Shown: positions 1 to 64,000 of the stretch, piece by piece
Layout of the letters: each line of letters starts with the position of its first letter
How positions within the stretch are numbered: position 1 is the first letter of the stretch
Assembly: GCA_902615625.1 (NCBI GenBank)
Contig: CACMPM010000002.1
Coordinates: 28,472 to 92,471, forward strand
DNA from: an uncultured Alphaproteobacteria bacterium
GTDB taxonomy: Bacteria; Pseudomonadota; Alphaproteobacteria; HIMB59; GCA-002718135
Length of the DNA stretch: 64,000 bases
Reading direction: 5' to 3'
Position numbers and translations under genes: made by a program
Notes under the pieces: model-generated
What the model was told of the DNA's origin: nothing
Databases searched by the model: none
What the model saw: the letters and a program-made list of their open reading frames with translations, nothing else

Positions 1-1077
1 ATGCATCAAATCTAAAAATTCATTAACAATTTCTTCATTATTATTATTTGTATCCAAATGTAATTTCATAGACATCATTGTTAACCAAGATTGATCAAAT
101 AATTTTTTATATTTATTTAATATATCTTCGATTTTTTTAATTGCCGTTTTTTCATTTGAATCAATTAAATCAAGAAAAGTTTCAGCAAATCTTGCTAAAT
201 TCCACAACGTTATTTTTGATTGATTTTCAAAAGAATATCTTCCCATTTTATCAATTGAGCTAAAAACTTTTTTTGGATTATATTCATCCAAATATGCTGC
301 TGGACCATAATCTATAGTTTCACCAGATAAAGACATATTATCGGTATTCATAACACCATGAATAAAACCAACTCTCATCCAATCTACGACTAACTTAATT
401 TGTAAATCACAGATTGTCTCATAAAATTTTAAATATTTATCATTATTATTGTCTATATAAGGATAAAGCCTTGAAATTGTATAGGATATAAAGTTTTGAA
501 ATTCCTCTCTATTTTTTAAAAGGCTTCCAAATTGAAAAGTTCCCACTCTAATATGCGAATTCGCAACTCTAATTAAAATTGCACCAGGCTCTAATCTATC
601 ACGCAATACATTTTCACCTGTAGTAATAACAGCTAGTGCTCTGGTTGATGATATGCCAAGATTATGCATAGCTTCACTCAATATGTATTCCCTTATCATT
701 GGACCTAGTGCAGCCTTTCCGTCTCCATTTCTAGAGTAGGGTGTCTGTCCTGATCCTTTTAACTGTATATCTACCCTTTGTTTATTATTAGTAATATGTT
801 CACCAATAATTACAGCTCTACCATCGCCTAAAATTGTAAAATTTCCAAATTGATGTCCAGCATAAGCTTGAGAAAAGTAATTTTTATTTAATTTATTTTT
901 TCCCAAAAGAATATTACACTTTTCATCATCATCATATTTACTAAAATCTAAATTTAACTGCCTTGCAAGATCACTATTAAACAAAACTAATTTTTTATTA
1001 CTAAAATTTTCAGGATTAACTTTACTATAAAAAATACTAGGTAATTTTGTATAACTATCTTGAAAATTCCAAACCAT
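1..1077 (-). CDS. selO: Protein adenylyltransferase SelO/YdiU (3' end runs off the window)
   Basis: Not in ORF track. Manual translation from ATG at 1077 (MVWNFQDSYTKLP...) gives QAYAGHQFGNFTILGDGRA, QLKGSGQTPYSRNGDGKA and GFIHGVMNTDNMS motifs typical of SelO. Confidence 0.92.
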   Translation of the reverse strand, partial: MVWNFQDSYTKLPSIFYSKVNPENFSNKKLVLFNSDLARQLNLDFSKYDDDEKCNILLGKNKLNKNYFSQAYAGHQFGNFTILGDGRAVIIGEHITNNKQRVDIQLKGSGQTPYSRNGDGKAALGPMIREYILSEAMHNLGISSTRALAVITTGENVLRDRLEPGAILIRVANSHIRVGTFQFGSLLKNREEFQNFISYTISRLYPYIDNNNDKYLKFYETICDLQIKLVVDWMRVGFIHGVMNTDNMSLSGETIDYGPAAYLDEYNPKKVFSSIDKMGRYSFENQSKITLWNLARFAETFLDLIDSNEKTAIKKIEDILNKYKKLFDQSWLTMMSMKLHLDTNNNNEEIVNEFLDLMH

Positions 1078-1147
1078 TTTGAATAAATATATATAAATTT
1101 TTTGAATTTAACATCTACAACTTTAGTATATAAGTGTTAAGTCAGCA

Positions 1148-1930
1148 ATGAATACCATAATTGATATAGTTAATCAGTCAAAACATCCAATAGATAGTGA
1201 TGAATATATTCAATATTGCAATGATGAAATTAAAAAAAATTCTATACTAATATTAAATGATTTTTTAACAAATAGCTGCCTAAATGAATTAATTACTGAA
1301 GCACATGGATTACAAGATCAAGCTTTCTATTGTTCTCAAAATCATACTATCTTACTTAATAAACAAGATAAATTAAGTGCCTTGAATGATCCTTTAAATA
1401 GAGAGGTCGTAAGTGATAAAGGTTGTGTTCCTCATGATCTGTTAAATCAGCAATCAAAATTAAATATTTTATATCAATCAAATATTTTTAAAAATTTTTT
1501 AAAAGGTGTCTTAAATTTAAAAGATATTTATCCATACAGTGATACCTTATCTTCCATAAATTATAATTATTATCAAAAATCACAACAGCTAGGATGGCAT
1601 TTTGATAATGCATCATTTGCTATCACTTTAATGATACAATCATCAGATAATGGTGGTGAGTTTGAATATGTTAGTAAAGGTAGAAATTTTTCAGAAAACT
1701 ATATCGATAAATCATATATTAAAGATATTTTAGATAGAAAAATTTCAGCACAAAAAGCTAATGTTGATTCCGGTACTCTTATATTATTTTATGGTAGAAA
1801 TTATTTGCATCGTGTAACACCAGTAGAGTCAGAAAAACCAAGAATATTAGTAACACTAAATTATAATGAAGAGGAAGGTACAATGCTCTCAGAAAATGCA
1901 AGATTAACATTTTTTGGTAGAATTAACTAA
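1148..1930 (+). CDS. 2OG-Fe(II) oxygenase, BesD/HalD-like fold, HxD (hydroxylase-type) motif
   Basis: LGWHFD...GGEFEY...LHRVTPV...R facial triad and 2OG-binding Arg. Confidence 0.7.
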   Translation: MNTIIDIVNQSKHPIDSDEYIQYCNDEIKKNSILILNDFLTNSCLNELITEAHGLQDQAFYCSQNHTILLNKQDKLSALNDPLNREVVSDKGCVPHDLLNQQSKLNILYQSNIFKNFLKGVLNLKDIYPYSDTLSSINYNYYQKSQQLGWHFDNASFAITLMIQSSDNGGEFEYVSKGRNFSENYIDKSYIKDILDRKISAQKANVDSGTLILFYGRNYLHRVTPVESEKPRILVTLNYNEEEGTMLSENARLTFFGRIN

Positions 1931-2721
1931 TTATGATTAAAGAAAAATAATTGTTTTCCATTTACTCGATAATTATTAATCAATTGTTTTGCTTCTTCTG
2001 ATGTAATCCAATCAATATATTTTTTAGCTTCTTCAATATTTAAATTGTTATTTATCTTATTGCTTACTAAAATTATTCCATATTGATTAAATAATGGCGG
2101 TAAATTTTCACAGACAATTTGTAGATTTTCTTTTTTATTAAAAGCTATCCAAGTGCTACGATCACTAAGAGTGTAAGCATTTTTTTGATTAGCTATTAAT
2201 AATGTTGATCCCATTCCCTGACCAACACTGAGATACCAATTTTCTTCAAATGGTACTCTTATATTTGATAATTCCCAAAGTTCCCTTTCTTTTTTATGCG
2301 TACCACTCTCATCACCTCTAGATACAAATAACAATTTTGATTTTTTAATTTCAATCATTTTGTTTTCAATTGAAGAGCATGTTTTTTTATCTTTTTTCGG
2401 TCCTATCAAGACAAAATCATTATACATCAAATCATGTCTAAGAATGCCATACCCATTATTCATAAATTCTAGTTCTGATTTTTTATGGTGAACTAATAAA
2501 ATTTCAACATTGCCATCCATTGCAACTTTAATTGCCTGCCCTGTTCCAAGAGATAATGCCCTAACTTTTGTCTGATATTTATTTTCAAATTTTTTGTTAA
2601 TATATTCTAATAAGCCCGTATCGTGAGTAGAAGTAGTGCTAGCTATGGTTATATATTTATTATTTGCAAGAGCACTCTTTATAAAGAATATTAAACTAAA
2701 TATTAATAAAACTCTAATCAT
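1927..2721 (-). CDS. tupA: Tungstate ABC transporter substrate-binding protein
   Basis: Signal peptide; ASTTSTHDTGLL, GTGQA, SRGDESGTH, GQGMG, AYTLSDR motifs. Confidence 0.85.
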   Translation of the reverse strand: MIRVLLIFSLIFFIKSALANNKYITIASTTSTHDTGLLEYINKKFENKYQTKVRALSLGTGQAIKVAMDGNVEILLVHHKKSELEFMNNGYGILRHDLMYNDFVLIGPKKDKKTCSSIENKMIEIKKSKLLFVSRGDESGTHKKERELWELSNIRVPFEENWYLSVGQGMGSTLLIANQKNAYTLSDRSTWIAFNKKENLQIVCENLPPLFNQYGIILVSNKINNNLNIEEAKKYIDWITSEEAKQLINNYRVNGKQLFFFNHN

Positions 2722-2780
2722 AAACTTGATACATCATATAGTACTTACTAAATATATTTATATATTTTGAAAGGACAGTT

Positions 2781-2966
2781 ATGAAAATTATTAAAGTTTT
2801 GGAAAAAACTGAATTAGTTATAGTCGATTTAGAGGTAAATCTAGGTAAAGAAAAAAGGAATGGCTTAACATTATGCGTTAAATATAATGGTGATTATTAC
2901 CCATTAAATACTGCACATGATGGAAGACCAATTTTAATGAATAAAGAGAATGTTATTAAAAATTAA
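2781..2966 (+). CDS. Hypothetical protein, 61 aa
   Basis: AAGGA RBS upstream; fills an intergenic gap; protein-like composition. Confidence 0.6.
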   Translation: MKIIKVLEKTELVIVDLEVNLGKEKRNGLTLCVKYNGDYYPLNTAHDGRPILMNKENVIKN

Positions 2967-3303
2967 AGTTAAATTTTTTAATTATAAACATGAAAATTGC
3001 ATAAGCTATTGCAGTACTGATTATTGAAACAATTAGTGAAAAAACAAAATTTTGTTTAAATTTCAGCAGAATAGGTAAAACAATAAAAAAAACAAAAGAA
3101 GGAATACTCATAACAAGTGTACTATAAGATAACTCTATTACTTTTTGATAATCTTTTGTGTCCCAATATAACCATATAAAAGCTAATAAAGATGTTAATG
3201 GTAAGGAAACAATTACTGCAGCAGTCCAAGTATATTTTTTTGCTATTTCAGATACTGCAACAATTATAATAGCACTTATTATAGTTTTAAGAAAAAAATA
3301 CAT
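2956..3303 (-). CDS. DUF3147-like small membrane protein
   Basis: KTIISAIIIVAVSEIAK...SLPLTSLLAFIWLY pattern; 4 hydrophobic helices. Confidence 0.7.
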   Translation of the reverse strand: MYFFLKTIISAIIIVAVSEIAKKYTWTAAVIVSLPLTSLLAFIWLYWDTKDYQKVIELSYSTLVMSIPSFVFFIVLPILLKFKQNFVFSLIVSIISTAIAYAIFMFIIKKFNFNF

Positions 3304-4163
3304 TATTTACTCACATTTGTTCTTGTAGCTATATAGACACCAAATGTACAAATTAATAGTCCAATAATATCAATTATAAATAATTTTTCCTCTAAAACAA
3401 ACCAAGCCATTACAGCAGTAGTTGGAGGAACAAGGAAAAAAAGACTGCTAGTTTTAGAAGCTGTTCCATTTTTTATTAGATACATTAGTATTGCGTACGC
3501 TCCAAAAGACACCATAATGATTTGCCACGATATTGATAAAATAAAACGTGTATCAAAATTAATAAATGATATTTCAAAAAAAAGTGAAATTATAAATAAA
3601 AATATTCCAGCACTTAATGCTTGATAAAAATTATTAACTGAAAGACTGATTTCATGAGTAAATTTTTTTTGCCAAATAGTAGCTGATGTTGCTCCTAGAA
3701 GCGCAACAATAGATGCAATAACACCAATTGTCGGGATTTCAGTTCCAATTTCATAACCTATAACTAATATAGTGCCTAAAAAACCAAAAAATATTCCTAT
3801 CCATTGCGTAAAAGTAACTTTTTCTTTTAAGATAGGTCCACTTAGAATATTTGTTAAAATAGGTTGGAGGCATACAATTAACGCAGATAATGTTGCAGTA
3901 AGTCCCATAGAATAAGAAAAAAATACTCCACCTAAATAAAATCCATGAAAAAGAATTCCAGTAATCATAGCTTGAAAGATTAAATTTCGATTTATTCTTA
4001 TTCTTTCTCTAAAAATAAAAGAAAAAATTAAAAAAAATGCACTTACAATACAAAACCTAAAACATAGTGCTGCAAAAGGGCTTGCTGATTGCACAATAAA
4101 TTGACCACTTATAAAAGCACTACTCCAAAAAAAGATAAATAGATATGAAAGATATAGGTTCAT
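3303..4163 (-). CDS. DMT/EamA family transporter
   Basis: About 10 TM segments; WSSAF, LQPILT, LKEKV, LFFLVPP motifs. Confidence 0.88.
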   Translation of the reverse strand: MNLYLSYLFIFFWSSAFISGQFIVQSASPFAALCFRFCIVSAFFLIFSFIFRERIRINRNLIFQAMITGILFHGFYLGGVFFSYSMGLTATLSALIVCLQPILTNILSGPILKEKVTFTQWIGIFFGFLGTILVIGYEIGTEIPTIGVIASIVALLGATSATIWQKKFTHEISLSVNNFYQALSAGIFLFIISLFFEISFINFDTRFILSISWQIIMVSFGAYAILMYLIKNGTASKTSSLFFLVPPTTAVMAWFVLEEKLFIIDIIGLLICTFGVYIATRTNVSK

Positions 4164-4223
4164 TATAAATAATAATTCTATTCTTTATTTATAAATGTTA
4201 TGAAAATTTATTCATAGAATAAA

Positions 4224-4625
4224 ATGCTTAGCAATAAAATCAATTTTTTTTGTCCAAATTGTAGTTCAGATAAATATATTGGTAAAACTACTATAGGAAA
4301 AAAATATAAAGATGAACCATATAAAAATGTAACATCTGAAATACAATGCGCTAAGTGTTTTATGGATATTCCATCAATTATTTCAGAAAATATATCGCTA
4401 GATAAGCAAAATGAAATGTCCAAATTGTGGAATGAAATATATAAACCATCACATAAAGAAAATGCTGCACAATGTTCAAAATGTTTTAGGTATTATTGGG
4501 AAATTGAAAAATATTTATCTGAAAATAATATTTCTGCAAAAGACATTTTCTATCAAACTTATAATCCTAAAAAATCAATTGGAGATTTAATTTGTAAGAT
4601 TTGTGATCCATCATCTTTTAAATAA
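4224..4625 (+). CDS. Hypothetical Cys-rich protein (four CxxC pairs, probable Zn ribbons)
   Basis: CPNC, CAKC, CSKC, CKIC. Confidence 0.7.
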   Translation: MLSNKINFFCPNCSSDKYIGKTTIGKKYKDEPYKNVTSEIQCAKCFMDIPSIISENISLDKQNEMSKLWNEIYKPSHKENAAQCSKCFRYYWEIEKYLSENNISAKDIFYQTYNPKKSIGDLICKICDPSSFK

Positions 4626-4630
4626 AATTA

Positions 4631-5494
4631 ATGTTAGCATATATTCTTAATATATCAGGCTGGCTGCTATTACCTTTCATGGATGGTATTGCAAAATATC
4701 TATCTTCAGAAATACATTTCATACAAGTTGTTTGGGGTAGATATTTTTTTATGCTTTTAGTTAGTTTTCCACTAGCATTTATATTTTTTAGAAAAGAAAT
4801 TAGTTTTCCTAAAACAATTTCAGTACAGCTATTTAGAAGTTTTTTTTTATTTTTATCTACAATATTTTTCTTTTATGCAATTTCAATTATAACTTTAGCA
4901 GAAGCTTTAACCCTTGCCTTTATCTCTCCAATAATAGTGACAATATTATCATTTTTTTATTTAAAAGAAAAAGTTGGAATTCATCGATGGACTGCAGTTT
5001 TGATTGGGTTTTTTGGTGTTATGATCATCATAAGGCCAGGTTTTATAGAAATTAATTTTGCATCTTTTTCAGCTATTGCTGCTGGAATTTCATACGCTTT
5101 TTATATAATTTATACTCGAAAATTATCTTTTACAGATAGTGCTGTTGTTACTTTGCTTTTTACAGGTATCGTAGGTTGTATTTTTATTTCTCTTGTTGTT
5201 CCTTTTTACTGGATAAATTTAGAATTAAGACAATTATTATTACTCATTTCATTAGCTTCAATAGGAACTTTAGGACATTTTTTTATAATTCTTTCTTTAA
5301 GACTTGGAGAAGCTTCTAAACTAGCTCCTTTAGGCTATTTTGAGATCTCCACAAATATACTTGTTGGATATGCCTTCTTTGGTGATTTGCCTGATATTTG
5401 GATTTATTTAGGATTATCTTTGATTGTTTTTAGTGGTATTTATATTTTTATTAGAGAAAGAAAAGAGATTAAAAAAACTAATTTGTTTTTCTAG
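4631..5494 (+). CDS. DMT/EamA family transporter
   Basis: About 10 TM; LKEKVGIHRW, IIRPG, ASKLAP motifs. Confidence 0.88.
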   Translation: MLAYILNISGWLLLPFMDGIAKYLSSEIHFIQVVWGRYFFMLLVSFPLAFIFFRKEISFPKTISVQLFRSFFLFLSTIFFFYAISIITLAEALTLAFISPIIVTILSFFYLKEKVGIHRWTAVLIGFFGVMIIIRPGFIEINFASFSAIAAGISYAFYIIYTRKLSFTDSAVVTLLFTGIVGCIFISLVVPFYWINLELRQLLLLISLASIGTLGHFFIILSLRLGEASKLAPLGYFEISTNILVGYAFFGDLPDIWIYLGLSLIVFSGIYIFIRERKEIKKTNLFF

Positions 5495-6332
5495 TTGTTT
5501 GATAAATAAATATTGTAACAGATCCAAGCAGTAGGGCTCCTCCTATAATTGTATTTAGAGGAGGTATTTCATTTATAACAAACCAAACCCAAGCAGTACC
5601 TAAAACACTTTCTAATAAAAATATTAGAGCCACTTCGTGTGCTGGAGCAAATTTAGGAGAAATTGTCAAAATCATAAATGGAATGGGTAGTATTAATAAG
5701 CACATTATAAAAAGAAATATAATTTGATCATTATTTAAATTAAAGTTAATTCCAAAAGGTAGAGCGTAAATAGCTGATATTAAACATCCTAATAAACACG
5801 CTGGTACCAAATCTTTATTTTTAAATAATCTAACAAGAACCATACTAAAACCCATTCCTATTGCTACAATTAGAGCCATAATATCTCCGTATAATCCTGT
5901 ACTTGTAAAGCTTCCTATTCCAATGATTATCATTGCAAGCATAGATATTAAAATTACTATCCATGTAAAAAGACTTGGTATTTCTTTAAGTATAATAACT
6001 GAAAATAATGCAGCAAAAATGGGAGCTGATGCAATGAGAACCAATGTATTAGCTACAGCAGTATTTTGAATTGAATACACAAAACAAATATGAGTTATAG
6101 CATAGAGAATAGCATAGATTAAACCTGGTACTCCAATTAGATAAAATGATTTAAGAAAAGATCTTTTATAAGTATAAACAAGAAAAATTAATATTGTAAC
6201 AATTGGTAGAGCGCTTCTATAAAATATTAGACTAAAATCATCTAAATTTATTAATCTAATAAATAAACTATCAGGGCTAAGAATTAAAACTCCAATAAAT
6301 GATAGTATAAGGCCTTTATTTCTTGCTTTCAT
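5478..6332 (-). CDS. DMT/EamA family transporter
   Basis: About 10 TM; LSPDSLFIRL, APIFAA, LLESVLG. Confidence 0.85.
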   Translation of the reverse strand: MKARNKGLILSFIGVLILSPDSLFIRLINLDDFSLIFYRSALPIVTILIFLVYTYKRSFLKSFYLIGVPGLIYAILYAITHICFVYSIQNTAVANTLVLIASAPIFAALFSVIILKEIPSLFTWIVILISMLAMIIIGIGSFTSTGLYGDIMALIVAIGMGFSMVLVRLFKNKDLVPACLLGCLISAIYALPFGINFNLNNDQIIFLFIMCLLILPIPFMILTISPKFAPAHEVALIFLLESVLGTAWVWFVINEIPPLNTIIGGALLLGSVTIFIYQTTRKTN

Positions 6333-6400
6333 AAATACTTGAAAATAAATAGATTATTATTATTTCTATCAGTATCGTTCTTTAATTCACACTTGTTTTT

Positions 6401-6808
6401 ATGAAAAAATTACTTTTTTTATGTTTAATTTTTTTGTCACTAAATACTAATGCTCTAGATTCAAATAAATTAATAAATCTTGATGATTTAAAAATCCTTT
6501 TTGATTTTCAAAAAAATGATTGGAATGAAAATGTTCTTTTTTTGGTGAAAAAGAATTCATTTTCTAAAATAGATAATGACTCAGATATATATTATTTAAA
6601 AACAATATTTAATGATGTCGAAATAATTACAATGCCAATATTTTTTAATAACATTGTTGAAAAAATAAATTTTGAGTATATTTTTAATGATCATAATAAA
6701 AAAAATTTAAAAATTATTAATAATCATTTTAATTCACTCAAAAATTTTTGTTTTGAATATTTCGATAAAGATCACAATATACAAGTAGTTGTTTCTAAAT
6801 GTGATTAA
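6401..6808 (+). CDS. Hypothetical exported protein
   Basis: MKK + hydrophobic signal peptide. Confidence 0.6.
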   Translation: MKKLLFLCLIFLSLNTNALDSNKLINLDDLKILFDFQKNDWNENVLFLVKKNSFSKIDNDSDIYYLKTIFNDVEIITMPIFFNNIVEKINFEYIFNDHNKKNLKIINNHFNSLKNFCFEYFDKDHNIQVVVSKCD

Positions 6809-7713
6809 TTAAAAACTATCGATGTAGCTTTAAAAATTAAACTATGTCTTTTGGCTAACTCTAATTTATCATTTGAATAACCACCACCTATTACTGTCGC
6901 AATAGGAATTGATTTATTTTTAAAAAATTCTAGTACTGTAAGATCTCTTTTTAATAATCCTTCAGTTGTTATTTTTAAATTTCCTAATTTATCATTTTTA
7001 TGAATATCAACCCCTGTATCAAAAATTACTAATTCAGGATTAAAATTTTTTAAACAACTATTAAGTGATTGATTTAATATTTCTAAATACTCATCATCTT
7101 CTAAATTATCATCTAATTCAACATCCATATCACTTATTGATTTTCTAAAGGGAAAGTTATTTTTACAATGAATAGAACATGTAAATATTTTATCATTACT
7201 CTTAAGGATTGAAGCGGTACCATCACCTTGATGCACATCAGTGTCAAAAATTAATATTTTTTTTACTTGATGGGTTCTTATTAAATGTAATGAAGCATAA
7301 GCCAAATCGTTAAAAACACAGTATCCCGAACCAAAATCCCTATGACTATGGTGTGTGCCACCTGCTAAATGATTTGCTATACCATTTTTAATTGCTTCTT
7401 TGCATGTTAATAGAGTTCCATTAACTGCTAAAAAGGAACGATTAGAAAGTGTTTCTGACCATTTAAAACCCAATCTTCTTATTTCTTTATCGGATAAAGT
7501 ACCATTTTTAATTTTTAATACATAATCTAAATCATGACATATAGAAACTTCATCAACACTTGCTTTTTGAGGACTTAGAATTTTAGCACGATGATAAAAA
7601 TCTGAAGTTTTTAATTCATTATATAAATCTGAAAACTTACTGGCAGTAAATTTATGATTTTCAGGCAGAGGAATGTCATAATCTTCGTGTGTTACCCAAC
7701 TGATTTTTTTCAT
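6805..7713 (-). CDS. Histone deacetylase family Zn-dependent deacylase
   Basis: GGTHH, GYCVFND, DTDVHQGDGT, GGGY motifs. Confidence 0.92.
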   Translation of the reverse strand: MKKISWVTHEDYDIPLPENHKFTASKFSDLYNELKTSDFYHRAKILSPQKASVDEVSICHDLDYVLKIKNGTLSDKEIRRLGFKWSETLSNRSFLAVNGTLLTCKEAIKNGIANHLAGGTHHSHRDFGSGYCVFNDLAYASLHLIRTHQVKKILIFDTDVHQGDGTASILKSNDKIFTCSIHCKNNFPFRKSISDMDVELDDNLEDDEYLEILNQSLNSCLKNFNPELVIFDTGVDIHKNDKLGNLKITTEGLLKRDLTVLEFFKNKSIPIATVIGGGYSNDKLELAKRHSLIFKATSIVFN

Positions 7714-7767
7714 AAATTTGCCTCTTTTTAACTCAATTTATGCCTAAATTAATTTGTACATAGATTA

Positions 7768-7838
7768 TGTGGCACTAATCTACCAATATATATTTAGTGA
7801 GTAAATGTATTCTATCCATAAAGAATTAGTGTCACAAC
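7768..7838 (+). ncRNA. Candidate structured RNA element A (12-bp closing stem, 45-nt loop)
   Basis: TGTGGCACTAAT (7768-7779) pairs with ATTAGTGTCACA (7825-7836) with one G-U on the + strand; related to the element at 10163-10240. Confidence 0.4.
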
Positions 7839-7945
7839 CAATATGGAATTTGTTTTAATATTTGATTTATTAATTATTTGTTTAATTGGTTTTTTTATTG
7901 TCAATTTTTATTGAATTAATAATCAATTTAAATAATATTTTGAGA

Positions 7946-8725
7946 ATGAAAGATCTTTATGATCGAAATGGCTATTTTTCACCATTAAAAATTTATAATG
8001 CAAAAGAAGCAAATTTTTTTAGAAATAAATTAGAAGATTCAGAAAAAAAATTAGGTAAACTTCATTATATTGTGAAAACTTATACAATAATGAAATGGGT
8101 GTATGAAATAGCAACTAATCAAATTTTGCTTGATTTTGTCGAAGAAATAATTGGTAAAAATATATTGTTATATAATGCAACTTTTATAATAAAAGAACCA
8201 AACACTAAAACACACGTAAGTTGGCATCAAGATCTTACCTATTGGGGTTTTGATAATAATGAAAAACAAGTAAGTGCATGGCTTGCTTTATCCAAAGCTA
8301 ATGATCAAAGTGGTTGTATGCAAATGATTCCAGGTTCCCATAAAAATGGATTTTTTGAACATCATTCAACTGAAGATAATAATAATGTTTTATCTAGGGG
8401 TCAAACTGTAAAAGATATTGATATAAATAAAGCGGTATCATGTCCGTTAGAACCAGGTGAAGTTTCATTTCATCATGGTCTAACATTACACGCATCTCAA
8501 CCTAATTTTAGTAATGACAGAAGAATAGGTTTAAATTTTCAATTTATTTCTCCTGATATGAAACAACTAAAAAGCAAAAATGATAGTGCTATTTGTGTAA
8601 GAGGAGAAGATAAGTATAAAAATTTTAAGACAGATCAAGTAGCTAAAGATGACTTTGATCATGAAGCCTATCAACATCTTTTAGTATTAAATAACCATTA
8701 TAATGAAACAATAAGAAAAAATTGA
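7946..8725 (+). CDS. Phytanoyl-CoA dioxygenase (PhyH) family protein
   Basis: WHQDLTYW, IPGSH, HHGLTLHASQPN...RR; ATG at 7946 preferred over TTG at 7886. Confidence 0.9.
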   Translation: MKDLYDRNGYFSPLKIYNAKEANFFRNKLEDSEKKLGKLHYIVKTYTIMKWVYEIATNQILLDFVEEIIGKNILLYNATFIIKEPNTKTHVSWHQDLTYWGFDNNEKQVSAWLALSKANDQSGCMQMIPGSHKNGFFEHHSTEDNNNVLSRGQTVKDIDINKAVSCPLEPGEVSFHHGLTLHASQPNFSNDRRIGLNFQFISPDMKQLKSKNDSAICVRGEDKYKNFKTDQVAKDDFDHEAYQHLLVLNNHYNETIRKN

Positions 8726-8787
8726 TATTTATTTATTAGAATCTGAAATAAGAAATCTAAAAATTAACTTCTATTTAATCAAATCAT

Positions 8788-9699
8788 ATGAATGTTTTAT
8801 CTGGAATTAGTATCGGATTTATTGGTTACACTATATTTGTCATTTTAGATACAATAATTAAAAAATACCTAGTTAATGAATATTCTGTTTTTCAAATAAA
8901 TTTTTATATTTGTCTTTTTAGCTTTATACCAACATTATTAACTCTTTATTTTTTAAACAAATGGAGATCACTAAAAAATGACATTATTCATATACAGCTT
9001 CTTAGAGGATTATTTGGATTAATTTCAGGAGCTTTAGTAGTTTATTCATTTAGAGAACATGCATTTAGTGAAATTTACCCAATTTTATTTAGTGCTCCAT
9101 TAATGATAACAATGTTATCCCATTTTTTTTTAGATGAAAAAGTTGGTATTAGAAGATGGTCAGCGGTAACAGTTGGATTTATTGGCGTATTAATAGTTAG
9201 TAGGCCTGGCACTATTCATTTTTCATTAAGTCTATTTGGTTTATTTTTTTCCGCATTATTAATGGCGATAAATATTACTTTAGTAAGAAAGTATTCAAAT
9301 AATCAATCATCAATAGCATTTACTTTTTATGCTTTTTTATCTGCAACTATTTTAAATGGATTACTTAGTTTTAATAGCCACACCGCATTATCTTTTAATG
9401 ATTTAATGATACTTGTTTTTTGCGGTATAATTTGTGGGATAGGAGGTAATTGTTTAACAATCGCTTCAAAATTTTTAGAGTCTAGTGTTTTTGCTCCTAT
9501 TCAATATACACAATTAATATCTGGAGCAATTTTAGGTTATTTATTTTTTACTGATATTCCAGATATTTATGAAATTATAGGATCATTAATTATTGTGGGA
9601 AGTGGAATATATATAATAATCAGAGAAACAAGAATTGGCGTTAGGCCTTATATTAAAGAGAACTCAAGATTTCGTGATCAATTTAATAGGGGGCATTAA
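8788..9699 (+). CDS. DMT/EamA family transporter
   Basis: About 10 TM; EKVGIRRW, VSRPG, APIQYTQL. Confidence 0.88.
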   Translation: MNVLSGISIGFIGYTIFVILDTIIKKYLVNEYSVFQINFYICLFSFIPTLLTLYFLNKWRSLKNDIIHIQLLRGLFGLISGALVVYSFREHAFSEIYPILFSAPLMITMLSHFFLDEKVGIRRWSAVTVGFIGVLIVSRPGTIHFSLSLFGLFFSALLMAINITLVRKYSNNQSSIAFTFYAFLSATILNGLLSFNSHTALSFNDLMILVFCGIICGIGGNCLTIASKFLESSVFAPIQYTQLISGAILGYLFFTDIPDIYEIIGSLIIVGSGIYIIIRETRIGVRPYIKENSRFRDQFNRGH

Positions 9700-9723
9700 T
9701 TGAAATTATAATTAGAGCATAGA

Positions 9724-10143
9724 TTATTCACCTATATAACTTAAAATTATTTTTCTTTTGTATTTGCTGTACCTGTGCTCAATTAGATATATTCCTTGCC
9801 AAGTACCCAAAATCATTTCTTTATTATTTATAGGAATTGTTAATGATGTTTGAGTGAGCATTGATTTGATATGAGCAGGCATATCATCATCTCCTTCATA
9901 ACCGTGTTTATATAATGAAGAATCTTCAGGAACAATTTTTTTAAAAAAAGAATTAATATCTTCCAAAACGTCAGAACTAGCATTTTCCATAATTGTTAAT
10001 GACGCAGAGGTGTGTTGTATAAATAAATTTAGCTGACCTTTAATAATATTATTTTTTAAAATCCAATCATGAACATTATTTGTAATTTCATACATTCCTT
10101 GTCCATTATTAGAAATTATCAATTCATCTTGTAAATTTAACAT
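9724..10143 (-). CDS. yjbQ: YjbQ (UPF0047) family protein
   Basis: HTSASL, DDMPAHIKS, LGTWQGIYLIEHR. Confidence 0.92.
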   Translation of the reverse strand: MLNLQDELIISNNGQGMYEITNNVHDWILKNNIIKGQLNLFIQHTSASLTIMENASSDVLEDINSFFKKIVPEDSSLYKHGYEGDDDMPAHIKSMLTQTSLTIPINNKEMILGTWQGIYLIEHRYSKYKRKIILSYIGE

Positions 10144-10162
10144 TTCATAATCTTAAAATGAA

Positions 10163-10240
10163 GTTGTGGCACCTACAAGGAGAATTATAATGAAAATTAA
10201 TGTTATGAAAAAAAGAACTATACTATAGATAAGCGCCACC
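10163..10240 (-). ncRNA. Candidate structured RNA element B with anti-Shine-Dalgarno loop
   Basis: On the - strand GUGGCGCUUAU pairs with GUAGGUGCCAC (11 contiguous bp, 3 G-U, which only work on this strand); loop contains UUCUCCUU. Confidence 0.45.
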
Positions 10241-10325
10241 TGTTTATTAATACTGTTAAAATATGTTTTAATAGAGATACAAATAAGGAAAAACTATGAT
10301 ACATTATTTATAATAAATATTTAGG

Positions 10326-11579
10326 ATGTTTTTGAGTAACAATTATTTTCATTATTGGGTTGACAGTAAGAAGGATGAAGAAATTAAGAAATTTCAAGAA
10401 TGTATTGATGCATATATTTATTTTAAGAAAGATTCATTGCTCATAACTAATCAATTAATACGAGAGAATAGAAATTTTCAGGCTCCAAAATTACTGAAAG
10501 CTTTTTTATTACTTTTTTCAAGAGATATAAATAAATTAACACTAGCTAAAGATACCATAAAATCTATTTTAGTTGATAATATCAATAATCACTTTCATAA
10601 ATATTTAGAAGTAGCAAAACTTTGGATTAATAATGATTTAAAAAATTTATTAAATAAATTAGAATTAATTATAAAAGAAAATCCCAAAGATATTTTTGCC
10701 ATCAGATTATTTCATTTTAATAATATTTTCGTAGGTATTGACGGTAAATTTTTAGATAAACACGAAGAAATTCTGAGTAAGTGGTCAGAAAATGATCAAC
10801 ATTACAATTTACTATTAGGCATGACTAGCTATGCTTATGAAGAAAATAATTTAATTGATAAAGCTAAGTTTCTAGCAATAAATTCATTAAAACAATCATC
10901 CAATGATTTATGGAGTTGGCATGCTCTTTTGCATGTACACGATAATGAAAATAATGACTCAATTAACAAAATTGATAATTTCAATAAAATTAATTGGTCT
11001 ATTTATGGACCAATAAAAAGACATATATGGTGGCACCAATCATTAATATTATTCTATAATCAAGAATATAAAAAAAGCTTAAAACTATTTGATAAATATT
11101 TCTCTTCTTCACAAATTTTTTATTTAGATTTTTGTAATGCTTGTTCTTTTTTATTAAGACTTCATTACAAGGGAGTAGATGTTAAGGATAGAATGGATAA
11201 ATTAAAAGATTATGCTGAATATTTTAAAAATCAACACATACTTCCTTTCATCGATTATCATCTTATTTTTTATTATTCATACTATGATGATCAAGGTTAT
11301 TTTGAGCAACTTGAAAACAGAATGGAAGAAAATTATTTAGAAAGCTCTTTTAAAGAAAATTATATTAATTTCTTAAAGCCAATTATTAATAATATGAAAA
11401 CTCATGAATTATTAAATGAAAATATAATTAAATCGCAATTTAAATACCTTGGGGGTAGTTTTGCACAACGAGAACTTATTTTTTTAAGTTTAATTCAAAA
11501 TACAAAATATGAAAAAAATAAATCAAATTTAATATCAGAATATAGTAATTATAAATCAATATCAAAATTATATGTATAA
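10326..11579 (+). CDS. TTC38-like tetratricopeptide repeat protein
   Basis: ENPKDIFA, GMTSYAYEE, WSWHALLHV, HIWWH, GGSFAQRE resemble TTC38-family motifs. Confidence 0.7.
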   Translation: MFLSNNYFHYWVDSKKDEEIKKFQECIDAYIYFKKDSLLITNQLIRENRNFQAPKLLKAFLLLFSRDINKLTLAKDTIKSILVDNINNHFHKYLEVAKLWINNDLKNLLNKLELIIKENPKDIFAIRLFHFNNIFVGIDGKFLDKHEEILSKWSENDQHYNLLLGMTSYAYEENNLIDKAKFLAINSLKQSSNDLWSWHALLHVHDNENNDSINKIDNFNKINWSIYGPIKRHIWWHQSLILFYNQEYKKSLKLFDKYFSSSQIFYLDFCNACSFLLRLHYKGVDVKDRMDKLKDYAEYFKNQHILPFIDYHLIFYYSYYDDQGYFEQLENRMEENYLESSFKENYINFLKPIINNMKTHELLNENIIKSQFKYLGGSFAQRELIFLSLIQNTKYEKNKSNLISEYSNYKSISKLYV

Positions 11580-13386
11580 CTCTAAATTATTGGAAGAAAA
11601 TTTTAATAAAAACTCAAATAATAATTTTACCATATTAAAAGATAATCTTTTTTTTCGAAACATAACTTTTCAAAATTTTCAAATTTTAAAAATGATATCA
11701 TTCTTGGTAAGAGACAAAAATTGGAAGAATTATGATCCTAAAATTATAAATTATGAAGAAAACTTTGATTCATCTCTAGAATATATATTTGATTTAGAAT
11801 ATGGAATTACTGAAATTCTTAAAACAAGAAATACCATATCATTCTCTGAAAATTCTATAACTTTATCTTCTGAAGGAGAATTCTTAACTGATTTTTGGAC
11901 TAATAGAATAGGTTTTAATTTATTAATTCCATTACAAAATCATGTTGGTTCAAATATCATTGTAACAAAAGAAACCGGGGTAAAAGAGAAAAAAAAATTT
12001 CCAGTATTTGTAAAACCTGATCAACCATTTTTTAAATTTAAAAACCTAGCTTACACTTTAGACGATAGCTTCCTAGTAAATATAAATTTTAAAGGTATTT
12101 TATTTGAAATGGAAGATCAAAGAAACTGGGGTGATGCTTCTTATAAAATATATAGTGGCTCTTTATTAGATCCTTTTCCATACTTGGAAAAAGAGGGCGC
12201 TAATTTCTCTCAAACTGTTAAAATAGATATAGCAAATAAAAAACAAAGATCATTTTCATCTAAGAATATTGTTAAAGTTGATAATACTACTTCTTATAAA
12301 TTTCCTAAAATTGGTATAAAAGTTGATTCTCTAACCCTTCCTGACGATAATTTAATAAATAGCTTTGATTATTACTATTATCTTATTGATTTTACAAAAT
12401 ATTTTACAAGTTTTAGGTCTAGCTCTAACAACAAAGTGTTTCTAGTAGCTTTAGTTGATCACACTAATGATCCTGAAAAAGAGTTAACAAAAATTAATAA
12501 ATTTATAACTGAGAATACTGTTAATTTAGATAAAATTTTAATTTGTCCAAAAATATATTTAAATAGTTTTCAACCTGCTGGTGAATGGCCGAAAGTTCCA
12601 GAATTAAATGAATACTATAAAATTGCTAAAAAGATGTTTTCTCATAGTCAAATTGTTTCAGGAATGGTCACTAATTTTACAGAATTAAATAGAAAGAGAC
12701 CAAAAATGTTCTATGATTTGGTTAGTTTTTCCTTCACTCCAATTGTTCATGATTCTAGTGATTTTGGTGTTTTAAATACACCTGAAACTATACCTTATAT
12801 ATTTAAAACTTTAAAAAATTTTTCTAAAAGTTGCGATGTTCATATTGGTCCAATTTCTATTGGTATGCATTTCAATCCATATGGTGATAGTCTTGTAGAG
12901 AATAAAAACAAGATAAGATTAGAAATGGCTGATAGCGATCCAAGACATGATCAATTATTTTCATTAACTTGGACAATGGCAATTTTTATTCAATCAATAA
13001 ATAAAGAGTCAAAATTTTTTACTTTTAATTCCATTTACGGGCATCACGGAATATTAAATAAAGATAATACCAAAAGACCATTGTATCATTTAAATAATTT
13101 TCTTATTTCATTATCAAATTCAGAGATTTTTAAATTTAATCCAATTAATGAAGTTTATGGATTAAAAATTGTATTAAATGATAAAGAGTATTATTTATTT
13201 GTAAATTCTTCAAATCAAAAAAAGGTAATTAATATTCCTAAGTTAAATTTTAGTTATCAAAATAAGCTTAATTTAAAAAATTTTACCGATATTTTTAAGA
13301 ATGATTTTTCTTTTTTTAATTTTAAAAAAGATACAAATCCATATATGTTTGAACCATTAGAAATTAAATTTATAGAAGATAAATGA
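11572..13386 (+). CDS. D-apionate lactonase-like protein (ApnL-like)
   Basis: FLVRDKNW, TNRIGF, FEMEDQRNWGDASYKIY, FTELNRKRP, DPRH motifs. Confidence 0.65.
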   Translation: MYNSKLLEENFNKNSNNNFTILKDNLFFRNITFQNFQILKMISFLVRDKNWKNYDPKIINYEENFDSSLEYIFDLEYGITEILKTRNTISFSENSITLSSEGEFLTDFWTNRIGFNLLIPLQNHVGSNIIVTKETGVKEKKKFPVFVKPDQPFFKFKNLAYTLDDSFLVNINFKGILFEMEDQRNWGDASYKIYSGSLLDPFPYLEKEGANFSQTVKIDIANKKQRSFSSKNIVKVDNTTSYKFPKIGIKVDSLTLPDDNLINSFDYYYYLIDFTKYFTSFRSSSNNKVFLVALVDHTNDPEKELTKINKFITENTVNLDKILICPKIYLNSFQPAGEWPKVPELNEYYKIAKKMFSHSQIVSGMVTNFTELNRKRPKMFYDLVSFSFTPIVHDSSDFGVLNTPETIPYIFKTLKNFSKSCDVHIGPISIGMHFNPYGDSLVENKNKIRLEMADSDPRHDQLFSLTWTMAIFIQSINKESKFFTFNSIYGHHGILNKDNTKRPLYHLNNFLISLSNSEIFKFNPINEVYGLKIVLNDKEYYLFVNSSNQKKVINIPKLNFSYQNKLNLKNFTDIFKNDFSFFNFKKDTNPYMFEPLEIKFIEDK

Positions 13387-14405
13387 AAAAATTAAAAGGA
13401 GCATTAATCGGTTGTGGTTTCTTTGCAGAAAATCATATCTTAGCTTGGAAAGAATTAAGGAATATAGAAATAATATGTGTTTGTGATTTAGATATAAAAA
13501 AAGCTAATAAATTTAAATCAAAATTTAATATTTTGCATTCTTATTCATCCATAGAATTAATGTTAAAAAAACATAAAATTGACTTTGTTGATGTTGTAAC
13601 AACTATGGAGACACACTTGAATATTGGTAAAATTTTATCAAAGTATAAAATTCCAACTTCTATACAAAAACCATTTGCTGAAAATTTATTGAATGCAAAA
13701 AAAATTGTTTCTTTATATAAAAAAAACAAGACTCCACTTATGGTTCATGAGAATTTTAGATGGCAAAGTCCTTTATTAAAATTAAAAGAAATTATAAATA
13801 AAGAGAAGTTAATTAAACCACATTATGCAAAGATATCTTTTAGACATGCAAACCCTGTTGGATATACCAATCAAACGTATTTATATGATTTAAAAGAGTA
13901 TTTAACTTTAGATGTAGGGATCCATTTATTTGATTTAAGCAGATTTTTAATGGGAGAAGCAAAAAGTATATATACAGTAAATCAAAATACAAATAATAAA
14001 TTTAAAGGTGAAACCGATTTTATATCACTTATAAGAAATAAAAATAAAAGTATTACTATTGTAGATGCATCTATTTCTTCAATAAAAAAACCAGATAGAT
14101 TTGCTCAAACACTAGTTAATTTAGAATTCTCTAATGGCTCAATAGATTTGGACTATAATTATAAAATTATTTTACATAAAAATAATAAGAAGAAGATTTA
14201 TGATGGAAAACCCAAGAAATATAAGTGGATTTCAAAGCCTTGGGATCAAATTCAAGAAAGTGTAATTAATACACACAAGCATTTCATTTATTCATTAATT
14301 AATAGAGTTAAACATGACACTAGCGGTGAAGATAACATTAAGAGTTTATCATTAGTCTTTAATTCATACAAATCTGATAAATTAAGAAAAGAAATTAAAA
14401 TTTAA
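13383..14405 (+). CDS. Gfo/Idh/MocA oxidoreductase, D-apiose dehydrogenase (ApsD)-like
   Basis: LKGALIGCGFFA, QKPFA, MVHENFRWQ, DVGIH; overlaps the apnL-like gene. Confidence 0.7.
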   Translation: MKKLKGALIGCGFFAENHILAWKELRNIEIICVCDLDIKKANKFKSKFNILHSYSSIELMLKKHKIDFVDVVTTMETHLNIGKILSKYKIPTSIQKPFAENLLNAKKIVSLYKKNKTPLMVHENFRWQSPLLKLKEIINKEKLIKPHYAKISFRHANPVGYTNQTYLYDLKEYLTLDVGIHLFDLSRFLMGEAKSIYTVNQNTNNKFKGETDFISLIRNKNKSITIVDASISSIKKPDRFAQTLVNLEFSNGSIDLDYNYKIILHKNNKKKIYDGKPKKYKWISKPWDQIQESVINTHKHFIYSLINRVKHDTSGEDNIKSLSLVFNSYKSDKLRKEIKI

Positions 14406-14419
14406 TTTTTATTTAAAGT

Positions 14420-17032
14420 TTAAATTATAAATTTTGATATTTCATCTCTTATTAACTTACTTAACAGACTGTAACCAAGTACATTCATGTGTAAAGGATC
14501 TTCTGAATAAAATTTTTCAAATCCAGCATCCAGCATAGGAGAGCAAAGGTCAATATAGCGCCATTGACTAAAATTCTCAATTTTGTTTTTAATCCGTTCA
14601 TTTGCATCTAAAATTGTATTTAAATAATTATTTCTGAATACACTTGGTTTAATCGATATAAAAAAACATAATGTATGAGGTAATTTTTCATTAACCTCAG
14701 AAGCAAATAATAAAAATTCATTTTCTAAATCTTCAGCACTCATTCCACTCCCTATATCATTATCCCCAGCATAAAAAATCATCTTATCAGGGTTATTTGG
14801 TACTACTATTCTGTTAAAATATGTACGGCATGATACTAACGTGGAACCTCCAAATCCTAAATTTAATAAACTATCAAATGACAAATCAGTTTTTGCATTT
14901 TCCCAATCTTTAAAAGTTGAACTACCATATAAGACTATTTTGTTATTTTTATATTGATCTGAATATAATTTAATTTCTAATTCTCTCACGTCTGCTTCAA
15001 ATTCTTCTTCGATAGGGCTGACTAAATTTAAATTACTTATTACATCTTCATTATTAATTTTATTTTTTGATGCAGATTTTGCTAATTCAATTGCTTCTTC
15101 AACATATGACCTAAATGTTTTTCTATATTTAGATAGAAATCTTTCCAATTCTTTTTTATTTTTCATATCATTTACAAAATCTTTTATTTTGATTGGTTTT
15201 TTAATAACTGCAGAATAAATAGTATCAGAAATTGAATAATCAAAATTAGCTAATGCAATTGGAACAAGAAAAGGCTCTGGTCTTAATTGATCTGCTAAAA
15301 AAAATGCACCTGGTTTTAATGGACCTGGAGAGTTTGGAGTTAAATTATCTTCAGTTTCAGATGTGCCTTCTGGCGCAATAACTAAAGGTCTATTTTGATC
15401 AAAAATATTTTGAGTTTCGATAAATAATTTACTTTTTCTTTTCTTTTTTTGCTCTTGAGTTTCATTTAAATAGTCTGACTCTGGTGTATGAACGAAAATA
15501 TAATCTAAATTCTCATAATAATTATATCTCCAAAATTCTGTATTTCTAGAGTATCTAGCTATTCTTTGACCTCCATCACCATATTTTGGAAACAAAATTT
15601 TTGCACTAATAAAATGACTATCTATACTAAATTGATGTCCATTAGCTAAACCATTTTCTTCAATACTTGCCAGATGATTATAAAAAAATATGTTTGTAGG
15701 CTCATCAGGTAAATTTTCCATACCTTTAATAACATAAGGTACTTGATCAAACGCTTTTATAAAATCTGAATTTGTTAATTTTTGTAAAGCTTGTTTATTT
15801 ATTGAATCATATGAAGTTGCTACTCTGTTGTAAATTTTATTTAGTTGTTTGAAAAATCTATTTTTTCTTTCTACACCACTTAATGTATCAATCATTAAAC
15901 TAGCTATAGATTTTTCATCATCGTTACCTGTAATTATTAAATCATAAATTGTATCAAATGCTAAAGAATGAGTTAAATGACTTTCTAATAAATGAGGTAT
16001 TGTATAAAGCTTTGAATTACTAGGTATCGTTGCAGAATTATCATCTAATAAATATTGAAAAAACTCTTTTTCATTTTTAGCTGGATAAGTAGTTAAGCCT
16101 GTTGAGCTTTGAATATAACGACCTAATTGCCATAATTGTCTTTTAAAAAATTTGATTGCCAATTCTGAATTTGTTTTAATTAAATTATCAATAAACTCAT
16201 TTGAAAATTTTAAAATTGTTGTATCTCTCGTTGATCTCAATGAATAAGGTGACTCAATATCATGCAAACCTGCAGATAATGATAATGCTACTCCCGGTCT
16301 AGCTATTGATCTTGAGTTATTTTCTATCTGATCATCTTTTAAATTTGTAAAAGAAGCTTCAACTTTACCTTTTAATAAAATATTTATTCCATCTGATTTA
16401 GTGCCTTCTAACGTTATATATTCACCCGCAGAAAATAGTCTAACGTTTGCATAGTTTATTAATTCATCTAAATCGTTATCATTAAGAAATGCTAAAAACG
16501 CAGAATTTTTAATTCTTTTTGTATTTACAATATCTCCACCAGTTTTAACACCATCTGCTAAATTAATATTTTTTTGTTCAATGGGTTTTTCTAAATTGCG
16601 TGATGACCATATTAAATTAATAGATTCAAATAATAAATAAGAATAAAAAAAACTTGCATAATCGGGATCTATCTTTTCTAATTCTTTTAGTTTTTCTATT
16701 TTAAATGAGATATACTCTGAATTACCTTTAATAAATATATCTGACATATATCTACCTGGCGCATTTAAGCCTGAAATGCCAAGAGGTGATCCAGAATTTT
16801 TTAGTGTTGCTAGATTATAAAAAACATTATTATGATATTTTACGAATTCCGCCTCACCTTTCAAAAGAATAAAAATTTGATCTGCAATACCATGCTGTTC
16901 AGCAATTTTTATATCTTCATTATTTTTATGTAATTCAGCACTAGAATTGATTAAATCTTCAGTATTTTTTTTTGGAGATAAAGAAAAACCTTTATCTACT
17001 AGTATTAAAGATATTTTTTCACTTAAATTCAT
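14420..17032 (-). CDS. Fusion: two cNMP-binding-like domains + lysophospholipid acyltransferase + SGNH/GDSL hydrolase
   Basis: Two ILLKG beta-roll repeats; YNHL..., APEGTS, LVPIAL (PlsC-like); YGSST, GFGGS, YAGDND, DPLH (SGNH blocks). Confidence 0.75.
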   Translation of the reverse strand: MNLSEKISLILVDKGFSLSPKKNTEDLINSSAELHKNNEDIKIAEQHGIADQIFILLKGEAEFVKYHNNVFYNLATLKNSGSPLGISGLNAPGRYMSDIFIKGNSEYISFKIEKLKELEKIDPDYASFFYSYLLFESINLIWSSRNLEKPIEQKNINLADGVKTGGDIVNTKRIKNSAFLAFLNDNDLDELINYANVRLFSAGEYITLEGTKSDGINILLKGKVEASFTNLKDDQIENNSRSIARPGVALSLSAGLHDIESPYSLRSTRDTTILKFSNEFIDNLIKTNSELAIKFFKRQLWQLGRYIQSSTGLTTYPAKNEKEFFQYLLDDNSATIPSNSKLYTIPHLLESHLTHSLAFDTIYDLIITGNDDEKSIASLMIDTLSGVERKNRFFKQLNKIYNRVATSYDSINKQALQKLTNSDFIKAFDQVPYVIKGMENLPDEPTNIFFYNHLASIEENGLANGHQFSIDSHFISAKILFPKYGDGGQRIARYSRNTEFWRYNYYENLDYIFVHTPESDYLNETQEQKKKRKSKLFIETQNIFDQNRPLVIAPEGTSETEDNLTPNSPGPLKPGAFFLADQLRPEPFLVPIALANFDYSISDTIYSAVIKKPIKIKDFVNDMKNKKELERFLSKYRKTFRSYVEEAIELAKSASKNKINNEDVISNLNLVSPIEEEFEADVRELEIKLYSDQYKNNKIVLYGSSTFKDWENAKTDLSFDSLLNLGFGGSTLVSCRTYFNRIVVPNNPDKMIFYAGDNDIGSGMSAEDLENEFLLFASEVNEKLPHTLCFFISIKPSVFRNNYLNTILDANERIKNKIENFSQWRYIDLCSPMLDAGFEKFYSEDPLHMNVLGYSLLSKLIRDEISKFII

Positions 17033-17080
17033 TATTTATCTAACTTAATAAATTTCCTTTTTTATTTAAAGAGAAAAATA

Positions 17081-17785
17081 TTATCTTCTTATAATTGACC
17101 TAAAAATGTTAATAAAAGATAACAGTATTATTTTTAATCTAAATATACTCACAATGGATTGAGCTAAATATGTCAGTGCCGCAGCTCTTAAAACAGATTT
17201 ACACTGGTACATATTCTCTTTGGGAACATATCGTTTAAGTATAGGTAAAGCTCTCTTAAAACTTGCATCAAATTCTACAGGAAGAGTAATCAAATGGATT
17301 AAAACATTTGTTGATAGGCATCCCATTATTATTATTGCAGCAATAAGAGTGATAAATGGATTTTTAGTAAAGGCAAATATTGATGGTAGTCCAATAATTA
17401 ATAAAAATGATCCAATTCTCTGAAAGATCATTGTTTTTTCAATTAATGATTGTCTGAGTATGAGTGGCTTATATTTTTCTTTGTCTTGAATTGCATGGCC
17501 AATTTCGTGAGCAACAACCGCAATGCTTGTTATACTTTTTTTATCAAGTTTATCTTTATCGATGTGTATTTTTTTTTCTTTAGGATTGTAATGATCTAAT
17601 TGCTGAATTGGATTAATTGACACATTAGTAATTTCTTCTTCTTCAAGTATTTTTTTTCCAAGTTCTCTCCCAGTGAAGGGCATATCAGGTAAAATTTTAT
17701 TATATTTTTTTAAAATATAATTTACCCATAAACTTGGTAGAAAGAGCATAATAAATGGTAAAAAATAGTAAAATAATTTAATCAC
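17081..17785 (-). CDS. Neutral zinc metallopeptidase (YugP-like), membrane-bound
   Basis: DHYNP, AHEIGHAIQ, TLPVEFDAS.RA, AAALTY. Confidence 0.9.
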   Translation of the reverse strand: MIKLFYYFLPFIMLFLPSLWVNYILKKYNKILPDMPFTGRELGKKILEEEEITNVSINPIQQLDHYNPKEKKIHIDKDKLDKKSITSIAVVAHEIGHAIQDKEKYKPLILRQSLIEKTMIFQRIGSFLLIIGLPSIFAFTKNPFITLIAAIIIMGCLSTNVLIHLITLPVEFDASFKRALPILKRYVPKENMYQCKSVLRAAALTYLAQSIVSIFRLKIILLSFINIFRSIIRR

Positions 17786-17868
17786 AATTTAAAAATAGGG
17801 ATAATATTATTAAAAATCAATTTTATTTAAACTGGTAATATTAAAAATAATTAATTAATGCTTAAAAA

Positions 17869-19059
17869 GTGAAATCTAAATTTGAAAGAATTAATAGATT
17901 GCCCCCATATATATTTGGGCAGATAAATTCATTAAAAATGAAGTTAAGATCAGAGGGGAGGGATATTATTGATTTTGGAATGGGCAACCCTGATATGCCA
18001 ACACCTCTTCACATAAGACAGAAATTGAAAGAGGTTATAGATAAGCCAGGTGTTGGACGTTATTCAGTTTCTAAAGGCATTAATGGACTTAGAAAAGCTC
18101 AAGCCAAATATTATAAAAAACGATTTAATGTAGATTTAAATCCATCAAGTGAAATTATAGTAACAATTGGTTCAAAAGAAGGTTTAGCAAATTTAGCACA
18201 AGCAATAACTTCAAGAGGAGATAGGATCTTATGTCCTGATCCATCATATCCTGTTCATCCATATGGTTTTATGATTGCCGGAGCTAAACTAACACCTTTG
18301 CAAACATTTTTTAATGGACAGTTCGATAAAAATAAATTTTTATTAAATATAGTTAATAATTTAAAAAAATATTCTTCTATAAAAGTTATTATCGTTTCTT
18401 TTCCCTCAAATCCAACAGCTCAAATAGTTGATTTAGATTTTTATAAAGAATTAGTAAAAATTGCAAAAAAATATCAAGTTTATATTCTATCCGATTTAGC
18501 TTATTCTGAAATTTACTTTGGTAACAATCCGCCTCCATCAATATTAGAAGTTAATGGCGCAAAGAGCATAGCAGTTGAATTTACGACCTTATCCAAAACT
18601 TATGCAATGGCTGGATGGAGAATAGGTTTTGCGGTTGGAAATAAAACTTTAATTGAAGCATTAACAAAAATTAAATCATATGTAGACTATGGTGCTTTTA
18701 CACCTGTTCAAGTAGCAGCCACTGCTGCGTTAAATGAATCTCAAAAATGTGTAGAAGAAATAAGGGAGACTTATAAAAAAAGAAGAGATGTTTTAATAGA
18801 ATCTTTTGAAAGAGCTGGTTGGGATAAAATTCCAGAGCCTGAGGCATCTATGTTTGTATGGGCTCCTTTACCTAAAAAATATAAAAAAATGGGTTCTATG
18901 AAGTTTGCCAAAAATTTAATGATAAACGCCGATGTTGCAGTAGCTCCTGGTTTGGCTTTTGGAAAAGGAGGGGAAGGTTTTGTTCGTATTGGTCTAGTAG
19001 AAAATACTCAAAGCATAAGACAAGCAGCTAAAAATATTAAAAGATATTTTAATACTTAA
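17869..19059 (+). CDS. alaC: Class I PLP aminotransferase, AlaC-like
   Basis: RLPPYIF, GMGNPD, GSKEG, DLAY, SKTYAMAGWRIG, KSYVDYG. Confidence 0.75.
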   Translation: MKSKFERINRLPPYIFGQINSLKMKLRSEGRDIIDFGMGNPDMPTPLHIRQKLKEVIDKPGVGRYSVSKGINGLRKAQAKYYKKRFNVDLNPSSEIIVTIGSKEGLANLAQAITSRGDRILCPDPSYPVHPYGFMIAGAKLTPLQTFFNGQFDKNKFLLNIVNNLKKYSSIKVIIVSFPSNPTAQIVDLDFYKELVKIAKKYQVYILSDLAYSEIYFGNNPPPSILEVNGAKSIAVEFTTLSKTYAMAGWRIGFAVGNKTLIEALTKIKSYVDYGAFTPVQVAATAALNESQKCVEEIRETYKKRRDVLIESFERAGWDKIPEPEASMFVWAPLPKKYKKMGSMKFAKNLMINADVAVAPGLAFGKGGEGFVRIGLVENTQSIRQAAKNIKRYFNT

Positions 19060-19061
19060 TA

Positions 19062-20039
19062 TTAAACTGATAAAATCTTAATATAATGTGATAATTTTTC
19101 ACCTGCATCCCAGGCATCGCTTAGACTTTTCCCTAGAACCCAGTCTCCACTTAAAAATATTTTATTATCCTTAGAACTAATCCAATTTTTTTTTGAGATA
19201 GTATTATAACTCAATTTTGTTTGCGCATATAACCACCTGTGTGATTTAATAAAACTTATTTCATTCTTTATATCAAATGTTTCTTCAAATATTGATTGGG
19301 CGTATTTTTCTAATTCAGTCTTGTCTATATCAATATTATTTTTTGTATATTCAGAATTCATATTTAATACCCAACAATCATGTGATAATTCATTAAATTT
19401 TATATTTTGATTCATAAAGAAACTAATATCTTTATGAAGATTTAATCCAGCTTTAATTTTAATGTTATTATTATCTTTATAGCTTAACATTACAGTATGT
19501 ATGGGTTCATAAGATGGCTCGCTAGCAATCTGAGTAAAATCAATTAATTCTTTTGAAAGCTCTTTTGATTGTAAATACGGTATACAAATTAAAATATAAT
19601 CAAAATCTTTAAATTCTTCCTTTTCAGAAAATAGCGAGAAGAGATTATTACTATTTTTTGAAATTTTAATTATTTTTGAATTAAAATAACTTTCTAATTT
19701 TAAATTATCAAAAATAGAATTTGGAAGAGAATTCATTCCATTTTGACCAATAATAATTTTTTTTCTAGTCTTTTTATTTTTTAAATAATTTGTGGCAAAA
19801 TCTATTTCTATTACTTTTCCCAAGTTATATTTGCTTATTACTTCATTTAATTGATTTACAGAATGATTTGTCGATAAATAATGTGCACCATGATCAAAAA
19901 GATAATTATTATGTTTTCTAGTAGATACTCTTCCTCCTGGCCTCCATGATTTATCAAAGATAGTAATATTATGTTCTTGAAGATTATAAGCAAGAGATAA
20001 GCCAGTCATTCCAGCACCAATTATTGCTATATTTTTCAC
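19062..20039 (-). CDS. Renalase-like NAD(P)/FAD-dependent oxidoreductase
   Basis: IIGAGMTG, DKS..PGGR.STR, FDHGA, HRWLYA, GDW. Confidence 0.85.
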   Translation of the reverse strand: MKNIAIIGAGMTGLSLAYNLQEHNITIFDKSWRPGGRVSTRKHNNYLFDHGAHYLSTNHSVNQLNEVISKYNLGKVIEIDFATNYLKNKKTRKKIIIGQNGMNSLPNSIFDNLKLESYFNSKIIKISKNSNNLFSLFSEKEEFKDFDYILICIPYLQSKELSKELIDFTQIASEPSYEPIHTVMLSYKDNNNIKIKAGLNLHKDISFFMNQNIKFNELSHDCWVLNMNSEYTKNNIDIDKTELEKYAQSIFEETFDIKNEISFIKSHRWLYAQTKLSYNTISKKNWISSKDNKIFLSGDWVLGKSLSDAWDAGEKLSHYIKILSV

Positions 20040-20242
20040 TAATTAATATTAATTATTTGAAAATTTTTTTTACCTGAAGATTTAATTTTTTTTAAACCAA
20101 ACTTACTACATAAATTTTTGTATCTCTGTTTAGATGGCAAGTTAATTGTTTTAAAATGTATATTATCATATCCAAACATCATTTTCTGACCATTGATTTC
20201 ATAAAATTTTTTAAAAATACTAGACTTTCTTCTAATAACCAT
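20039..20242 (-). CDS. Hypothetical basic protein, 67 aa
   Basis: Stop overlaps the start of the renalase-like gene; operon-like packing. Confidence 0.5.
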   Translation of the reverse strand: MVIRRKSSIFKKFYEINGQKMMFGYDNIHFKTINLPSKQRYKNLCSKFGLKKIKSSGKKNFQIININ

Positions 20243-20245
20243 AAT

Positions 20246-20329
20246 TTAATAAAAAAAATATATAGTTAAATTTAATGCTACAAAAATAAAGACTATAGCT
20301 ATAGCTGCATATAAATTTCTCTTGTTCAT
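20246..20329 (-). CDS. Putative 27-aa single-pass membrane protein (MNKRNLYAAIAIVFIFVALNLTIYFFY)
   Basis: Manual translation; fills the gap between two co-oriented genes; basic N-terminus then one TM helix. Confidence 0.5.
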   Translation of the reverse strand: MNKRNLYAAIAIVFIFVALNLTIYFFY

Positions 20330-20347
20330 ATTTAATTATGGTTAAAA

Positions 20348-20857
20348 TTATTCTTCATAAGGCATAACCCTTATTACATCTCCATAAATAATTACAACTC
20401 TTTGACCATTTGGAAGGGCGTTGTTATCTCCTTGCACAAAAGCTTTTTCTTGATCATTTTGGCAATTAGAAATGTCATTACCGCATTTGTCAATATTCAC
20501 TATATATTGGAAACCGTCATGATTACCAATTTTAGCTTGTATTACTGAACCCATAGCTGCTCCACCAATAGTGCCATATACTACAGCGATATCTTGGCAC
20601 TTGGTTCCTAATATTTCTTCCTCTCCACATATTTGAGATGCTAAAAGCCCTCCTATCATTGCTCCAGCAGTTGCTCCAATCCAATCACTTTCACCTTCAA
20701 TTTTTACTGGAAGAGAGGTTTTGATTGTTCCATATTCAATATTAGTTACTTTTTGTGCATCAGATTTTTTTACTTTATTTGGAGATGTGGTATTACAAGA
20801 GATTAGTGCTAAACTAATTAAAAGGGGAAATATCAATAATTTTATTAATTTGATCAT
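20348..20857 (-). CDS. Glycine-zipper outer-membrane lipoprotein (SlyB/Pcp-like)
   Basis: Lipobox LISC after ATG at 20857; GATAGAMIGG and GTIGGAAMG zippers; GQRV. Confidence 0.75.
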   Translation of the reverse strand: MIKLIKLLIFPLLISLALISCNTTSPNKVKKSDAQKVTNIEYGTIKTSLPVKIEGESDWIGATAGAMIGGLLASQICGEEEILGTKCQDIAVVYGTIGGAAMGSVIQAKIGNHDGFQYIVNIDKCGNDISNCQNDQEKAFVQGDNNALPNGQRVVIIYGDVIRVMPYEE

Positions 20858-20950
20858 TAATTCATCAATTATTATAGTTAAAAATTGTCTAAAATAAGCA
20901 ATTAATTTCAATAAATCATATAAATTTTTTAATAACTTACTATTTTAATA

Positions 20951-22432
20951 TTGATGAAAAGTTTATTTTTAATTCTTGGAAATCAATTATTTCCACATAA
21001 ACACCTAAGTAAATATAAAGATTCAACTATTTTTATGTGTGAAAGTTTTGATCTTTGTACTTTTCAAAAACATCATAAATTAAAACTCATTCTTTTTCTT
21101 TCCTCAATGAGATCTTATGCTGATGAATTAAAAAAAAATAAATTTAAAGTAAATTATATTGATTTAAATAAGAATTTTAAAATATCCTACGAAAAAAAAT
21201 TAGAAAATTTTATAAAAAAAAATAAATACGAACAGTTAATCTCTTTTGAAATTGAAGATAAATTTTTTGAAAAAAAAATAAGCACTTTATGTAAAAAAAA
21301 CAAGATTAAATTAATTTTTATTCAATCACCCATGTTTTTAAATTCAAGAGATGAATTTAAAAATTATTTAAGTAAAACAAAAAAACCTTTTATGGCAAAT
21401 TTTTATAAAATTGCCCGCGCAAAAATAAATATTTTAATGGAAAATAATAAGCCCAAAGGAGGAAAATGGAGTTTTGATGAAGATAACAGAAAAAAACTCC
21501 CTAAAGATATTAAAATACCAGAAATGATTACTGCAAAAGAAACAAAACATACTAAAATTTTAAAACAACAAATAAACACATTTTTTAAAAATCACCCAGG
21601 TAAAGTCGATAATTTTTGGCTACCAACAACTTTTGATGATGCTGTTAAATGGTTAGATTATTTTATTATTAAAAAATTTAATTCATTTGGTGATTACGAA
21701 GATGCAGTTGATACTCATAATAATTTTTTATTTCATAGCGTTCTAAGTCCTATGATTAATTTAGGTTTATTAACACCAGAACTAATAATTGAGAAAGTTA
21801 GAAAAGTTGAAAATAAAATTAAAATTAATTCTTATGAAGGTTATATAAGGCAAGTTATTGGATGGAGAGAATTTATTAGAGGAATTTATCAAAATTATGA
21901 TCAACAATTAGAAAAAAATAATTTCTTTCAACATAAAAATTCTCTTACTAAAAAATGGTATGATGGCACAACTGGGTTAGATCCTTTAGATCATTCAATT
22001 AAAAATGCTCAAAAATATGGATATACTCATCATATTGAGAGATTAATGGTTCTATGTAATATAATGAACTTATGTGAAATTAAACCTAATGAAGTTTATA
22101 ATTGGTTCATGGAAATGTTTGTAGATAGTTCTGATTGGGTAATGTCCCCTAATGTTTATGGTATGGGATTGTTTAGTGATGGAGGTATATTTAGCACTAA
22201 ACCTTATATTTGTGGTTCAAGTTATTTTATGAAAATGATGAATTTTAAAAGAGGTAATTGGAATGATATTATGGATGGATTGTATTGGCGTTTTATTAAT
22301 AAAAATAGAAAATATTTTCAATCCAATCCACGTTTAAATATGATGGTTAATATCTATGATAAAATGAATACAGAGAGGAAAAATCATATTTTAAAGAAAG
22401 CAAATCAGTTTATTCGTGATAATACCAATTAA
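20951..22432 (+). CDS. Bacterial (6-4) photolyase/cryptochrome, PhrB/CryB-like, without Fe-S cysteines
   Basis: ILGNQLF, GGKWSFDEDNR, FGDYEDA, RQVIGWREF, HHIERLMV, KPYI. Confidence 0.88.
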   Translation: MMKSLFLILGNQLFPHKHLSKYKDSTIFMCESFDLCTFQKHHKLKLILFLSSMRSYADELKKNKFKVNYIDLNKNFKISYEKKLENFIKKNKYEQLISFEIEDKFFEKKISTLCKKNKIKLIFIQSPMFLNSRDEFKNYLSKTKKPFMANFYKIARAKINILMENNKPKGGKWSFDEDNRKKLPKDIKIPEMITAKETKHTKILKQQINTFFKNHPGKVDNFWLPTTFDDAVKWLDYFIIKKFNSFGDYEDAVDTHNNFLFHSVLSPMINLGLLTPELIIEKVRKVENKIKINSYEGYIRQVIGWREFIRGIYQNYDQQLEKNNFFQHKNSLTKKWYDGTTGLDPLDHSIKNAQKYGYTHHIERLMVLCNIMNLCEIKPNEVYNWFMEMFVDSSDWVMSPNVYGMGLFSDGGIFSTKPYICGSSYFMKMMNFKRGNWNDIMDGLYWRFINKNRKYFQSNPRLNMMVNIYDKMNTERKNHILKKANQFIRDNTN

Positions 22433-22809
22433 TGGATAAATTCGATGTTGTTGCGGCAATAATAACAAAAGATGATAAATTTTTTATTGCACAAAGAAAT
22501 AGAAATAAACATATGGGATTAAGATGGGAATTTCCTGGAGGAAAAGTGGAAAAGGGTGAAACGTTTGAAATTGCACTTAAAAGAGAAATAAAAGAAGAAC
22601 TTAATATAGAAATTAAAATTAAAAATAAACTAGGTGAAGAAATTTATCAAGATGAGAAAATAAATGTAAAATTACATTATTTTATATGCTCTCATTTTGA
22701 TGGTGAAATTATTTTGAGTGAACACGAGAATTCTGCTTGGGTTACAAAAAATGATTTTAAAAATTATAATTTTGCTGAAGGAGATAGTGATATTATAAAC
22801 TTATTATAA
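22432..22809 (+). CDS. NUDIX hydrolase, MutT/NudG-like
   Basis: Nudix box GGKVEKGETFEIALKREIKEEL. Confidence 0.9.
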   Translation: MDKFDVVAAIITKDDKFFIAQRNRNKHMGLRWEFPGGKVEKGETFEIALKREIKEELNIEIKIKNKLGEEIYQDEKINVKLHYFICSHFDGEIILSEHENSAWVTKNDFKNYNFAEGDSDIINLL

Positions 22810-22915
22810 ACTTATTATAAATCTAATTTTAAAATCCTTTAAAACCTTAATTTTCTACTCTTTTTTTCAAAAATTTTATTTTCTTTTATATTAATGATAA
22901 AGGTCAACATCATTT

Positions 22916-23626
22916 ATGAAAGTTGATAAAGATCAAATATCTGCGTGGGGTGTTCATGCCTTTACTGGTTCTGGAGCTATACTTGGTTTTCTTGCCTTAA
23001 TATCAATATTAAATAATGATCAAACTGGAGCTTTCTTATGGTTAGGATTAGCATTACTTGTTGATGGAATAGACGGAACATTAGCAAGAAGAGTAGGTGT
23101 TGAAGAGAAAGCACCAAATTTAGATGGAATTATTTTAGACAGTATTGTTGATTATCTTAACTATGTAATAAATCCTGCTTTAATGATTTATTGGTTTCAA
23201 TTAGTTCCTGATGGTTTTGAAATTATCATGCCCGCTATAATATTTGGTGTTTCTTTGTACACTTTTATTAATGTTAATATGAAAACTGATGATTATTATT
23301 TCAGAGGCTTTCCTGCAATTTGGAATATTGTAGTTTTATATTTTTTCATATTAAATTCAAATACTTGGATAAACCTTATAGTCATAATTATTTTATCAGT
23401 ATTGACTTTTATCCCTTTTAAGTTTGTTCATCCATTACGAGTAAAATCTTATCGAAATCTAACTATTTTTTTTACAGTAATATGGTCTGCAACAACTTTA
23501 AGACTCGTCACTAAATCAGAAATAAATTTAATCATCAATGACACAATAGTATTAGTCATCTGGTTAATATGTACTGGTTATTTTTCATATATTTGTTTAA
23601 ATAAATCATTAAAAGATTTCACATAA
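22916..23626 (+). CDS. pcs: Phosphatidylcholine synthase
   Basis: VHAFTGSG, DGIDGTLAR...DG..LD..VDYLNY, KTDDYYFRGFPA.WN, FVHPLRV. Confidence 0.85.
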   Translation: MKVDKDQISAWGVHAFTGSGAILGFLALISILNNDQTGAFLWLGLALLVDGIDGTLARRVGVEEKAPNLDGIILDSIVDYLNYVINPALMIYWFQLVPDGFEIIMPAIIFGVSLYTFINVNMKTDDYYFRGFPAIWNIVVLYFFILNSNTWINLIVIIILSVLTFIPFKFVHPLRVKSYRNLTIFFTVIWSATTLRLVTKSEINLIINDTIVLVIWLICTGYFSYICLNKSLKDFT

Positions 23627-23684
23627 TTTATATAAAAATTAATTTTTTTATATATTTTATGAATAAATAGAATATTTTTAATTT

Positions 23685-25664
23685 ATGATTAAAATCTTCA
23701 TTACAATTGTTTTATTAATTTTTACTCAAATTAATTTATCGTTTGCAAATTGTGTAAAGGGTGACTGTAATAATGGTTTTGGAACTTGGGAAGATACTGA
23801 TTTTAAATATATTGGGAAATTTGAAGATGGTTTATTTAATGGACAAGGTTCTGTAATATTTAATGATGGTGAAAGCTATACTGGTGAATTTAGTAATGAT
23901 GCTTTTAATGGTTATGGCACATATATTTTTTTAAATGGAGATACATATATAGGTGATTTTTTAGATGGAGAATTTAGTGGATACGGTTTCTATTCATATA
24001 GTAATGGAGATTCATATGAAGGAGGATACTTAAATAATCAACGAAATGGTTTTGGAAATTTTAAATTTAATGATGGTCAAGAATATATTGGTGAATTTAA
24101 AAATGATAATTATGATGGATTTGGCACATTGTTTCTTAAAGATAATGATTTTTATGAAGGTGAATTTAAAAATGGTCTATTTAGTGGAATTGGTAAATAT
24201 ACATATGGAAATGGACTTATAGAGGAAGGTTATTATGAAGATGGTATATTTTTATCATCAAATTCTAATTCAGATAATTTAAATTTAGTTGAAGAATTTT
24301 TTAATATAGAATTATCTCAATCTACAATAAGAAATTTCATTGAAAATTCTGGAATTCAATATGAAGTTTTTGAGTTTATAGATGATAGTAGTTTTAGTAT
24401 TAAAAATCTCTATTTTAATGACGGATTATCAGAATTTATAATAGGTGAAGTTACACTAATTGATTTAGATTATTATGCTATAAACAAAATAAAAATAAAT
24501 AGTGATATAAAAATAAACCTTTTTAAAAAGATTATAATAAAAGAATATTCATATAAAGAAGATAATATAGATCATTTTATAGATCATTTTGAAATTTCAA
24601 ATTTAAATATAAATAATGCAAGTTTAATTTATGATTTTTTAAATTCTTTAGACTTTTTTAATTTTGAAAATATTTATTTTATTCTTGATACTATTAGTTT
24701 TAATGAATTTAAAATTAATGGAGCTAAAATTGCTGAAATAGATTACTACGGTGAATGGGAAAAGTTCGAGTTTTCTAATTATAAAGATATGAATTTTGAT
24801 TCAATTCTATTAGAAAATTATTATTTTAATGAAGAAGAAGTTGAACAAGAAGGTGGACTAATTAAGATCAAAGATTTAACATTCAATAGACCTCAAAATA
24901 TTTTATATTTTGACATTAATAATCCTGATTTATTTTTTTCAATTTTTAAATCTTTAGATAATTTTGTTGCAAAAGATATCTGGTATAAAGACAAGTTTGA
25001 TAATGTTACATTTAATGCAGATCTATATGAAATATCAAATTTAAATACTATAGAAATAGATAATTTATTTTTACCAGTTACATTAGATTTTAATTTAAAG
25101 AATGTAATTTTTTCAGATTTAGATTCTGAGATAAAAATGTATTTAAATATGTTAGGTTATGATGATTTATCTTTTGATTTAAACTTTCAATCATCAATAG
25201 ATTATAAAAAAGAAGAATTTACTATTTCTCTTGATACCTCAGTTTATGATGCTTTTGGTTTAAAAACCAAATTAATATTTTCAAATTTAGATATAAATTC
25301 TATAAATTTTTCAAATGATATGGAATTAATGGAATATTTTTCTAACGAATTTAAATTTAATTTATTTGAGATTGAATTTATAGATGAAGGAATGACAGAC
25401 AAAATTTTCTTATTTGTAGATGAATTTTTTGGTTTCAAAAAAAATGATATAAAACAATTATTTTTACAAGAAATAAATAATGATGCAGATTTACAAAGTT
25501 CAATAGATATCAAATATCTTAAAAAAATGTTAAATTTTATTGATAATCCAGATAGTATTAAAATTACAATTCAGCCTCAAAACCCAATGTCTTTTAATGA
25601 TATTTTAATTTATTCTATGAGCCCAGCCTTACTTATTGAAGAGCTTAATGTTAGTATTGAATAG
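23685..25664 (+). CDS. Exported protein with N-terminal MORN repeats and a large acidic C-terminal domain
   Basis: Signal peptide, CVKGDCNNG, about 7 YxGeFxxxxxxGxG repeats. Confidence 0.8.
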   Translation: MIKIFITIVLLIFTQINLSFANCVKGDCNNGFGTWEDTDFKYIGKFEDGLFNGQGSVIFNDGESYTGEFSNDAFNGYGTYIFLNGDTYIGDFLDGEFSGYGFYSYSNGDSYEGGYLNNQRNGFGNFKFNDGQEYIGEFKNDNYDGFGTLFLKDNDFYEGEFKNGLFSGIGKYTYGNGLIEEGYYEDGIFLSSNSNSDNLNLVEEFFNIELSQSTIRNFIENSGIQYEVFEFIDDSSFSIKNLYFNDGLSEFIIGEVTLIDLDYYAINKIKINSDIKINLFKKIIIKEYSYKEDNIDHFIDHFEISNLNINNASLIYDFLNSLDFFNFENIYFILDTISFNEFKINGAKIAEIDYYGEWEKFEFSNYKDMNFDSILLENYYFNEEEVEQEGGLIKIKDLTFNRPQNILYFDINNPDLFFSIFKSLDNFVAKDIWYKDKFDNVTFNADLYEISNLNTIEIDNLFLPVTLDFNLKNVIFSDLDSEIKMYLNMLGYDDLSFDLNFQSSIDYKKEEFTISLDTSVYDAFGLKTKLIFSNLDINSINFSNDMELMEYFSNEFKFNLFEIEFIDEGMTDKIFLFVDEFFGFKKNDIKQLFLQEINNDADLQSSIDIKYLKKMLNFIDNPDSIKITIQPQNPMSFNDILIYSMSPALLIEELNVSIE

Positions 25665-25702
25665 TGTTATCTAAATTATTCCAATTATACCTTTATTTTT
25701 TT

Positions 25703-25725
25703 TAATATGCATAATTTGCATATTA
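25703..25725. promoter_or_regulatory. Perfect 9-bp inverted repeat, possible operator
   Basis: TAATATGCA-TAATT-TGCATATTA, about 55 nt upstream of the riboswitch aptamers. Confidence 0.3.
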
Positions 25726-25778
25726 GATAATGATCTTAATCATTTTATAATATCAATAAGTTTTATTATTAATTTTTC

Positions 25779-25832
25779 ATCGTTCATTTTGAATAATTCA
25801 AAACGGAAGTAAACGAAAGTTGAAGGAACGCA
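25779..25832 (+). promoter_or_regulatory. Glutamine riboswitch aptamer 1 (glnA RNA motif)
   Basis: P1 CGTTC/GAACG, P2 TTTTGAA/TTCAAAA, junction CGGAAGTA, P3 AAC-GAAA-GTT, E-loop GAAG, terminal C. Confidence 0.92.
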
Positions 25833-25845
25833 TGCAAGTTATTAA

Positions 25846-25898
25846 ATCGTTCAATCTGTATTTTACAGATCGGAAGTAAGCTAAAGCTGAAGGAACGC
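25846..25898 (+). promoter_or_regulatory. Glutamine riboswitch aptamer 2 (glnA RNA motif)
   Basis: P1 CGTTC/GAACG, P2 ATCTGTA/TACAGAT, CGGAAGTA, P3 AGC-TAAA-GCT, GAAG; stems covary with aptamer 1. Confidence 0.92.
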
Positions 25899-25964
25899 GG
25901 ATCTTATTATTAATTTCCATAGCTAGGCATGAATTATAACGGATAAGAAAGGTTTGTTATAACT

Positions 25965-26027
25965 ATGGTTAAAAAGTTAGATAATAAAAAATTAATCTAT
26001 TCTAATCTCAAGAGGTTTAATGATTGA
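25965..26027 (+). CDS. Putative 20-aa leader uORF (MVKKLDNKKLIYSNLKRFND)
   Basis: GAAAGG upstream; stop overlaps the next start as TGATG; the ATG lies in a predicted stem. Confidence 0.4.
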   Translation: MVKKLDNKKLIYSNLKRFND

Positions 26028-27433
26028 TGTTTAACGAAATGTATCAATCTGAGTCAGTTATAAGAAATCATTATAATAATATTAATGATTGGTTAGATCA
26101 AATGACTTCAAAAGTAATTCTTGAAAAGAATGCTGAAGCTGAAACTCATTTTAGAAATATTGGAATTACATTTTCTACAAATAATGAAACATCAAGAGAA
26201 AGAATTATTCCGTTTGATTTAATTCCAAGGATATTTACTTATACTGAATGGTTAAGGTTAGAAAGAGGGGTAATCCAAAGAGCTAAAGCACTAAATGCTT
26301 TTCTAGCTGATATTTATAATCAAGGTGAAATAATAAAAGCCAATATAATTCCTAAAGAAATTATTTACAAAAAAAAATCTTTTGAACCTTCTATGTTTGG
26401 TTTTTCTCCTCCTAGAGATATTTATAGCCCTATAATTGGTATTGATTTAGTTAGAACAGGTCCAAATGATTATTTTGTTTTAGAAGATAATTGTCGAACA
26501 CCAAGTGGTGTTTCCTACATGCTAGAAAATAGAGAAATAATGATGCGAATGTTTCCTGATTTATTTCATAACAATAGAGTAACACCTATAGATGACTACC
26601 CAACAAGACTTTTGCAAACATTGATGAGTTTAGCTCCTATTAAATGTGAAAATCCTGAACCAGTTTGCGTGTTACTTACACCTGGTCCTTTAAATAGCGC
26701 TTATTACGAACACAGTTTTTTATCAGATCAAATGGGTATTGAAATGGTTGAATCAACAGATTTATTTGTTGAAGGAAAATATCTTTATATGAAAACAGTT
26801 GATGGTCCAAAAAGAGTAGATGTTGTTTATAGAAGAATAGATGACGATTTTTTAGATCCTTTATGTTTTAATCCTCAGTCTGTAATTGGTATTCCAGGAA
26901 TTATGGATGTTTATAGAACAGGTGGCGTCAATATCTGTTCAGCACCTGGAGTAGGTATAGCTGATGACAAAGCAATTTATATTTATGTGCCTGAGATGAT
27001 CAAATTTTATTTAGGTGAACAACCAATCTTAGATAATGTTGAAACATGGAATTGTGAAAAGGAACAAGAATTAAAATATGTTTTAGATAATATAAATAAA
27101 CTTGTCGTAAAAGAAGTTGATGGATCTGGAGGTTATGGAATGTTAATAGGTCCAAAATCTTCTAAATCCACTATAGATGAATTTAAAACAAAACTCTCAA
27201 CAAATCCAAAAGGATATATAGCTCAACCTTTACTTGATCTTTCATTTTCACCAACACTCATCAAAAATCAAGTTGAGGGAAGAAGAGTAGATTTACGACC
27301 ATTTTGTTTAATTGGAGAGCAGGCTCAATTAAGTTCTGGCGGTTTAACTAGAGTTGCGATGAATGAAGGTTCTTTTGTTGTTAATTCTAGCCAAGGAGGC
27401 GGTGTGAAAGACACATGGGTATTAGCTGAATGA
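26027..27433 (+). CDS. Circularly permuted type 2 ATP-grasp protein
   Basis: IPFDLIPR, VLEDNCRTPSGVSYMLENR, LTPGPLNSAYYEH, YRRIDDDFLDP, GGLTRVA, VVNSSQGGGVKDTWVL. Confidence 0.95.
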   Translation: MFNEMYQSESVIRNHYNNINDWLDQMTSKVILEKNAEAETHFRNIGITFSTNNETSRERIIPFDLIPRIFTYTEWLRLERGVIQRAKALNAFLADIYNQGEIIKANIIPKEIIYKKKSFEPSMFGFSPPRDIYSPIIGIDLVRTGPNDYFVLEDNCRTPSGVSYMLENREIMMRMFPDLFHNNRVTPIDDYPTRLLQTLMSLAPIKCENPEPVCVLLTPGPLNSAYYEHSFLSDQMGIEMVESTDLFVEGKYLYMKTVDGPKRVDVVYRRIDDDFLDPLCFNPQSVIGIPGIMDVYRTGGVNICSAPGVGIADDKAIYIYVPEMIKFYLGEQPILDNVETWNCEKEQELKYVLDNINKLVVKEVDGSGGYGMLIGPKSSKSTIDEFKTKLSTNPKGYIAQPLLDLSFSPTLIKNQVEGRRVDLRPFCLIGEQAQLSSGGLTRVAMNEGSFVVNSSQGGGVKDTWVLAE

Positions 27434-27442
27434 GGAATAAAA

Positions 27443-28378
27443 ATGTTAAGTAGAACTGCTGAATATCTGTATTGGATCAGTCGTTATATGGAAAGAGCTG
27501 AAACAACAGCAAGGCTCTTAGATGTTGGTTATAGAATGTCTCTTTTTCCAAATCCAAGTGGTTATAATAATGAATGGGAATCAGTTTTATCTGCTGCTGG
27601 GGCAATTGAGGGGTATAAAAATAAATATGATACAATTGAACAGAAAAATGTGGAAGATTATTTATTTTTTGATGAAAGTAATCCTTCGTCTGTTTACAAT
27701 TGTATTCTTAATGCACGAAATAACGCATTAGTAGTTAGAACTTCCTTTACCCCTGAGTCTTGGTTAGCAATTAATAAAACTTATCAAGAGATACTAAACT
27801 TAAAAGAAAAAAAATTTATAAAATCTGATTTACCTGATCTTACAGAGTGGACAATAGAACAAGTAAATTTATTTAGGGGATCATTAAGTTCTTTACTTAG
27901 AAATGATGGTTATAATTTCCTTTTTCTTGGTTTATTTATTGAAAGAGCAGATAATTCTGCCAGATTATTAGATGTAAAGTATTTTGTTTTATTACCAAAA
28001 CCTCAATATGTAGGAGGCAATATCGATAATATGCAATGGAGTATATTGCTTCGTTCTTTATCATCTTTTAGAGCTTTTAGATGGGCATACGATGGGAATA
28101 TTACTGCAACTAAAATTGCTGATTTTTTAGTTTTAAATAATAATTGTCCTAGATCTTTAAGTTTTTGTATTCAAAATATTGTCAAACATTTAACTAACCT
28201 AACATGTAGTCCAGAAAAAGTTGGAAGAATTTATAATAATTTAAAAGATCTAAATACTAAAATTCAAGAAGAAAAAATAGAAACTATTGTTGAATATGGT
28301 CTTCATCAATTTGTAACACAATTTATTAGAAAAATATCTAGTGTTGATAACGAAATACATAAGGAGTTTTTTAATTAA
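27443..28378 (+). CDS. Alpha-E domain protein (DUF403)
   Basis: MLSRTAEYLYWISRYMERAE and IERAD..ARLLDVKY ER motifs; PRSL. Confidence 0.95.
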   Translation: MLSRTAEYLYWISRYMERAETTARLLDVGYRMSLFPNPSGYNNEWESVLSAAGAIEGYKNKYDTIEQKNVEDYLFFDESNPSSVYNCILNARNNALVVRTSFTPESWLAINKTYQEILNLKEKKFIKSDLPDLTEWTIEQVNLFRGSLSSLLRNDGYNFLFLGLFIERADNSARLLDVKYFVLLPKPQYVGGNIDNMQWSILLRSLSSFRAFRWAYDGNITATKIADFLVLNNNCPRSLSFCIQNIVKHLTNLTCSPEKVGRIYNNLKDLNTKIQEEKIETIVEYGLHQFVTQFIRKISSVDNEIHKEFFN

Positions 28379-28379
28379 T

Positions 28380-29219
28380 ATGGAACTAATAATTGAACAT
28401 ACAACTAAATATGAATATAAAAATCCAGTTGCGGGATTAATTCAAACCACTAAACTGCATCCTTCGGAATATAATGGTCTTAAAATTTTAGAGTGGAATG
28501 TCCATAATGATTCAGCTAAAAAATCAAAAATTTATCAGGATGGTGAAGCTAATAATATTCAAAGTTATACAAATACAAATAAGGTAAAAAAAATACAATT
28601 TACAGTTCTAGGAAAAGTCGAAACATTTGATACGAAAGGAATTTACCAAAGTGCTTCTGATAAAATAGATCCATTAGTTTACTTAAGAGAATCAAATTTA
28701 ACAAAAGCAAATGATAATATAAAAAATTTAGCTATTGAAGCTAAAAATGGTTTTAATGAAAATGAAAATTTGGAAACATCTCATAATTTGATGAATTTAG
28801 TAGCTGAAAAAATTGAATACAAGCCATTAACTACAAATAATCAAACAACTGCAATTGAAGCATTTAAACAGAAAAAAGGAGTATGCCAGGACCAAGCACA
28901 TATTATGATTGCAGCTGCAAAAACCCTTGGAATTCCTGCCAGATATGTAAATGGTTATATGCATAACAATTCTCATTCTTCAGAATTTCAATCTACACAT
29001 GCTTGGGCTGAATTTTATATTAATGATTTAGGGTGGGTAGGCTTTGATCCAACAAATAAATGCAGTCCTGATGAAAGATACGTACGTGTTTCATGTGGGC
29101 TTGATGCTAGTTACGCATCACCTATTAAAGGTGTTTTTTATGGAAATATCAATAATGATGATGTGATAGAAAACTTAGATATACATGTACAAACATTAGA
29201 AAATAACTCTCAACAATAA
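28380..29219 (+). CDS. Transglutaminase-like protein
   Basis: GVCQDQAH, IPARYVNGY, HAWAE, GFDPTN catalytic Cys-His-Asp; ATG at 28380. Confidence 0.93.
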   Translation: MELIIEHTTKYEYKNPVAGLIQTTKLHPSEYNGLKILEWNVHNDSAKKSKIYQDGEANNIQSYTNTNKVKKIQFTVLGKVETFDTKGIYQSASDKIDPLVYLRESNLTKANDNIKNLAIEAKNGFNENENLETSHNLMNLVAEKIEYKPLTTNNQTTAIEAFKQKKGVCQDQAHIMIAAAKTLGIPARYVNGYMHNNSHSSEFQSTHAWAEFYINDLGWVGFDPTNKCSPDERYVRVSCGLDASYASPIKGVFYGNINNDDVIENLDIHVQTLENNSQQ

Positions 29220-29274
29220 TTTGTTCGAAATATTTTCTTAACTTACTAGTATTATTTTAAAAAAAGGAGGAAAT

Positions 29275-29637
29275 ATGTTTCAAAATAAAAAACAACTTCA
29301 GTATTTATGGATTTATAAACCTGAACTTAATGATATTGCAAAAAGAATTGCAGAAGATCATACAAAATGGATGAAGGAAACACATACAAAGGAAGGTGAT
29401 AAAGCACTTCTAATGTTAAATTGGTCTATAGGTCCTGAATTTAAAGATGGAAATAAAACAGGCAATATGTCTTTGATCCTAACAGAGGTTTATGCAAATC
29501 AAGCAGGAATAGATAATCATTTTGAGCAAGCACAAAATAATGGAGCAATTTTTAGAGATGATTTTAGTGATTTTGAAAGTAAATGTGAGAATTTAGTAAA
29601 AATTAATAGTTCAGATATTATCCATTCAATGTGGTAA
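29275..29637 (+). CDS. Hypothetical protein, possibly dimeric alpha/beta-barrel
   Basis: Strong AAGGAGG RBS; LTEVY....GIDNHF resembles ABM-like folds. Confidence 0.7.
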   Translation: MFQNKKQLQYLWIYKPELNDIAKRIAEDHTKWMKETHTKEGDKALLMLNWSIGPEFKDGNKTGNMSLILTEVYANQAGIDNHFEQAQNNGAIFRDDFSDFESKCENLVKINSSDIIHSMW

Positions 29638-29748
29638 ATATAATTTTTAATATCTAATTTATTTTTAAATAGATTTTAATAATCTTATTGTATTATTCAA
29701 ACTACATATCTAAGTTAAATACTATATTTATTTGAATTTATACATATT

Positions 29749-30144
29749 ATGGAAATTGAAAAAATTTTTAAAAATTTAATTTTAGCAGATTTTATTGTTA
29801 TAATTTTAATGGTTATATCAGCCATGTATCAACCATCAGAAATATCCAATCTTTATGAAAATTTAAATGACGGTTTACTATCCAATTATGAAAATTTTTC
29901 TCGAATTGTATCAATTAGTTTATTCTTTTTATATCTATTTACTTTAAATCTACTTTATCGATTTATTTCTTATGGTAAACCGATGTATTTATTTTTAGTA
30001 GTAGCTGGTATAGTTCTAAATTATTTTAGTGGTTCTGTCATCTATACTGCTTTTAGTGGAATGCTTGATCAAATAGGTGGTCTGATTAGTGGTGCAATTT
30101 TAATTCTTTTGTATTTTTCACCAGTTAAAGATAACTTTAGATAA
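29749..30144 (+). CDS. Hypothetical membrane protein
   Basis: 4 hydrophobic segments; LYFSPVKDNF end. Confidence 0.7.
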   Translation: MEIEKIFKNLILADFIVIILMVISAMYQPSEISNLYENLNDGLLSNYENFSRIVSISLFFLYLFTLNLLYRFISYGKPMYLFLVVAGIVLNYFSGSVIYTAFSGMLDQIGGLISGAILILLYFSPVKDNFR

Positions 30145-30262
30145 GAAATAACTAAGTTTTCTGCAATCAAATCAATATTTATGTATTTTTTTTTAAAAAA
30201 TAGTTAAGATATATAAATAGGTCGGTCTAAACCCTTGTAAAAAAAAGACCATAAATTTGATT

Positions 30263-30655
30263 ATGGTAAAAACTTTAGCTAAAATTATTATTGGTTTGTT
30301 AAGTTTGTGGGCAATAGTATTTATAATTGCAGAGATTGCTGGTGTAACTATCTATTTTCCATTCACTATAGTTGAAAGACAAGAAATACCATATCATAGA
30401 ATTGCTGCGGTCAGATTAGCTGTTTTTCTAACTTTTGCTTACTTTGGTTTTAGATATATTTTTTTTCAATCAGAAAAGCTTTATCCTATTCAGTTTTTAG
30501 AAATTTATATTAAATCATTTACAGTTTGTTGTTTATTTGTTTTTTACACTAGTCAAGTTGAATATAGAGAATACTATTTTGTTCTATTTTTATTTATTGT
30601 TTCATTGATATTGCATTACGCATCAAGAAATAAAATAAGAAGTTATTTTAATTAA
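30263..30655 (+). CDS. Hypothetical membrane protein
   Basis: 4 hydrophobic segments; ATG at 30263. Confidence 0.7.
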   Translation: MVKTLAKIIIGLLSLWAIVFIIAEIAGVTIYFPFTIVERQEIPYHRIAAVRLAVFLTFAYFGFRYIFFQSEKLYPIQFLEIYIKSFTVCCLFVFYTSQVEYREYYFVLFLFIVSLILHYASRNKIRSYFN

Positions 30656-30681
30656 AAGGCGATTTATAAAAACCACCTTTT
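30654..30681 (-). terminator. Probable intrinsic terminator between convergent genes
   Basis: Minus strand AAAAGGUGGUUU / AAAUCGCCUUUU hairpin with G-U pairs and A/U tails. Confidence 0.55.
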
Positions 30682-30694
30682 CTAATAAATTAAT

Positions 30695-31120
30695 TTAACT
30701 TGTAATTATTTTTAATATTACAAGAATTAATCCTACCAATGGAAATATTAGACCTCTAGTAGTTGGTTTAAAACCATAATTATTTACTAAATTAAATACT
30801 CTTAATGCACCATTTACTGTCGCAAACACAAAAAGAATAGCTAAAAACGAATACCAAAACTCATATTGAATTAGATTTTCTTCGTAAGTATTATTAGTGA
30901 CATCAAAAGTTAATAGAATTGACATTAATAATATAGCTAAAAAAACTACACCCAAAACACCTCTAAATATCGTTTTAGGTTCTTCATTTGAAAATCCAAG
31001 TTCATCGTAAAATTTATTATTAAAAAAAAATTGATAAATAATAAATAAATTAAAAAGCATAAACAAAACATGAAAGGTGAAGGGAAGGGTTCCTCCAGCT
31101 TCAAGTATATGTTGGGACAT
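30695..31120 (-). CDS. Hypothetical membrane protein
   Basis: AAGGAG RBS; 4 TM segments. Confidence 0.7.
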   Translation of the reverse strand: MSQHILEAGGTLPFTFHVLFMLFNLFIIYQFFFNNKFYDELGFSNEEPKTIFRGVLGVVFLAILLMSILLTFDVTNNTYEENLIQYEFWYSFLAILFVFATVNGALRVFNLVNNYGFKPTTRGLIFPLVGLILVILKIITS

Positions 31121-31194
31121 AAAATCTCCTTTTTTTTTATAATTAACAAAATTTTAATGATTCTAATTAAAAAATTGTTAAATTAATATGTAAT

Positions 31195-32223
31195 TTAATT
31201 TTTACTTGATTCTGCCCAAAGGTTTATTTTTTCTTCTTTTGCAAACTTATCTATTTCTTTTAATTCATCAGAAGAAAATATTAAATTATTTTGACTGTCT
31301 AAACATTCATCTAATTGTTTCACTGTTCTTGCTCCAATTAAAGCTGATGTCATGATTGAATGACGAAGTACCCAAGATAAAGCCATTTGAGGTAAAGTTT
31401 GACCTCTTTTTTTTGCAATTTTAGTTAGTTCTTTAATTTTTAAGATATAACTTTTTGTTATCATTTTACTATCTAAAGAAGAATTGTCAGCAATCCTTGA
31501 TACTTTGGGAATAGCTCTTAAATATTTATCTGAAAGCATTCCTTGGGCAAGAGGAGAGAAAGCAATACATCCTATACCTAATTTTTTTAATGTAGATAAT
31601 AAATCTTTTTCAACCCATCTATTTATCATTGAATAAGATGGTTGATGTATGAGGCAGCTAACTCCTCTTTCTTTTAATAGTTTATCCATTTTAATTGTTT
31701 GCTTTGAACTATAAGATGAAATTCCAACATATAATGCTTTACCACTTCTAATTGCTTGGGTTAAGGCATCAGCAGTTTCTTCTAGTGGAGTTAATGGATC
31801 AAAACGATGTGAATAAAATATATCTACATATTCTAAATTCATTCTCTTCAAACTTTGATCAAGGCTTGCAATAAGATATTTTTTTGAACTCCATTCACCG
31901 TATGGTCCAGGCCACATATCGTATCCAGCTTTAGTTGATATAATTAATTCATCTCTGTATTTATTTAAATCTGAATTCATTACTTTACCAAAATTAGCTT
32001 CAGCTGAACCGTAAGGAGGTCCATAATTATTAGCTAAATCAAAATGTGTAACACCTCTATCAAATGCTCTAAAAAGTATTTTTTTAGATTCATTACTCAT
32101 ACATTTTTTGCCGCCAAAATTATGCCAAAGTCCAAGTGTAATAGGAGGTAATAATAATCCACTATTACCACATCTTCTGTAAATTAATTTTTGATATCTA
32201 TTTGTATTAGCTTTGTAAGGCAT
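31195..32223 (-). CDS. yghZ: L-glyceraldehyde 3-phosphate reductase (YghZ/Gpr aldo-keto reductase)
   Basis: LGLWHNFG, THFDLANNYGPPYGSAE, ISTKAGYDMWPGPYG, SGKALYVGISSY. Confidence 0.92.
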   Translation of the reverse strand: MPYKANTNRYQKLIYRRCGNSGLLLPPITLGLWHNFGGKKCMSNESKKILFRAFDRGVTHFDLANNYGPPYGSAEANFGKVMNSDLNKYRDELIISTKAGYDMWPGPYGEWSSKKYLIASLDQSLKRMNLEYVDIFYSHRFDPLTPLEETADALTQAIRSGKALYVGISSYSSKQTIKMDKLLKERGVSCLIHQPSYSMINRWVEKDLLSTLKKLGIGCIAFSPLAQGMLSDKYLRAIPKVSRIADNSSLDSKMITKSYILKIKELTKIAKKRGQTLPQMALSWVLRHSIMTSALIGARTVKQLDECLDSQNNLIFSSDELKEIDKFAKEEKINLWAESSKN

Positions 32224-32272
32224 TATTAAAAAAAATTATAATTTTTTATATAATAATATATAAATTAAATAA

Positions 32273-32452
32273 ATGACTGAATTACAATGGTATGCTTATC
32301 TTGGGGGATTTGTAGCTTTCGCAATTGGATGCTATTTATATTATCTTTCTAGAAATAAAGAATTAAATGATCAGCAGATCAAAAATAGAAAAAGATTTAT
32401 GAATTTTTTTTTAATTATTGCTTTAGTTTGTGTTGGTTACTCGTGGTTGTAA
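32273..32452 (+). CDS. Putative 59-aa two-TM membrane protein
   Basis: Manual translation MTELQWYAYLGGFVAFAIGCYLYYLSRNKELNDQQIKNRKRFMNFFLIIALVCVGYSWL; below the ORF-track cutoff. Confidence 0.65.
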   Translation: MTELQWYAYLGGFVAFAIGCYLYYLSRNKELNDQQIKNRKRFMNFFLIIALVCVGYSWL

Positions 32453-32468
32453 ATATAAGAGATAATTT

Positions 32469-33956
32469 TTGAAATATTATATTGCAATTGACGCTGGGAC
32501 TTCAGTTATTAAGGCTGTAATATTCAATACAAATTTCAAACAAATAAATTCTTATAGTATAAAAAATCCAGTACTAACTGACAAATTTGGTAAATCTGAA
32601 ATTGAAATGGAAAAATTTTGGTTACTTACTGCAAGGTGTATTAAGCTATTAATAAAGAAATCTAAAATTCAATCACAATCAATTATTGGTTTAGGCATAA
32701 CCGGAAATATGGTTGGGTTTTGGTCTATTAATAATAAAAATAAACCAGTAAGAAATGCAATTTTGTGGAATGACACAAGAAGTCAAAAAATTTTTACTAA
32801 TAAAAAAATATTTGATCAAATTTATAAAATTACAGGTTCTATTGCACAATATGGCTGTACTATACCTATTCTAAAGTGGATGACTAAGTTTGAAAAAGAA
32901 AATTTAACAAAAATTAAATATATCTTAACTTGTAAAGATTGGTTAAGATTTAAATTAACAGGAAATATAAATAATGATGAAACAGAAGTTTCAGTATATC
33001 CAGGAGATATAAAAAATAAAAAATTATCAAAAAAGATTTTCAAAATATTTAATCTAAACACTAAATATTTTAAACTTTTTCCAAAAATAAAAAAATCAAA
33101 TGAATTAGGTGGATACGTTACTAAAAATTCATCAAAATTAACTAATTTAAAAATTGGTACGCCAGTGATTATAGGATGTGGTGATGTAATAGCTTCAATA
33201 TTAGGAGCTGGAGGAATTAACCATAATAAAAAAATAAGTATAGTTGGAACTACATGTCACAATATTATAGTTAAAAATAATTCAAAAATATCTAAAGACG
33301 GTTCAGGATTATTTTTTGCTTCTTTAAATAATACTTGGTTAGAAACTAAAATAAACGTTGCAGGAACTACTAATATTGATTGGGTTATTAATAATTTCTA
33401 CAAAAATTCAAAAAAGTATTCAAATAAAATTAAAATAATTAATAATTTTGAAAAAAAATATTTAACTTTCAATAATCCAGAAAATTCATTGATATTTCTT
33501 CCTTATATAAATTATGGAGGATCTATATCTCCATTTGTAAATTTAAATTCTAAAGCGGAAATTTTTGGAATTTTACCACATCATAATAATTTTGATATTA
33601 TGACTGCTTGTTACGAAGGTTTAGCATTATCTATTAAAGATTGTTTTGCTAATAAAATTAAATCTAAAGACATTCTTTATCTTGCAGGAGGTGCATCAAA
33701 AAGTAAAATTTTACCTCAATTAATTTCAAGTATTTTAAATATTAATGTTAAAATTTTAACTAATTCAGAATTGGGTGCACTAGGTATTGTATTCTTAATT
33801 GACAGTTACTTGCATCAAAAAGATTTAAAAAAATTGATTAACAATCATCAAAATATTGGTCATATTTACACACCCCAAAGAAAACAATCCAAATATCTTA
33901 ATAATAAATATCAAAAATATAAAAAATTAAGAGAGTCATTGAATAATATTTGGTGA
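32469..33956 (+). CDS. FGGY family carbohydrate kinase
   Basis: IDAGTSVIKA, AILWNDTR, KDWLRFKLTG, LAGGASKS, ELGALG. Confidence 0.9.
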   Translation: MKYYIAIDAGTSVIKAVIFNTNFKQINSYSIKNPVLTDKFGKSEIEMEKFWLLTARCIKLLIKKSKIQSQSIIGLGITGNMVGFWSINNKNKPVRNAILWNDTRSQKIFTNKKIFDQIYKITGSIAQYGCTIPILKWMTKFEKENLTKIKYILTCKDWLRFKLTGNINNDETEVSVYPGDIKNKKLSKKIFKIFNLNTKYFKLFPKIKKSNELGGYVTKNSSKLTNLKIGTPVIIGCGDVIASILGAGGINHNKKISIVGTTCHNIIVKNNSKISKDGSGLFFASLNNTWLETKINVAGTTNIDWVINNFYKNSKKYSNKIKIINNFEKKYLTFNNPENSLIFLPYINYGGSISPFVNLNSKAEIFGILPHHNNFDIMTACYEGLALSIKDCFANKIKSKDILYLAGGASKSKILPQLISSILNINVKILTNSELGALGIVFLIDSYLHQKDLKKLINNHQNIGHIYTPQRKQSKYLNNKYQKYKKLRESLNNIW

Positions 33957-34027
33957 AAGTCTCTAATTTAGTTGATAATATTAGTATATTTATATTAAAA
34001 TATTAATCATAAATTAAGTGAGGAAAA

Positions 34028-35299
34028 ATGAATAAAATATTATTATTTTTTATTACAATTCTATTTTCTTTTAATGCTTATGCTGTAACGAATGTTACTT
34101 TTTGGCATATGGAAGGTGTTCCACATAGAGTTGATAGAATTCAGACATTAATAGATGAGTTTAATTCTGCAAATCCAGATATTAATGTAACTCAAGAAGT
34201 TCAAAACTGGGGTGAAATTTATGCGAAAGCACCTGCATCAGTAGCTGCTGGAACTGCCCCTGAAATATTAGTTGGTATTCCAGATTTTACTCCTATACTT
34301 GCTGATATGGGTGCAGCACAACCTGTAGAGGATTTTGTTGCAGAACTAGATTCAAAATATGGTTTTTATCAAAAAGCACTTGATCAATATACTTACAATG
34401 GTCACACTTGGGCTGTTCCTTTATGGAACATGGGTTTATCACTTTGGTATAGAAAAAGTGATTTTGAAGCTGCTGGAATTGAACCTCCAAAAACTTGGTC
34501 TGATCTAAAAAAAGCTGCTAAGGCTTTAACTAAAGATGGTGTTTATGGAATAGGTCTTCCTGGTAACAAACAACTTTATACTGATCAAACAATTTATAGT
34601 TTTATGGTTAATTCAGGTGCAGAAGAAATTTATAATGCTGATGGTACTTTGAGATTTGATAACCCTGAAACTGTAGCAGCTTATGATGTCTATAAAGAAT
34701 TATATCAATATTCAGCACCAGATGCTGCAAACTGGACTTGGGGAGAAGCTGAAGCTTGCTTTGCTAGTAAAGGTTGTGCAATGATATTGCAGTTTACTGT
34801 AATTTCTACATATGACTCACAAGCTGGTGGCGATGCTAGTGACTTAGGTGTTATTCAAATACCACACGCAAATGGTAAACATCACAAAGCTGGAACTGTT
34901 TCATATGTTAATTCTGCAATGATTATGACTGATGATGAAGCAAAAATGGAAGCTTCTAAAAAGTTTTTAAGTTTCTTAATGGAGCCTGGAAACTATGGAA
35001 GATTTATTAATATGGAACCAGGATTATTTTTACCAATAACTGAAGCCGGAAGTCAAGATTCAACTTATTGGGATGATCCTGTAGTTGTAAAATATAAATC
35101 ACAAGTAGAAACGATGTTAGACAACTCTACAAGAGGAAGTTTATTTGGTTTCACGAATGGTAATACTTTTACAAGTATATCTTCTATATCAGCTCAGAAT
35201 TTATTAGCTCAAACTCTTCAACTAACTTTAATCGATGGCAAAAGTGCAAAAGATGCAGTTAATGAAGGTATGGAAATAATGACTGAAGCTATTGAATAA
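34028..35299 (+). CDS. Sugar (CUT1) ABC transporter substrate-binding protein
   Basis: Signal peptide; FWH, YRKSDFEAAGIEPPKTW. Confidence 0.9.
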   Translation: MNKILLFFITILFSFNAYAVTNVTFWHMEGVPHRVDRIQTLIDEFNSANPDINVTQEVQNWGEIYAKAPASVAAGTAPEILVGIPDFTPILADMGAAQPVEDFVAELDSKYGFYQKALDQYTYNGHTWAVPLWNMGLSLWYRKSDFEAAGIEPPKTWSDLKKAAKALTKDGVYGIGLPGNKQLYTDQTIYSFMVNSGAEEIYNADGTLRFDNPETVAAYDVYKELYQYSAPDAANWTWGEAEACFASKGCAMILQFTVISTYDSQAGGDASDLGVIQIPHANGKHHKAGTVSYVNSAMIMTDDEAKMEASKKFLSFLMEPGNYGRFINMEPGLFLPITEAGSQDSTYWDDPVVVKYKSQVETMLDNSTRGSLFGFTNGNTFTSISSISAQNLLAQTLQLTLIDGKSAKDAVNEGMEIMTEAIE

Positions 35300-35313
35300 T
35301 TTAATAATTTTTT

Positions 35314-35338
35314 CAGCACCTCTCCATAAGAGGTGCTG
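35314..35338 (+). terminator. Stem-loop after the SBP gene (mRNA stabiliser or partial terminator)
   Basis: CAGCACCTCT-CCATA-AGAGGTGCTG perfect 10-bp stem. Confidence 0.7.
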
Positions 35339-35346
35339 TTAATTCT

Positions 35347-36219
35347 GTGAAAAAAAATAATATTGAAGGTTGGTTATTTGTATCTCCATTAATTATTTGG
35401 ATATCTCTTGTTATTTTAGTTCCAATTTATATAGCATTTGAATTAAGCTTATTTAATGTAAAGATTATTGGTACATCAGGAAAATTTGTAGGAATTGATA
35501 ATTATATAAAATTACTTGGTAAGTCTAAATTTTTAAATGCTTCTTTAAACAGTTTGTATTGGATAATTGGCAATGCAATCTGCCAGACATTTTTTGCATT
35601 CACCATAGCCTTAACAATTAACTATAAATTTCCTGGTAAAAAAATTATGGCAAATTGGATTATATTATCATTTATAATTCCAACAGTAGTAGTTGTTGTA
35701 ATTTGGAAATTAATGCTGAGTAGTAGTAGTGGTGTAATAAATTCAGTTTTAATTGATATAGGTTTGTTAGATGAAGCTACGGGTTTTTTTAGCTCACCAA
35801 ATAAAGCTTTTATAAGTTTAGTTTTAATTAATTCATGGAGATGGAGCCCTTTTTTAGCATTAATTATTCTTTCGGGACTAAATTCGATAAATAGAGAAAT
35901 GTATGATGCATCTAAGGTTGATGGAGCTAATTTTATTCAACAATTTTTTTTCATCACTTTTCCAAATCTTAAAAGTGTTTTATTTGTATTAGGGTTAGTA
36001 GGTACATTACTGTCATTCAATATATTTGACATTATATGGTTAATCACAAAAGGTGGACCCTCGAGTGCTACAACTACCTTACCATTATTAATTTATGAAA
36101 CAGCTTTTACTAAATTTAGAATTAGTCAAGCTGCGACTTTATCAATAATTACTAGTTTTTTGTTATTACTATTCTCAATAATATTTATTAAATCCATGGC
36201 GCCAAATGAAGATGATTAA
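35347..36219 (+). CDS. Sugar ABC transporter permease
   Basis: FVGIDNY, YDASKVDGA EAA loop, TKGGP. Confidence 0.92.
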   Translation: MKKNNIEGWLFVSPLIIWISLVILVPIYIAFELSLFNVKIIGTSGKFVGIDNYIKLLGKSKFLNASLNSLYWIIGNAICQTFFAFTIALTINYKFPGKKIMANWIILSFIIPTVVVVVIWKLMLSSSSGVINSVLIDIGLLDEATGFFSSPNKAFISLVLINSWRWSPFLALIILSGLNSINREMYDASKVDGANFIQQFFFITFPNLKSVLFVLGLVGTLLSFNIFDIIWLITKGGPSSATTTLPLLIYETAFTKFRISQAATLSIITSFLLLLFSIIFIKSMAPNEDD

Positions 36220-37042
36220 AGAAAATAATATTAAACTTATATTTTTAAGCTTATCTTTATTATTAATAATACTAATTTTTTTCTTTCCTTTTTTTTGGAT
36301 AATTACATCATCTTTTAAAAGTCCAGAGGAAATTATTGCTACATCTACAACTATTATTCCAAGATCTTTTACTTTAGAACATTATAATAAAATATTATTT
36401 AACTCAGATTTTTTTATATATTTAAAAAATAGTTTGATAGTTTCATTTTCCTCTATGATAACTTCAATCATTCTATCTGTATCTGCTGCATATGGTTTAC
36501 ATAAACTTAAATTTTATGGAAATAAATTTGTAGAATATTCACTTTTAGTGACATATGCATTTCCTGGAGTCATTTTATTAGTTCCCATTTATTTATTATT
36601 TGCAAAAGTAAATTTACTTAATAGTTATTTTGCTTTGATAATTGTTAATGTTTTATTTGCAACTCCATTTGCAGTTTGGATGCTAAAAGCTTTTTTTAAG
36701 TTAATTCCAAATGAGATAGAGGAAGCGGCATATATTGATGGAGCATCAAGATATATTGTAATTTCTAGAATTATTGTTCCGTTAGCTGCTCCAGGTATTG
36801 CAAGTGTATCAATTTTTTGTTTTATTATATCTTGGACTGAATATCTTTTTGCATCTATATTAATAAGTGGTGATAATCTAAAAACCTTACCTGTTGGTTT
36901 AGCTGGAATTGTTGGTCAATACCAAATTGATTGGGGTTTTTTATTATCTGGAGCCGTTCTTGCTAGTCTACCTGTTATATTATTATTTGTTTTTATTGGT
37001 AAATACTTTGTGTCTGGATTAACAGAAGGAGCTGTAAAGTAA
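36206..37042 (+). CDS. Sugar ABC transporter permease
   Basis: IEEAAYIDGAS, TLPVGL, GLTEGAVK. Confidence 0.92.
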   Translation: MKMIKENNIKLIFLSLSLLLIILIFFFPFFWIITSSFKSPEEIIATSTTIIPRSFTLEHYNKILFNSDFFIYLKNSLIVSFSSMITSIILSVSAAYGLHKLKFYGNKFVEYSLLVTYAFPGVILLVPIYLLFAKVNLLNSYFALIIVNVLFATPFAVWMLKAFFKLIPNEIEEAAYIDGASRYIVISRIIVPLAAPGIASVSIFCFIISWTEYLFASILISGDNLKTLPVGLAGIVGQYQIDWGFLLSGAVLASLPVILLFVFIGKYFVSGLTEGAVK

Positions 37043-37060
37043 AATTAAAAATATAATAAA

Positions 37061-37888
37061 TTAATCAAATTTAACTCCAGAGAATTTTTGTAAATTAACT
37101 AATTTAGAAGTAATCAACATAGATGTTATTACCAGTGCTATTGCAAATATTCCAGCAGCAGCAGCAGTAGGCTCAAAAGTATATCTTAAGGACCAATACA
37201 GAGCTATTGGTAAAGGAGTATTATTTGGTGTAGCCATAAACAAAGAGACATCAAATTGACCAAATGAAACAATGAAAGCAAAAACGGAGCCAGCCATAAC
37301 CCCGTTACTAATGTTAGGAAGTGTGACTTTTCTAAAAGCTGTAAGAGGCGATGCACCTAAACTTCTTGCCGCTTGCTCTAAATTTAAATCAAAATTAAAT
37401 AGAGAGGCGGAAACAGTCCCTATAACATATGGCATTGTGACTAACATATGAGCTATTACCATACCTGGATAAGATCGCGCTAAACCAATATCAGTTGAAA
37501 CATAAAAAATATATAGAGCTAGACCTAAAACTATTCCTGGTAAAATTAATGGTGAAAGAAATAACGCTCTTAAAAGTTGAGATCCTGGAAAACTAAATCT
37601 TGTTATAAAAATTGCAGCTAAAGTTCCAAAAATTGTTGATAAAGTCATAGTTATTAATGCCAAACCAAAGCTAAAGAGAAAAGCAGATAGAAATTCTTCG
37701 CTTCTAAAAAAAGCAAATATCCATCTTAGCGAAATTCCTTCAGGAGGGAATGTCAAATGATCACCTGAATTAAGACCGGTTAAAACAACAATAAATACTG
37801 GTATTAATAGAATTGCTAAAGCAATTCCTGATCCAATTTTAACTAATGTTCCTAACTCATTAACTTCTTTAATCTTTGCTTTACTCAT
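37061..37888 (-). CDS. PotC-like ABC permease
   Basis: FPPEGISLRW, LEQAARSLGA, FIVSF. Confidence 0.9.
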   Translation of the reverse strand: MSKAKIKEVNELGTLVKIGSGIALAILLIPVFIVVLTGLNSGDHLTFPPEGISLRWIFAFFRSEEFLSAFLFSFGLALITMTLSTIFGTLAAIFITRFSFPGSQLLRALFLSPLILPGIVLGLALYIFYVSTDIGLARSYPGMVIAHMLVTMPYVIGTVSASLFNFDLNLEQAARSLGASPLTAFRKVTLPNISNGVMAGSVFAFIVSFGQFDVSLFMATPNNTPLPIALYWSLRYTFEPTAAAAGIFAIALVITSMLITSKLVNLQKFSGVKFD

Positions 37889-38778
37889 GCTCTTCCACCA
37901 CCAATTCTAATTGCAACTCTTTGATAAACGATAACTGATAATAAACTTGTACAAAATAATACAACTGCAATTGCAGAACCAAATTGCCATTTGCCCATTT
38001 CTGCAATTTGTTGATATACATGAAGTGGCATAACCATAACTTTCCAACCACCCATCAGAGCAGGAACGATATAGGAACTTATAGAAATAGCAAATACAAG
38101 TAATGTACCAGCTAAAATTCCAGGCATTGATAGAGGAATAATAATTTTCCAAAATGCTTGGTTTGGTGATGCTCCTAAACTTCTACTAGCTTCAACTACT
38201 GTCGGTGAAATTCCTCTTATAATTCCAATTAATGAAAGAACCATAAAGGGCAAAGAAAATTGAACAAGACCAACTAAAACACCAAGCTTATTATACATAA
38301 GACCAATAGGTTTTTCGATTATATTAAAATACATTAATGCACCGTTAATTAAACCATTGTCCCCCATTAAAACCATAAGTCCGAAAAGACGAATAACCAT
38401 ATCTAGTTGCATTGCACATAATACTAAAATCATTAAGAATGTATTTCGTGCAACATTTTCAGTTTTAGCAATTAAGTATGCAAGAGGATAACCAATAATA
38501 AGAGTTATAAGAGATGCTAACGCTGCCAAGGAAACTGATGTTACAGCTGCATCAAAGTATAAAGAACGATTATAAATTCTTAAAAAACTTTTTAACGTCC
38601 ATTTTCCTTGTAAATCTAGTACGCCGGTTACAGGCTTATCAAAAGCAAGTATAAACATACTTAAAACTGGAATTATAAAAAAAATAATAAATAGTATTAA
38701 GGCCGGTAGTACAAGTAGAATTGGTCTATATGTATAGAAAATTCTAAGAAAGTTATTTTTGTCTTTTATATCTTCCAT
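37885..38778 (-). CDS. PotB-like ABC permease
   Basis: GYPLAY, NGLIN, EASRSLGA, PLSMPGI. Confidence 0.9.
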   Translation of the reverse strand: MEDIKDKNNFLRIFYTYRPILLVLPALILFIIFFIIPVLSMFILAFDKPVTGVLDLQGKWTLKSFLRIYNRSLYFDAAVTSVSLAALASLITLIIGYPLAYLIAKTENVARNTFLMILVLCAMQLDMVIRLFGLMVLMGDNGLINGALMYFNIIEKPIGLMYNKLGVLVGLVQFSLPFMVLSLIGIIRGISPTVVEASRSLGASPNQAFWKIIIPLSMPGILAGTLLVFAISISSYIVPALMGGWKVMVMPLHVYQQIAEMGKWQFGSAIAVVLFCTSLLSVIVYQRVAIRIGGGRA

Positions 38779-39872
38779 TAGTTAATATCCTCAAGAGGAG
38801 TATAATCAAATGGTAGGCCAAAAGCTCGTGGGCCAAATAATTTTAATGCTTTTTCTGATCTCATTATTGGTGGAACTGAAACTGCCACTATTTTTATTCT
38901 TTGTCCATATCTTAAACTATCAGTAGTAATTGGTTCTCCAGTTTCACTATCAAGAGCGCAAATCAAATCTGGTACCATCGCTAACACCTTATTATCATTA
39001 AGTTTGGCATAAGAAAATTCATTTTGAAATTCAACTAATAGAGTATCTTTGTCATTTAAACTTTTCAAATACATTTTACCTCTAGTCCATCCATTTACTG
39101 TCTCTCTTAAAAGATCATCAATCTTACCTGTGAAAAGAAGTTTACCAACTCGAGGAGGGTTACTTTTTCCCATATATTTTATAATTTCTTCAACTGGATC
39201 ATTTTTATCATCTCTTGCTTTCTGTATTAAAGATCCTATTTCAAAAGAAAGCTTTATAGTATTATGAACTGAAGTCTCTCTAATTTGTTTTGCATTCATT
39301 GGATAACAAGCTACTTGACAAATACCACCCATTCTTACACAAACAGCTCTCGATAACCATTCACCTGAACTACTATTTCTAGAATTAAAAATTCCAGTTT
39401 CATAAAAATCATTAATTACAACTAATGGATTAATACTTACATCTCCAACATTATAAGTTACCATTTGTAATTCAGGGAAAGCTCTTCCCATGCCATCTGC
39501 ATCTATTACTGGTAAACCTGATAATGCTCCAACAACAAGTGGTAATGTTGCATTAACACCACCTGCTTCAATAGGCATTATGGCATTAAATTTTTTCCCT
39601 ATTATCTCTTCAACTTTTTTCATTGCTTCATATGAAGTTAAGCCATTTGGAGCTTTTTCTCCAAACACAGTTGGTGCTCCCATAGTTAATACGTTGCAGG
39701 CAAATGTATCATCATCAATTTCATCTGGACTAATTATTTTTACTTTTTTTCCCTGTTCTAGTTGATGTTTTAACATTAACTTTCCAATATAAGGATCTCC
39801 ACCACCACCTGTAGCTAAGAATGCTGTGCCTCTTGCAAGATCTTCTAAGTTTGTTAAATTTAATTCAATCAT
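38778..39872 (-). CDS. DUF917 family protein (copy 1)
   Basis: LATGGGGDP, MGAPTV, EAGGVN, DADGMGRAFPELQM, FQNE, VPDLI, LRYGQR. Confidence 0.9.
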   Translation of the reverse strand: MIELNLTNLEDLARGTAFLATGGGGDPYIGKLMLKHQLEQGKKVKIISPDEIDDDTFACNVLTMGAPTVFGEKAPNGLTSYEAMKKVEEIIGKKFNAIMPIEAGGVNATLPLVVGALSGLPVIDADGMGRAFPELQMVTYNVGDVSINPLVVINDFYETGIFNSRNSSSGEWLSRAVCVRMGGICQVACYPMNAKQIRETSVHNTIKLSFEIGSLIQKARDDKNDPVEEIIKYMGKSNPPRVGKLLFTGKIDDLLRETVNGWTRGKMYLKSLNDKDTLLVEFQNEFSYAKLNDNKVLAMVPDLICALDSETGEPITTDSLRYGQRIKIVAVSVPPIMRSEKALKLFGPRAFGLPFDYTPLEDIN

Positions 39873-41416
39873 TAAAATATATCTCCAACTGCTTTAGCAT
39901 GTATTCTAACTGAACCAGAAGGTAGATAGCTCAAAGGTATTTCTTCTAATTCTATAATTTTAATTGTATCTTTAATTGCTCCAGCCTGAAGTGCTCTACT
40001 TATCGCATCGTTTTTTGCACTTTCAATTGATTTTTCTCTTCCCATTTCAGAATATGAATAAATTTTATCTATTTCACCACCAGCTTGTGCAAGCGAAGCA
40101 CCTATGGCATTAGCAACATCTGAGTGATCAGGTATTAAAACTTCACTAGCACCTTTTAACTTTCCATTTACTAAAATACTTCCACCACCAACCAATATTA
40201 CTGGTACATCATCTTTATTTAGTTTTACTCTGTCAATTCCTTCTTCAATCATGTTTTTAATTTTATTTTGAGATTTAGTAATTAAGTCATTGCTAATGTT
40301 TTCAACTTTATTTTTATCTCCAAAATTAGCATCACCTGAAGCAACAGTAATGTCAGAAGTTGTTAAAGTGTTACCTCCAAAAATTAGAGCTTCTTTATCT
40401 AATTTATAACCAACTGAATCTGGTCCAACAGAAACTTGATTATTATTTTCTCTAATTATACTTCCGCCTCCAAGTCCTATAGAGATTAAATCTGGCATTC
40501 TAAAATTAGTTCTAACACCACCTATATCTACAGGTATAGCAGACTCTCTAGGAAAACCCTCTTTTATAACTCCAAAATCAGTTGTTGTTCCGCCAATATC
40601 AACAACAATTGCGTTATTTTTTTTTGATAAAAAACCAGCTCCTCTCATACTATTTGTTGGACCAGAAGCAAAAGTTAATACTGGATAGTTTTTAACTATA
40701 TCGGCTGACATTAGAGTGCCGTCATTCTGACTAATGTAAAATGGACTTTTAATTTTTAATTCTTTTAATGCATCTTTAAACGATGAAATAACTTTATCAG
40801 CAAGTTTTCCTAAAGAAGAATTCATAATGGTTGCATTTTCTCTTTCTACAAATCCTACTCTTCCTATCCTATGAGACATTGTAATAATAGCATCAGGATT
40901 ATGCTCTTTAATAATTTTAGCTGTATCTATTTCCTGTTGTTCATTAATTGGAGAAAATACACAAGAAATTGATATATACTTTAGATTTTTATTTTTAATT
41001 TCTTTTGCAACTTTAGTTATTTCTTCAGTTGTCCAATCGCCAAGTAATCTGCCATCAAATTCATACCCCCCATTTACAATCCAAAAATTTTCTCCAATTA
41101 TTTTTCTTAAATTATCTGAAAAATCTATACAGGGTGGAACACTCACTGTAGCTGGGTAACCCAATCTTACTACTGCTACTTGTTCTAATCTTTTGTTTTC
41201 AACAAATGCATTTGTGAATTGAGTAGTACCAATCATCACTGACTCAATATTTTTTGTATCAATATTATTTCTATTTAATATTGTTGAAACTGCATTAATT
41301 ATACCTAAACCAGGTTCTTCTGTTGTTGCTGATTTATAACCATCTACAACTTCTTTACCTTGCATTAATACAGCATCAGTATTAGTACCACCTACATCAA
41401 CCCCAATACGAAACAT
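39872..41416 (-). CDS. Hydantoinase/oxoprolinase A-type protein (copy 1)
   Basis: GVDVGGTNTDA, GTTQFTNA, SGPTNSMRGA, DIGGTTTD, GLGGGS. Confidence 0.92.
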   Translation of the reverse strand: MFRIGVDVGGTNTDAVLMQGKEVVDGYKSATTEEPGLGIINAVSTILNRNNIDTKNIESVMIGTTQFTNAFVENKRLEQVAVVRLGYPATVSVPPCIDFSDNLRKIIGENFWIVNGGYEFDGRLLGDWTTEEITKVAKEIKNKNLKYISISCVFSPINEQQEIDTAKIIKEHNPDAIITMSHRIGRVGFVERENATIMNSSLGKLADKVISSFKDALKELKIKSPFYISQNDGTLMSADIVKNYPVLTFASGPTNSMRGAGFLSKKNNAIVVDIGGTTTDFGVIKEGFPRESAIPVDIGGVRTNFRMPDLISIGLGGGSIIRENNNQVSVGPDSVGYKLDKEALIFGGNTLTTSDITVASGDANFGDKNKVENISNDLITKSQNKIKNMIEEGIDRVKLNKDDVPVILVGGGSILVNGKLKGASEVLIPDHSDVANAIGASLAQAGGEIDKIYSYSEMGREKSIESAKNDAISRALQAGAIKDTIKIIELEEIPLSYLPSGSVRIHAKAVGDIF

Positions 41417-41663
41417 ATATTTTTACATTATTTAAAAATTTTAAAGTATCAATCAATAAATTTGTTAGAATTTATGGATAACTTACTTATGTGATTAAAA
41501 CATAATAAATATCTTTTTTAGTACTGTATCCATGCTGCAAATTTGTTATTAAAAATTGAGTATTTAATTAAGAATTATTTGAAAATTTGATTAGAGTAAT
41601 CATTATTTTGTTGCAATTTAGTATTGATGTATTAGGCTTTTAATTAACTTATTAGGAGGCATT

Positions 41664-42782
41664 ATGTCAAAAAAGAATAAGATTAATAATAGCAGAAGAA
41701 AGTTTATTAAAGACACTGCTATTTTGACTGCTGCTGCCTCTACTTTACCATTATTTAATATTAATCATGCATGGTCTCAAGATGTTGTTTTTGATGGAGA
41801 ACCTTTTGATGCTGGTGGTGCTGAATTAAAACTTGGTGAATGGGGTGGTTTCTGGGAAGAATTCATGCGTGAGGCATTTATCAATGATTTTGAAAAAAGA
41901 TATAATTGTAAAATATCTTATGATGGTGCATGGCCTTGGTTCCCTAAATTTATAGCTAGTGGTGATAAAAATCCAGCTTACGATATATGTAACTGGAATA
42001 TTCCTGAAATGGTTAAAACTGCACGAGCAGGTGATTTCTTTATGTCGCCAGATGAAATTGCATCGGCAATTCCTAATGGTGCTAATGTATGGGATTTTGC
42101 TAAAGATACTGGAGTTGGTTTAACTTGGGCATTTGGACAATATGCTTATGTATATAGAAGTGACTTAGTAGATCCACCAATTACAGATTTTAAACAATTC
42201 TGGGATAAAAAATTTGATGGAATGAGAGGAACTTACATAACTTCAAATACTCTCCAAATGGTATTTTTCCTTGCTTCTTGCCAAGCTTTTGGAAAAGATG
42301 CATATGATCTTGAAGCAGGATATCAAGCAATGAGAGATGCAATGCCAGCTAAAATTTCAGATTTTACTGGAAATATGCAAACTCTTGTTGAAAGAGGAGA
42401 AGTTCAAATTGGTGTTCAATGGGAAGGAGAATGTTATCTTCAAATGGATAAAGGTATTCCAGTAGATAACTTTATCTGGCAACATCAGAAACCATTATTA
42501 ACTCAAACTCATACAGTAAGTAAATATTCTGATCCTGTTCAAAAGAAATTAGCATTAGCTTATGTTAATGAAAAGCTAGACCCTAAATTTATGAATAAAG
42601 CAGGAGAAACTTTTTATTTACGTCCAACAATTAAGAATGCAGAGCTTCCAGAGCTACTAACTTCTAAAGGTGTAAAAAATGATGCAAATGCATTAGATGG
42701 TTTGCACACACCTGATTGGAATTTCTATTTAGAAAATGAAGATGATATTGTTGAAACTGTAAATGAAATATTTACTAGTTAA
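41664..42782 (+). CDS. PotD/PotF-like ABC substrate-binding protein with Tat signal
   Basis: SRRKFIK twin-arginine motif; WGGFWEE; AGGAGG RBS. Confidence 0.85.
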   Translation: MSKKNKINNSRRKFIKDTAILTAAASTLPLFNINHAWSQDVVFDGEPFDAGGAELKLGEWGGFWEEFMREAFINDFEKRYNCKISYDGAWPWFPKFIASGDKNPAYDICNWNIPEMVKTARAGDFFMSPDEIASAIPNGANVWDFAKDTGVGLTWAFGQYAYVYRSDLVDPPITDFKQFWDKKFDGMRGTYITSNTLQMVFFLASCQAFGKDAYDLEAGYQAMRDAMPAKISDFTGNMQTLVERGEVQIGVQWEGECYLQMDKGIPVDNFIWQHQKPLLTQTHTVSKYSDPVQKKLALAYVNEKLDPKFMNKAGETFYLRPTIKNAELPELLTSKGVKNDANALDGLHTPDWNFYLENEDDIVETVNEIFTS

Positions 42783-42794
42783 TTAATGTATTTG

Positions 42795-42819
42795 ACCAGC
42801 TACTTAATAAGTAGCTGGT
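42795..42819 (+). terminator. Stem-loop after the SBP gene
   Basis: ACCAGCTACTT-AAT-AAGTAGCTGGT followed by a U-rich tract. Confidence 0.7.
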
Positions 42820-42828
42820 TTATTTTAT

Positions 42829-43884
42829 ATGTTTGATGTTCAAATAAATAATCTAACAAAAAAATTTGAAGATAATGTAGCTGTTAATGGCATTGACTTT
42901 AAAATTAATTCTGGAGAGTTTTTTTCAATTTTAGGTCCATCTGGTTGTGGTAAAACAACAACATTAAGAATGATTGCTGGTTTTGTAATGCCGACAGCTG
43001 GTGAGATTTTCATTGGAAACAATGACATAACATTCCAAGCTCCAGAAAAAAGAAATATTGGTTTTGTTTTTCAAAATTATGCAATTTTTCCTCATATGAA
43101 TGTTTTTGAAAATATTTCTTTTGGATTAAAAATGAGAAATATTGATCAGAAACAAATTAATGAGAAGGTTAAAATAGCTTTAGAACAGGTAAATTTAATT
43201 GGATACGAAACTAGATACCAGAGAGAATTATCTGGTGGTGAGCAACAAAGAGTAGCATTAGCTAGGGTCCTTGTCACTGAACCTCAAATATTATTATTAG
43301 ATGAACCTTTAAGTGCTTTAGATAAAAAACTTAGAGAAGAAATGAAGATTTGGATTAAGGAACTTCAGAAAAAATTAAAAATTACTACGGTATATGTAAC
43401 ACATGATCAATCAGAAGCTTTAACAATGTCAGATAGAATAGCAATTATGAATAAAGGTGATATTTCACAAATTGGAACTCCTGACGACATTTATGAAAAA
43501 CCTCAAAATACTTTTGTTGCAGACTTTATTGGAACCTCAAACTTTATTAATTTAAAACTTATAAAGACTTCATCTGGTAAATCAAAAGTGTCTTTCTCAG
43601 ATGTAGAATTTGAAATTAACGATGAGTTCAATGATAATTGTAAATGTATATTAAGACCAGAACATTTATTTATAAATCCGACAAATAAGAGCGAATTAGT
43701 TTCAGTAAATGCTAAAATAAAAATAATTTCTTATCAAGGATCTTTAATCAAATATATAGTTGAAGTTAATGAACAAACCTTAACAGCTGAATTTTCAAAT
43801 AGTATGAATTTAAATAGATTAAAAGAAGGTGACAATGTAACAGTTGGGTTTAATCCAAATAGCCTTGTAATAATAAAGGATTAA
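42829..43884 (+). CDS. PotA-like ABC ATPase
   Basis: GPSGCGKT, LSGGEQQR, LLLDEPLSALD, TOBE-like C-terminus. Confidence 0.93.
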   Translation: MFDVQINNLTKKFEDNVAVNGIDFKINSGEFFSILGPSGCGKTTTLRMIAGFVMPTAGEIFIGNNDITFQAPEKRNIGFVFQNYAIFPHMNVFENISFGLKMRNIDQKQINEKVKIALEQVNLIGYETRYQRELSGGEQQRVALARVLVTEPQILLLDEPLSALDKKLREEMKIWIKELQKKLKITTVYVTHDQSEALTMSDRIAIMNKGDISQIGTPDDIYEKPQNTFVADFIGTSNFINLKLIKTSSGKSKVSFSDVEFEINDEFNDNCKCILRPEHLFINPTNKSELVSVNAKIKIISYQGSLIKYIVEVNEQTLTAEFSNSMNLNRLKEGDNVTVGFNPNSLVIIKD

Positions 43885-43886
43885 AT

Positions 43887-45428
43887 ATGCAAATTGGAGT
43901 TGATGTAGGAGGAACAAATACAGACGGAGTTATCTTATCTGAAGGAAAAGTTTTAGTATCTGAAAAAACGACAACAACAGAAGATGTAGGTGATGGTGTC
44001 TTTAATATTATTAAAACTGTTTTAACTAAGGGCAATATTTCTCCAGATAAAATTTCTAGTGTAATGATAGGCACTACACATTTTACAAATGCTCTTGTTG
44101 AGAGAAAAAAATTACAAAAAATAGCAGCTATAAGATTATCATTACCCGCTGCAGATAGTCTTGAACAAATGATAGGATGGCCATCAGATTTGATTGATAA
44201 TATTAATCCCATAAAATACTTCGCTAAAGGTGGTTATGAAGTAGATGGTAGGGAAATATCTAAGTTAGATAAAGATGAGATAAAAAAAATTACTGAAGAA
44301 ATAGCAAATAAAAATTATAAAAATATCGCAGTTAACTCTGTATATTCGCCTCTAAATTCAGAAATGGAACTAGAAGCAAATGAAATTATTAAAAATATTA
44401 TTCCAGATGCCAATATATCTTTATCCCATTCAATTGGTAAAGTTGGTTTAATTGAAAGAGAAAACGCAACTATTATTAATGCGGCATTAGCAAATTTAGC
44501 AGTTGATATAGTTGAATCTTTTAAAAATGCTCTTAAAAAACTTAATATTGATGCGCCACTTTATATCAGTCAAAACGATGGTACACTTATGAGACCGGAT
44601 AAAGTTAAGCAATATCCAGTTTTAACATTTGCATGTGGACCTACAAATAGTATGCGTGGAGCAGCTTATTTATCAGGAATTCAGGACTCAATTATTGTAG
44701 ATATTGGTGGTACTACATCAGATGTTGGATACATTAAAGCCGGTTTCCCAAGACAGTCTGCAATAGCTACAGATGTTGGTGGTGTTAGAACAAACTTTAG
44801 AATGCCGGATATAATTTCAATAGGTCTTGGAGGAGGTTCATTAATCAGAGACAATGGTAACAAGGTTGGTCCTGATAGTGTTGGATATAGATTAACAGAA
44901 AAGGCATTAGTTTTTGGAGGAGATACATTAACAGCAACTGACATAGCGGTTAAGCATTATGATTTAGATATTGGTGATAAATCTCTATTAAATAAAATTG
45001 ATGATAGTACAGTCAAAAATGCAAAACAAGAAATTACAAGATTATTAGAAGAGGCAGTAGATAAAATGAAAACTAGTGCTGAAAATGTACCTGCAGTTTT
45101 TGTTGGAGGTGGTACAATTCTTAATAAAGAAAATCTTAATGGAATATCTGAATTGGTTATTCCTGATAATTTTGCTGTTGCGAATGCAGTAGGTGCAGCA
45201 CTTGGACAAGTAAGTGGAGAAGTTGATCGAGTTTTTCATTATGAAAAATTAGGTAGAGAAAAAACTATTGAACAAGCATCTAATGAAGCTAAACAACTTG
45301 CAAAAGAAGCTGGTGCGAAAGAAAGTTCAATTGAGATAAATGAAATAAATGAAAACCCTCTAGCTTATTTACCTGGTAAATCTGTTAGACTGCAAATTAA
45401 AGCAATTGGCGATTTGGAGAATTATTAA
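43887..45428 (+). CDS. Hydantoinase/oxoprolinase A-type protein (copy 2)
   Basis: GVDVGGTNTDG, GTTHFTNA, GPTNSMRGA, DIGGTTSD. Confidence 0.92.
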   Translation: MQIGVDVGGTNTDGVILSEGKVLVSEKTTTTEDVGDGVFNIIKTVLTKGNISPDKISSVMIGTTHFTNALVERKKLQKIAAIRLSLPAADSLEQMIGWPSDLIDNINPIKYFAKGGYEVDGREISKLDKDEIKKITEEIANKNYKNIAVNSVYSPLNSEMELEANEIIKNIIPDANISLSHSIGKVGLIERENATIINAALANLAVDIVESFKNALKKLNIDAPLYISQNDGTLMRPDKVKQYPVLTFACGPTNSMRGAAYLSGIQDSIIVDIGGTTSDVGYIKAGFPRQSAIATDVGGVRTNFRMPDIISIGLGGGSLIRDNGNKVGPDSVGYRLTEKALVFGGDTLTATDIAVKHYDLDIGDKSLLNKIDDSTVKNAKQEITRLLEEAVDKMKTSAENVPAVFVGGGTILNKENLNGISELVIPDNFAVANAVGAALGQVSGEVDRVFHYEKLGREKTIEQASNEAKQLAKEAGAKESSIEINEINENPLAYLPGKSVRLQIKAIGDLENY

Positions 45429-45429
45429 T

Positions 45430-46524
45430 ATGGATAAATTAACTTTAGATAAAATAGATGATTTTTTAAGAGGAACAGCTTTTTTAGGTACTGGTGGAGG
45501 AGGTAATCCATACGTTGGTGGTTTAATGTTAAGACAAGAACTTGAAAAAGGTTTTGAACCTAAATTAATTAAAGGTGATGAAGTGGGTGATGATGATTTG
45601 ATTTTACCTATTGCAAACATGGGCGCACCTACTGTTTTAGTTGAAAAACTTCCAAACGCAAAATCAGCTGTGAAAGCTCTAAGAAAAATGGAAGATCTTA
45701 TGGGTAAAAAAGCTACAGCCTTAATTGCAGCTGAAGCTGGCGGTATAAATGGAACTTTACCATTTATAGTAAGTGCTTACACTGGATTACCTGTTATTGA
45801 TGCTGATGGCATGGGAAGAGCTTTTCCTGAGTTGCAGATGTGTACATTTGGAGTTTATGGAGTAAATTGCTCTCCTGTAATTGTAAGGGATGAAAAAGAT
45901 AATGAAATGGTTGTTGATGCAGAAAATAACCATGCTTCTGAAATGTTTGCTAGAGTTATATGTATGCAAATGGGAACAAAATCAGAAATTTGTTTGTATC
46001 CAATGACTGGAAAACAAATGAAAGAAACATCTGTTCATCATACTGTTACTTTAGCTTATGAAATTGGTAAATCTATTGGGGATGCAAGAATTAAAGGAAC
46101 TGATCCTTTAGAAGGAATAGTGGATTATTTTAAAAATAGCTTTGATAAAAGATTTTGTAAGTTACTATTTCAAGGAAAAGTTACTGATTTACTTAGAGAA
46201 ACCACAGATGGCTGGGCACGAGGTGAAGTAAAAATTACTTCTTTAACTGATCCAAATGACAGTATTCTGGTTAAATTGCAAAATGAATTTCTTATTGCCT
46301 TAAAAGATGGTAAGCCATTAGCAATGGTACCTGACTTGATTTGCTTAGTTGATTTAGAAAATGCTGAACCAATAACTGCAGAAGATGTTAGATATGGACA
46401 AAGAGTAAATGTAATAGGTGTAAGTACACCACCTAATATGAGAACGAAAGCAGCACTTGATACATTTGGCCCTGTTCCATTTAAAGTTTATGATAAATTT
46501 ATTCCTATAGAGAAAATAAAATGA
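45430..46524 (+). CDS. DUF917 family protein (copy 2)
   Basis: LGTGGGGNP, MGAPTV, DADGMGRAFPELQM, LQNE, VPDLI; ATG at 45430. Confidence 0.9.
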   Translation: MDKLTLDKIDDFLRGTAFLGTGGGGNPYVGGLMLRQELEKGFEPKLIKGDEVGDDDLILPIANMGAPTVLVEKLPNAKSAVKALRKMEDLMGKKATALIAAEAGGINGTLPFIVSAYTGLPVIDADGMGRAFPELQMCTFGVYGVNCSPVIVRDEKDNEMVVDAENNHASEMFARVICMQMGTKSEICLYPMTGKQMKETSVHHTVTLAYEIGKSIGDARIKGTDPLEGIVDYFKNSFDKRFCKLLFQGKVTDLLRETTDGWARGEVKITSLTDPNDSILVKLQNEFLIALKDGKPLAMVPDLICLVDLENAEPITAEDVRYGQRVNVIGVSTPPNMRTKAALDTFGPVPFKVYDKFIPIEKIK

Positions 46525-47279
46525 GTAATGCAATTAATGTTAGGGTTGTATCACCTATAACCACTAAAGGTTTTAGAAAAGATAGTGATTTTGATGCAAT
46601 AAGAAATTCAGACTTAAATATTAGTCATTCTCAAATTGAAATCGGTCCTGCGTCAATAGAAACTGAATTTGATGAAGCTATGTGCCAACCCGATACAATA
46701 TTAAAAATTATTGATGCAGAAAATGAAGGGTGTGATGCAGCTGTTATAGATTGTATGGGAGATCCAGGACTTAAAGGAGCTAGAGAATGTGTATCAATCC
46801 CAGTTGTTGGTCCTTGTGAAACAGCCATGCATTATGCAAGCATGTTAGGTCATAAATTTACAGTATTGACTGTTTTAGACAGAACAAAACCATTAATTGA
46901 AAATTTATCAAAAATTTATGGTGTTTCATCAAAACTAGCTTCTGCAACTTCTGTTGATATACCTGTCTTAGAACTTGAAAAAGATTTAGATTACACACTT
47001 AAGCAAATGACAAATAAAGCAATTCAAACAATAGAAAAAGATAATGCAGATGTAATAATCTTTGGTTGCACTGGTATGCTAGGTTGTGCAGATACAATTG
47101 AAACCAACTTAAAAGAAAAAGGTTACAACGTTCCTGTTATCGATCCAATACCGTTAGCAGTTAATTCAGCTTATGTATTGGCTAAATTGAAGCTATCACA
47201 AAGTAAAAAATGTTATCCATACCCACCAGAAAAAGGAATGGTTGGTTTTGAAAAACCAAAATTAAAAGCTGTTAATTAA
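46521..47279 (+). CDS. Asp/Glu/hydantoin racemase family protein (copy 1)
   Basis: GPASIE, IDCMGDPG and FGCTG two-cysteine site. Confidence 0.9.
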   Translation: MSNAINVRVVSPITTKGFRKDSDFDAIRNSDLNISHSQIEIGPASIETEFDEAMCQPDTILKIIDAENEGCDAAVIDCMGDPGLKGARECVSIPVVGPCETAMHYASMLGHKFTVLTVLDRTKPLIENLSKIYGVSSKLASATSVDIPVLELEKDLDYTLKQMTNKAIQTIEKDNADVIIFGCTGMLGCADTIETNLKEKGYNVPVIDPIPLAVNSAYVLAKLKLSQSKKCYPYPPEKGMVGFEKPKLKAVN

Positions 47280-48034
47280 AGAGAGGTAATAAAATGACTA
47301 TTCATGTTAAACTTATCCAGCCAATTACAACACATGGAATTAGAAAAGATGATCATCTCAACTCCATGAAATCAGATGATTTAAAAGTTACTGCAAAAGG
47401 AATTGATATTGGGCCAAACTCAATTGAATGTGAGTATGAGGAAGCAATGTCTCAACCCGATACAATATTAAAAATTATTGATGCAGAAAATGAAGGGTGT
47501 GATGCAGCTGTTATAGATTGTATGGGAGATCCAGGACTTAAAGGAGCTAGAGAATGTGTATCAATCCCAGTTGTTGGTCCTTGTGAAACAGCTATGCATT
47601 ATGCAAGCATGTTAGGTCATAAATTTACAGTAGTAACGGTATTAGAAAGATTAATACCACAGTTTGAAAACCAATCTTTGTTATATGGTGTTCCATCTAA
47701 GCTTGCTAGTGTTAAAGCAGTAGATATACCTGTCTTAGAACTAGAAAATGATTTAGATGAGACTGTAAATCAATTAAAAATTAAATCTGTAGAAGCTATT
47801 AAAGAAAATAATGCAGATGTAATAATCTTTGGTTGTACCGGTCTTTTTGGCTGCGCTGAAGCATTACAAAATAAACTTAAAGAAGACGGTTACAATGTTC
47901 CTGTTATCGATCCAATACCGTTAGCAGTTAATTCAGCTTATGTATTGGCTAAATTGAAGCTATCACAAAGTAAAAAATGTTATCCATACCCACCAGAAAA
48001 AGGAATGGTTGGTTTTGAAAAACCAAAATTAAAA
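46686..48034 (+). repeat. Two near-identical direct-repeat tracts shared by the racemase paralogs (offset 767 bp)
   Basis: 46686-46865 vs 47453-47632 (180 bp, 1 mismatch seen); 47121-47267 vs 47888-48034 (147 bp, 1 mismatch seen). Confidence 0.9.
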
Positions 48035-48046
48035 ATAGCAAATTAA
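47294..48046 (+). CDS. Asp/Glu/hydantoin racemase family protein (copy 2)
   Basis: GPNSIE, IDCMGDPG, FGCTG. Confidence 0.9.
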   Translation: MTIHVKLIQPITTHGIRKDDHLNSMKSDDLKVTAKGIDIGPNSIECEYEEAMSQPDTILKIIDAENEGCDAAVIDCMGDPGLKGARECVSIPVVGPCETAMHYASMLGHKFTVVTVLERLIPQFENQSLLYGVPSKLASVKAVDIPVLELENDLDETVNQLKIKSVEAIKENNADVIIFGCTGLFGCAEALQNKLKEDGYNVPVIDPIPLAVNSAYVLAKLKLSQSKKCYPYPPEKGMVGFEKPKLKIAN

Positions 48047-48050
48047 CTTT

Positions 48051-49076
48051 GTGACTAATAGAATTGTAAGATTTGCAAAATTTGGTGGACCTGAAGTTCT
48101 TTCTATAAACGATGAACCCTTAAAATCACCTGGCAAAGGTGATGTAAGAATTAAAGTAAAAGCAATTGGATTAAATCAAGCTGAGGTAATGTTAAGGGAA
48201 GGTAGATATGTTGGCAAGCCAGATCTACCATCTAGAATTGGTATTGAAGCATCAGGTATTGTAGATAAGGTAGGAGAGGGTGTATCAAAATATAAACAAG
48301 GAGATGAAGTTTGCGCTATTCCTTTTTTATCTTGGAATAATAATGATTTTTGGACAAATGATTCTATCAATAAATATGGAACTTATGGTGATACTGCTAT
48401 TGTTCCAGAATGGACAATTACAAGAAAAATTGATCATCAGTCTTTTGAAGAAGCTGCAGCTGCATGGTGCCAATACTTAACAGCCTGGGGAGGATTAGTT
48501 TATAATTCGGATATAGAAAGTAGGAAATGTTGTCTAATAACTGGAGCATCCAGTAGTGCTGCAATAGGGGCAATGCAAATAGCAAAAGTATTTGGATTAA
48601 AAACTATTGGTGTTAGTCGCACTTTAAAAAAGGAAGAAAAGCTCAAAGAAATTGGTTATGATGAAGTCTTATCATTAACTGATGAAAATTTTGAAAAAAA
48701 TATTTTAGATGTAACAGATGGAATTGGATTTGATTTATCTTATGATTGTGTAGGTGGTTCACATTTTTACAAATTAGTTAATACAGTAAAAGCAAGAGGT
48801 TTAATTGTTAATTATGGAAATCTTGATTTAGATTTTTCTAAAATTTACACCTTACCTCTATTAAGTAAAAGAGTTCATATAAGATTTCACAGTATTTTTG
48901 ATACTATGAGATTTGAAAAACAAAGAATTGAAGGAGTTGACTGGATAAATTCTCATATGCAAGACAAAAAACTTAAACCAATTATTTCAAAAGTATTTAA
49001 TTTAGATCACATTGTTGATGCACATAGATATATTGGAGAAGGCAACCAATTAGGTAAAACAATAGTTACGACATGA
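48051..49076 (+). CDS. MDR family NAD(P)H:quinone oxidoreductase-like protein
   Basis: FGGPEVL, AIGLN, GIEASG, ITGASS, GKTIV. Confidence 0.88.
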   Translation: MTNRIVRFAKFGGPEVLSINDEPLKSPGKGDVRIKVKAIGLNQAEVMLREGRYVGKPDLPSRIGIEASGIVDKVGEGVSKYKQGDEVCAIPFLSWNNNDFWTNDSINKYGTYGDTAIVPEWTITRKIDHQSFEEAAAAWCQYLTAWGGLVYNSDIESRKCCLITGASSSAAIGAMQIAKVFGLKTIGVSRTLKKEEKLKEIGYDEVLSLTDENFEKNILDVTDGIGFDLSYDCVGGSHFYKLVNTVKARGLIVNYGNLDLDFSKIYTLPLLSKRVHIRFHSIFDTMRFEKQRIEGVDWINSHMQDKKLKPIISKVFNLDHIVDAHRYIGEGNQLGKTIVTT

Positions 49077-49092
49077 ACTATTAAAAATTTAC

Positions 49093-49833
49093 ATGACATT
49101 ATCAATTGTAGCAAGAGATACAAAAACTGGTGATTTTGGAGTTTGTGGATATACAGATATTGCAGGATATGGAAGTCTTGTTCCTCATGTAAGCTTAAAA
49201 TGCGCAGTTGCAACTCAAGCTTATGTTAATGTTGATAATGGAATTGAGATGCTTGAATTAGTAGATAAGAAATATAGCATAAAAAAATCAGGAAATAAAA
49301 TTATTGATAAGGACAAAAATAAGGACATGAGACAGATGATTGCAATTGGTATAAATAATTCAAAATTTGTATGGACTGGAAAGAATACTTTGGAATATAA
49401 ATCTTCTATTGTTGGTAATGACTATATTGTTGCTGGTAATTGCTTATCTTCTATTAACGTTTTAAAAAAAACAGCGTTATATTTTGAAAAAAATAGATCA
49501 GTAGATTTTCCATTAAGACTTATTAATTCAATTTTAGCTGGTGATAAAGCTGGTGGACATACAAAAAAAATTTCATATTATTCTCAAAAATTAAAAAAAA
49601 ATATTTCAAAATCTACAAAATCTGTTTTTGGTAATTCTTGGTCTTCTGCTTTAATTATTGCATCTAATAAACCTAAAATTTGGCATAATTTAAGAGTTGA
49701 TGCACATTCTGAGCCACTTAATGAGTTAAAAAAAATTCTTAATTCAACTATTAGTTCTGCTAAAAAGTTAAATAAATTTTATAATGGATCTATTGAAGTA
49801 AAACCAAATTATTGGAGAAAGATAATTAAATAA
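49093..49833 (+). CDS. DUF1028 family Ntn-hydrolase-like protein
   Basis: MTLSIVARD, VATQA, RQ, VAGNCL, SSAL, LRVDAH. Confidence 0.85.
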   Translation: MTLSIVARDTKTGDFGVCGYTDIAGYGSLVPHVSLKCAVATQAYVNVDNGIEMLELVDKKYSIKKSGNKIIDKDKNKDMRQMIAIGINNSKFVWTGKNTLEYKSSIVGNDYIVAGNCLSSINVLKKTALYFEKNRSVDFPLRLINSILAGDKAGGHTKKISYYSQKLKKNISKSTKSVFGNSWSSALIIASNKPKIWHNLRVDAHSEPLNELKKILNSTISSAKKLNKFYNGSIEVKPNYWRKIIK

Positions 49834-50875
49834 GATTTTTTTGTAAAAAATTATTCCAATTTTTATAAAATATTTTTTCAGTTAAAGTATTTGAATAACC
49901 TTTTCCAATAAAATATTTGTATAAATTTTCAATTTTTGAAAGATCTGATATTTCATTAGGTACAACCGCACCATCATAATCAGATCCAATTGCTACGTGA
50001 TCTTCTCCTAAAAACTTAAGTAAATGATCACAATGTTCAACTATTGCATCTAAAGATGTTTCTGGAATCATTCTACCATCTCTTCTTAAAAATGCTGTTG
50101 CAAAATTAATCCCAACAATTCCTTGGCTATTTTTAATAGTAGTTAACTGTTCATCAGTTAAATTTCTTGAGTGATTTGTTATAAAATGAGCATTAGAATG
50201 AGTTGCCATTAGAGGCTGTTTACTAATTTTTGCTACATCATAAAATCCTTTTTGATTTAAATGAGATAAATCAATTAAAATATGTTTTTCATCACATATT
50301 TTTACTAAATCTTTACCTAAATCAGTAAGGCCCTCACCTCTATCTGGACTACTTGGGTAACTAAATGGCACACCATTTGCAAAGATATTATTTCTACTCC
50401 ATACTAAACCAATTGATCTCAATCCTTTGTTATAAAGTTCATATAAATTTTTAAAATCTTTATCTATAGCTTCAGCACCTTCAATATGTAAAATAATTGC
50501 TATGTTATTATCAAGTATACATTCATTAATTTCTTTTCCAGAAGTGCATAATTTTATTTTATTATTAGACTGTAAAATTATATTATTTAAAATAGAAATC
50601 ATTTCATTTGTTGCATTTTTTGCATAAGTTTGATCAATTTTATTTGGTAAAGGAAAATCATATTTTTCATTGATCATTCTTTTAAAAAAATCATCATCTG
50701 GTTCTTCATTTGGAACGAATATTGCAAAAAAACCACCGCAGAAATTAGATTTTAAAATTTTTGGAAAATCTATGTGACAAAAATCATTGCCATTGAAAAA
50801 TTCTTTAGCTGAGTCTTTATTTTTTTCAAAATAAAATTTCAGTAAAACATCATTATGTCCATCAAAGTATTTCAT
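49826..50875 (-). CDS. Membrane dipeptidase (peptidase M19)
   Basis: DGHND, HIEGAE, IDLSH, ATHSN, GSDYDG. Confidence 0.92.
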   Translation of the reverse strand: MKYFDGHNDVLLKFYFEKNKDSAKEFFNGNDFCHIDFPKILKSNFCGGFFAIFVPNEEPDDDFFKRMINEKYDFPLPNKIDQTYAKNATNEMISILNNIILQSNNKIKLCTSGKEINECILDNNIAIILHIEGAEAIDKDFKNLYELYNKGLRSIGLVWSRNNIFANGVPFSYPSSPDRGEGLTDLGKDLVKICDEKHILIDLSHLNQKGFYDVAKISKQPLMATHSNAHFITNHSRNLTDEQLTTIKNSQGIVGINFATAFLRRDGRMIPETSLDAIVEHCDHLLKFLGEDHVAIGSDYDGAVVPNEISDLSKIENLYKYFIGKGYSNTLTEKIFYKNWNNFLQKNLI

Positions 50876-51965
50876 TTCTTATTCGTTTTATACTAATATT
50901 ATTAAGTGTTGAATTATCAATTAAAAAAACATTTTTTTTATTTAAAATAATATTAGCCGATATTTTTGCTAGTGCTGGAGATGTTTGTATTCCATATCCA
51001 CCTTGTGCAACAAGCCAAAAAAAATTTTTATTTGAATTTTCATATCCTATAACAGGTGATTTATCTTTAACAAAAGTTCTTAATCCTGACCATTTATTAT
51101 CAATATGATTAAACTTAAATTTAGTTGCTTTTTGTATACGATCTATACCTATAGCTATATCTAAATCATCAGGATGACAATCATGAGGGTAACTAGGTGT
51201 TTCATCAGCTGGTGAAGCATAAATTTGATCATTTTGATCTTTAAAATAAAATTTCTCTTCTATGTCAGCTACTAGAGGACAGTTGCTATCTATTTTTATA
51301 TTTTGTGGTTTAAAAACAAATACTGTTCTTATTTTAGGAACTACATTGACTGGTTTGATTTTAAACAACTTTGCAACTTCATCAGCCCAAGCACCAGAAG
51401 CATTTACAATAATATCAGATGATATTTCATTATTTAATATCCATTTATTATTTTTATATTCAACTAGATTAATATCAAAGTCAGTAAATATAAATCCATC
51501 ATTTTTATTATATTGCTTCCTATAATATTCATATAAATTATTAACATCAATCTCAGATGCATTAATATCAATAACAGAATTGTTAACATAATCTTCATTT
51601 AAGCAATTAGCTAATTTAATTGTTTCATTTTTGCTTAATAATTCTAACTTTACTTTATGTTTATGTTGATTATAAAAATCTTCTACAATAGTTTTTTGTT
51701 TATTATTCCCAATAAACATTACGCCTTTTTTCTTTAAAAAAAGATTAAAATTGTCATAAAAAAATTTTTTTGAAATTTTTGTTAATTCTATAATTGCATC
51801 GTTGCCGTAACTCTCAATAAAAAAAGCAAAAGATCTGCCAGTTGAGTGATAACTTAGTTGTTTTTCCTTTTCAATTATTGCTACTTTTCTTTCTTTGCTA
51901 ATTATGGAACCAAGTGAAATACCAGCAATTCCAGAACCAATAATTATTATATCATAATGTTTCAT
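50862..51965 (-). CDS. FAD-dependent oxidoreductase, DAO family (D-amino acid dehydrogenase-like)
   Basis: IIGSGIAG, YHSTGRS, NASGAWAD, WSGLRTF, GGYGIQTSPA. Confidence 0.88.
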   Translation of the reverse strand: MKHYDIIIIGSGIAGISLGSIISKERKVAIIEKEKQLSYHSTGRSFAFFIESYGNDAIIELTKISKKFFYDNFNLFLKKKGVMFIGNNKQKTIVEDFYNQHKHKVKLELLSKNETIKLANCLNEDYVNNSVIDINASEIDVNNLYEYYRKQYNKNDGFIFTDFDINLVEYKNNKWILNNEISSDIIVNASGAWADEVAKLFKIKPVNVVPKIRTVFVFKPQNIKIDSNCPLVADIEEKFYFKDQNDQIYASPADETPSYPHDCHPDDLDIAIGIDRIQKATKFKFNHIDNKWSGLRTFVKDKSPVIGYENSNKNFFWLVAQGGYGIQTSPALAKISANIILNKKNVFLIDNSTLNNISIKRIRNEIL

Positions 51966-52010
51966 ATAATTTTATTTCAAATATAATTAATTTATTCTAT
52001 TAATATTATT

Positions 52011-52949
52011 ATGAAATTAGATATAAAGTCAATTCACTCAGAACACCATCATTATGGTTGGAGTAATAAAAATGAACCAAAAGCAATAATAAAAAATGAT
52101 CAACTTATAGAATTAGAAACAATTGACTCATCAGGTGGTCAATTAAATAATTTATCAACTATTGAAGACATTAAAAATTTAGATTTTTCAAAAGTAAATC
52201 CTGTAACTGGACCTATGTATATTGAAAATTCAGAACCAGGAGACACTGTAGAAATTTCAATAGAGAAATTTGAAACATCTGGATGGGGTTGGACTGCTAA
52301 TATACCAGGCTTTGGTTTATTAAGTGATCAATTTAAAGATCCTGCAATCAATATTTGGAAATATAATAAAAGCAATCCTGTTGATAGTTTATTTTCAAAT
52401 TTTGCTTCAATACCATTGAAACCATTTGTTGGAACAATAGGTTTAGCACCTAAAGAAGAGGGTGTATTAAGTGTTGTTCCACCAAGAAATTTTGGTGGTA
52501 ATCTTGATATCAAAGAGGTGTATGAAGGTACAAAACTTTACTTACCTGTGCAAGTAAGTGGAAGTTTACTTTCTCTTGGAGACACGCATGCCGCTCAAGG
52601 AGATGGTGAAGTTTGCGGAACAGCAATTGAAAGTCCTATGAAAGTCTTAATAAAAACTAAATTACACAAAAATAAAAAAATTGATTCACCATTTTTAGAA
52701 ACCAATCATACACCTTTGCTAAAAAAAAATATTGGATCATTTATAACTACTGGAATTGGTGAAGATTTATATGTTGCATCTAAAGAAGCTGTTTCACGAA
52801 TGATAGATTATTTAACTAAAAATATAAAAATAAAAGATATAGATGCATATATGCTTTGTAGTGTAGCTGGTAATTTAAAAATAAGTGAAATAGTAGATGT
52901 GCCTAACTGGGTAGTTAGTTTTGAGATTTCTAAATCAATTTTTGATTGA
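52011..52949 (+). CDS. Acetamidase/formamidase family protein
   Basis: NPVTGP, GGNLD, GDTHAAQGDGEVCGTAIE, AYMLCS. Confidence 0.92.
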   Translation: MKLDIKSIHSEHHHYGWSNKNEPKAIIKNDQLIELETIDSSGGQLNNLSTIEDIKNLDFSKVNPVTGPMYIENSEPGDTVEISIEKFETSGWGWTANIPGFGLLSDQFKDPAINIWKYNKSNPVDSLFSNFASIPLKPFVGTIGLAPKEEGVLSVVPPRNFGGNLDIKEVYEGTKLYLPVQVSGSLLSLGDTHAAQGDGEVCGTAIESPMKVLIKTKLHKNKKIDSPFLETNHTPLLKKNIGSFITTGIGEDLYVASKEAVSRMIDYLTKNIKIKDIDAYMLCSVAGNLKISEIVDVPNWVVSFEISKSIFD

Positions 52950-54170
52950 TTATTCTTTTAGTAATTCTTTTGTAACATTATAAAGTAAATTTAATCCTTT
53001 TTTTATATCACTTTTTTTTGTATTTTCTTTACTATCATGACTTATTCCTTTTTCACTTGGCACAAAAATCATTGAAGTAGGGCATATATTTGCTAACATT
53101 TGAGCGTCATGGCCAGCACCACTAAATAATTCAAGATAAGTATATTTCAGTTTTTTTGATTTATTTATTATTACTTTGTTAATTTTTTTATTAAATTTAA
53201 CAGAAGGAAAATTAACTAATTTTTCTATTTTATATTTTATATTGTTAGCTAAACATAATTCTTTTATTTTTATATTTAAATTATTCTCAAATTGAACTAG
53301 TTTTTTATCATTTGGATTCCGTATATCTAAAGTAAATTCAATTTTATTTGCAATAACATTTACTTGATTAGGCTCAATATTTAATGATCCTATTGTTATC
53401 ATTTGCTGATTTCTATCACTTTTCAAAGAATTTATATAACTACTTACTTCTCCAAAAACTTTAATTGGATCTCTCCTATTACTCATAGGAGTAGTCCCTG
53501 CATGATTCGATTTTCCATATAAGACAACTTTTAACCAAGTAATAGCCTGAACTCCTTTGACTATACCAATATTTTTTTTCTCGATATCTAAAATTGGACC
53601 TTGCTCAATATGTAATTCTAAAAACATTTTAGGTTTAAAAAATAATTGTTTTTCTTTTCCTAAATATTTAATTTTTTTTAATGCATCTTTGATAGTTATA
53701 TTATTATTGTCTTTAATATTATAAATTTTATTTATATTTTCTCTTTTAGTAAATGACCAACTTCCCATCATATCTGGAGTAAACCTAACACCTTCTTCAT
53801 TAGTAAATATTGCTATACCAATTGGTTTATTGGTTATATTGTTCTTAATTAACGTTTCTAATACTTCTAATGCACCAATTACACCTAATGATCCATCAAA
53901 TCTTCCTGCATTTCTAACTGTATCAATATGTGAACCAAGTAAAAGAGGTTTGGTATTTTTCTTAAAATTATAAAAACCAAAAATATTACCTATATTATCA
54001 ATTTTGATTGTAAGATTAAGATTTTTCATCCATTTAATTATCTTATCCCTAGCTATTTTATCTTCTAGTGTAAGCGCAATTCTATTAATATTTATTTTTT
54101 CAAAAGATTTATTTTTCAAATTATTAATATCTTCTAAGCGTTTAAAAAATCTTTTAAAATTTATAGCCAT
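52950..54170 (-). CDS. M20 N-carbamoyl-L-amino acid amidohydrolase (HyuC/AllC-like)
   Basis: GSHIDTV, NEEGVRF, ELHIEQGP, NHAGTTPM, SGAGHDA. Confidence 0.92.
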   Translation of the reverse strand: MAINFKRFFKRLEDINNLKNKSFEKININRIALTLEDKIARDKIIKWMKNLNLTIKIDNIGNIFGFYNFKKNTKPLLLGSHIDTVRNAGRFDGSLGVIGALEVLETLIKNNITNKPIGIAIFTNEEGVRFTPDMMGSWSFTKRENINKIYNIKDNNNITIKDALKKIKYLGKEKQLFFKPKMFLELHIEQGPILDIEKKNIGIVKGVQAITWLKVVLYGKSNHAGTTPMSNRRDPIKVFGEVSSYINSLKSDRNQQMITIGSLNIEPNQVNVIANKIEFTLDIRNPNDKKLVQFENNLNIKIKELCLANNIKYKIEKLVNFPSVKFNKKINKVIINKSKKLKYTYLELFSGAGHDAQMLANICPTSMIFVPSEKGISHDSKENTKKSDIKKGLNLLYNVTKELLKE

Positions 54171-54283
54171 CTTTTCTTATAAACTTGTTAGTTATTGTAT
54201 AATTATTATTTAATGGTAATTATTTTTATCAGGTTTAATTAAAGGAGCAATTAAATAAATTTTTAAGTTTAAAGGAGATAAAA

Positions 54284-54568
54284 ATGACTGTGGCAAGAAT
54301 AACAACTATTAATTTCAAATCTAAAGAAGATGCCGATGAATCTATTAAAGATTATTCAGAAAAAGCACCAAGTGAATTTCCAGAAGCACATCAATTATTA
54401 CAAATTCGTGCAAGTGATACAACTGTAATGGCGGTTTCTTTATATGCTGATAATGATGCAATGGAGCGAGCTTCAGCTGCTAGATCTAAAAGAATGAGTA
54501 ATAATGAAAAAACATTTGATGTTGTAGATACAAAGACTGGTGAAGTAACATTGAATCATAAAAATTAA
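54284..54568 (+). CDS. Hypothetical protein, 94 aa
   Basis: AAGGAG RBS; ABM/ferredoxin-like alternating pattern. Confidence 0.75.
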   Translation: MTVARITTINFKSKEDADESIKDYSEKAPSEFPEAHQLLQIRASDTTVMAVSLYADNDAMERASAARSKRMSNNEKTFDVVDTKTGEVTLNHKN

Positions 54569-54575
54569 ATTAGGA

Positions 54576-54652
54576 GTGCCCGTAGCTCAGTAGGATAGAG
54601 CACCAGATTCCTAATCTGGGGGCCGCATGTTCGAATCATGCCGGGCACGCCA
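54576..54652 (+). tRNA. tRNA-Arg(CCT)
   Basis: Acceptor GTGCCCG/CGGGCAC + GCCA; D arm GCTC/GAGC; anticodon arm CCAGA-TTCCTAA-TCTGG; T loop TTCGAAT. Confidence 0.97.
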
Positions 54653-54655
54653 TAG

Positions 54656-55423
54656 ATGACATATAAATTTACAAATGCAATTGTTAGAAAACCAAATAAG
54701 AGTATTCATAATGCATTGAGTTCACAGTATTTACATCCAAGTTATGAAAAAATATTAGAGATACATAAAAATTATATAACTGCCATTAAAGAAGCAGGAT
54801 TAAATACAATTTTATTAGATAGCTTAGAAAAATATCCGGACAGTATTTTTGTTGAAGATCCTGCTCTTATCTTCAAAAATAATATTATTATATTAAAACC
54901 AAGCGAATTTACACGAAAGGATGAGGCAATAATAATTAAAAAAGAAATAAGTAAATACTTTGAAAAAATTTTTGTTGTTGAAAAGGGTGCAATAGAAGGT
55001 GGAGATATATTAAATATTAATAATCATTTTATTATAGGTTTATCAAATAGAACTGATAAATTAGGGGCAGAAAATTTATCTAATATACTTATCTCACTTG
55101 GTGCTACTGTGGAAGTATGTCAAACACCAAAAGATATTCTTCATTTTAAGTCTGAATGCAGTTTATTGGATGATGATATAATTTTAGTAAGTAATAGAAT
55201 GTCTAAATTAGATTATTTAAAAAAAAATTATAAATTAATTGAATTACCTTTAGGTGAAGAAAATGCAGCTAACTGTATTAGAATTAATAATAAATTATTA
55301 ATTCCAGATGGTTTTAATAAAACTGAGGAAATTTTATCTAAAAATTTTAATATCATTAAAATTAATATTGATGAAATATCAATGGTTGATGCGGGTTTAA
55401 GTTGTATGAGTCTTAGATGGTAA
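54656..55423 (+). CDS. Dimethylarginine dimethylaminohydrolase (DDAH) family, pentein fold
   Basis: PDSIFVED, EGGD, GLSNRT, LHFKS, C-terminal LSCMSLR. Confidence 0.88.
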   Translation: MTYKFTNAIVRKPNKSIHNALSSQYLHPSYEKILEIHKNYITAIKEAGLNTILLDSLEKYPDSIFVEDPALIFKNNIIILKPSEFTRKDEAIIIKKEISKYFEKIFVVEKGAIEGGDILNINNHFIIGLSNRTDKLGAENLSNILISLGATVEVCQTPKDILHFKSECSLLDDDIILVSNRMSKLDYLKKNYKLIELPLGEENAANCIRINNKLLIPDGFNKTEEILSKNFNIIKINIDEISMVDAGLSCMSLRW

Positions 55424-56088
55424 AAAACTTTATTTACATATTAAAACTTAAAAAAATCCCCAAATTATACTGGAGCTCTCCTTATGAATATAATCTTAAA
55501 CCAAAAAAAATAACAATTTTTTATTTAATTTTAGGACTTATACTCTTCGGCTTTGGTGAAGCGTTATTAATCACTGCAAATTTGGGAGTTTCACCTTGGT
55601 TTGTGTTACATCAGGGATTAGCGTTTAAAACTGGTTACACAATAGGTATTACAACATTTTTTGTAAGTATTGCAGTATTATTGATTTGGTTTCCACTAAA
55701 ACAAAAACCGGGCATTGGAACAATATTAAATGCTATTTTAATTTCTGTGATTTTGGATCTTTCATTAATCTATCTTCCTTATCCAAAGGATTTCATATTT
55801 CAATTTATACAGGTATTAATTGGTATTTTCATAATAGGTATTGGAAGTGGTTTTTATTTAGCTGCAAATTTAGGACCTGGTCCAAGAGATGGACTCATGA
55901 CTGGCTTAAATAAACAAACTAATTTTTCAATTTCATTTATTAGAACATTACTTGAACTATCTGCAGTGGGTATAGGATTTTTTTTAGGTGGAAAAGTTGG
56001 AATTGGAACACTGATATACGCAATAGGAATAGGTTTTTCAGTATCTTTAGGTTTATTTTTTGTTGGTAAAATTTATAGGAAAAATTAA
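55417..56088 (+). CDS. YczE/YitT family membrane protein
   Basis: LGVSPW..LHQG, PGIGTILN, LGPGPRDGLM, VGIGT. Confidence 0.88.
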   Translation: MVKNFIYILKLKKIPKLYWSSPYEYNLKPKKITIFYLILGLILFGFGEALLITANLGVSPWFVLHQGLAFKTGYTIGITTFFVSIAVLLIWFPLKQKPGIGTILNAILISVILDLSLIYLPYPKDFIFQFIQVLIGIFIIGIGSGFYLAANLGPGPRDGLMTGLNKQTNFSISFIRTLLELSAVGIGFFLGGKVGIGTLIYAIGIGFSVSLGLFFVGKIYRKN

Positions 56089-56180
56089 ATTTAACTATTA
56101 TTTATTAATAATTTTAATCTTAAACCATTAAGTATTTTATTTTCATAAATTTTGTTTCGATTATACTTAATTGAACAATA

Positions 56181-56975
56181 ATGGACAAACTACTGCAAAG
56201 ATCAAATGGAAAAATAAATATAGAATTACTAGATAATGATTTTTCAAAATTTTTTCAAAGTGGTTGTTGTAAAATCTTAAATCCAAAAAATTATAATGAA
56301 TTTAAAGAATTAGTTTTAATTAATACGGCAGGAGGCATTACTTGTAATGACAATATTGATATTAACGCTAATATCAATAATTCTAAACTAAGTATTTGTA
56401 CACAAGCTGCAGAAAAAATTTATGCAGGAATTGGTGACCCTGCTAGAGTAGAAATAAATATCAATTTAAATAATTCTACTATGTATTGGTTACCAAAAGA
56501 ATTAATTTTATTTGATAATGCAAAATTAAGAAGAAATATCAATATTAATCTATCAGATAATTCTAATTTGATTTTTTGTGAAACAACAATTTTTGGAAGA
56601 AAAGCAATGTCTGAAAAAATTAAAAATATTTCTTTTTCTGATCAATGGAAAATTTATTCAAATTCTTCCATAAAGCATTTTGAAGCAATTAATATTAAAG
56701 GATCAACGATTGATAATTTCAAAAACAATTACACTTTTTCTAATCAATCATCTTTATCAACAATTTTAATTTTTGGTGATATTGTTCATCAACTAGAGTC
56801 TGTATTAAGAAAAGTTAAAAAAAACTTAGAAAATCACTTTTGTGAAATGACAAAATTTGATGATAAAATTATCATTAGATGTTTAGCAGATGATAATTAT
56901 GATTTAAAAAAAACACTAAATATTATTATGAAAAATGTAATAAATGATAAACTACCAAAAAGTTGGGATCTATAA
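56181..56975 (+). CDS. ureD: Urease accessory protein UreD
   Basis: LINTAGG, TQAAEKIY, WLP.E.I.F, FGR.AM.E; position in operon. Confidence 0.92.
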   Translation: MDKLLQRSNGKINIELLDNDFSKFFQSGCCKILNPKNYNEFKELVLINTAGGITCNDNIDINANINNSKLSICTQAAEKIYAGIGDPARVEININLNNSTMYWLPKELILFDNAKLRRNININLSDNSNLIFCETTIFGRKAMSEKIKNISFSDQWKIYSNSSIKHFEAINIKGSTIDNFKNNYTFSNQSSLSTILIFGDIVHQLESVLRKVKKNLENHFCEMTKFDDKIIIRCLADDNYDLKKTLNIIMKNVINDKLPKSWDL

Positions 56976-57278
56976 ATGAAATTAACACCAAGAGAAAAAG
57001 ATAAGTTGATGGTCAGTATGGCAGCTAATGTTGCTAGAAAACGTCTAGAAAGAGGTGTTAAACTTAATTATCCAGAAGCTATAGCGTTGATAACAGATTT
57101 TGTCATAGAAGGTGCAAGAGATGGAAAAATGGTATCAGAATTAATGGAAACAGGAGCTTACGTAATAAAAAAAGAAGATTGTATGGATGGTATTCCAGAT
57201 ATGATTCCAGAAGTACAAGTTGAAGCTACATTTCCAGATGGAACAAAATTAGTAACAGTACATAAACCGATTAGATAA
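56976..57278 (+). CDS. ureA: Urease gamma subunit
   Basis: [33 protein letters not shown]. Confidence 0.98.
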
Positions 57279-57586
57279 TGAAACCTGGAGAAATAATAAC
57301 AAAGCAAAATAGTGATATTAATTTGAACGATGAAAGACAATCAATAACTTTAAAAGTTTCAAATAGTGGAGATCGACCAATTCAAGTTGGTAGTCATTAT
57401 CATTTTGCCGAAACAAATGAATATTTAAAATTTGATAGAGAAAAATCAAATGGTATGCGTTTAGATATACCATCTGGCACAGCTGTTCGGTTTGAACCTG
57501 GTCAATCAAAAGATGTAGAATTAATTCAAATTAGAGGAAATAGAAAGATATTTGGTTTTAATAAAAAAGTTATGGGTAAATTATAA
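57278..57586 (+). CDS. ureB: Urease beta subunit
   Basis: [28 protein letters not shown]. Confidence 0.98.
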
Positions 57587-59292
57587 TGAAAAAAATAAAA
57601 AGAGAAGCTTATGCCGATATGTATGGGCCAACAACTGGTGATAAAGTTAGACTTGCTGATACTGAATTATTTATTGAAGTGGAAAAAGATTTAACAACTT
57701 ATGGAGAAGAGGTAAAATTTGGTGGAGGAAAAGTTATTAGAGATGGAATGGGACAATCTCAAGTATCTCGCAAATACGGTGCTGTTGATACAGTTATAAC
57801 AAATGCCTTAATAGTAGATGTAAATGGAATTTATAAAGCTGATATTGGTCTTAAGGATGGCTTAATTAATGAAATTGGTAAGGCTGGTAATCCAGATACA
57901 CAACCTAATGTAAATATTATTATTGGACCTGGAACAGAAATAATTGCTGGTGAAGGCAAAATTATAACAGCTGGTGGTTTTGATAGTCATATTCATTTTA
58001 TTTGTCCTCAACAAATAGATGATGCACTTCATTCTGGTATTACAACTATGTTGGGAGGAGGAACTGGTCCTGCACATGGTACTTTAGCTACTACAGTTAC
58101 ACCTGGACCATGGCATATAGAGAAAATGATACAATCAGCAGATGCTTTTTCCATGAACTTAGCTTTTGCAGGAAAAGGAAATAGTTCTTTACCTAAAGCT
58201 CTTGAAGAACAAGTAATTGCCGGTGCATCTTCATTAAAACTACATGAAGATTGGGGTACAACTCCCGCAGCAATAGATAATTGTTTAAATGTAGCTGATG
58301 ACCATGATATCCAAGTTATGATTCACACAGATACATTAAATGAAAGTGGTTTTGTGGAAAGCACAATTAAAGCAATTAATGGAAGAACAATTCATGCTTT
58401 TCATACTGAAGGAGCTGGTGGTGGTCATGCACCTGATATTATAAAAGTTTGTGGTGAACAATATGTTATTCCTTCTTCTACTAACCCAACAAGACCTTAC
58501 ACGGTAAATACAGTTGAAGAACATTTAGATATGTTAATGGTTTGTCATCACTTGGATAAATCAATACCTGAAGATGTTGCTTTTGCTGAAAGTCGTATTC
58601 GAAAAGAAACAATTGCAGCAGAAGATATACTGCATGACATGGGTGCTTTTTCAATTATTGCTTCTGATAGTCAAGCTATGGGTCGTGTTGGTGAGGTTAT
58701 TATTAGAACATGGCAAACAGCACATAAAATGAAAGTTCAACGTGGACAATTAAAAGAAGAGCAGGGTGATAACGACAATGTAAGAGTTAAAAGATACATT
58801 GCTAAATATACAATTAATCCTGCAATTGCCCATGGTATTTCCGAACATATTGGAAGTGTTGAAAAAAATAAACGTGCTGATATTGTTATTTGGGATACTG
58901 CCTTTTTTGGCGTTAAACCTGAAATGGTTTTACAAGGTGGAAGTATTGCTTGCGCACAAATGGGTGATCCTAATGCATCTATACCAACACCACAACCAGT
59001 GTACTCAAGACCAATGTTTTCTTCCTTTGGAAAATCATTAGAAAAATCTACTGTCACTTTTGTAAGTAAAGTTTGTTTAGATAAATCTTCATTTAAAAAC
59101 TCTGGTGTAAGTAAATCTTTGTTACCCGTTAAAAATATTAGAAAAATTTCTAAAAAAGACATGATATTAAATGATTATTGTCCAAAAATAGAAGTTAATC
59201 CAGAAACCTATGAAGTTTTAGCAGATGGTGAGTTAATTACTTGCGAGCCAGCCAAAACATTACCGTTGGCTCAACGTTATTTCATGTATTAA
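57586..59292 (+). CDS. ureC: Urease alpha subunit
   Basis: [44 protein letters not shown]. Confidence 0.99.
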
Positions 59293-59293
59293 A

Positions 59294-59740
59294 ATGCAAA
59301 CTTCTTTAAAAATAATTTATCACAATCATAATAATAAAGATTTATTGGATGAAATTTCATTATCCTATGAAGAAAGATTTATTCGTAGAAAAAAACTTAT
59401 AGCAAATAATGGTACTGAATTTTTAGTTAATCTTGAAGAAACAGTAAGTGTTGATGAAAATCATTTTTTTGAATTAGAAAATGGTAAAATAATTAAAGTA
59501 TTATCTAAGGAAGAAAATTTAATTGAAATAACGGGTGATAATTTAAAGCAAATCATATGGCATATAGGAAATAGACATCTACCGTGTCAAATTGAAGAAA
59601 ATAGAATTCTTATTCAAGATGATGCTGTAATTCTTGATATGATTTTAAAATTACATGGAAATGTAAAAAAAGTTTTTGAAAAATTTAAACCAGAGGGTGG
59701 TGCTTATGGTATGGGTAGAACACACAGCCACAAACATTAA
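59294..59740 (+). CDS. ureE: Urease accessory protein UreE
   Basis: WHIGNRH, PEGGAY, short His tail. Confidence 0.93.
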   Translation: MQTSLKIIYHNHNNKDLLDEISLSYEERFIRRKKLIANNGTEFLVNLEETVSVDENHFFELENGKIIKVLSKEENLIEITGDNLKQIIWHIGNRHLPCQIEENRILIQDDAVILDMILKLHGNVKKVFEKFKPEGGAYGMGRTHSHKH

Positions 59741-59741
59741 A

Positions 59742-60377
59742 ATGAAAACATTTAAAGATCCTCATCAAATATTACAAGTATGGTTTTCATCCTCTTTTCC
59801 TATTGGTTCTTATGCATACTCTCATGGTTTAGAAGCACTGATAGATGATAAAAAAATTAAAAATAAAGATGATGTGAAAGAATTTTTAGATGCTCTTTTA
59901 TTTTATGGCACAATAAGAAATGATTATATTTTTATAAAGTCTGTTTACAAAGGTGAGGAAATTAATGAATTAATCTTAGCAAGTGCTTCTTCGAAAGAAA
60001 GGCAAATAGAAATGATAGATATGGGAAATTCTTTTTGTAAAATTATGAAAGATAGTTGGGAATTATCTCTACCCGAAAATTCATCGTTTATATATTGTTT
60101 GGCGAAAGCTGGATTATATTTTGATATTAAGTTTGATGATTTAATTACGTTTTACTTACAGTCATTTATTTCTAATTTAATAAATGTATGTGTAAAACAT
60201 ATACCAATGTCACAAAAAGATGGACAAGGTCTTAATGTTAATTTTATTAATAAAATTCAAGATTTTTTGACTCATGCAGAGAAACTGACTCTTAGAGATG
60301 TAGGTTCAACTTTTTTTATTGGTGATATTTTTGCCATTAAGCACGAAAATCTAGACTCAAGGATCTATCTAACGTGA
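59742..60377 (+). CDS. ureF: Urease accessory protein UreF
   Basis: [27 protein letters not shown]; ATG at 59742. Confidence 0.93.
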
Positions 60378-60985
60378 ATAATATAAATGGACCTTTAAAA
60401 GTTGGTATTGGTGGTGGAATAGGGACTGGCAAAACGAGTTTAACAGAATCATTATGTCGTCATTTATCTAAAAAAGTTTCTATGGCTGTTATTTCAAATG
60501 ATATTTATACAACTGAAGATGCTGAATATTTAATGAAAGCTCAAGTTCTACCTATAGAGAGAATAAAAGGTGTTGAAACTGGAGGTTGTCCACATACTGC
60601 TATTAGAGAAGATTGTAGCATTAATTTACTTGCAGTGGATGAGATGAAAAAGAAATTTCCAGATCTTGAATTAATACTTATTGAATCAGGTGGTGACAAT
60701 TTAGCAGCAACTTTTAGTCCAGAGTTAGTTGATTTAACAATTTATATGATTGATGTGGCTCAAGGCGCAGACATACCAAGAAAAAAAGCACCTGCTATTA
60801 GGAAGTCTGATTTACTCGTCATTAATAAAATTGATCTTGCTCCATATGTAAATGTTGATTTAGAGCGAATGAAAGAAGATGTGAATGAAGCCAGAAATGG
60901 TTTACCGTATATTTTTGGTGAAATGAAAAATAATAACGGAATTGAAAAAATTTCTGACTTCCTAATATCTCAAGGTGGGCTATAA
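60374..60985 (+). CDS. ureG: Urease accessory GTPase UreG
   Basis: P-loop [29 protein letters not shown]. Confidence 0.95.
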
Positions 60986-61243
60986 CTATTCTACTTTTTG
61001 CAAAGAATACACCGTATCTGTACTATTAAACTTTGAATCAAATTCTTTTGATTTTGGATCATCAAATAAAGCATAAAATTTTTCTTCATCGGTAACATTA
61101 CACATAATCATCACGTGGCCATCTTTCACAAAAGCCATATCAAATGCATCAGTATATTTTGCAATATCATCTTTGAAAAAATTATATAATTCCATGTAAT
61201 CTTCCTTGGTAAAAGATCCTTTGGATACAACACATAAATTCAT
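60986..61243 (-). CDS. Hypothetical acidic protein, 85 aa, downstream of a SAM-II riboswitch
   Basis: AGGAG RBS at 61250-61254; beta-alpha-beta-beta-alpha-beta pattern. Confidence 0.8.
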   Translation of the reverse strand: MNLCVVSKGSFTKEDYMELYNFFKDDIAKYTDAFDMAFVKDGHVMIMCNVTDEEKFYALFDDPKSKEFDSKFNSTDTVYSLQKVE

Positions 61244-61254
61244 AATTATCTCCT

Positions 61255-61293
61255 AAAAAAAATATCCTCACCATTTTTCTTAATGGGAGGATA
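61255..61293 (-). terminator. Intrinsic terminator in the leader (riboswitch expression platform)
   Basis: Minus strand UAUCCUCCCAUU...AAUGG(U)GAGGAUA, 12 bp with a 1-nt bulge, then U8, directly before the RBS. Confidence 0.75.
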
Positions 61294-61306
61294 AATTTAT
61301 ACGTAT

Positions 61307-61350
61307 CTCATTTTAGCTGCTTGTAAACCGCAATAGAGTCAAATCGTTTA
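61307..61350 (-). promoter_or_regulatory. SAM-II riboswitch aptamer
   Basis: Minus strand UAAAC-GAUUUGA-CUC-UAUUGC-G-GUUUA-CAA-GCAGCUAAAAU-GAG: P1 UAAAC/GUUUA, pseudoknot UUGC/GCAG and CUC/GAG, conserved GAUUU and GCUAAA. Confidence 0.82.
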
Positions 61351-61409
61351 TTATTATTAAATAATATTTAATTATTAAAATTCAATTAGAATTAGAGAAT
61401 TAATAGTTA

Positions 61410-61814
61410 CTACTCATATTTATCAGAATACAAATACGGTATCCCAATAACTAAAATAATATAGAAAACCATAAAGCCTGCAATAAGAGGTAATACTTCT
61501 CCAGCTGGTACTGTACTAAAAGGACCGATGACAAATCCATAAATCACAAAAAGAATATTTAAACCTACTAAATAATATCCACCACTTCTTTTCATACTGT
61601 ACAACATATAAATTGTGTAAGCGATTGCTAATTGAAAAACTATACTCACAATAAAATCTAAAGTAGAAAGTTGAACATTAAAATCTCCTACAGGTGGTTG
61701 CACACCTTGTCCGGAAAAATATCCATACGTAATTCGATAAGACGTATCAATAAAATCAAGAGAGATAAGGATTAACATAATCCAATGGAGAGGTTTAAAT
61801 AATCTTTCTTTCAT
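61410..61814 (-). CDS. Hypothetical membrane protein
   Basis: 4 TM segments. Confidence 0.7.
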   Translation of the reverse strand: MKERLFKPLHWIMLILISLDFIDTSYRITYGYFSGQGVQPPVGDFNVQLSTLDFIVSIVFQLAIAYTIYMLYSMKRSGGYYLVGLNILFVIYGFVIGPFSTVPAGEVLPLIAGFMVFYIILVIGIPYLYSDKYE

Positions 61815-61831
61815 ACTAACAAATATAATTA

Positions 61832-62281
61832 CTAATCTTTTTTAATTGCTTCTTGTAATGAATTATTTTCTTCTGATGGTTTTGAGTCTTTTTTAATAGG
61901 CTGTATCTTATCAGATTTTTTAATATCACCACTGATTTGACCACCAAGTTTAATTTGTAAATTTTGATACTCAATGTCACCAGAAGCAACTCCCTGCTCT
62001 TGAATTGTTAAGGTACCAGAAGCTTTTATTTCACCATCAAATTTTCCCCATATGTCAGCATTATGTGTTTCTATATTTCCTTTACAATCTCCAGTAGCGC
62101 CAATAACTACATTATCAGTTTTCATAGTAACATCTGCTTCACCATCAATCTGAACTTCATCAGCTTTTTTAATTTCACCATTAATAGTTACGCCGTGACC
62201 AATTACAACTTTTGCCGATCCCTTTGCAGGTCTAAATACATCAGTTGTTGAATTTGAATTATCATCTTTTTTATCAAACAT
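61832..62281 (-). CDS. Bactofilin (polymer-forming cytoskeletal protein)
   Basis: VIGHGVTINGEI...VQIDG...G.I beta-helix repeats; GGGAGG RBS. Confidence 0.9.
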   Translation of the reverse strand: MFDKKDDNSNSTTDVFRPAKGSAKVVIGHGVTINGEIKKADEVQIDGEADVTMKTDNVVIGATGDCKGNIETHNADIWGKFDGEIKASGTLTIQEQGVASGDIEYQNLQIKLGGQISGDIKKSDKIQPIKKDSKPSEENNSLQEAIKKD

Positions 62282-62390
62282 TATACCTCCCTATAGTTTT
62301 GTTAATGCAGGTAATCTACAACTGCTATAATTAGGTTAGATAATTAGCATATAAGCATTAATATTTGAAGATTTATATAATTTTTACAGG

Positions 62391-63074
62391 TTATTTTTGA
62401 TGATTTACAACATCAACAAGGATGGCAATTACCAAATTCAATATTGTAATTGAGCAAATTGAAATAAAGCTAAAGAAGTAAATCCAAGCCCACCAATAGA
62501 TAGCCTGCATAGGGAGCATTACATTTTCCCAACTTGATAATGTTAATACTTGGAATAATGTAATAAGTGAAATACCAAGATCAGCCCATCTATTAGGATC
62601 ATCTTCGCCAAATAAAATTGATCCCATTGTTGCGTAAATATAAAGAATTATAAACAAAAGTAGGCTAACAAAAAAAACTCTTTTTATAGATGTAAGAATA
62701 GCTTCAATAATTTTTTTTAATTCTGGTATTACAGATATTAATCGTAAAACTCTAAAAATTCGTAAAAGACGTAAAACTAAAAAACTTGAATTATTTGGAA
62801 TAGGTATAAGAGAAATAGCTACAATTATTGTATCAAATACATTCCAACCATCTTTGAAGAAGTTTTTCTTTTCCTTTTCTCCTATAAAACGAATTAGTAT
62901 TTCAATAACAAAAAAAATTGTAATGGCATAATCTAGTAAGTGGATAGTATTTAAAAAAATTGGATCTAATTGATATGTCGTTGCACCAATAAGTATTGCA
63001 TTAAGAATAATTATAATGACAACTGAAAATTGAAAAATTCGATTATCTTTTAATTTTGAAAAAAAATTAATCAT
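62391..63074 (-). CDS. Voltage-gated cation channel, BacNav-like
   Basis: FFKDGWNVFD, S4 RLLRIFRVLRL, pore TLFQVLTLSSWE, S6 LNLVIAI. Confidence 0.9.
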   Translation of the reverse strand: MINFFSKLKDNRIFQFSVVIIIILNAILIGATTYQLDPIFLNTIHLLDYAITIFFVIEILIRFIGEKEKKNFFKDGWNVFDTIIVAISLIPIPNNSSFLVLRLLRIFRVLRLISVIPELKKIIEAILTSIKRVFFVSLLLFIILYIYATMGSILFGEDDPNRWADLGISLITLFQVLTLSSWENVMLPMQAIYWWAWIYFFSFISICSITILNLVIAILVDVVNHQK

Positions 63075-64000
63075 TTTAAATTAACAAATGCTAAAGATGC
63101 TGTATCTTCTAAAAATAAAACTAGACCATTTTCTATTTTAATCATATCTCTGATTCTTTCACCTATATTTATTCTTTCTAAATTATCAATTTTGTTATGA
63201 TTTATTAAATCAAAAAAATAAATTGAATTATCTTTTAATGACGCAACAACATATTTATTTTTTTCATCTAAGCCTATAATTTGAGATATACCTATTGATG
63301 GATTAAAATATTTTATAGGTTCAATGAAACCATATTCAGAATGAGATTTATGTAAAGGATATTTTAAATATTTTTTTTTATTACGTTCTGCTTTTTTTCC
63401 ACCATAATGTTCACCATAAGAAGAAATTGCCCATCCATAATTTGGAGTGGTATTCTCATTTAATTGAATTAAATTAATTTCATCTCCACCTTCTGGACCA
63501 TGTTCAGCTTCTAGTAAAAAATTATTTTCCCTATTATAAAATAAGCCTTGAGGATTTCGATGCCCCATACTTATTATTGAATAATCTTTATTATTTTTAC
63601 TAATTTTAATTACTTTGCCAAATATACTATTTTTATTTTGAACTCTATGTCGACTTCTAAAATCTCCAGTAGATAACAAAACAGTATCTTTATTAAGATT
63701 AGTAATCCGCCCTCCAGATTGATGAGCATTAAATTCTTTATCTATATTTTTATCTACATGCACACATTCATCAGAGGTAAATAAAATATCAAATTCAATG
63801 AAATCATAATTCATTTTTCCTTCGAGAAGACTTGTGTTCCAGCAATTTGAAGTAACTTCTCTTGTGTAGGAGACATAAATGTCATCTTCAAATATTTGTA
63901 TATCTTTTGTAGAATACCAACCGCCTTCAAGCCAATCAAAATCATGTTGTCTTGATTTTTTAAATTGATCCTCGTTAATAAATTCATGAATATTTGTGTT
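63071..64000 (-). CDS. PQQ-dependent sugar dehydrogenase (GSDH/YliI-like), 5' end outside the window
   Basis: HQSGGRI, GHRNPQGL, EHGPEGGDEIN, NYGW, RIRD; the frame stays open from 63814 to 64000. Confidence 0.88.
   Translation of the reverse strand, partial: NTNIHEFINEDQFKKSRQHDFDWLEGGWYSTKDIQIFEDDIYVSYTREVTSNCWNTSLLEGKMNYDFIEFDILFTSDECVHVDKNIDKEFNAHQSGGRITNLNKDTVLLSTGDFRSRHRVQNKNSIFGKVIKISKNNKDYSIISMGHRNPQGLFYNRENNFLLEAEHGPEGGDEINLIQLNENTTPNYGWAISSYGEHYGGKKAERNKKKYLKYPLHKSHSEYGFIEPIKYFNPSIGISQIIGLDEKNKYVVASLKDNSIYFFDLINHNKIDNLERINIGERIRDMIKIENGLVLFLEDTASLAFVNLK

Follow-up and report, generated by a model that had tools for sequence, protein, structure and literature searches.

The closest described counterpart of the RNA elements reported here is the glutamine-I riboswitch of Synechocystis gifB. 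The tested glutamine-I and glutamine-II riboswitches are reported to raise expression with glutamine (ON switches, including Klahn 2018), tandem copies of glutamine-I have already been noted in marine metagenomes, and its known targets include amt and glnA. Weinberg 2010 interpreted the motif as reducing expression upon nitrogen depletion, and Klahn 2018 left undecided which host carries the marine glnA-linked copies and in which direction they regulate. The genes downstream of the elements belong to families known from the "Anbu operon" (COG2308 ATP-grasp, COG2307 Alpha-E, COG1305 transglutaminase, and Anbu). According to the respective reports, the trio of the first three families is widespread, has no confirmed physiological role, and also occurs in genomes without Anbu; its homologues rank with the most strongly induced genes of Pseudomonas putida under nitrogen limitation and depend on sigma54/NtrC in Burkholderia cenocepacia. 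A nitrogen link of the trio is already known, because NtrC mediates the induction of its homologues when nitrogen is limiting. The view of the initial annotation that the association of glutamine aptamers with the trio had not been described holds in part: no paper combining a glutamine riboswitch with a transglutaminase or an ATP-grasp protein was found in open full text, but the nitrogen link has been published. No printed description of the riboswitch wiring was found there, although the supplementary gene lists of Weinberg 2010 and Klahn 2018 may contain it.

The window, i.e., the whole stretch of 64,000 nucleotides analyzed, derives from a SAR11-like alphaproteobacterium, in contrast to the cyanobacterial host of the gifB riboswitch; all features described below lie on the plus strand. 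Aptamers were detected with cmscan and Rfam release 15 at the gathering threshold (score 35 for RF01739). Aptamer 1 is located at 25779–25834 (66.0 bits, E 2.1e-12) and aptamer 2 at 25846–25901 (65.7 bits, E 2.6e-12). Both matches span the full model (1–53 of 53) far above the gathering score, and both aptamers are genuine, which agrees with the two complete glnA-motif aptamers of the initial annotation and with the covariance-model check that it had proposed. P1 is formed by 25781–25785 with 25826–25830 in aptamer 1 and by 25848–25852 with 25893–25897 in aptamer 2; the C at the base of P1 is nucleotide 25831 and 25898, respectively. The alignment to the consensus revealed in both aptamers the P1/P2/P3 junction with the conserved J2/3 (CGGAAGUA) and GAAG 5′ of the P1 3′ strand. 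The full covariance-model match, the three-stem junction, and the conserved junction sequences are shared with the gifB riboswitch; the aptamers are putative selective binders of L-glutamine. Since the gap between the matches is 11 nt and the distance between the conserved cores or P1 helices approximately 14–17 nt, the spacing of 13 nt given earlier was about right. The cores are identical, whereas the P2/P3 stems are unlike in sequence between the two copies, yet remain paired, as is borne out by the cmscan alignments. These differences had been described as compensatory change within one locus; the pairing stands, but the observation is better worded as covariation across homologues. In an alignment of 31 distinct homologous modules comprising 41 pairs, both-sided changes occurred in 15 of the 41 pairs, all of them in P2/P3 of the two aptamers, and 95.9% of the cells were paired versus 27–44% with the partners slid. 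P1 was invariant across the 31 modules.

Glycine riboswitches are built of two like aptamers before a single expression platform. The arrangement found here resembles such tandem-aptamer riboswitches in that two complete, like aptamers joined by a conserved sequence are followed by one platform, which consists of a single conserved 3′ block, a hairpin, and the ribosome-binding site (RBS). It differs from them because the linker is predicted to pair 3′ of aptamer 2 and thereby to enclose it. The same tandem layout is present in amt and glnA contexts.

The operon comprises a CP_ATPgrasp_2 gene (26024/26027–27433; PF14403, E 1e-152; PDB 3n6x, E 2.7e-174), an Alpha-E gene (27443–28378; PF04168, E 2e-86), and a transglutaminase-like gene (28341–29219; Transglut_core PF01841, E 1.3e-24; Bact_transglu_N PF08379, E 2.2e-11). 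The Pfam matches confirm the three adjacent families in the order noted initially, which is also that of the "Anbu operon." The ATG at 26027 is the start given there for the ATP-grasp gene; the TTG at 26024, chosen by the ORF listing, is an alternative. The transglutaminase aligns to PDB 3isr with conserved Cys, His, and Asp columns, which we take to be the catalytic residues of the family. A solved relative of Alpha-E was not found by sequence. Unlike in the "Anbu operon," Anbu is absent as a fourth member: no ORF beyond 29219 matches Pfam or NCBIfam, and the sole Proteasome-family match (PF00227) in the genome of the window falls in a frame of 182 aa that belongs to another contig (C17).

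The aptamers are located on the operon strand, 122 nt 5′ of its start and with no intervening gene, which is consistent with a position in the leader of the three-gene operon. A promoter-like site at 25724–25751 has a −35-like hexamer (25724–25729) and the −10 sequence TATAAT (25746–25751) with 10 of 12 consensus matches; it is regarded as a candidate only, because the consensus scan yielded no more sites than shuffled sequences (25 versus 29.2). The RNA-library contig X1 (record 1) covers 25740–26211, i.e., the aptamers, the leader, and the gene start, although DNA carry-over is possible and the contigs show no RNA ends. This contig extends 139 nt upstream of 25740 and hence further than X2 and X3, which start near 25769–25776. 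The sequencing runs contained only small shares of the stretch (0.11–0.30) and are not used as evidence on habitat or expression level.

The link between aptamers and operon is conserved across the genus. ATP-grasp homologues numbered 55 in 101 genus genomes; both aptamers were present about 110–140 nt upstream in 50 of the 53 homologues with readable upstream DNA, and in the remaining three the upstream DNA was cut by contig ends. The coordinates of the RF01739 matches adjoin those of the ATP-grasp gene (e.g., in genomes G054, G059, G023, and G039). Aptamers and 3′ block were kept at ATP-grasp identities of 86–100%, with covarying stems. The next-closest homologues, 18 "Pelagibacteraceae/Pelagibacterales" loci with ATP-grasp proteins 73–77% identical, had no aptamer by regular expression, and RF01739 was not found in any of 15 of these loci at E values up to 0.1. 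The 15 loci gave merely two weak DUF805b matches, below the cut-off of that model. No aptamer was detected by regular expression at 36 loci with ATP-grasp identities of 61–63%, mostly Rhodobacterales, and RF01739 was absent from all 40 genomes searched of another family of the same order. The metagenome scan kept 80 loci (41 true tandems, 35 chance matches without an aptamer, and four with a single aptamer only); none of the 41 tandems was followed by an ATP-grasp gene. Among the genomes and loci searched, the association is narrow, occurring in one genus only.

Within this genus, the five genomes examined (79–96% complete) all contained four tandem pairs, located before the ATP-grasp gene, glnA, an amtA-like, and an amtB-like gene. 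The genome of the window has three, and the two besides that of the operon precede amt genes. One module recurs in each of the four contexts, with the two aptamers flanking the linker and a variable spacer leading to an invariant 3′ block. It is nearly identical at three loci of the genome of the window, which suggests spread by duplication. The best explanation is that the tandem riboswitch defines a four-unit glutamine regulon in this SAR11-like genus, consisting of two amt genes, one glnA, and the operon. The proposal that the operon is tied to the glutamine pool gains from the conserved tandem, as one of four such units in five of five genomes, but as a nitrogen link it had been published before.

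Between the aptamers and the gene, three elements were identified that are absent from the initial annotation: the conserved 3′ block, the hairpin, and a leader ORF. The 3′ block (25914–25932) includes the candidate anti-RBS UUUCCAUAG. Its columns do not vary among the 31 modules, which stem from ATP-grasp, amt, and glnA contexts; the block is also found in metagenomic relatives with a CATGC linker, and a UAAC motif directly 3′ of it is nearly invariant. The linker between the aptamers (25831–25842) is predicted to provide the 5′ strands of a clamp, CAUGC (25831–25835) and GUUAU (25838–25842), which would pair with GCAUG (25927–25931) and AUAGC (25919–25923) of the block, respectively. In the gifB riboswitch, by comparison, the helix attached to P1 is an SD helix rather than a long-range clamp. 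RNAalifold predicted the CAUGC:GCAUG pairing in 31 of 31 modules; both clamp helices are part of the minimum free energy (MFE) structure of the window leader, and 9 of 11 constrained folds contained the clamp. Across the 31 modules, helix 1 is paired at 100% and never altered on both sides, and helix 2 is unpaired in the MAFFT register in 4 of 31 rows, namely the glnA rows, in which the linker is one base longer. As the clamp never changes on both sides, covariation speaks neither for nor against it. The folding of the window leader was not better than that of shuffles (z −0.6). The predicted pairing of block and linker begins at C 25831, the base recruited by glutamine binding; according to a 2024 review and Klahn 2018, the C at the base of P1 makes a ligand-dependent linchpin pair. 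Two other pairings were rejected: a GGA:UCC spacer hairpin as a defining element, the base of which is broken in 3–4 of 31 rows, and a pairing of the block with P3 of aptamer 2, because P3 is variable and the block invariant.

The hairpin (25934–25962) has a purine-rich, SD-like loop (GAAAGG, 25947–25952), is part of the MFE structure, and is retained in all sequence groups via one-sided or wobble changes. Its loop was not accepted as a proven SD, since 12 nt separate it from the AUG and amt leaders with an SD of their own have comparable loops. The leader ORF (25965–26027) has 20 codons, and its TGA stop (26025–26027) overlaps the ATG at 26027. The ORF begins at the same position in 52 of 52 distinct leaders with a length of 16–25 codons and ends at, or at most 12 nt before, the main ATG in 49 leaders of five sequence groups with differing peptides. 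In sequence groups 2–5, the 16 nt preceding the main ATG contain no purine-rich stretch, an argument for coupling. A short ORF terminating at or overlapping the main start, without a purine-rich stretch in most groups, corresponds to known cases of translational coupling via a leader ORF; here, in contrast, translation of the leader ORF is a prediction, and the peptide is not conserved between the groups. Neither this ORF between switch and gene nor the ATP-grasp/Alpha-E/transglutaminase operon as a target has a counterpart at gifB.

To compare the unpaired probability of the RBS, folds were constrained by blocking the 5 nt after each P1. The probability decreased in amt contexts from 0.61 to 0.35, 0.40 to 0.20, and 0.53 to 0.25, in glnA from 0.65 to 0.47, and in the window leader from 0.28 to 0.17; the ATP-grasp groups 2, 3, and 5 displayed little change (0.50 to 0.52, 0.43 to 0.38, and 0.44 to 0.43). 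Of 15 amt contexts, 13 had the best duplex of the block at the SD, and of nine glnA contexts, six had it in the start region. Among ATP-grasp leaders, the best duplex coincided with the AUG of the leader ORF in group 1 and was inside the leader ORF, off its start, in groups 2, 3, and 5. At L203 and L223 the block duplex lay away from the RBS, and at L231 it was on the SD only weakly (E −4.9, z +0.67). The block variant tracks its target, with AUUUCAU accompanying AUGAAAU in glnA and UUUCCAU accompanying AUGGAGG in amt. The z-scores of the duplexes were modest (+1.06 to −3.3), and a CC-containing oligonucleotide tends toward the sole G-rich spot.

From these predictions we propose, with moderate confidence, that the tandem riboswitch in the operon leader acts as a translational OFF switch through a clamp and an anti-RBS, and that the operon is made at scarce glutamine. 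At low glutamine, C 25831 and the linker would pair with the 3′ block; the clamp would enclose aptamer 2 and mask the pyrimidine-rich anti-RBS. With the clamp closed, the leader ORF would be translated, followed by the ATP-grasp gene via termination–reinitiation. Upon glutamine binding, C 25831 would be drawn into the linchpin pair inside the aptamer, the clamp would open, and the freed block could pair with the ribosome-binding region, which in amt is the SD, in glnA the start codon, and in the ATP-grasp leader the start of the leader ORF. Translation would then drop, so that the operon would be expressed under conditions of scarce glutamine. Such an OFF switch matches the induction of homologues by nitrogen limitation elsewhere.

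The same riboswitch might also work with the opposite sign, glutamine turning translation on and the operon being made at plentiful nitrogen, for example, for storage or tagging with surplus amide nitrogen. All experimentally tested glutamine riboswitches are reported to be ON switches, as in cyanobacterial gifB, and the reading of Weinberg 2010 is likewise opposite to the OFF sign predicted here; both points are counted against an OFF switch. Metagenomic tandems that carry a different linker have a direct, covarying pairing between the tail 3′ of aptamer 2 and the SD (CAUCU/AGAUG, CACCU/AGGUG), which is compatible with an ON design. In the module class described here, however, the sequence that follows P1 is predicted to pair with the conserved block and not with the SD, and the module precedes glnA and two amt genes, which are normally needed at low glutamine. 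Together with the nitrogen-limitation response of homologous operons, this makes an ON switch unlikely.

Control at the level of transcription or RNA stability, with the hairpin after the block serving as an aptamer-dependent terminator or processing site, appears quite improbable. A U-rich tract follows the hairpin in several amt and glnA contexts, the UAAC motif could compete for the linker, and the ends of the RNA contigs X2 (record 6) and X9 (record 10) lie near 25939–25944. Contig ends are not RNA ends, however, and X1 and X3 read through the hairpin. The hairpin of the ATP-grasp leader lacks a U run on its 3′ side and was rejected as an intrinsic terminator for this reason, and the only terminator-like site found is located at 29119–29133. 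It is very improbable that the aptamers are a duplicated cassette without present control of the operon, or control the leader ORF only with its peptide as the product (e.g., a ligase substrate): the near-identity of the module at three loci and the conservation of the N-terminal half of the peptide within groups 2 and 3 would fit, but aptamers and block persist with covarying stems, the peptides are very unlike between groups while ORF position and end point stay constant, and the leaders of groups 2–5 point to coupling.

On a tentative and rather doubtful reading, the preferred OFF switch would represent a new platform design, in which the helices melted by glutamine hide an anti-RBS instead of an RBS and an ON aptamer is converted into a two-input OFF switch, with a coupled leader ORF as its read-out here. 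On the same reading, glutamine would by this route shut off the trio, required only at scarce glutamine, in bacteria that yielded no P-II match, and the trio would serve nitrogen salvage from peptide or protein amides. The enzymes may, speculatively, contribute by acting on peptides or proteins, through ATP-dependent ligation of amides and amide chemistry of the transglutaminase type; the Glu/Gln-linked peptide or tag chemistry suggested initially is speculation as well. The reaction of "Anbu operon" homologues to nitrogen limitation is described for P. putida and B. cenocepacia, whereas here it is deduced from the riboswitch alone, and control would be exerted by a glutamine-sensing RNA and not by NtrC/sigma54. 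Only four units of this genus are under a glutamine sensor, and the trio is among them, next to ammonium transporters and glutamine synthetase; this is RNA-based evidence, independent of NtrC, that the job of the trio concerns glutamine and ammonium economy. The lineage is streamlined, and no P-II match was found in the genome of the window at 88% completeness. The genus provides a taxonomic home for the tandem glnA RNAs of marine metagenomes, and the platform a compact, testable model for the inversion of logic by a tandem riboswitch. If the OFF design is true, it would point to nitrogen salvage from peptide or protein amides as the long-sought role of this widespread operon.

The Rfam cmscan of the whole window returned four matches at the gathering threshold, two of which are full-length glutamine riboswitches (RF01739) on the plus strand: aptamer 1 at 25779–25834 (66.0 bits) and aptamer 2 at 25846–25901 (65.7 bits), each against a cut-off of 35. 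They precede three genes on the same strand encoding a CP_ATPgrasp_2 protein (26024/26027–27433, E = 1e-152), an Alpha-E protein (27443–28378, E = 2e-86), and a protein with Transglut_core and Bact_transglu_N domain matches (28341–29219). The initial annotation had described two complete tandem glnA-motif aptamers in front of such an operon and proposed a covariance model search with the Rfam glnA model; the scores and the Pfam-type matches to all three genes bear this description out. The identical conserved cores and the P2 and P3 stems, which were said to differ in sequence while remaining fully paired, were recovered in the Rfam alignments of both aptamers. Judged by sequence, the aptamers are ordinary members of the known class. 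The ATP-grasp protein matches PDB entry 3n6x, a structural-genomics "putative glutathionylspermidine synthase" (E = 2.7e-174), and the transglutaminase-like protein aligns to 3isr with conserved Cys, His, and Asp columns. A sequence search for a solved relative of the Alpha-E protein found none, and all three proteins are unnamed in NCBIfam.

A gene for a 659-aa MORN-repeat protein (23685–25664, plus strand) is located just 5' of the riboswitch leader, and upstream of it lies a phosphatidylcholine-synthase-like gene (22916–23626) scoring below the NCBIfam cut-offs. Directly 3' of the operon, three successive plus-strand ORFs of 120–132 aa (29275–29637, 29749–30144, and 30257–30655) are without Pfam or NCBIfam match. 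The sole terminator-like site within 25400–29800 (29119–29143, plus strand) falls within the transglutaminase ORF, at its 3' end, and not beyond it. The minus strand at 57735–58024 matches 5_ureB_sRNA in Rfam (110.7 bits, cut-off 40); since this family is antisense to a urease gene, the match may merely mirror conserved urease coding sequence.

The window is part of contig C2 of a 1.31-Mb assembly (88% complete), and GC is about 0.29. RF01739 was matched in 59 of 60 other genomes of the genus GCA-002718135 (HIMB59) and in none of 40 genomes from another family of the same order. Homologues of the ATP-grasp gene numbered 55, from 54 of 100 genus genomes and the window's own genome; because the assemblies are incomplete, a miss is not proof of absence. 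Two of the 55 genes sit at a contig start without upstream DNA and were left out. Among the remaining 53, both aptamers are located 110–140 nt upstream of the start in 50. The other three are truncated by contig ends and retain no aptamer (L044) or one each (L049 and L024). The Rfam aptamer coordinates match those of the ATP-grasp gene in every genome for which both were listed.

Within these genomes, the operon appears to share its sensor with nitrogen genes. Exactly four tandem pairs, preceding the ATP-grasp operon, one glnA, and two ammonium transporter (amt) genes, were present in all five genus genomes examined, each of which gave eight RF01739 matches (79%–96% complete). The window's own genome contains six aptamers in three tandem pairs, and the two pairs outside the window operon precede two ammonium transporter genes. 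Both of its glutamine synthetase genes are without a riboswitch; the riboswitch-led glnA of the relatives was not found in this assembly, possibly because it is 88% complete. A single, non-tandem aptamer precedes an ammonium transporter gene at locus L008 (contig C3 of genome G035, approximately 1503–1554, minus strand), whose product shares only 30% identity with the two tandem-controlled Amt proteins. In contigs of two marine RNA-library runs (X1 and X9), sequence aligning to 25867–25900, the 3' part of an aptamer 2-like element, is joined to sequence fitting none of the four genus contexts, which suggests a further riboswitch target in some relative.

Outside the genus, the association was not detected. 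The next-closest ATP-grasp genes (73%–77% identity, titles "Pelagibacteraceae" or "Pelagibacterales", GC 0.32–0.35) had no aptamer by regular expression at any of 18 loci, and 15 of these gave no RF01739 match at E values up to 0.1. At 36 further loci with 61%–63% identity, mostly from Rhodobacterales, the regular expression found no aptamer either. A metagenome scan for tandem cores, which may omit records very near the window's genome, yielded at least 80 loci with at least 41 true tandems; downstream of those listed were amt (about 13), glnA (2), ORFs of 51–67 aa (about 10), and genes that were of unknown type or cut off, and no ATP-grasp gene followed any of the 41 listed. Ten metagenome contigs (L165, L170, L202, L206, L212, L219, L220, L221, L233, and L237) carry a second tandem class with a short linker of different sequence, a GC content of 0.31–0.39, and a 51- to 67-aa ORF about 20–26 nt downstream. 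In metagenomic tandems with the other linker, the tail 3' of aptamer 2 pairs with the Shine–Dalgarno (SD) sequence and covaries, and from its sequence this second class looks like the classical ON design.

Parts of the stretch were also recovered from marine metatranscriptome runs, as contigs only. Such contigs do not preserve the ends or the strand of an RNA, and the libraries may have contained DNA. Record 1 of run X1 (610 nt) covers 25740–26211 with 25 differences, which places the aptamers, the leader, and the gene start of a relative on a single RNA-library contig, and it extends 139 nt further upstream. Record 6 of X2 and record 8 of X3 start at about 25769 and 25776, just 5' of aptamer 1. 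The contigs gave no sign of transcription starting downstream of the aptamers and ahead of the gene, although contigs of this kind carry no RNA ends.

All contexts in the genus have one module in common, consisting of aptamer 1, an invariant linker, aptamer 2, an A/U-rich spacer variable in sequence and length, and an invariant 3' block (25914–25932, plus strand). Part of this block is the candidate anti-RBS UUUCCAUAG, which was proposed from predicted pairing. RNAalifold of 31 distinct modules predicted a long-range helix between CAUGC of the linker (25831–25835), which begins at the C immediately 3' of the P1 stem of aptamer 1, and GCAUG of the block (25927–25931). The minimum free energy fold of the window adds a second predicted helix, GUUAU (25838–25842) with AUAGC (25919–25923), so that aptamer 2 would be enclosed by a clamp. 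Helix 1 is paired in all 31 rows, an A-to-G change in four of them resulting in G–U. In the MAFFT register, 27 of the 31 rows pair at helix 2. The exceptions are the four glnA rows, in which the linker is longer by one base and GUUAU can be paired by eye with AUAAC. As no clamp pair changes on both sides, covariation speaks neither for nor against the clamp, and the 15 compensatory pairs all lie within P2 and P3. With the aptamer helices enforced, the clamp formed in 9 of 11 folded representatives.

Directly 3' of the block, a hairpin with a purine-rich loop is predicted (25934–25962, plus strand), which is kept in every sequence group by one-sided or wobble changes. It is followed by a leader ORF of 20 codons (25965–26027, plus strand), whose stop codon (TGA) overlaps the main ATG (26027). 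The ORF begins at the corresponding ATG in all 52 distinct ATP-grasp leaders. In 49 of them, its end either overlaps the main ATG or precedes it by no more than 12 nt; in the other three (L030, L067, and L094), it extends a few codons into the gene owing to a length change of one base. The encoded peptides (16–25 residues) fall into about five unlike groups. Group 1, to which the window leader belongs, carries AAGAGG ahead of the main start, and in groups 2–5 no purine-rich stretch was found in the 16 nt before the main ATG, which points to translational coupling of the ATP-grasp start to the leader ORF.

According to a review, glutamine binding inserts a junction G at the base of P1, and this G then joins the C after P1 in a "linchpin" pair. 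For gifB, Klahn (2018) proposes that this C and its neighbors pair with the RBS in a helix melted by glutamine, a design that is also seen in the metagenomic tandems with the other linker. In the SAR11-like class, the linchpin C of aptamer 1 is the first base of the clamp. As a crude imitation of the bound state, the 11 representatives, again under enforced aptamer helices, were folded with the five bases behind each P1 blocked, upon which the freed 3' block paired downstream in the predicted folds. For the main RBS, the mean probability of being unpaired decreased in amt (0.61 to 0.35, 0.52 to 0.45, 0.40 to 0.20, and 0.53 to 0.25), for the glnA locus L017 (0.65 to 0.47), and for the window leader (0.28 to 0.17); it was nearly unchanged in ATP-grasp groups 2, 3, and 5 and at loci L184 and L203. 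When a 16-nt segment of the block was run in RNAduplex with the following 150 nt, the best duplex fell on the SD sequence in 13 of 15 amt contexts, on the start region in 6 of 9 glnA contexts, on the leader-ORF AUG in most group 1 ATP-grasp leaders, and inside the leader ORF in groups 2, 3, and 5. Relative to shuffled sequences, these duplexes had modest z-scores (+1.06 to −3.3). The block varies with its target, with AUUUCAU facing the start region AUGAAAU in glnA and UUUCCAU facing the SD region AUGGAGG in amt.

At low glutamine, the clamp would hide the anti-RBS and the genes would be translated; at high glutamine, the clamp would open and the anti-RBS would shut the genes off, the ATP-grasp operon presumably reading out the switch via its leader ORF. 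That the aptamers control the ATP-grasp operon at all is very probable, while the odds that they act as a glutamine-responsive translational switch repressing at high glutamine are about even.

As targets of glnA RNAs, Weinberg (2010) names P-II, glutamine synthetase, glutamate synthase, ammonium transporters, and PMT1479, and already notes tandem copies. Marine metagenomic copies before glnA appear in Klahn (2018), which leaves their host and the sign of regulation open. In the main texts of the openly available papers searched, a glutamine riboswitch joined with a transglutaminase or ATP-grasp gene was not found. The window operon is of the same type as the "Anbu operon," but without Anbu; in the own genome, the Proteasome family is matched only by a frame of 182 aa, located on another contig. 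In the literature, the Anbu-type operon is a predicted peptide-ligation or tagging system whose ATP-grasp protein releases phosphate from ATP. Its genes are described as the most up-regulated ones in nitrogen-limited P. putida (Hervas 2008, via citing papers), the B. cenocepacia operon as sigma54/NtrC-dependent (with −6.0 to −9.4 tabulated for an ntrC mutant), and its domains as co-varying with urea-metabolism domains in marine metagenomes. The nitrogen link of this operon type is thus already known; the pairing of riboswitch and operon, of which the initial annotation knew no description, was not found in the literature searched. No P-II family match was obtained in the own genome (88% complete), which encodes one Sigma54_activat protein (448 aa); this agrees with a published nitrogen response of Pelagibacter that is independent of P-II. 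The putatively coupled leader ORF upstream of the ATP-grasp start and the predicted clamp-plus-block architecture common to the genus tandems are new, as is the very probable direct wiring of an enigmatic operon to a glutamine sensor, conserved in one abundant marine genus.

Follow-up and report, generated by a model that had tools for sequence, protein, structure and literature searches.

A candidate compact SAM-II-type riboswitch with an intrinsic terminator ahead of a small ABM-like protein gene beside the SAR11 urease cluster

Introduction

SAR11 bacteria are among the most abundant bacteria of the ocean. In the 64,000-nucleotide stretch of DNA from one such bacterium that is analysed here (the window), an 85-codon ORF (60986..61243, minus strand) borders the urease gene cluster; it runs convergently with ureG (60374-60985, plus strand) and encodes an acidic alpha+beta protein. 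An initial annotation had placed a SAM-II-like aptamer and a terminator ahead of this gene and assigned its control to them. Few observations hint as directly at the role of an uncharacterised gene as a riboswitch in front of it, and our literature search on the 85-aa gene or its cassette found nothing specific. The locus thus raises two questions, namely whether the leader is a SAM switch and, if so, what this says about the small protein. SAR11 bacteria are described as lacking sulfate reduction and as keeping much of their sulfur and methionine economy under SAM riboswitches (PMC5069961). We read the leader, with a probability of roughly 0.7, as a compact riboswitch of the SAM-II kind that turns the 85-aa gene off in the presence of SAM, via the terminator.

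Results

Anatomy of the leader

The SAM-II-like pseudoknot, the 12-bp hairpin with its U8 tract, the RBS and the small ORF of the initial annotation were all present on the minus strand. The leader begins downstream of a promoter-like block (61358..61385, minus strand) with TTGAAT (61385-61380), a 16-nt spacer and TATTTA (61363-61358) as putative hexamers; such a block (TTGAAW...TATTAT/TATTTA) preceded the aptamer in all loci, including those whose further-upstream DNA differed. The aptamer itself, a compact, SAM-II-type pseudoknot of the H type (61307..61349, minus strand), is supported by a covariance model, covariation and an invariant core, as detailed below. Its P1 consists of four A/U-rich base pairs (AAAC, 61349-61346, with GUUU, 61328-61325) and is followed by the U-rich, 12-nt third strand L1, GAUUUGACUCUA (61345-61334). 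P2b joins UUGC (61333-61330) to GC(U)AA (61317-61313) with U61315 bulged, the 7-nt L3 occupies 61324-61318, and the 3-bp P2a pairs CUC (61338-61336) with GAG (61309-61307). All 12 aptamer pairs of the SAM-II pseudoknot can form, and the ligand-binding core of SAM-II and SAM-V is present as GAUUUGA (61345-61339), AUUGC (61334-61330) and GCUAAAA (61317-61311). The segments GAUUUGA, AUUGCGG and CAGCUAAAA align with 19 SAM-II elements of relatives, with the Rfam SAM-V consensus and with the genome's own metX SAM-II.

The linker AUACGUAUAAAUU (61294..61306, minus strand) leads from the aptamer to the hairpin; the gap, originally given as 13 nt, amounted to 10-13 nt upon recounting, depending on which nucleotide is counted as the last of the aptamer. 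Within this linker, the palindrome AUACGUAU is a possible protein site. The intrinsic terminator (61255..61293, minus strand) comprises a hairpin of 12 bp (61293-61263; -14.9 kcal/mol) with a bulged U61270 and the loop AAGAAA, plus the U8 tract (61262-61255). A simple terminator scanner called no terminator at this hairpin because of the bulge in its stem. The Shine-Dalgarno sequence AGGAG (61250..61254, minus strand) lies immediately 3' of the U tract and 6 nt 5' of the AUG and, since U8 directly abuts AGGAG, there is no promoter between the hairpin and the 85-aa gene. A mini-ORF in the aptamer tail (AUG-AGA-UAC-GUA-UAA) was discarded, its AUG being lost in three loci (L039, L041, L044).

The antiterminator that had been suggested to link the two modules (GAGAUA with UAUCCUC) did not hold up: its calculated energy was 0 to +2.8 kcal/mol, versus the -14.9 kcal/mol of the terminator, and it never appeared in nascent-RNA folds. 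In fact, we found no structural link between aptamer and terminator, and the 5' arm of the terminator was unpaired in the nascent-RNA ensembles. Further pairings were rejected as unstable upon energy evaluation and constrained folding, whether they joined the tail to the 5' arm of the terminator or L1 to the 3' arm or the Shine-Dalgarno sequence, and an "anti-aptamer" helix of the minimum free energy fold (ACGAUUU with AGAU-CGU) was dismissed in view of single, uncompensated changes in L020, L030 and L035.

Covariance-model searches and their controls

Rfam models for SAM_alpha (RF00521), the SAM-II long-loop form (RF01726) and SAM_V (RF01826) gave no match on 351 nt, even at E<=10; neither did Rfam SAM-family models match anywhere in the window or in the whole genome, and RF01826 returned nothing above its cut-off over 31 relatives. 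This search, which the initial annotation had put forward as a check, turned out to lack power. The genome's own metX SAM-II reached only 10.6 bits with Rfam and was missed as well, just 2 of 80 SAR11 genomes exceeded the Rfam SAM-II cut-off, and compact SAM-II elements beside a confirmed SAM-V had no RF00521 match at E<=1 in any of three loci. The negative Rfam result hence says little, because these metX and compact controls are missed, too.

With a model of canonical SAR11 SAM-II elements (R1), the candidate obtained 17.9 bits (E 0.057), tied with a spurious match, versus 35.4 bits for the metX control; in this alignment P1 was unpaired and its 3' strand deleted. The spacing from UUGC to GCUAAA is 12 nt in the candidate, as compared to 16-19 nt in 19 canonical elements. 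We also used a covariance model (R2) of 63 compact SAM-II elements from metagenomes, with the candidate's family left out. On the window, R2 recovered the candidate at full length with 37.1 bits and an E-value of 7e-8, a value that is partly circular, because the training set had been retrieved with a candidate-derived pattern. About 40 unrelated sequences meeting this same retrieval pattern scored 20.8 bits at most. Genome-wide, the candidate (E 1.4e-6) was the sole match at E<=0.001. A second R2 match in the window (7399-7439) is antisense, inside a coding gene, and was set aside as chance. The compact elements as such occur directly upstream of Rfam-confirmed SAM-V aptamers in all three loci tested. 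The bare motif is of little value on its own: a relaxed SAM-II regular expression with a P1 requirement hit two sites in the 1.31-Mb genome (the candidate and the metX SAM-II) and a mean of 1.2 in ten Markov-simulated genomes, which is not beyond chance.

Conservation and covariation

Of the 48 loci that hold the ORF start, 47 have almost the same leader of about 100 nt. Nucleotide diversity is 0.040 for the aptamer, 0.048 for the linker and 0.043 for the terminator, versus 0.221 at synonymous sites; with 0.041/0.026/0.221 for the three codon positions of the ORF, the constraint on the leader equals that on non-synonymous sites. The promoter-like block is intermediate (0.22), and the linker is kept even in the divergent relative L169. 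Core positions expected to contact the ligand, mapped onto the SAM-V contacts by analogy, are invariant in all 42 distinct leaders.

The 24 pairs of aptamer and terminator are paired in 98.4% of the family alignment, and the 12 terminator stem pairs are standard ones in 97.4% of cells, with compensated changes in L016 and L169. A single pair covaries within the family, namely the outer pair of P1 (GC in 24, AU in 10, GU in 7 and another combination in 1), and the remaining 23 never change on both sides (18 are invariant and 5 have isolated unpaired cells), which speaks neither for nor against the fold. When compact subtypes are compared, both partners have changed in two pairs of P1 and in two of P2a. 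The corresponding covariation score of 0.330, computed over 18 analyst-chosen, related rows of which 5 use another P1 register, compares with 0.162 +/- 0.022 in shuffles; none of 500 shuffles reached it, and the score stayed at or below 0.123 when the partners were slid. L167 illustrates the point, keeping L3 as ACAAGCA, yet carrying CUCC/GGAG in P1 and CUCG/CGAG in P2a.

RNA-library contigs

One contig from an RNA library (X1) covers 60908-61338 and so carries the hairpin and the ORF together with a portion of the aptamer. Another (X2) ends at 61351, 7 nt past the -10 box, with adapter-like loose letters. A third (record 15 of X3) extends to 61388, upstream of the putative transcription start, and the libraries may contain DNA. 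For all these contigs, depth and uncovered parts carry no information on the level of termination. The aptamer opens the gene's own putative transcript, and the intrinsic terminator comes between it and the RBS, which fits the control of the 85-aa gene proposed in the initial annotation.

The cassette and its protein

The cassette of leader and 85-aa gene occurs in one copy per genome, in a single SAR11 genus only, and always adjoins ureG. Linkage to the urease cluster is strict among the genomes that have the cassette. Homologues of the protein form 84 sequence clusters, the biggest with 408 member sequences, and 53 representative clusters; no phage relatives were found in IMG/VR or among INPHARED phages. 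The window was also searched for a tRNA 5'-end repeat, and none turned up.

The guess of a ferredoxin-like fold was borne out by structure prediction. AlphaFold2 returned a model (pLDDT 95.4, pTM 0.81) with the order beta-alpha-beta-beta-alpha-beta, and the top Foldseek matches were 3e8o, 3kg0 and 1y0h (E 6e-5 to 1e-3). Most of the top 20 rows of the VIA structure search were of ABM type, with Z scores of 8.1-9.0, a range that the tool calls middling; the best of them (Z 8.9-9.0) superimposed with an rmsd of 2.2-2.4 Å over 82-84 residues. With ABM-type dimeric alpha+beta-barrel proteins such as 4hl9, YgiN (1tuv), SnoaB (3kg0) and the marine 2od4, the protein shares the ferredoxin-like fold and a length of about 85-100 residues; it differs from them by a sequence identity of 5-16%, and no catalytic residues were identified in it.

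At the sequence level, Pfam searches at E<=0.1 detected neither ABM (PF03992), Dabb, EthD or DUF3764 (PF12594) nor any other family, and NCBIfam was equally negative. Distant relatives had sub-threshold hits to EthD (0.095) and rhaM (0.0067) only. A DUF3764-like, ferredoxin-like protein, as initially suggested, is thus found at the level of the fold and not at that of a Pfam sequence match; in the Atlas, DUF3764 is the named cluster that comes nearest (0.92), but it shares no more than 143 features and counts as a lead rather than a match. According to the structural model, the protein is ABM-like at the fold level only, a resemblance that does not give its function, and it belongs to none of these Pfam families.

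Discussion

How might this leader work? Transcription would be driven by a promoter belonging to the gene itself and begin about 2 nt ahead of P1. When SAM is plentiful, it would be held in a triple helix of the U-rich L1 strand and P2b (UUGC with GC-U-AA), and holding it would also lock the short P2a (CUC with GAG). RNA polymerase would then meet the strong terminator of 12 bp and U8 ahead of the RBS and the gene would be off; at low SAM, more transcripts would read through and the ABM-like protein would be made. The anatomy, its conservation and covariation, the placement in the gene's own leader and the RNA-library contigs that run through the hairpin are observations; SAM as the ligand, an OFF response to it and an effect of aptamer occupancy on termination are what we infer.

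Other explanations of the leader deserve to be weighed against this SAM-OFF switch. The aptamer might bind SAM while the hairpin is a constitutive attenuator, with regulation taking another route (translation at a distance, mRNA stability conferred by the structured 5' end, or Rho) and the terminated leader possibly acting as an sRNA. That the aptamer and the terminator fold independently of each other, with no competing structure predicted, fits this idea, as does a linker conserved in sequence without a structural explanation. It has a precedent in Sinorhizobium meliloti, where the portion of PMC9373788 on these leaders describes a SAM-II followed by a terminator, with no SAM-driven antiterminator predictable, and terminated leaders that accumulate as sRNAs. 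On the other hand, the RBS was unpaired with aptamer segments in the predicted folds, SAM-II elements bearing a terminator are generally read as transcriptional OFF switches in the parts of PMC1273637 and PMC6061858 that treat them, and nothing in the present analysis favours another route. We regard such an attenuator as rather unlikely.

We consider it less probable still, and indeed improbable, that the likeness to SAM-II is vestigial or fortuitous and that a conserved 5' UTR attenuator senses a protein, another metabolite, temperature or nothing at all. The negative Rfam searches, the 17.9 bits with R1, a motif for which chance alone predicts about 1.2 occurrences per genome, the weak P1 and a regulated gene that is not a methionine gene would all be in line with this, and invariance extends over the whole leader, beyond the aptamer; AUACGUAU in the linker could be a protein site. 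What speaks against it is the score of 37.1 bits with the compact SAM-II model as opposed to at most 20.8 for pattern-matched controls, the compensatory changes precisely where the SAM-II fold has its P1 and P2a, and the retention of ligand-contacting positions in 42 of 42 distinct leaders, in a genus that uses SAM-II widely. The initial annotation itself had named the possibility that the hairpin does no more than terminate gene 61410-61814 and that the small gene has a separate promoter. In the window this upstream gene, which encodes a membrane protein, is indeed co-directional with the 85-aa gene and has no other obvious terminator. Yet no promoter fits between U8 and AGGAG, in L001, L022 and L036 the next gene upstream is encoded on the other strand and the hairpin is unchanged all the same, the promoter-like block lies 5' of the aptamer in all loci, and an RNA-library contig runs from 61338, in the aptamer, through the hairpin into the ORF; the chance of this explanation being correct is very slight.

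If the leader is the SAM-OFF switch that we propose, it marks the 85-aa gene as a likely member of the cell's SAM-controlled set, and the cassette would belong to a small, abundant protein whose synthesis probably occurs under SAM scarcity. Pfam and NCBIfam gave no link of the gene to a methionine or SAM function; a role in sulfur, methionine or SAM metabolism may be ascribed to the protein solely through guilt by riboswitch association. If we had to guess, we would favour a small protein that is needed when SAM or methionine is short, either an enzyme working without a cofactor or a binder of some ligand. More tentatively, and with doubt outweighing confidence, one may picture a new player in SAR11 organosulfur or methyl metabolism, induced by SAM starvation (a cofactor-independent ABM-type enzyme for a sulfur or methyl compound, or a small methionine/SAM-responsive binder), whose place in the urease island couples the scavenging of urea nitrogen to sulfur and methyl status, or else a compact aptamer, weak in P1, that departs from classical SAM-II in its ligand affinity or specificity. 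Beyond this locus, SAM regulons are under-annotated in these genomes, because the Rfam SAM-II model misses both the canonical and the compact SAM-II elements of this SAR11 genus.

Finally, how does the candidate compare to known SAM riboswitches? With classical SAM-II (RF00521, SAM_alpha; metA/metX type) it shares the H-type pseudoknot, the U-rich L1 and the GCUAAA 3' strand, and its promoter-like block, the X2 contig end at 61351 and the terminator fit the original description of SAM-II (PMC1273637), in which the promoter lies a few nt ahead of P1 and the terminator separates P2 from the ORF. The genome's metX SAM-II has the same junctions, CACC-GAUUUG and UUGC-G-GGUG. Unlike the classical form, the candidate has an L3 that is 5-6 nt shorter, lacks an RF00521 match at E<=10 and does not stand before a methionine or SAM gene. 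SAM-V (RF01826) has the same core (AUUUGA, AUUG..C and GC..CUAAA) and a short P1, as far as PMC6061858 describes it, and the crystal structure in that report, in which U:A.U triples, the bulged U47 and A50 hold SAM, has corresponding positions in the candidate core. SAM-V differs by a longer P2, a P3 hairpin in L3 and sequestration of the Shine-Dalgarno sequence for translational control, none of which is present in the candidate.

The closest likeness is to the compact, Pelagibacter-type SAM-II of marine metagenomes, a comparison that is drawn from the metagenomic elements. Both have a 12-nt L1 (GAUUUGAUCCUA there, GAUUUGACUCUA here), P2b as UUGC with GC-U-AA, a single G from P2b to the P1 3' strand, a P1 of 3-4 bp, a UUGC-GCUAAAA spacing of 9-13 nt (12 in the candidate) and a 3-bp P2a one nucleotide past GCUAAAA. 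They differ in the pairs themselves, P1 being GCC/GGC there versus AAAC/GUUU here and P2a UCC/GGA versus CUC/GAG. Besides, the compact tandem elements precede bhmT and metY-type genes and are accompanied by SAM-V, whereas the candidate stands alone with a terminator, without SAM-V, ahead of the 85-aa gene. In the tandem of P. ubique, the SAM-II part is described as acting on transcription termination (PMC5069961; for the SAM-II/SAM-V context, see also PMC11508383). Going by its sequence, we file the candidate as a compact rather than a classical, long-L3 SAM-II, because of its spacing (12 versus 16-19 nt) and its R1 score (17.9 bits versus 35.4 for metX).

Results

The candidate leader lies on contig C2 of G000, the window's own SAR11 (Pelagibacterales) genome, a single-cell or metagenome assembly of 1.31 Mb and 88% completeness. 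It is encoded by the minus strand and flanked by ureG, a urease accessory gene (60374-60985, +; cobW/UreG family), and a gene for a 134-aa membrane protein (61410-61814, -), and every element named in the initial annotation (aptamer, hairpin, U8 tract, RBS and 85-codon ORF) was found on this strand. A promoter-like block (TTGAAT-16-TATTTA, 61385-61358) sits just upstream of the aptamer, which, as read from the sequence, consists of the P1 5' strand AAAC (61349-61346), L1 (GAUUUGACUCUA, 61345-61334), the P2b 5' strand UUGC (61333-61330) followed by a single G, the P1 3' strand GUUU (61328-61325), L3 (ACAAGCA, 61324-61318), the P2b 3' strand GC-U-AA (61317-61313) followed by AAU, and the P2a 3' strand GAG (61309-61307). 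Behind a 13-nt linker come the terminator hairpin (61293-61263; 12 bp with one bulged U, -14.9 kcal/mol), the U8 tract (61262-61255), AGGAG (61254-61250) and the ORF with its AUG start (61243-60986), again as read from the minus strand. A 227-aa Ion_trans channel (62391-63074, -; PF00520, E 3.9e-43) is also encoded in the window.

The candidate was not returned by the Rfam SAM models, of which the SAM-II model missed positive controls as well. In cmscan runs against Rfam, no SAM family reached gathering score in the window, nor E≤10 when the 351 nt surrounding the candidate were scanned, and an Rfam scan of the whole G000 genome found none. This says little about the candidate, since Rfam controls in SAR11 fail too: a textbook SAM-II of G000 itself, before the homoserine O-acetyltransferase gene metX (C15, ~16950-17000, +; equal to locus L086, 101-153), scored only 10.6 bits (E 9.2) with the Rfam SAM-II model RF00521; RF00521 matched at E≤0.01 in 20 of 80 SAR11 genomes and passed its cut-off in only two; and it gave no match at E≤1 to the compact SAM-II adjoining an Rfam-confirmed SAM-V (57.8-84.2 bits) at three of three loci. 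RF00521 under-detects SAR11 elements. R1, a covariance model that we built from 19 canonical SAR11 SAM-II elements, scored the metX element at 35.4 bits and elements resembling SAM-V at 16.0-23.7 bits. The candidate received 17.9 bits (E 0.057), equal to a spurious match, in an alignment that left P1 unpaired and dropped its 3' strand, because the distance from UUGC to GCUAAA is 12 nt here versus 16-19 nt among the elements that R1 was trained on. Elsewhere in the window, tandem glutamine riboswitch aptamers (25779-25834 and 25846-25901, +; RF01739, 66.0 and 65.7 bits) precede a 469-aa ORF (26024-27433) by ~120 nt.

A metagenome scan for the pattern GATTTG-N5-ATTGC-N(8-15)-GCTAAAA returned at least 117 stretches. 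Among the matches listed, 66 distinct stretches had P1-compatible flanks, and nearly all of these read (U)GCC-GAUUUG(A/U)UCCUA-UUGC-G-GGC-(6-9 nt)-GCUAAAA-N-GGA, with a SAM-V aptamer ~25 nt 3' of the compact element that was Rfam-confirmed in three of three cases tested. Such tandems, with compact SAM-II ~25 nt upstream of SAM-V, occur at L096, L113, L142 and ~60 more metagenome loci (L087-L203) among the matches listed; many carry a self-complementary GGAAUUCC directly after GCUAAAAU, which could compete with P2a, and most of their SAM-II-to-SAM-V linkers have no poly-U tract.

R2, a second covariance model, was trained on 63 compact elements, with L100, L101 and L138 dropped by judgement and the candidate's relatives L167 and L169 held out. 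The candidate aligned to R2 along its whole length and scored 37.1 bits (window E 7e-8), and at E≤0.001 it was the model's sole match in the whole G000 genome. The retrieval pattern had been derived from the candidate, and 46 pattern-matching loci outside the training set, scored with R2, served as control. Five riboswitch-like loci among these scored 38.3 (L131), 34.7 (L167), 32.5 (L169), 26.0 (L100) and 22.5 bits (L089), the remaining ones, mostly intragenic, at most 20.8 bits; the candidate therefore has ~16 bits of compact-SAM-II likeness beyond the retrieval pattern. Canonical long-L3 elements scored at most 10.8 bits. As to the two divergent relatives, L169 (a 15.4-kb metagenome contig) keeps aptamer and linker, its hairpin is different but compensated and the ORF behind it differs, starting VSKIQRKDWISILSK, while L167 (1.1 kb) has a G/C-rich, fully compensated P1.

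In an alignment of 43 candidate-family leaders (42 distinct), the 24 proposed pairs were 98.4% paired. Two-sided variation was confined to the outer P1 pair (GC 24, AU 10, GU 7, other 1, A-C none), which follows the classical path from G-C via G-U to A-U but reflects few events. Across compact subtypes, P1 pairs 6-30 and 7-29 are GC/CG in the tandem type versus AU in the candidate, and P2a pairs 16-51 and 17-50 are U-A and C-G versus C-G and U-A. The covariation score of this 18-row alignment, whose rows are hand-selected and related, five of them in another P1 register, was 0.330 against 0.162 +/- 0.022 for shuffles (0 of 500 reached 0.330) and at most 0.123 for slid partners. In L167, L3 reads ACAAGCA as in the candidate, but P1 is CUCC/GGAG and P2a CUCG/CGAG. 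Over 48 sequences, nucleotide diversity was 0.040 in the aptamer, 0.043 in the terminator, 0.041, 0.026 and 0.221 at codon positions 1, 2 and 3, and ~0.33 further upstream, so that the entire leader is constrained like amino-acid-changing sites. The linker (61294-61306, -; diversity 0.048) is conserved like the aptamer and holds a perfect palindrome, AUACGUAU, for which no structural role was found.

The leader stood 5' of the 85-aa ORF in 47 of the 48 loci holding the ORF start. The sole exception, L048, belongs to another SAR11 family and encodes a homologue of 70% protein identity with no leader. Near this homologue lie a divergent 91-aa neighbour (2114-2389, -) that weakly matches DUF3764 (E 0.0089) and a further small ORF of 95 aa (3648-3935), and small proteins of such kind may be clustered in this region. 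The gene upstream of the leader varies by locus, being either a co-directional membrane protein gene or an oppositely oriented gene for 94-105 aa. That the hairpin merely terminates this upstream gene, with a separate promoter for the ORF behind it, is ruled out by the U8 tract abutting the RBS. In four marine RNA libraries, where DNA carry-over is possible, a 455-nt contig spans 60908-61338, which takes in the ORF and the hairpin and reaches into the aptamer, and ends at 61338 in extra letters that we take to be Illumina adapter. A second contig ends at 61351 in what is presumably template-switch oligo, a mere hint at an RNA 5' end 2 nt before P1, and a third extends to 61388.

Of 116 family genomes, 42 carried the exact aptamer, each as a single copy; all 42 belong to the window's genus (G000 and 41 of its 104 other genomes), and none of 11 genomes from seven other genera of the family had it. 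R2 gave one and only one match in 20 of the 37 genus genomes with at least 80% completeness. UreG is present in 65 of the 116. By eye comparison of the lists, ureG lies within a few hundred bases of the aptamer in all 42 genomes carrying it, and the 51 genomes that lack ureG lack the aptamer too. Cassette and ureG are convergent throughout (60374-61243 in the window, and family-wide). The riboswitch-ORF cassette therefore belongs, or is tightly linked, to the urease cluster. No direct repeat of a tRNA end turned up in the window. An Rfam match to '5_ureB_sRNA' (57735-58024, -; 110.7 bits), on the strand opposite to the gene for the urease alpha subunit (57586-59292, +), probably hits conserved coding sequence of urease and is not taken as evidence for an sRNA.

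The 85-aa protein matched no Pfam or NCBIfam family. A word-indexed search gave 84 relatives, all from marine metagenomes or single cells, and an exhaustive profile search 53 representative clusters; no phage copies were found in IMG/VR or INPHARED. The 53 clusters include ~85-aa relatives that, at ~30-40% identity as estimated by eye, have MN(L/I)C(I/V)VS...DME...EWD..NN..D.VY.LE in common. AlphaFold2 predicted a beta-alpha-beta-beta-alpha-beta fold (pLDDT 95.4), in line with the ferredoxin-like fold suggested in the initial annotation, with ABM-type dimeric alpha+beta-barrel proteins as best matches (VIA Z 8.1-9.0; Foldseek E 6e-5 to 1e-3, TM 0.5-0.65). Structural matches include 2od4, a marine structural-genomics protein, and the nearest Atlas cluster that has a name is DUF3764, which we regard as a lead only.

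Discussion

What is new here is a stand-alone compact aptamer plus terminator before an uncharacterised ABM-like gene, together with its linkage to urease; we found no paper mentioning the gene or its cassette. In the same genus, canonical SAM-II elements sequester the SD (GCUAAAGGAGA) at L072/L075/L076 and at L077/L084/L085, and the two ORFs behind them, likewise uncharacterised and starting MVISLKNLKVAKKDHPIYGG... and MFNFKYYLANSVKD..., are, judged from this arrangement, putative further SAM-regulon members.

The antiterminator put forward at the outset, AUGAGAUA with UAUCCUCCCAU, came out at 0 to +2.8 kcal/mol, the terminator 5' arm was never engaged in nascent-RNA folds (pairing probability ≤0.2) and folding returned no better competitor. 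GAG(AUA) can either form P2a with L1 or pair weakly with the CUC in the terminator arm, likewise in L167, and an antiterminator of this kind would not be absurd, but predicted energies do not support it. A study on S. meliloti metA describes a SAM-II with a terminator behind it, where prediction likewise yields no antiterminator (PMC9373788). Because of this precedent, we retain SAM-dependent termination as the most likely mechanism, with a step coupling aptamer to terminator that we infer.

Three blocks of the candidate, (C/U)GAUUUGA in L1, AUUGC(N)G and (C)AGCUAAA(A), recur in the SAM-II matches of SAR11 relatives and in the SAM-V consensus. The crystal structure of SAM-V shows SAM held at these positions by U:A.U triples, the bulged U47 and A50 (PMC6061858); by analogy, the corresponding positions of the candidate may contact the ligand. 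Classical SAM-II has a long L3, whereas the candidate is compact and unrecognised by Rfam. SAM-II also precedes SAM-V in the tandem of P. ubique, where the SAM-II domain is reported to bind SAM and to be linked to a terminator (PMC5069961, PMC11508383), while the candidate stands alone. By the features testable here, it belongs to the SAM-II kind in compact form and would function accordingly. Its layout, with a promoter-like block just ahead of P1 and a terminator separating P2 from the ORF, is the same as that described by Corbino et al. for SAM-II OFF switches (PMC1273637).
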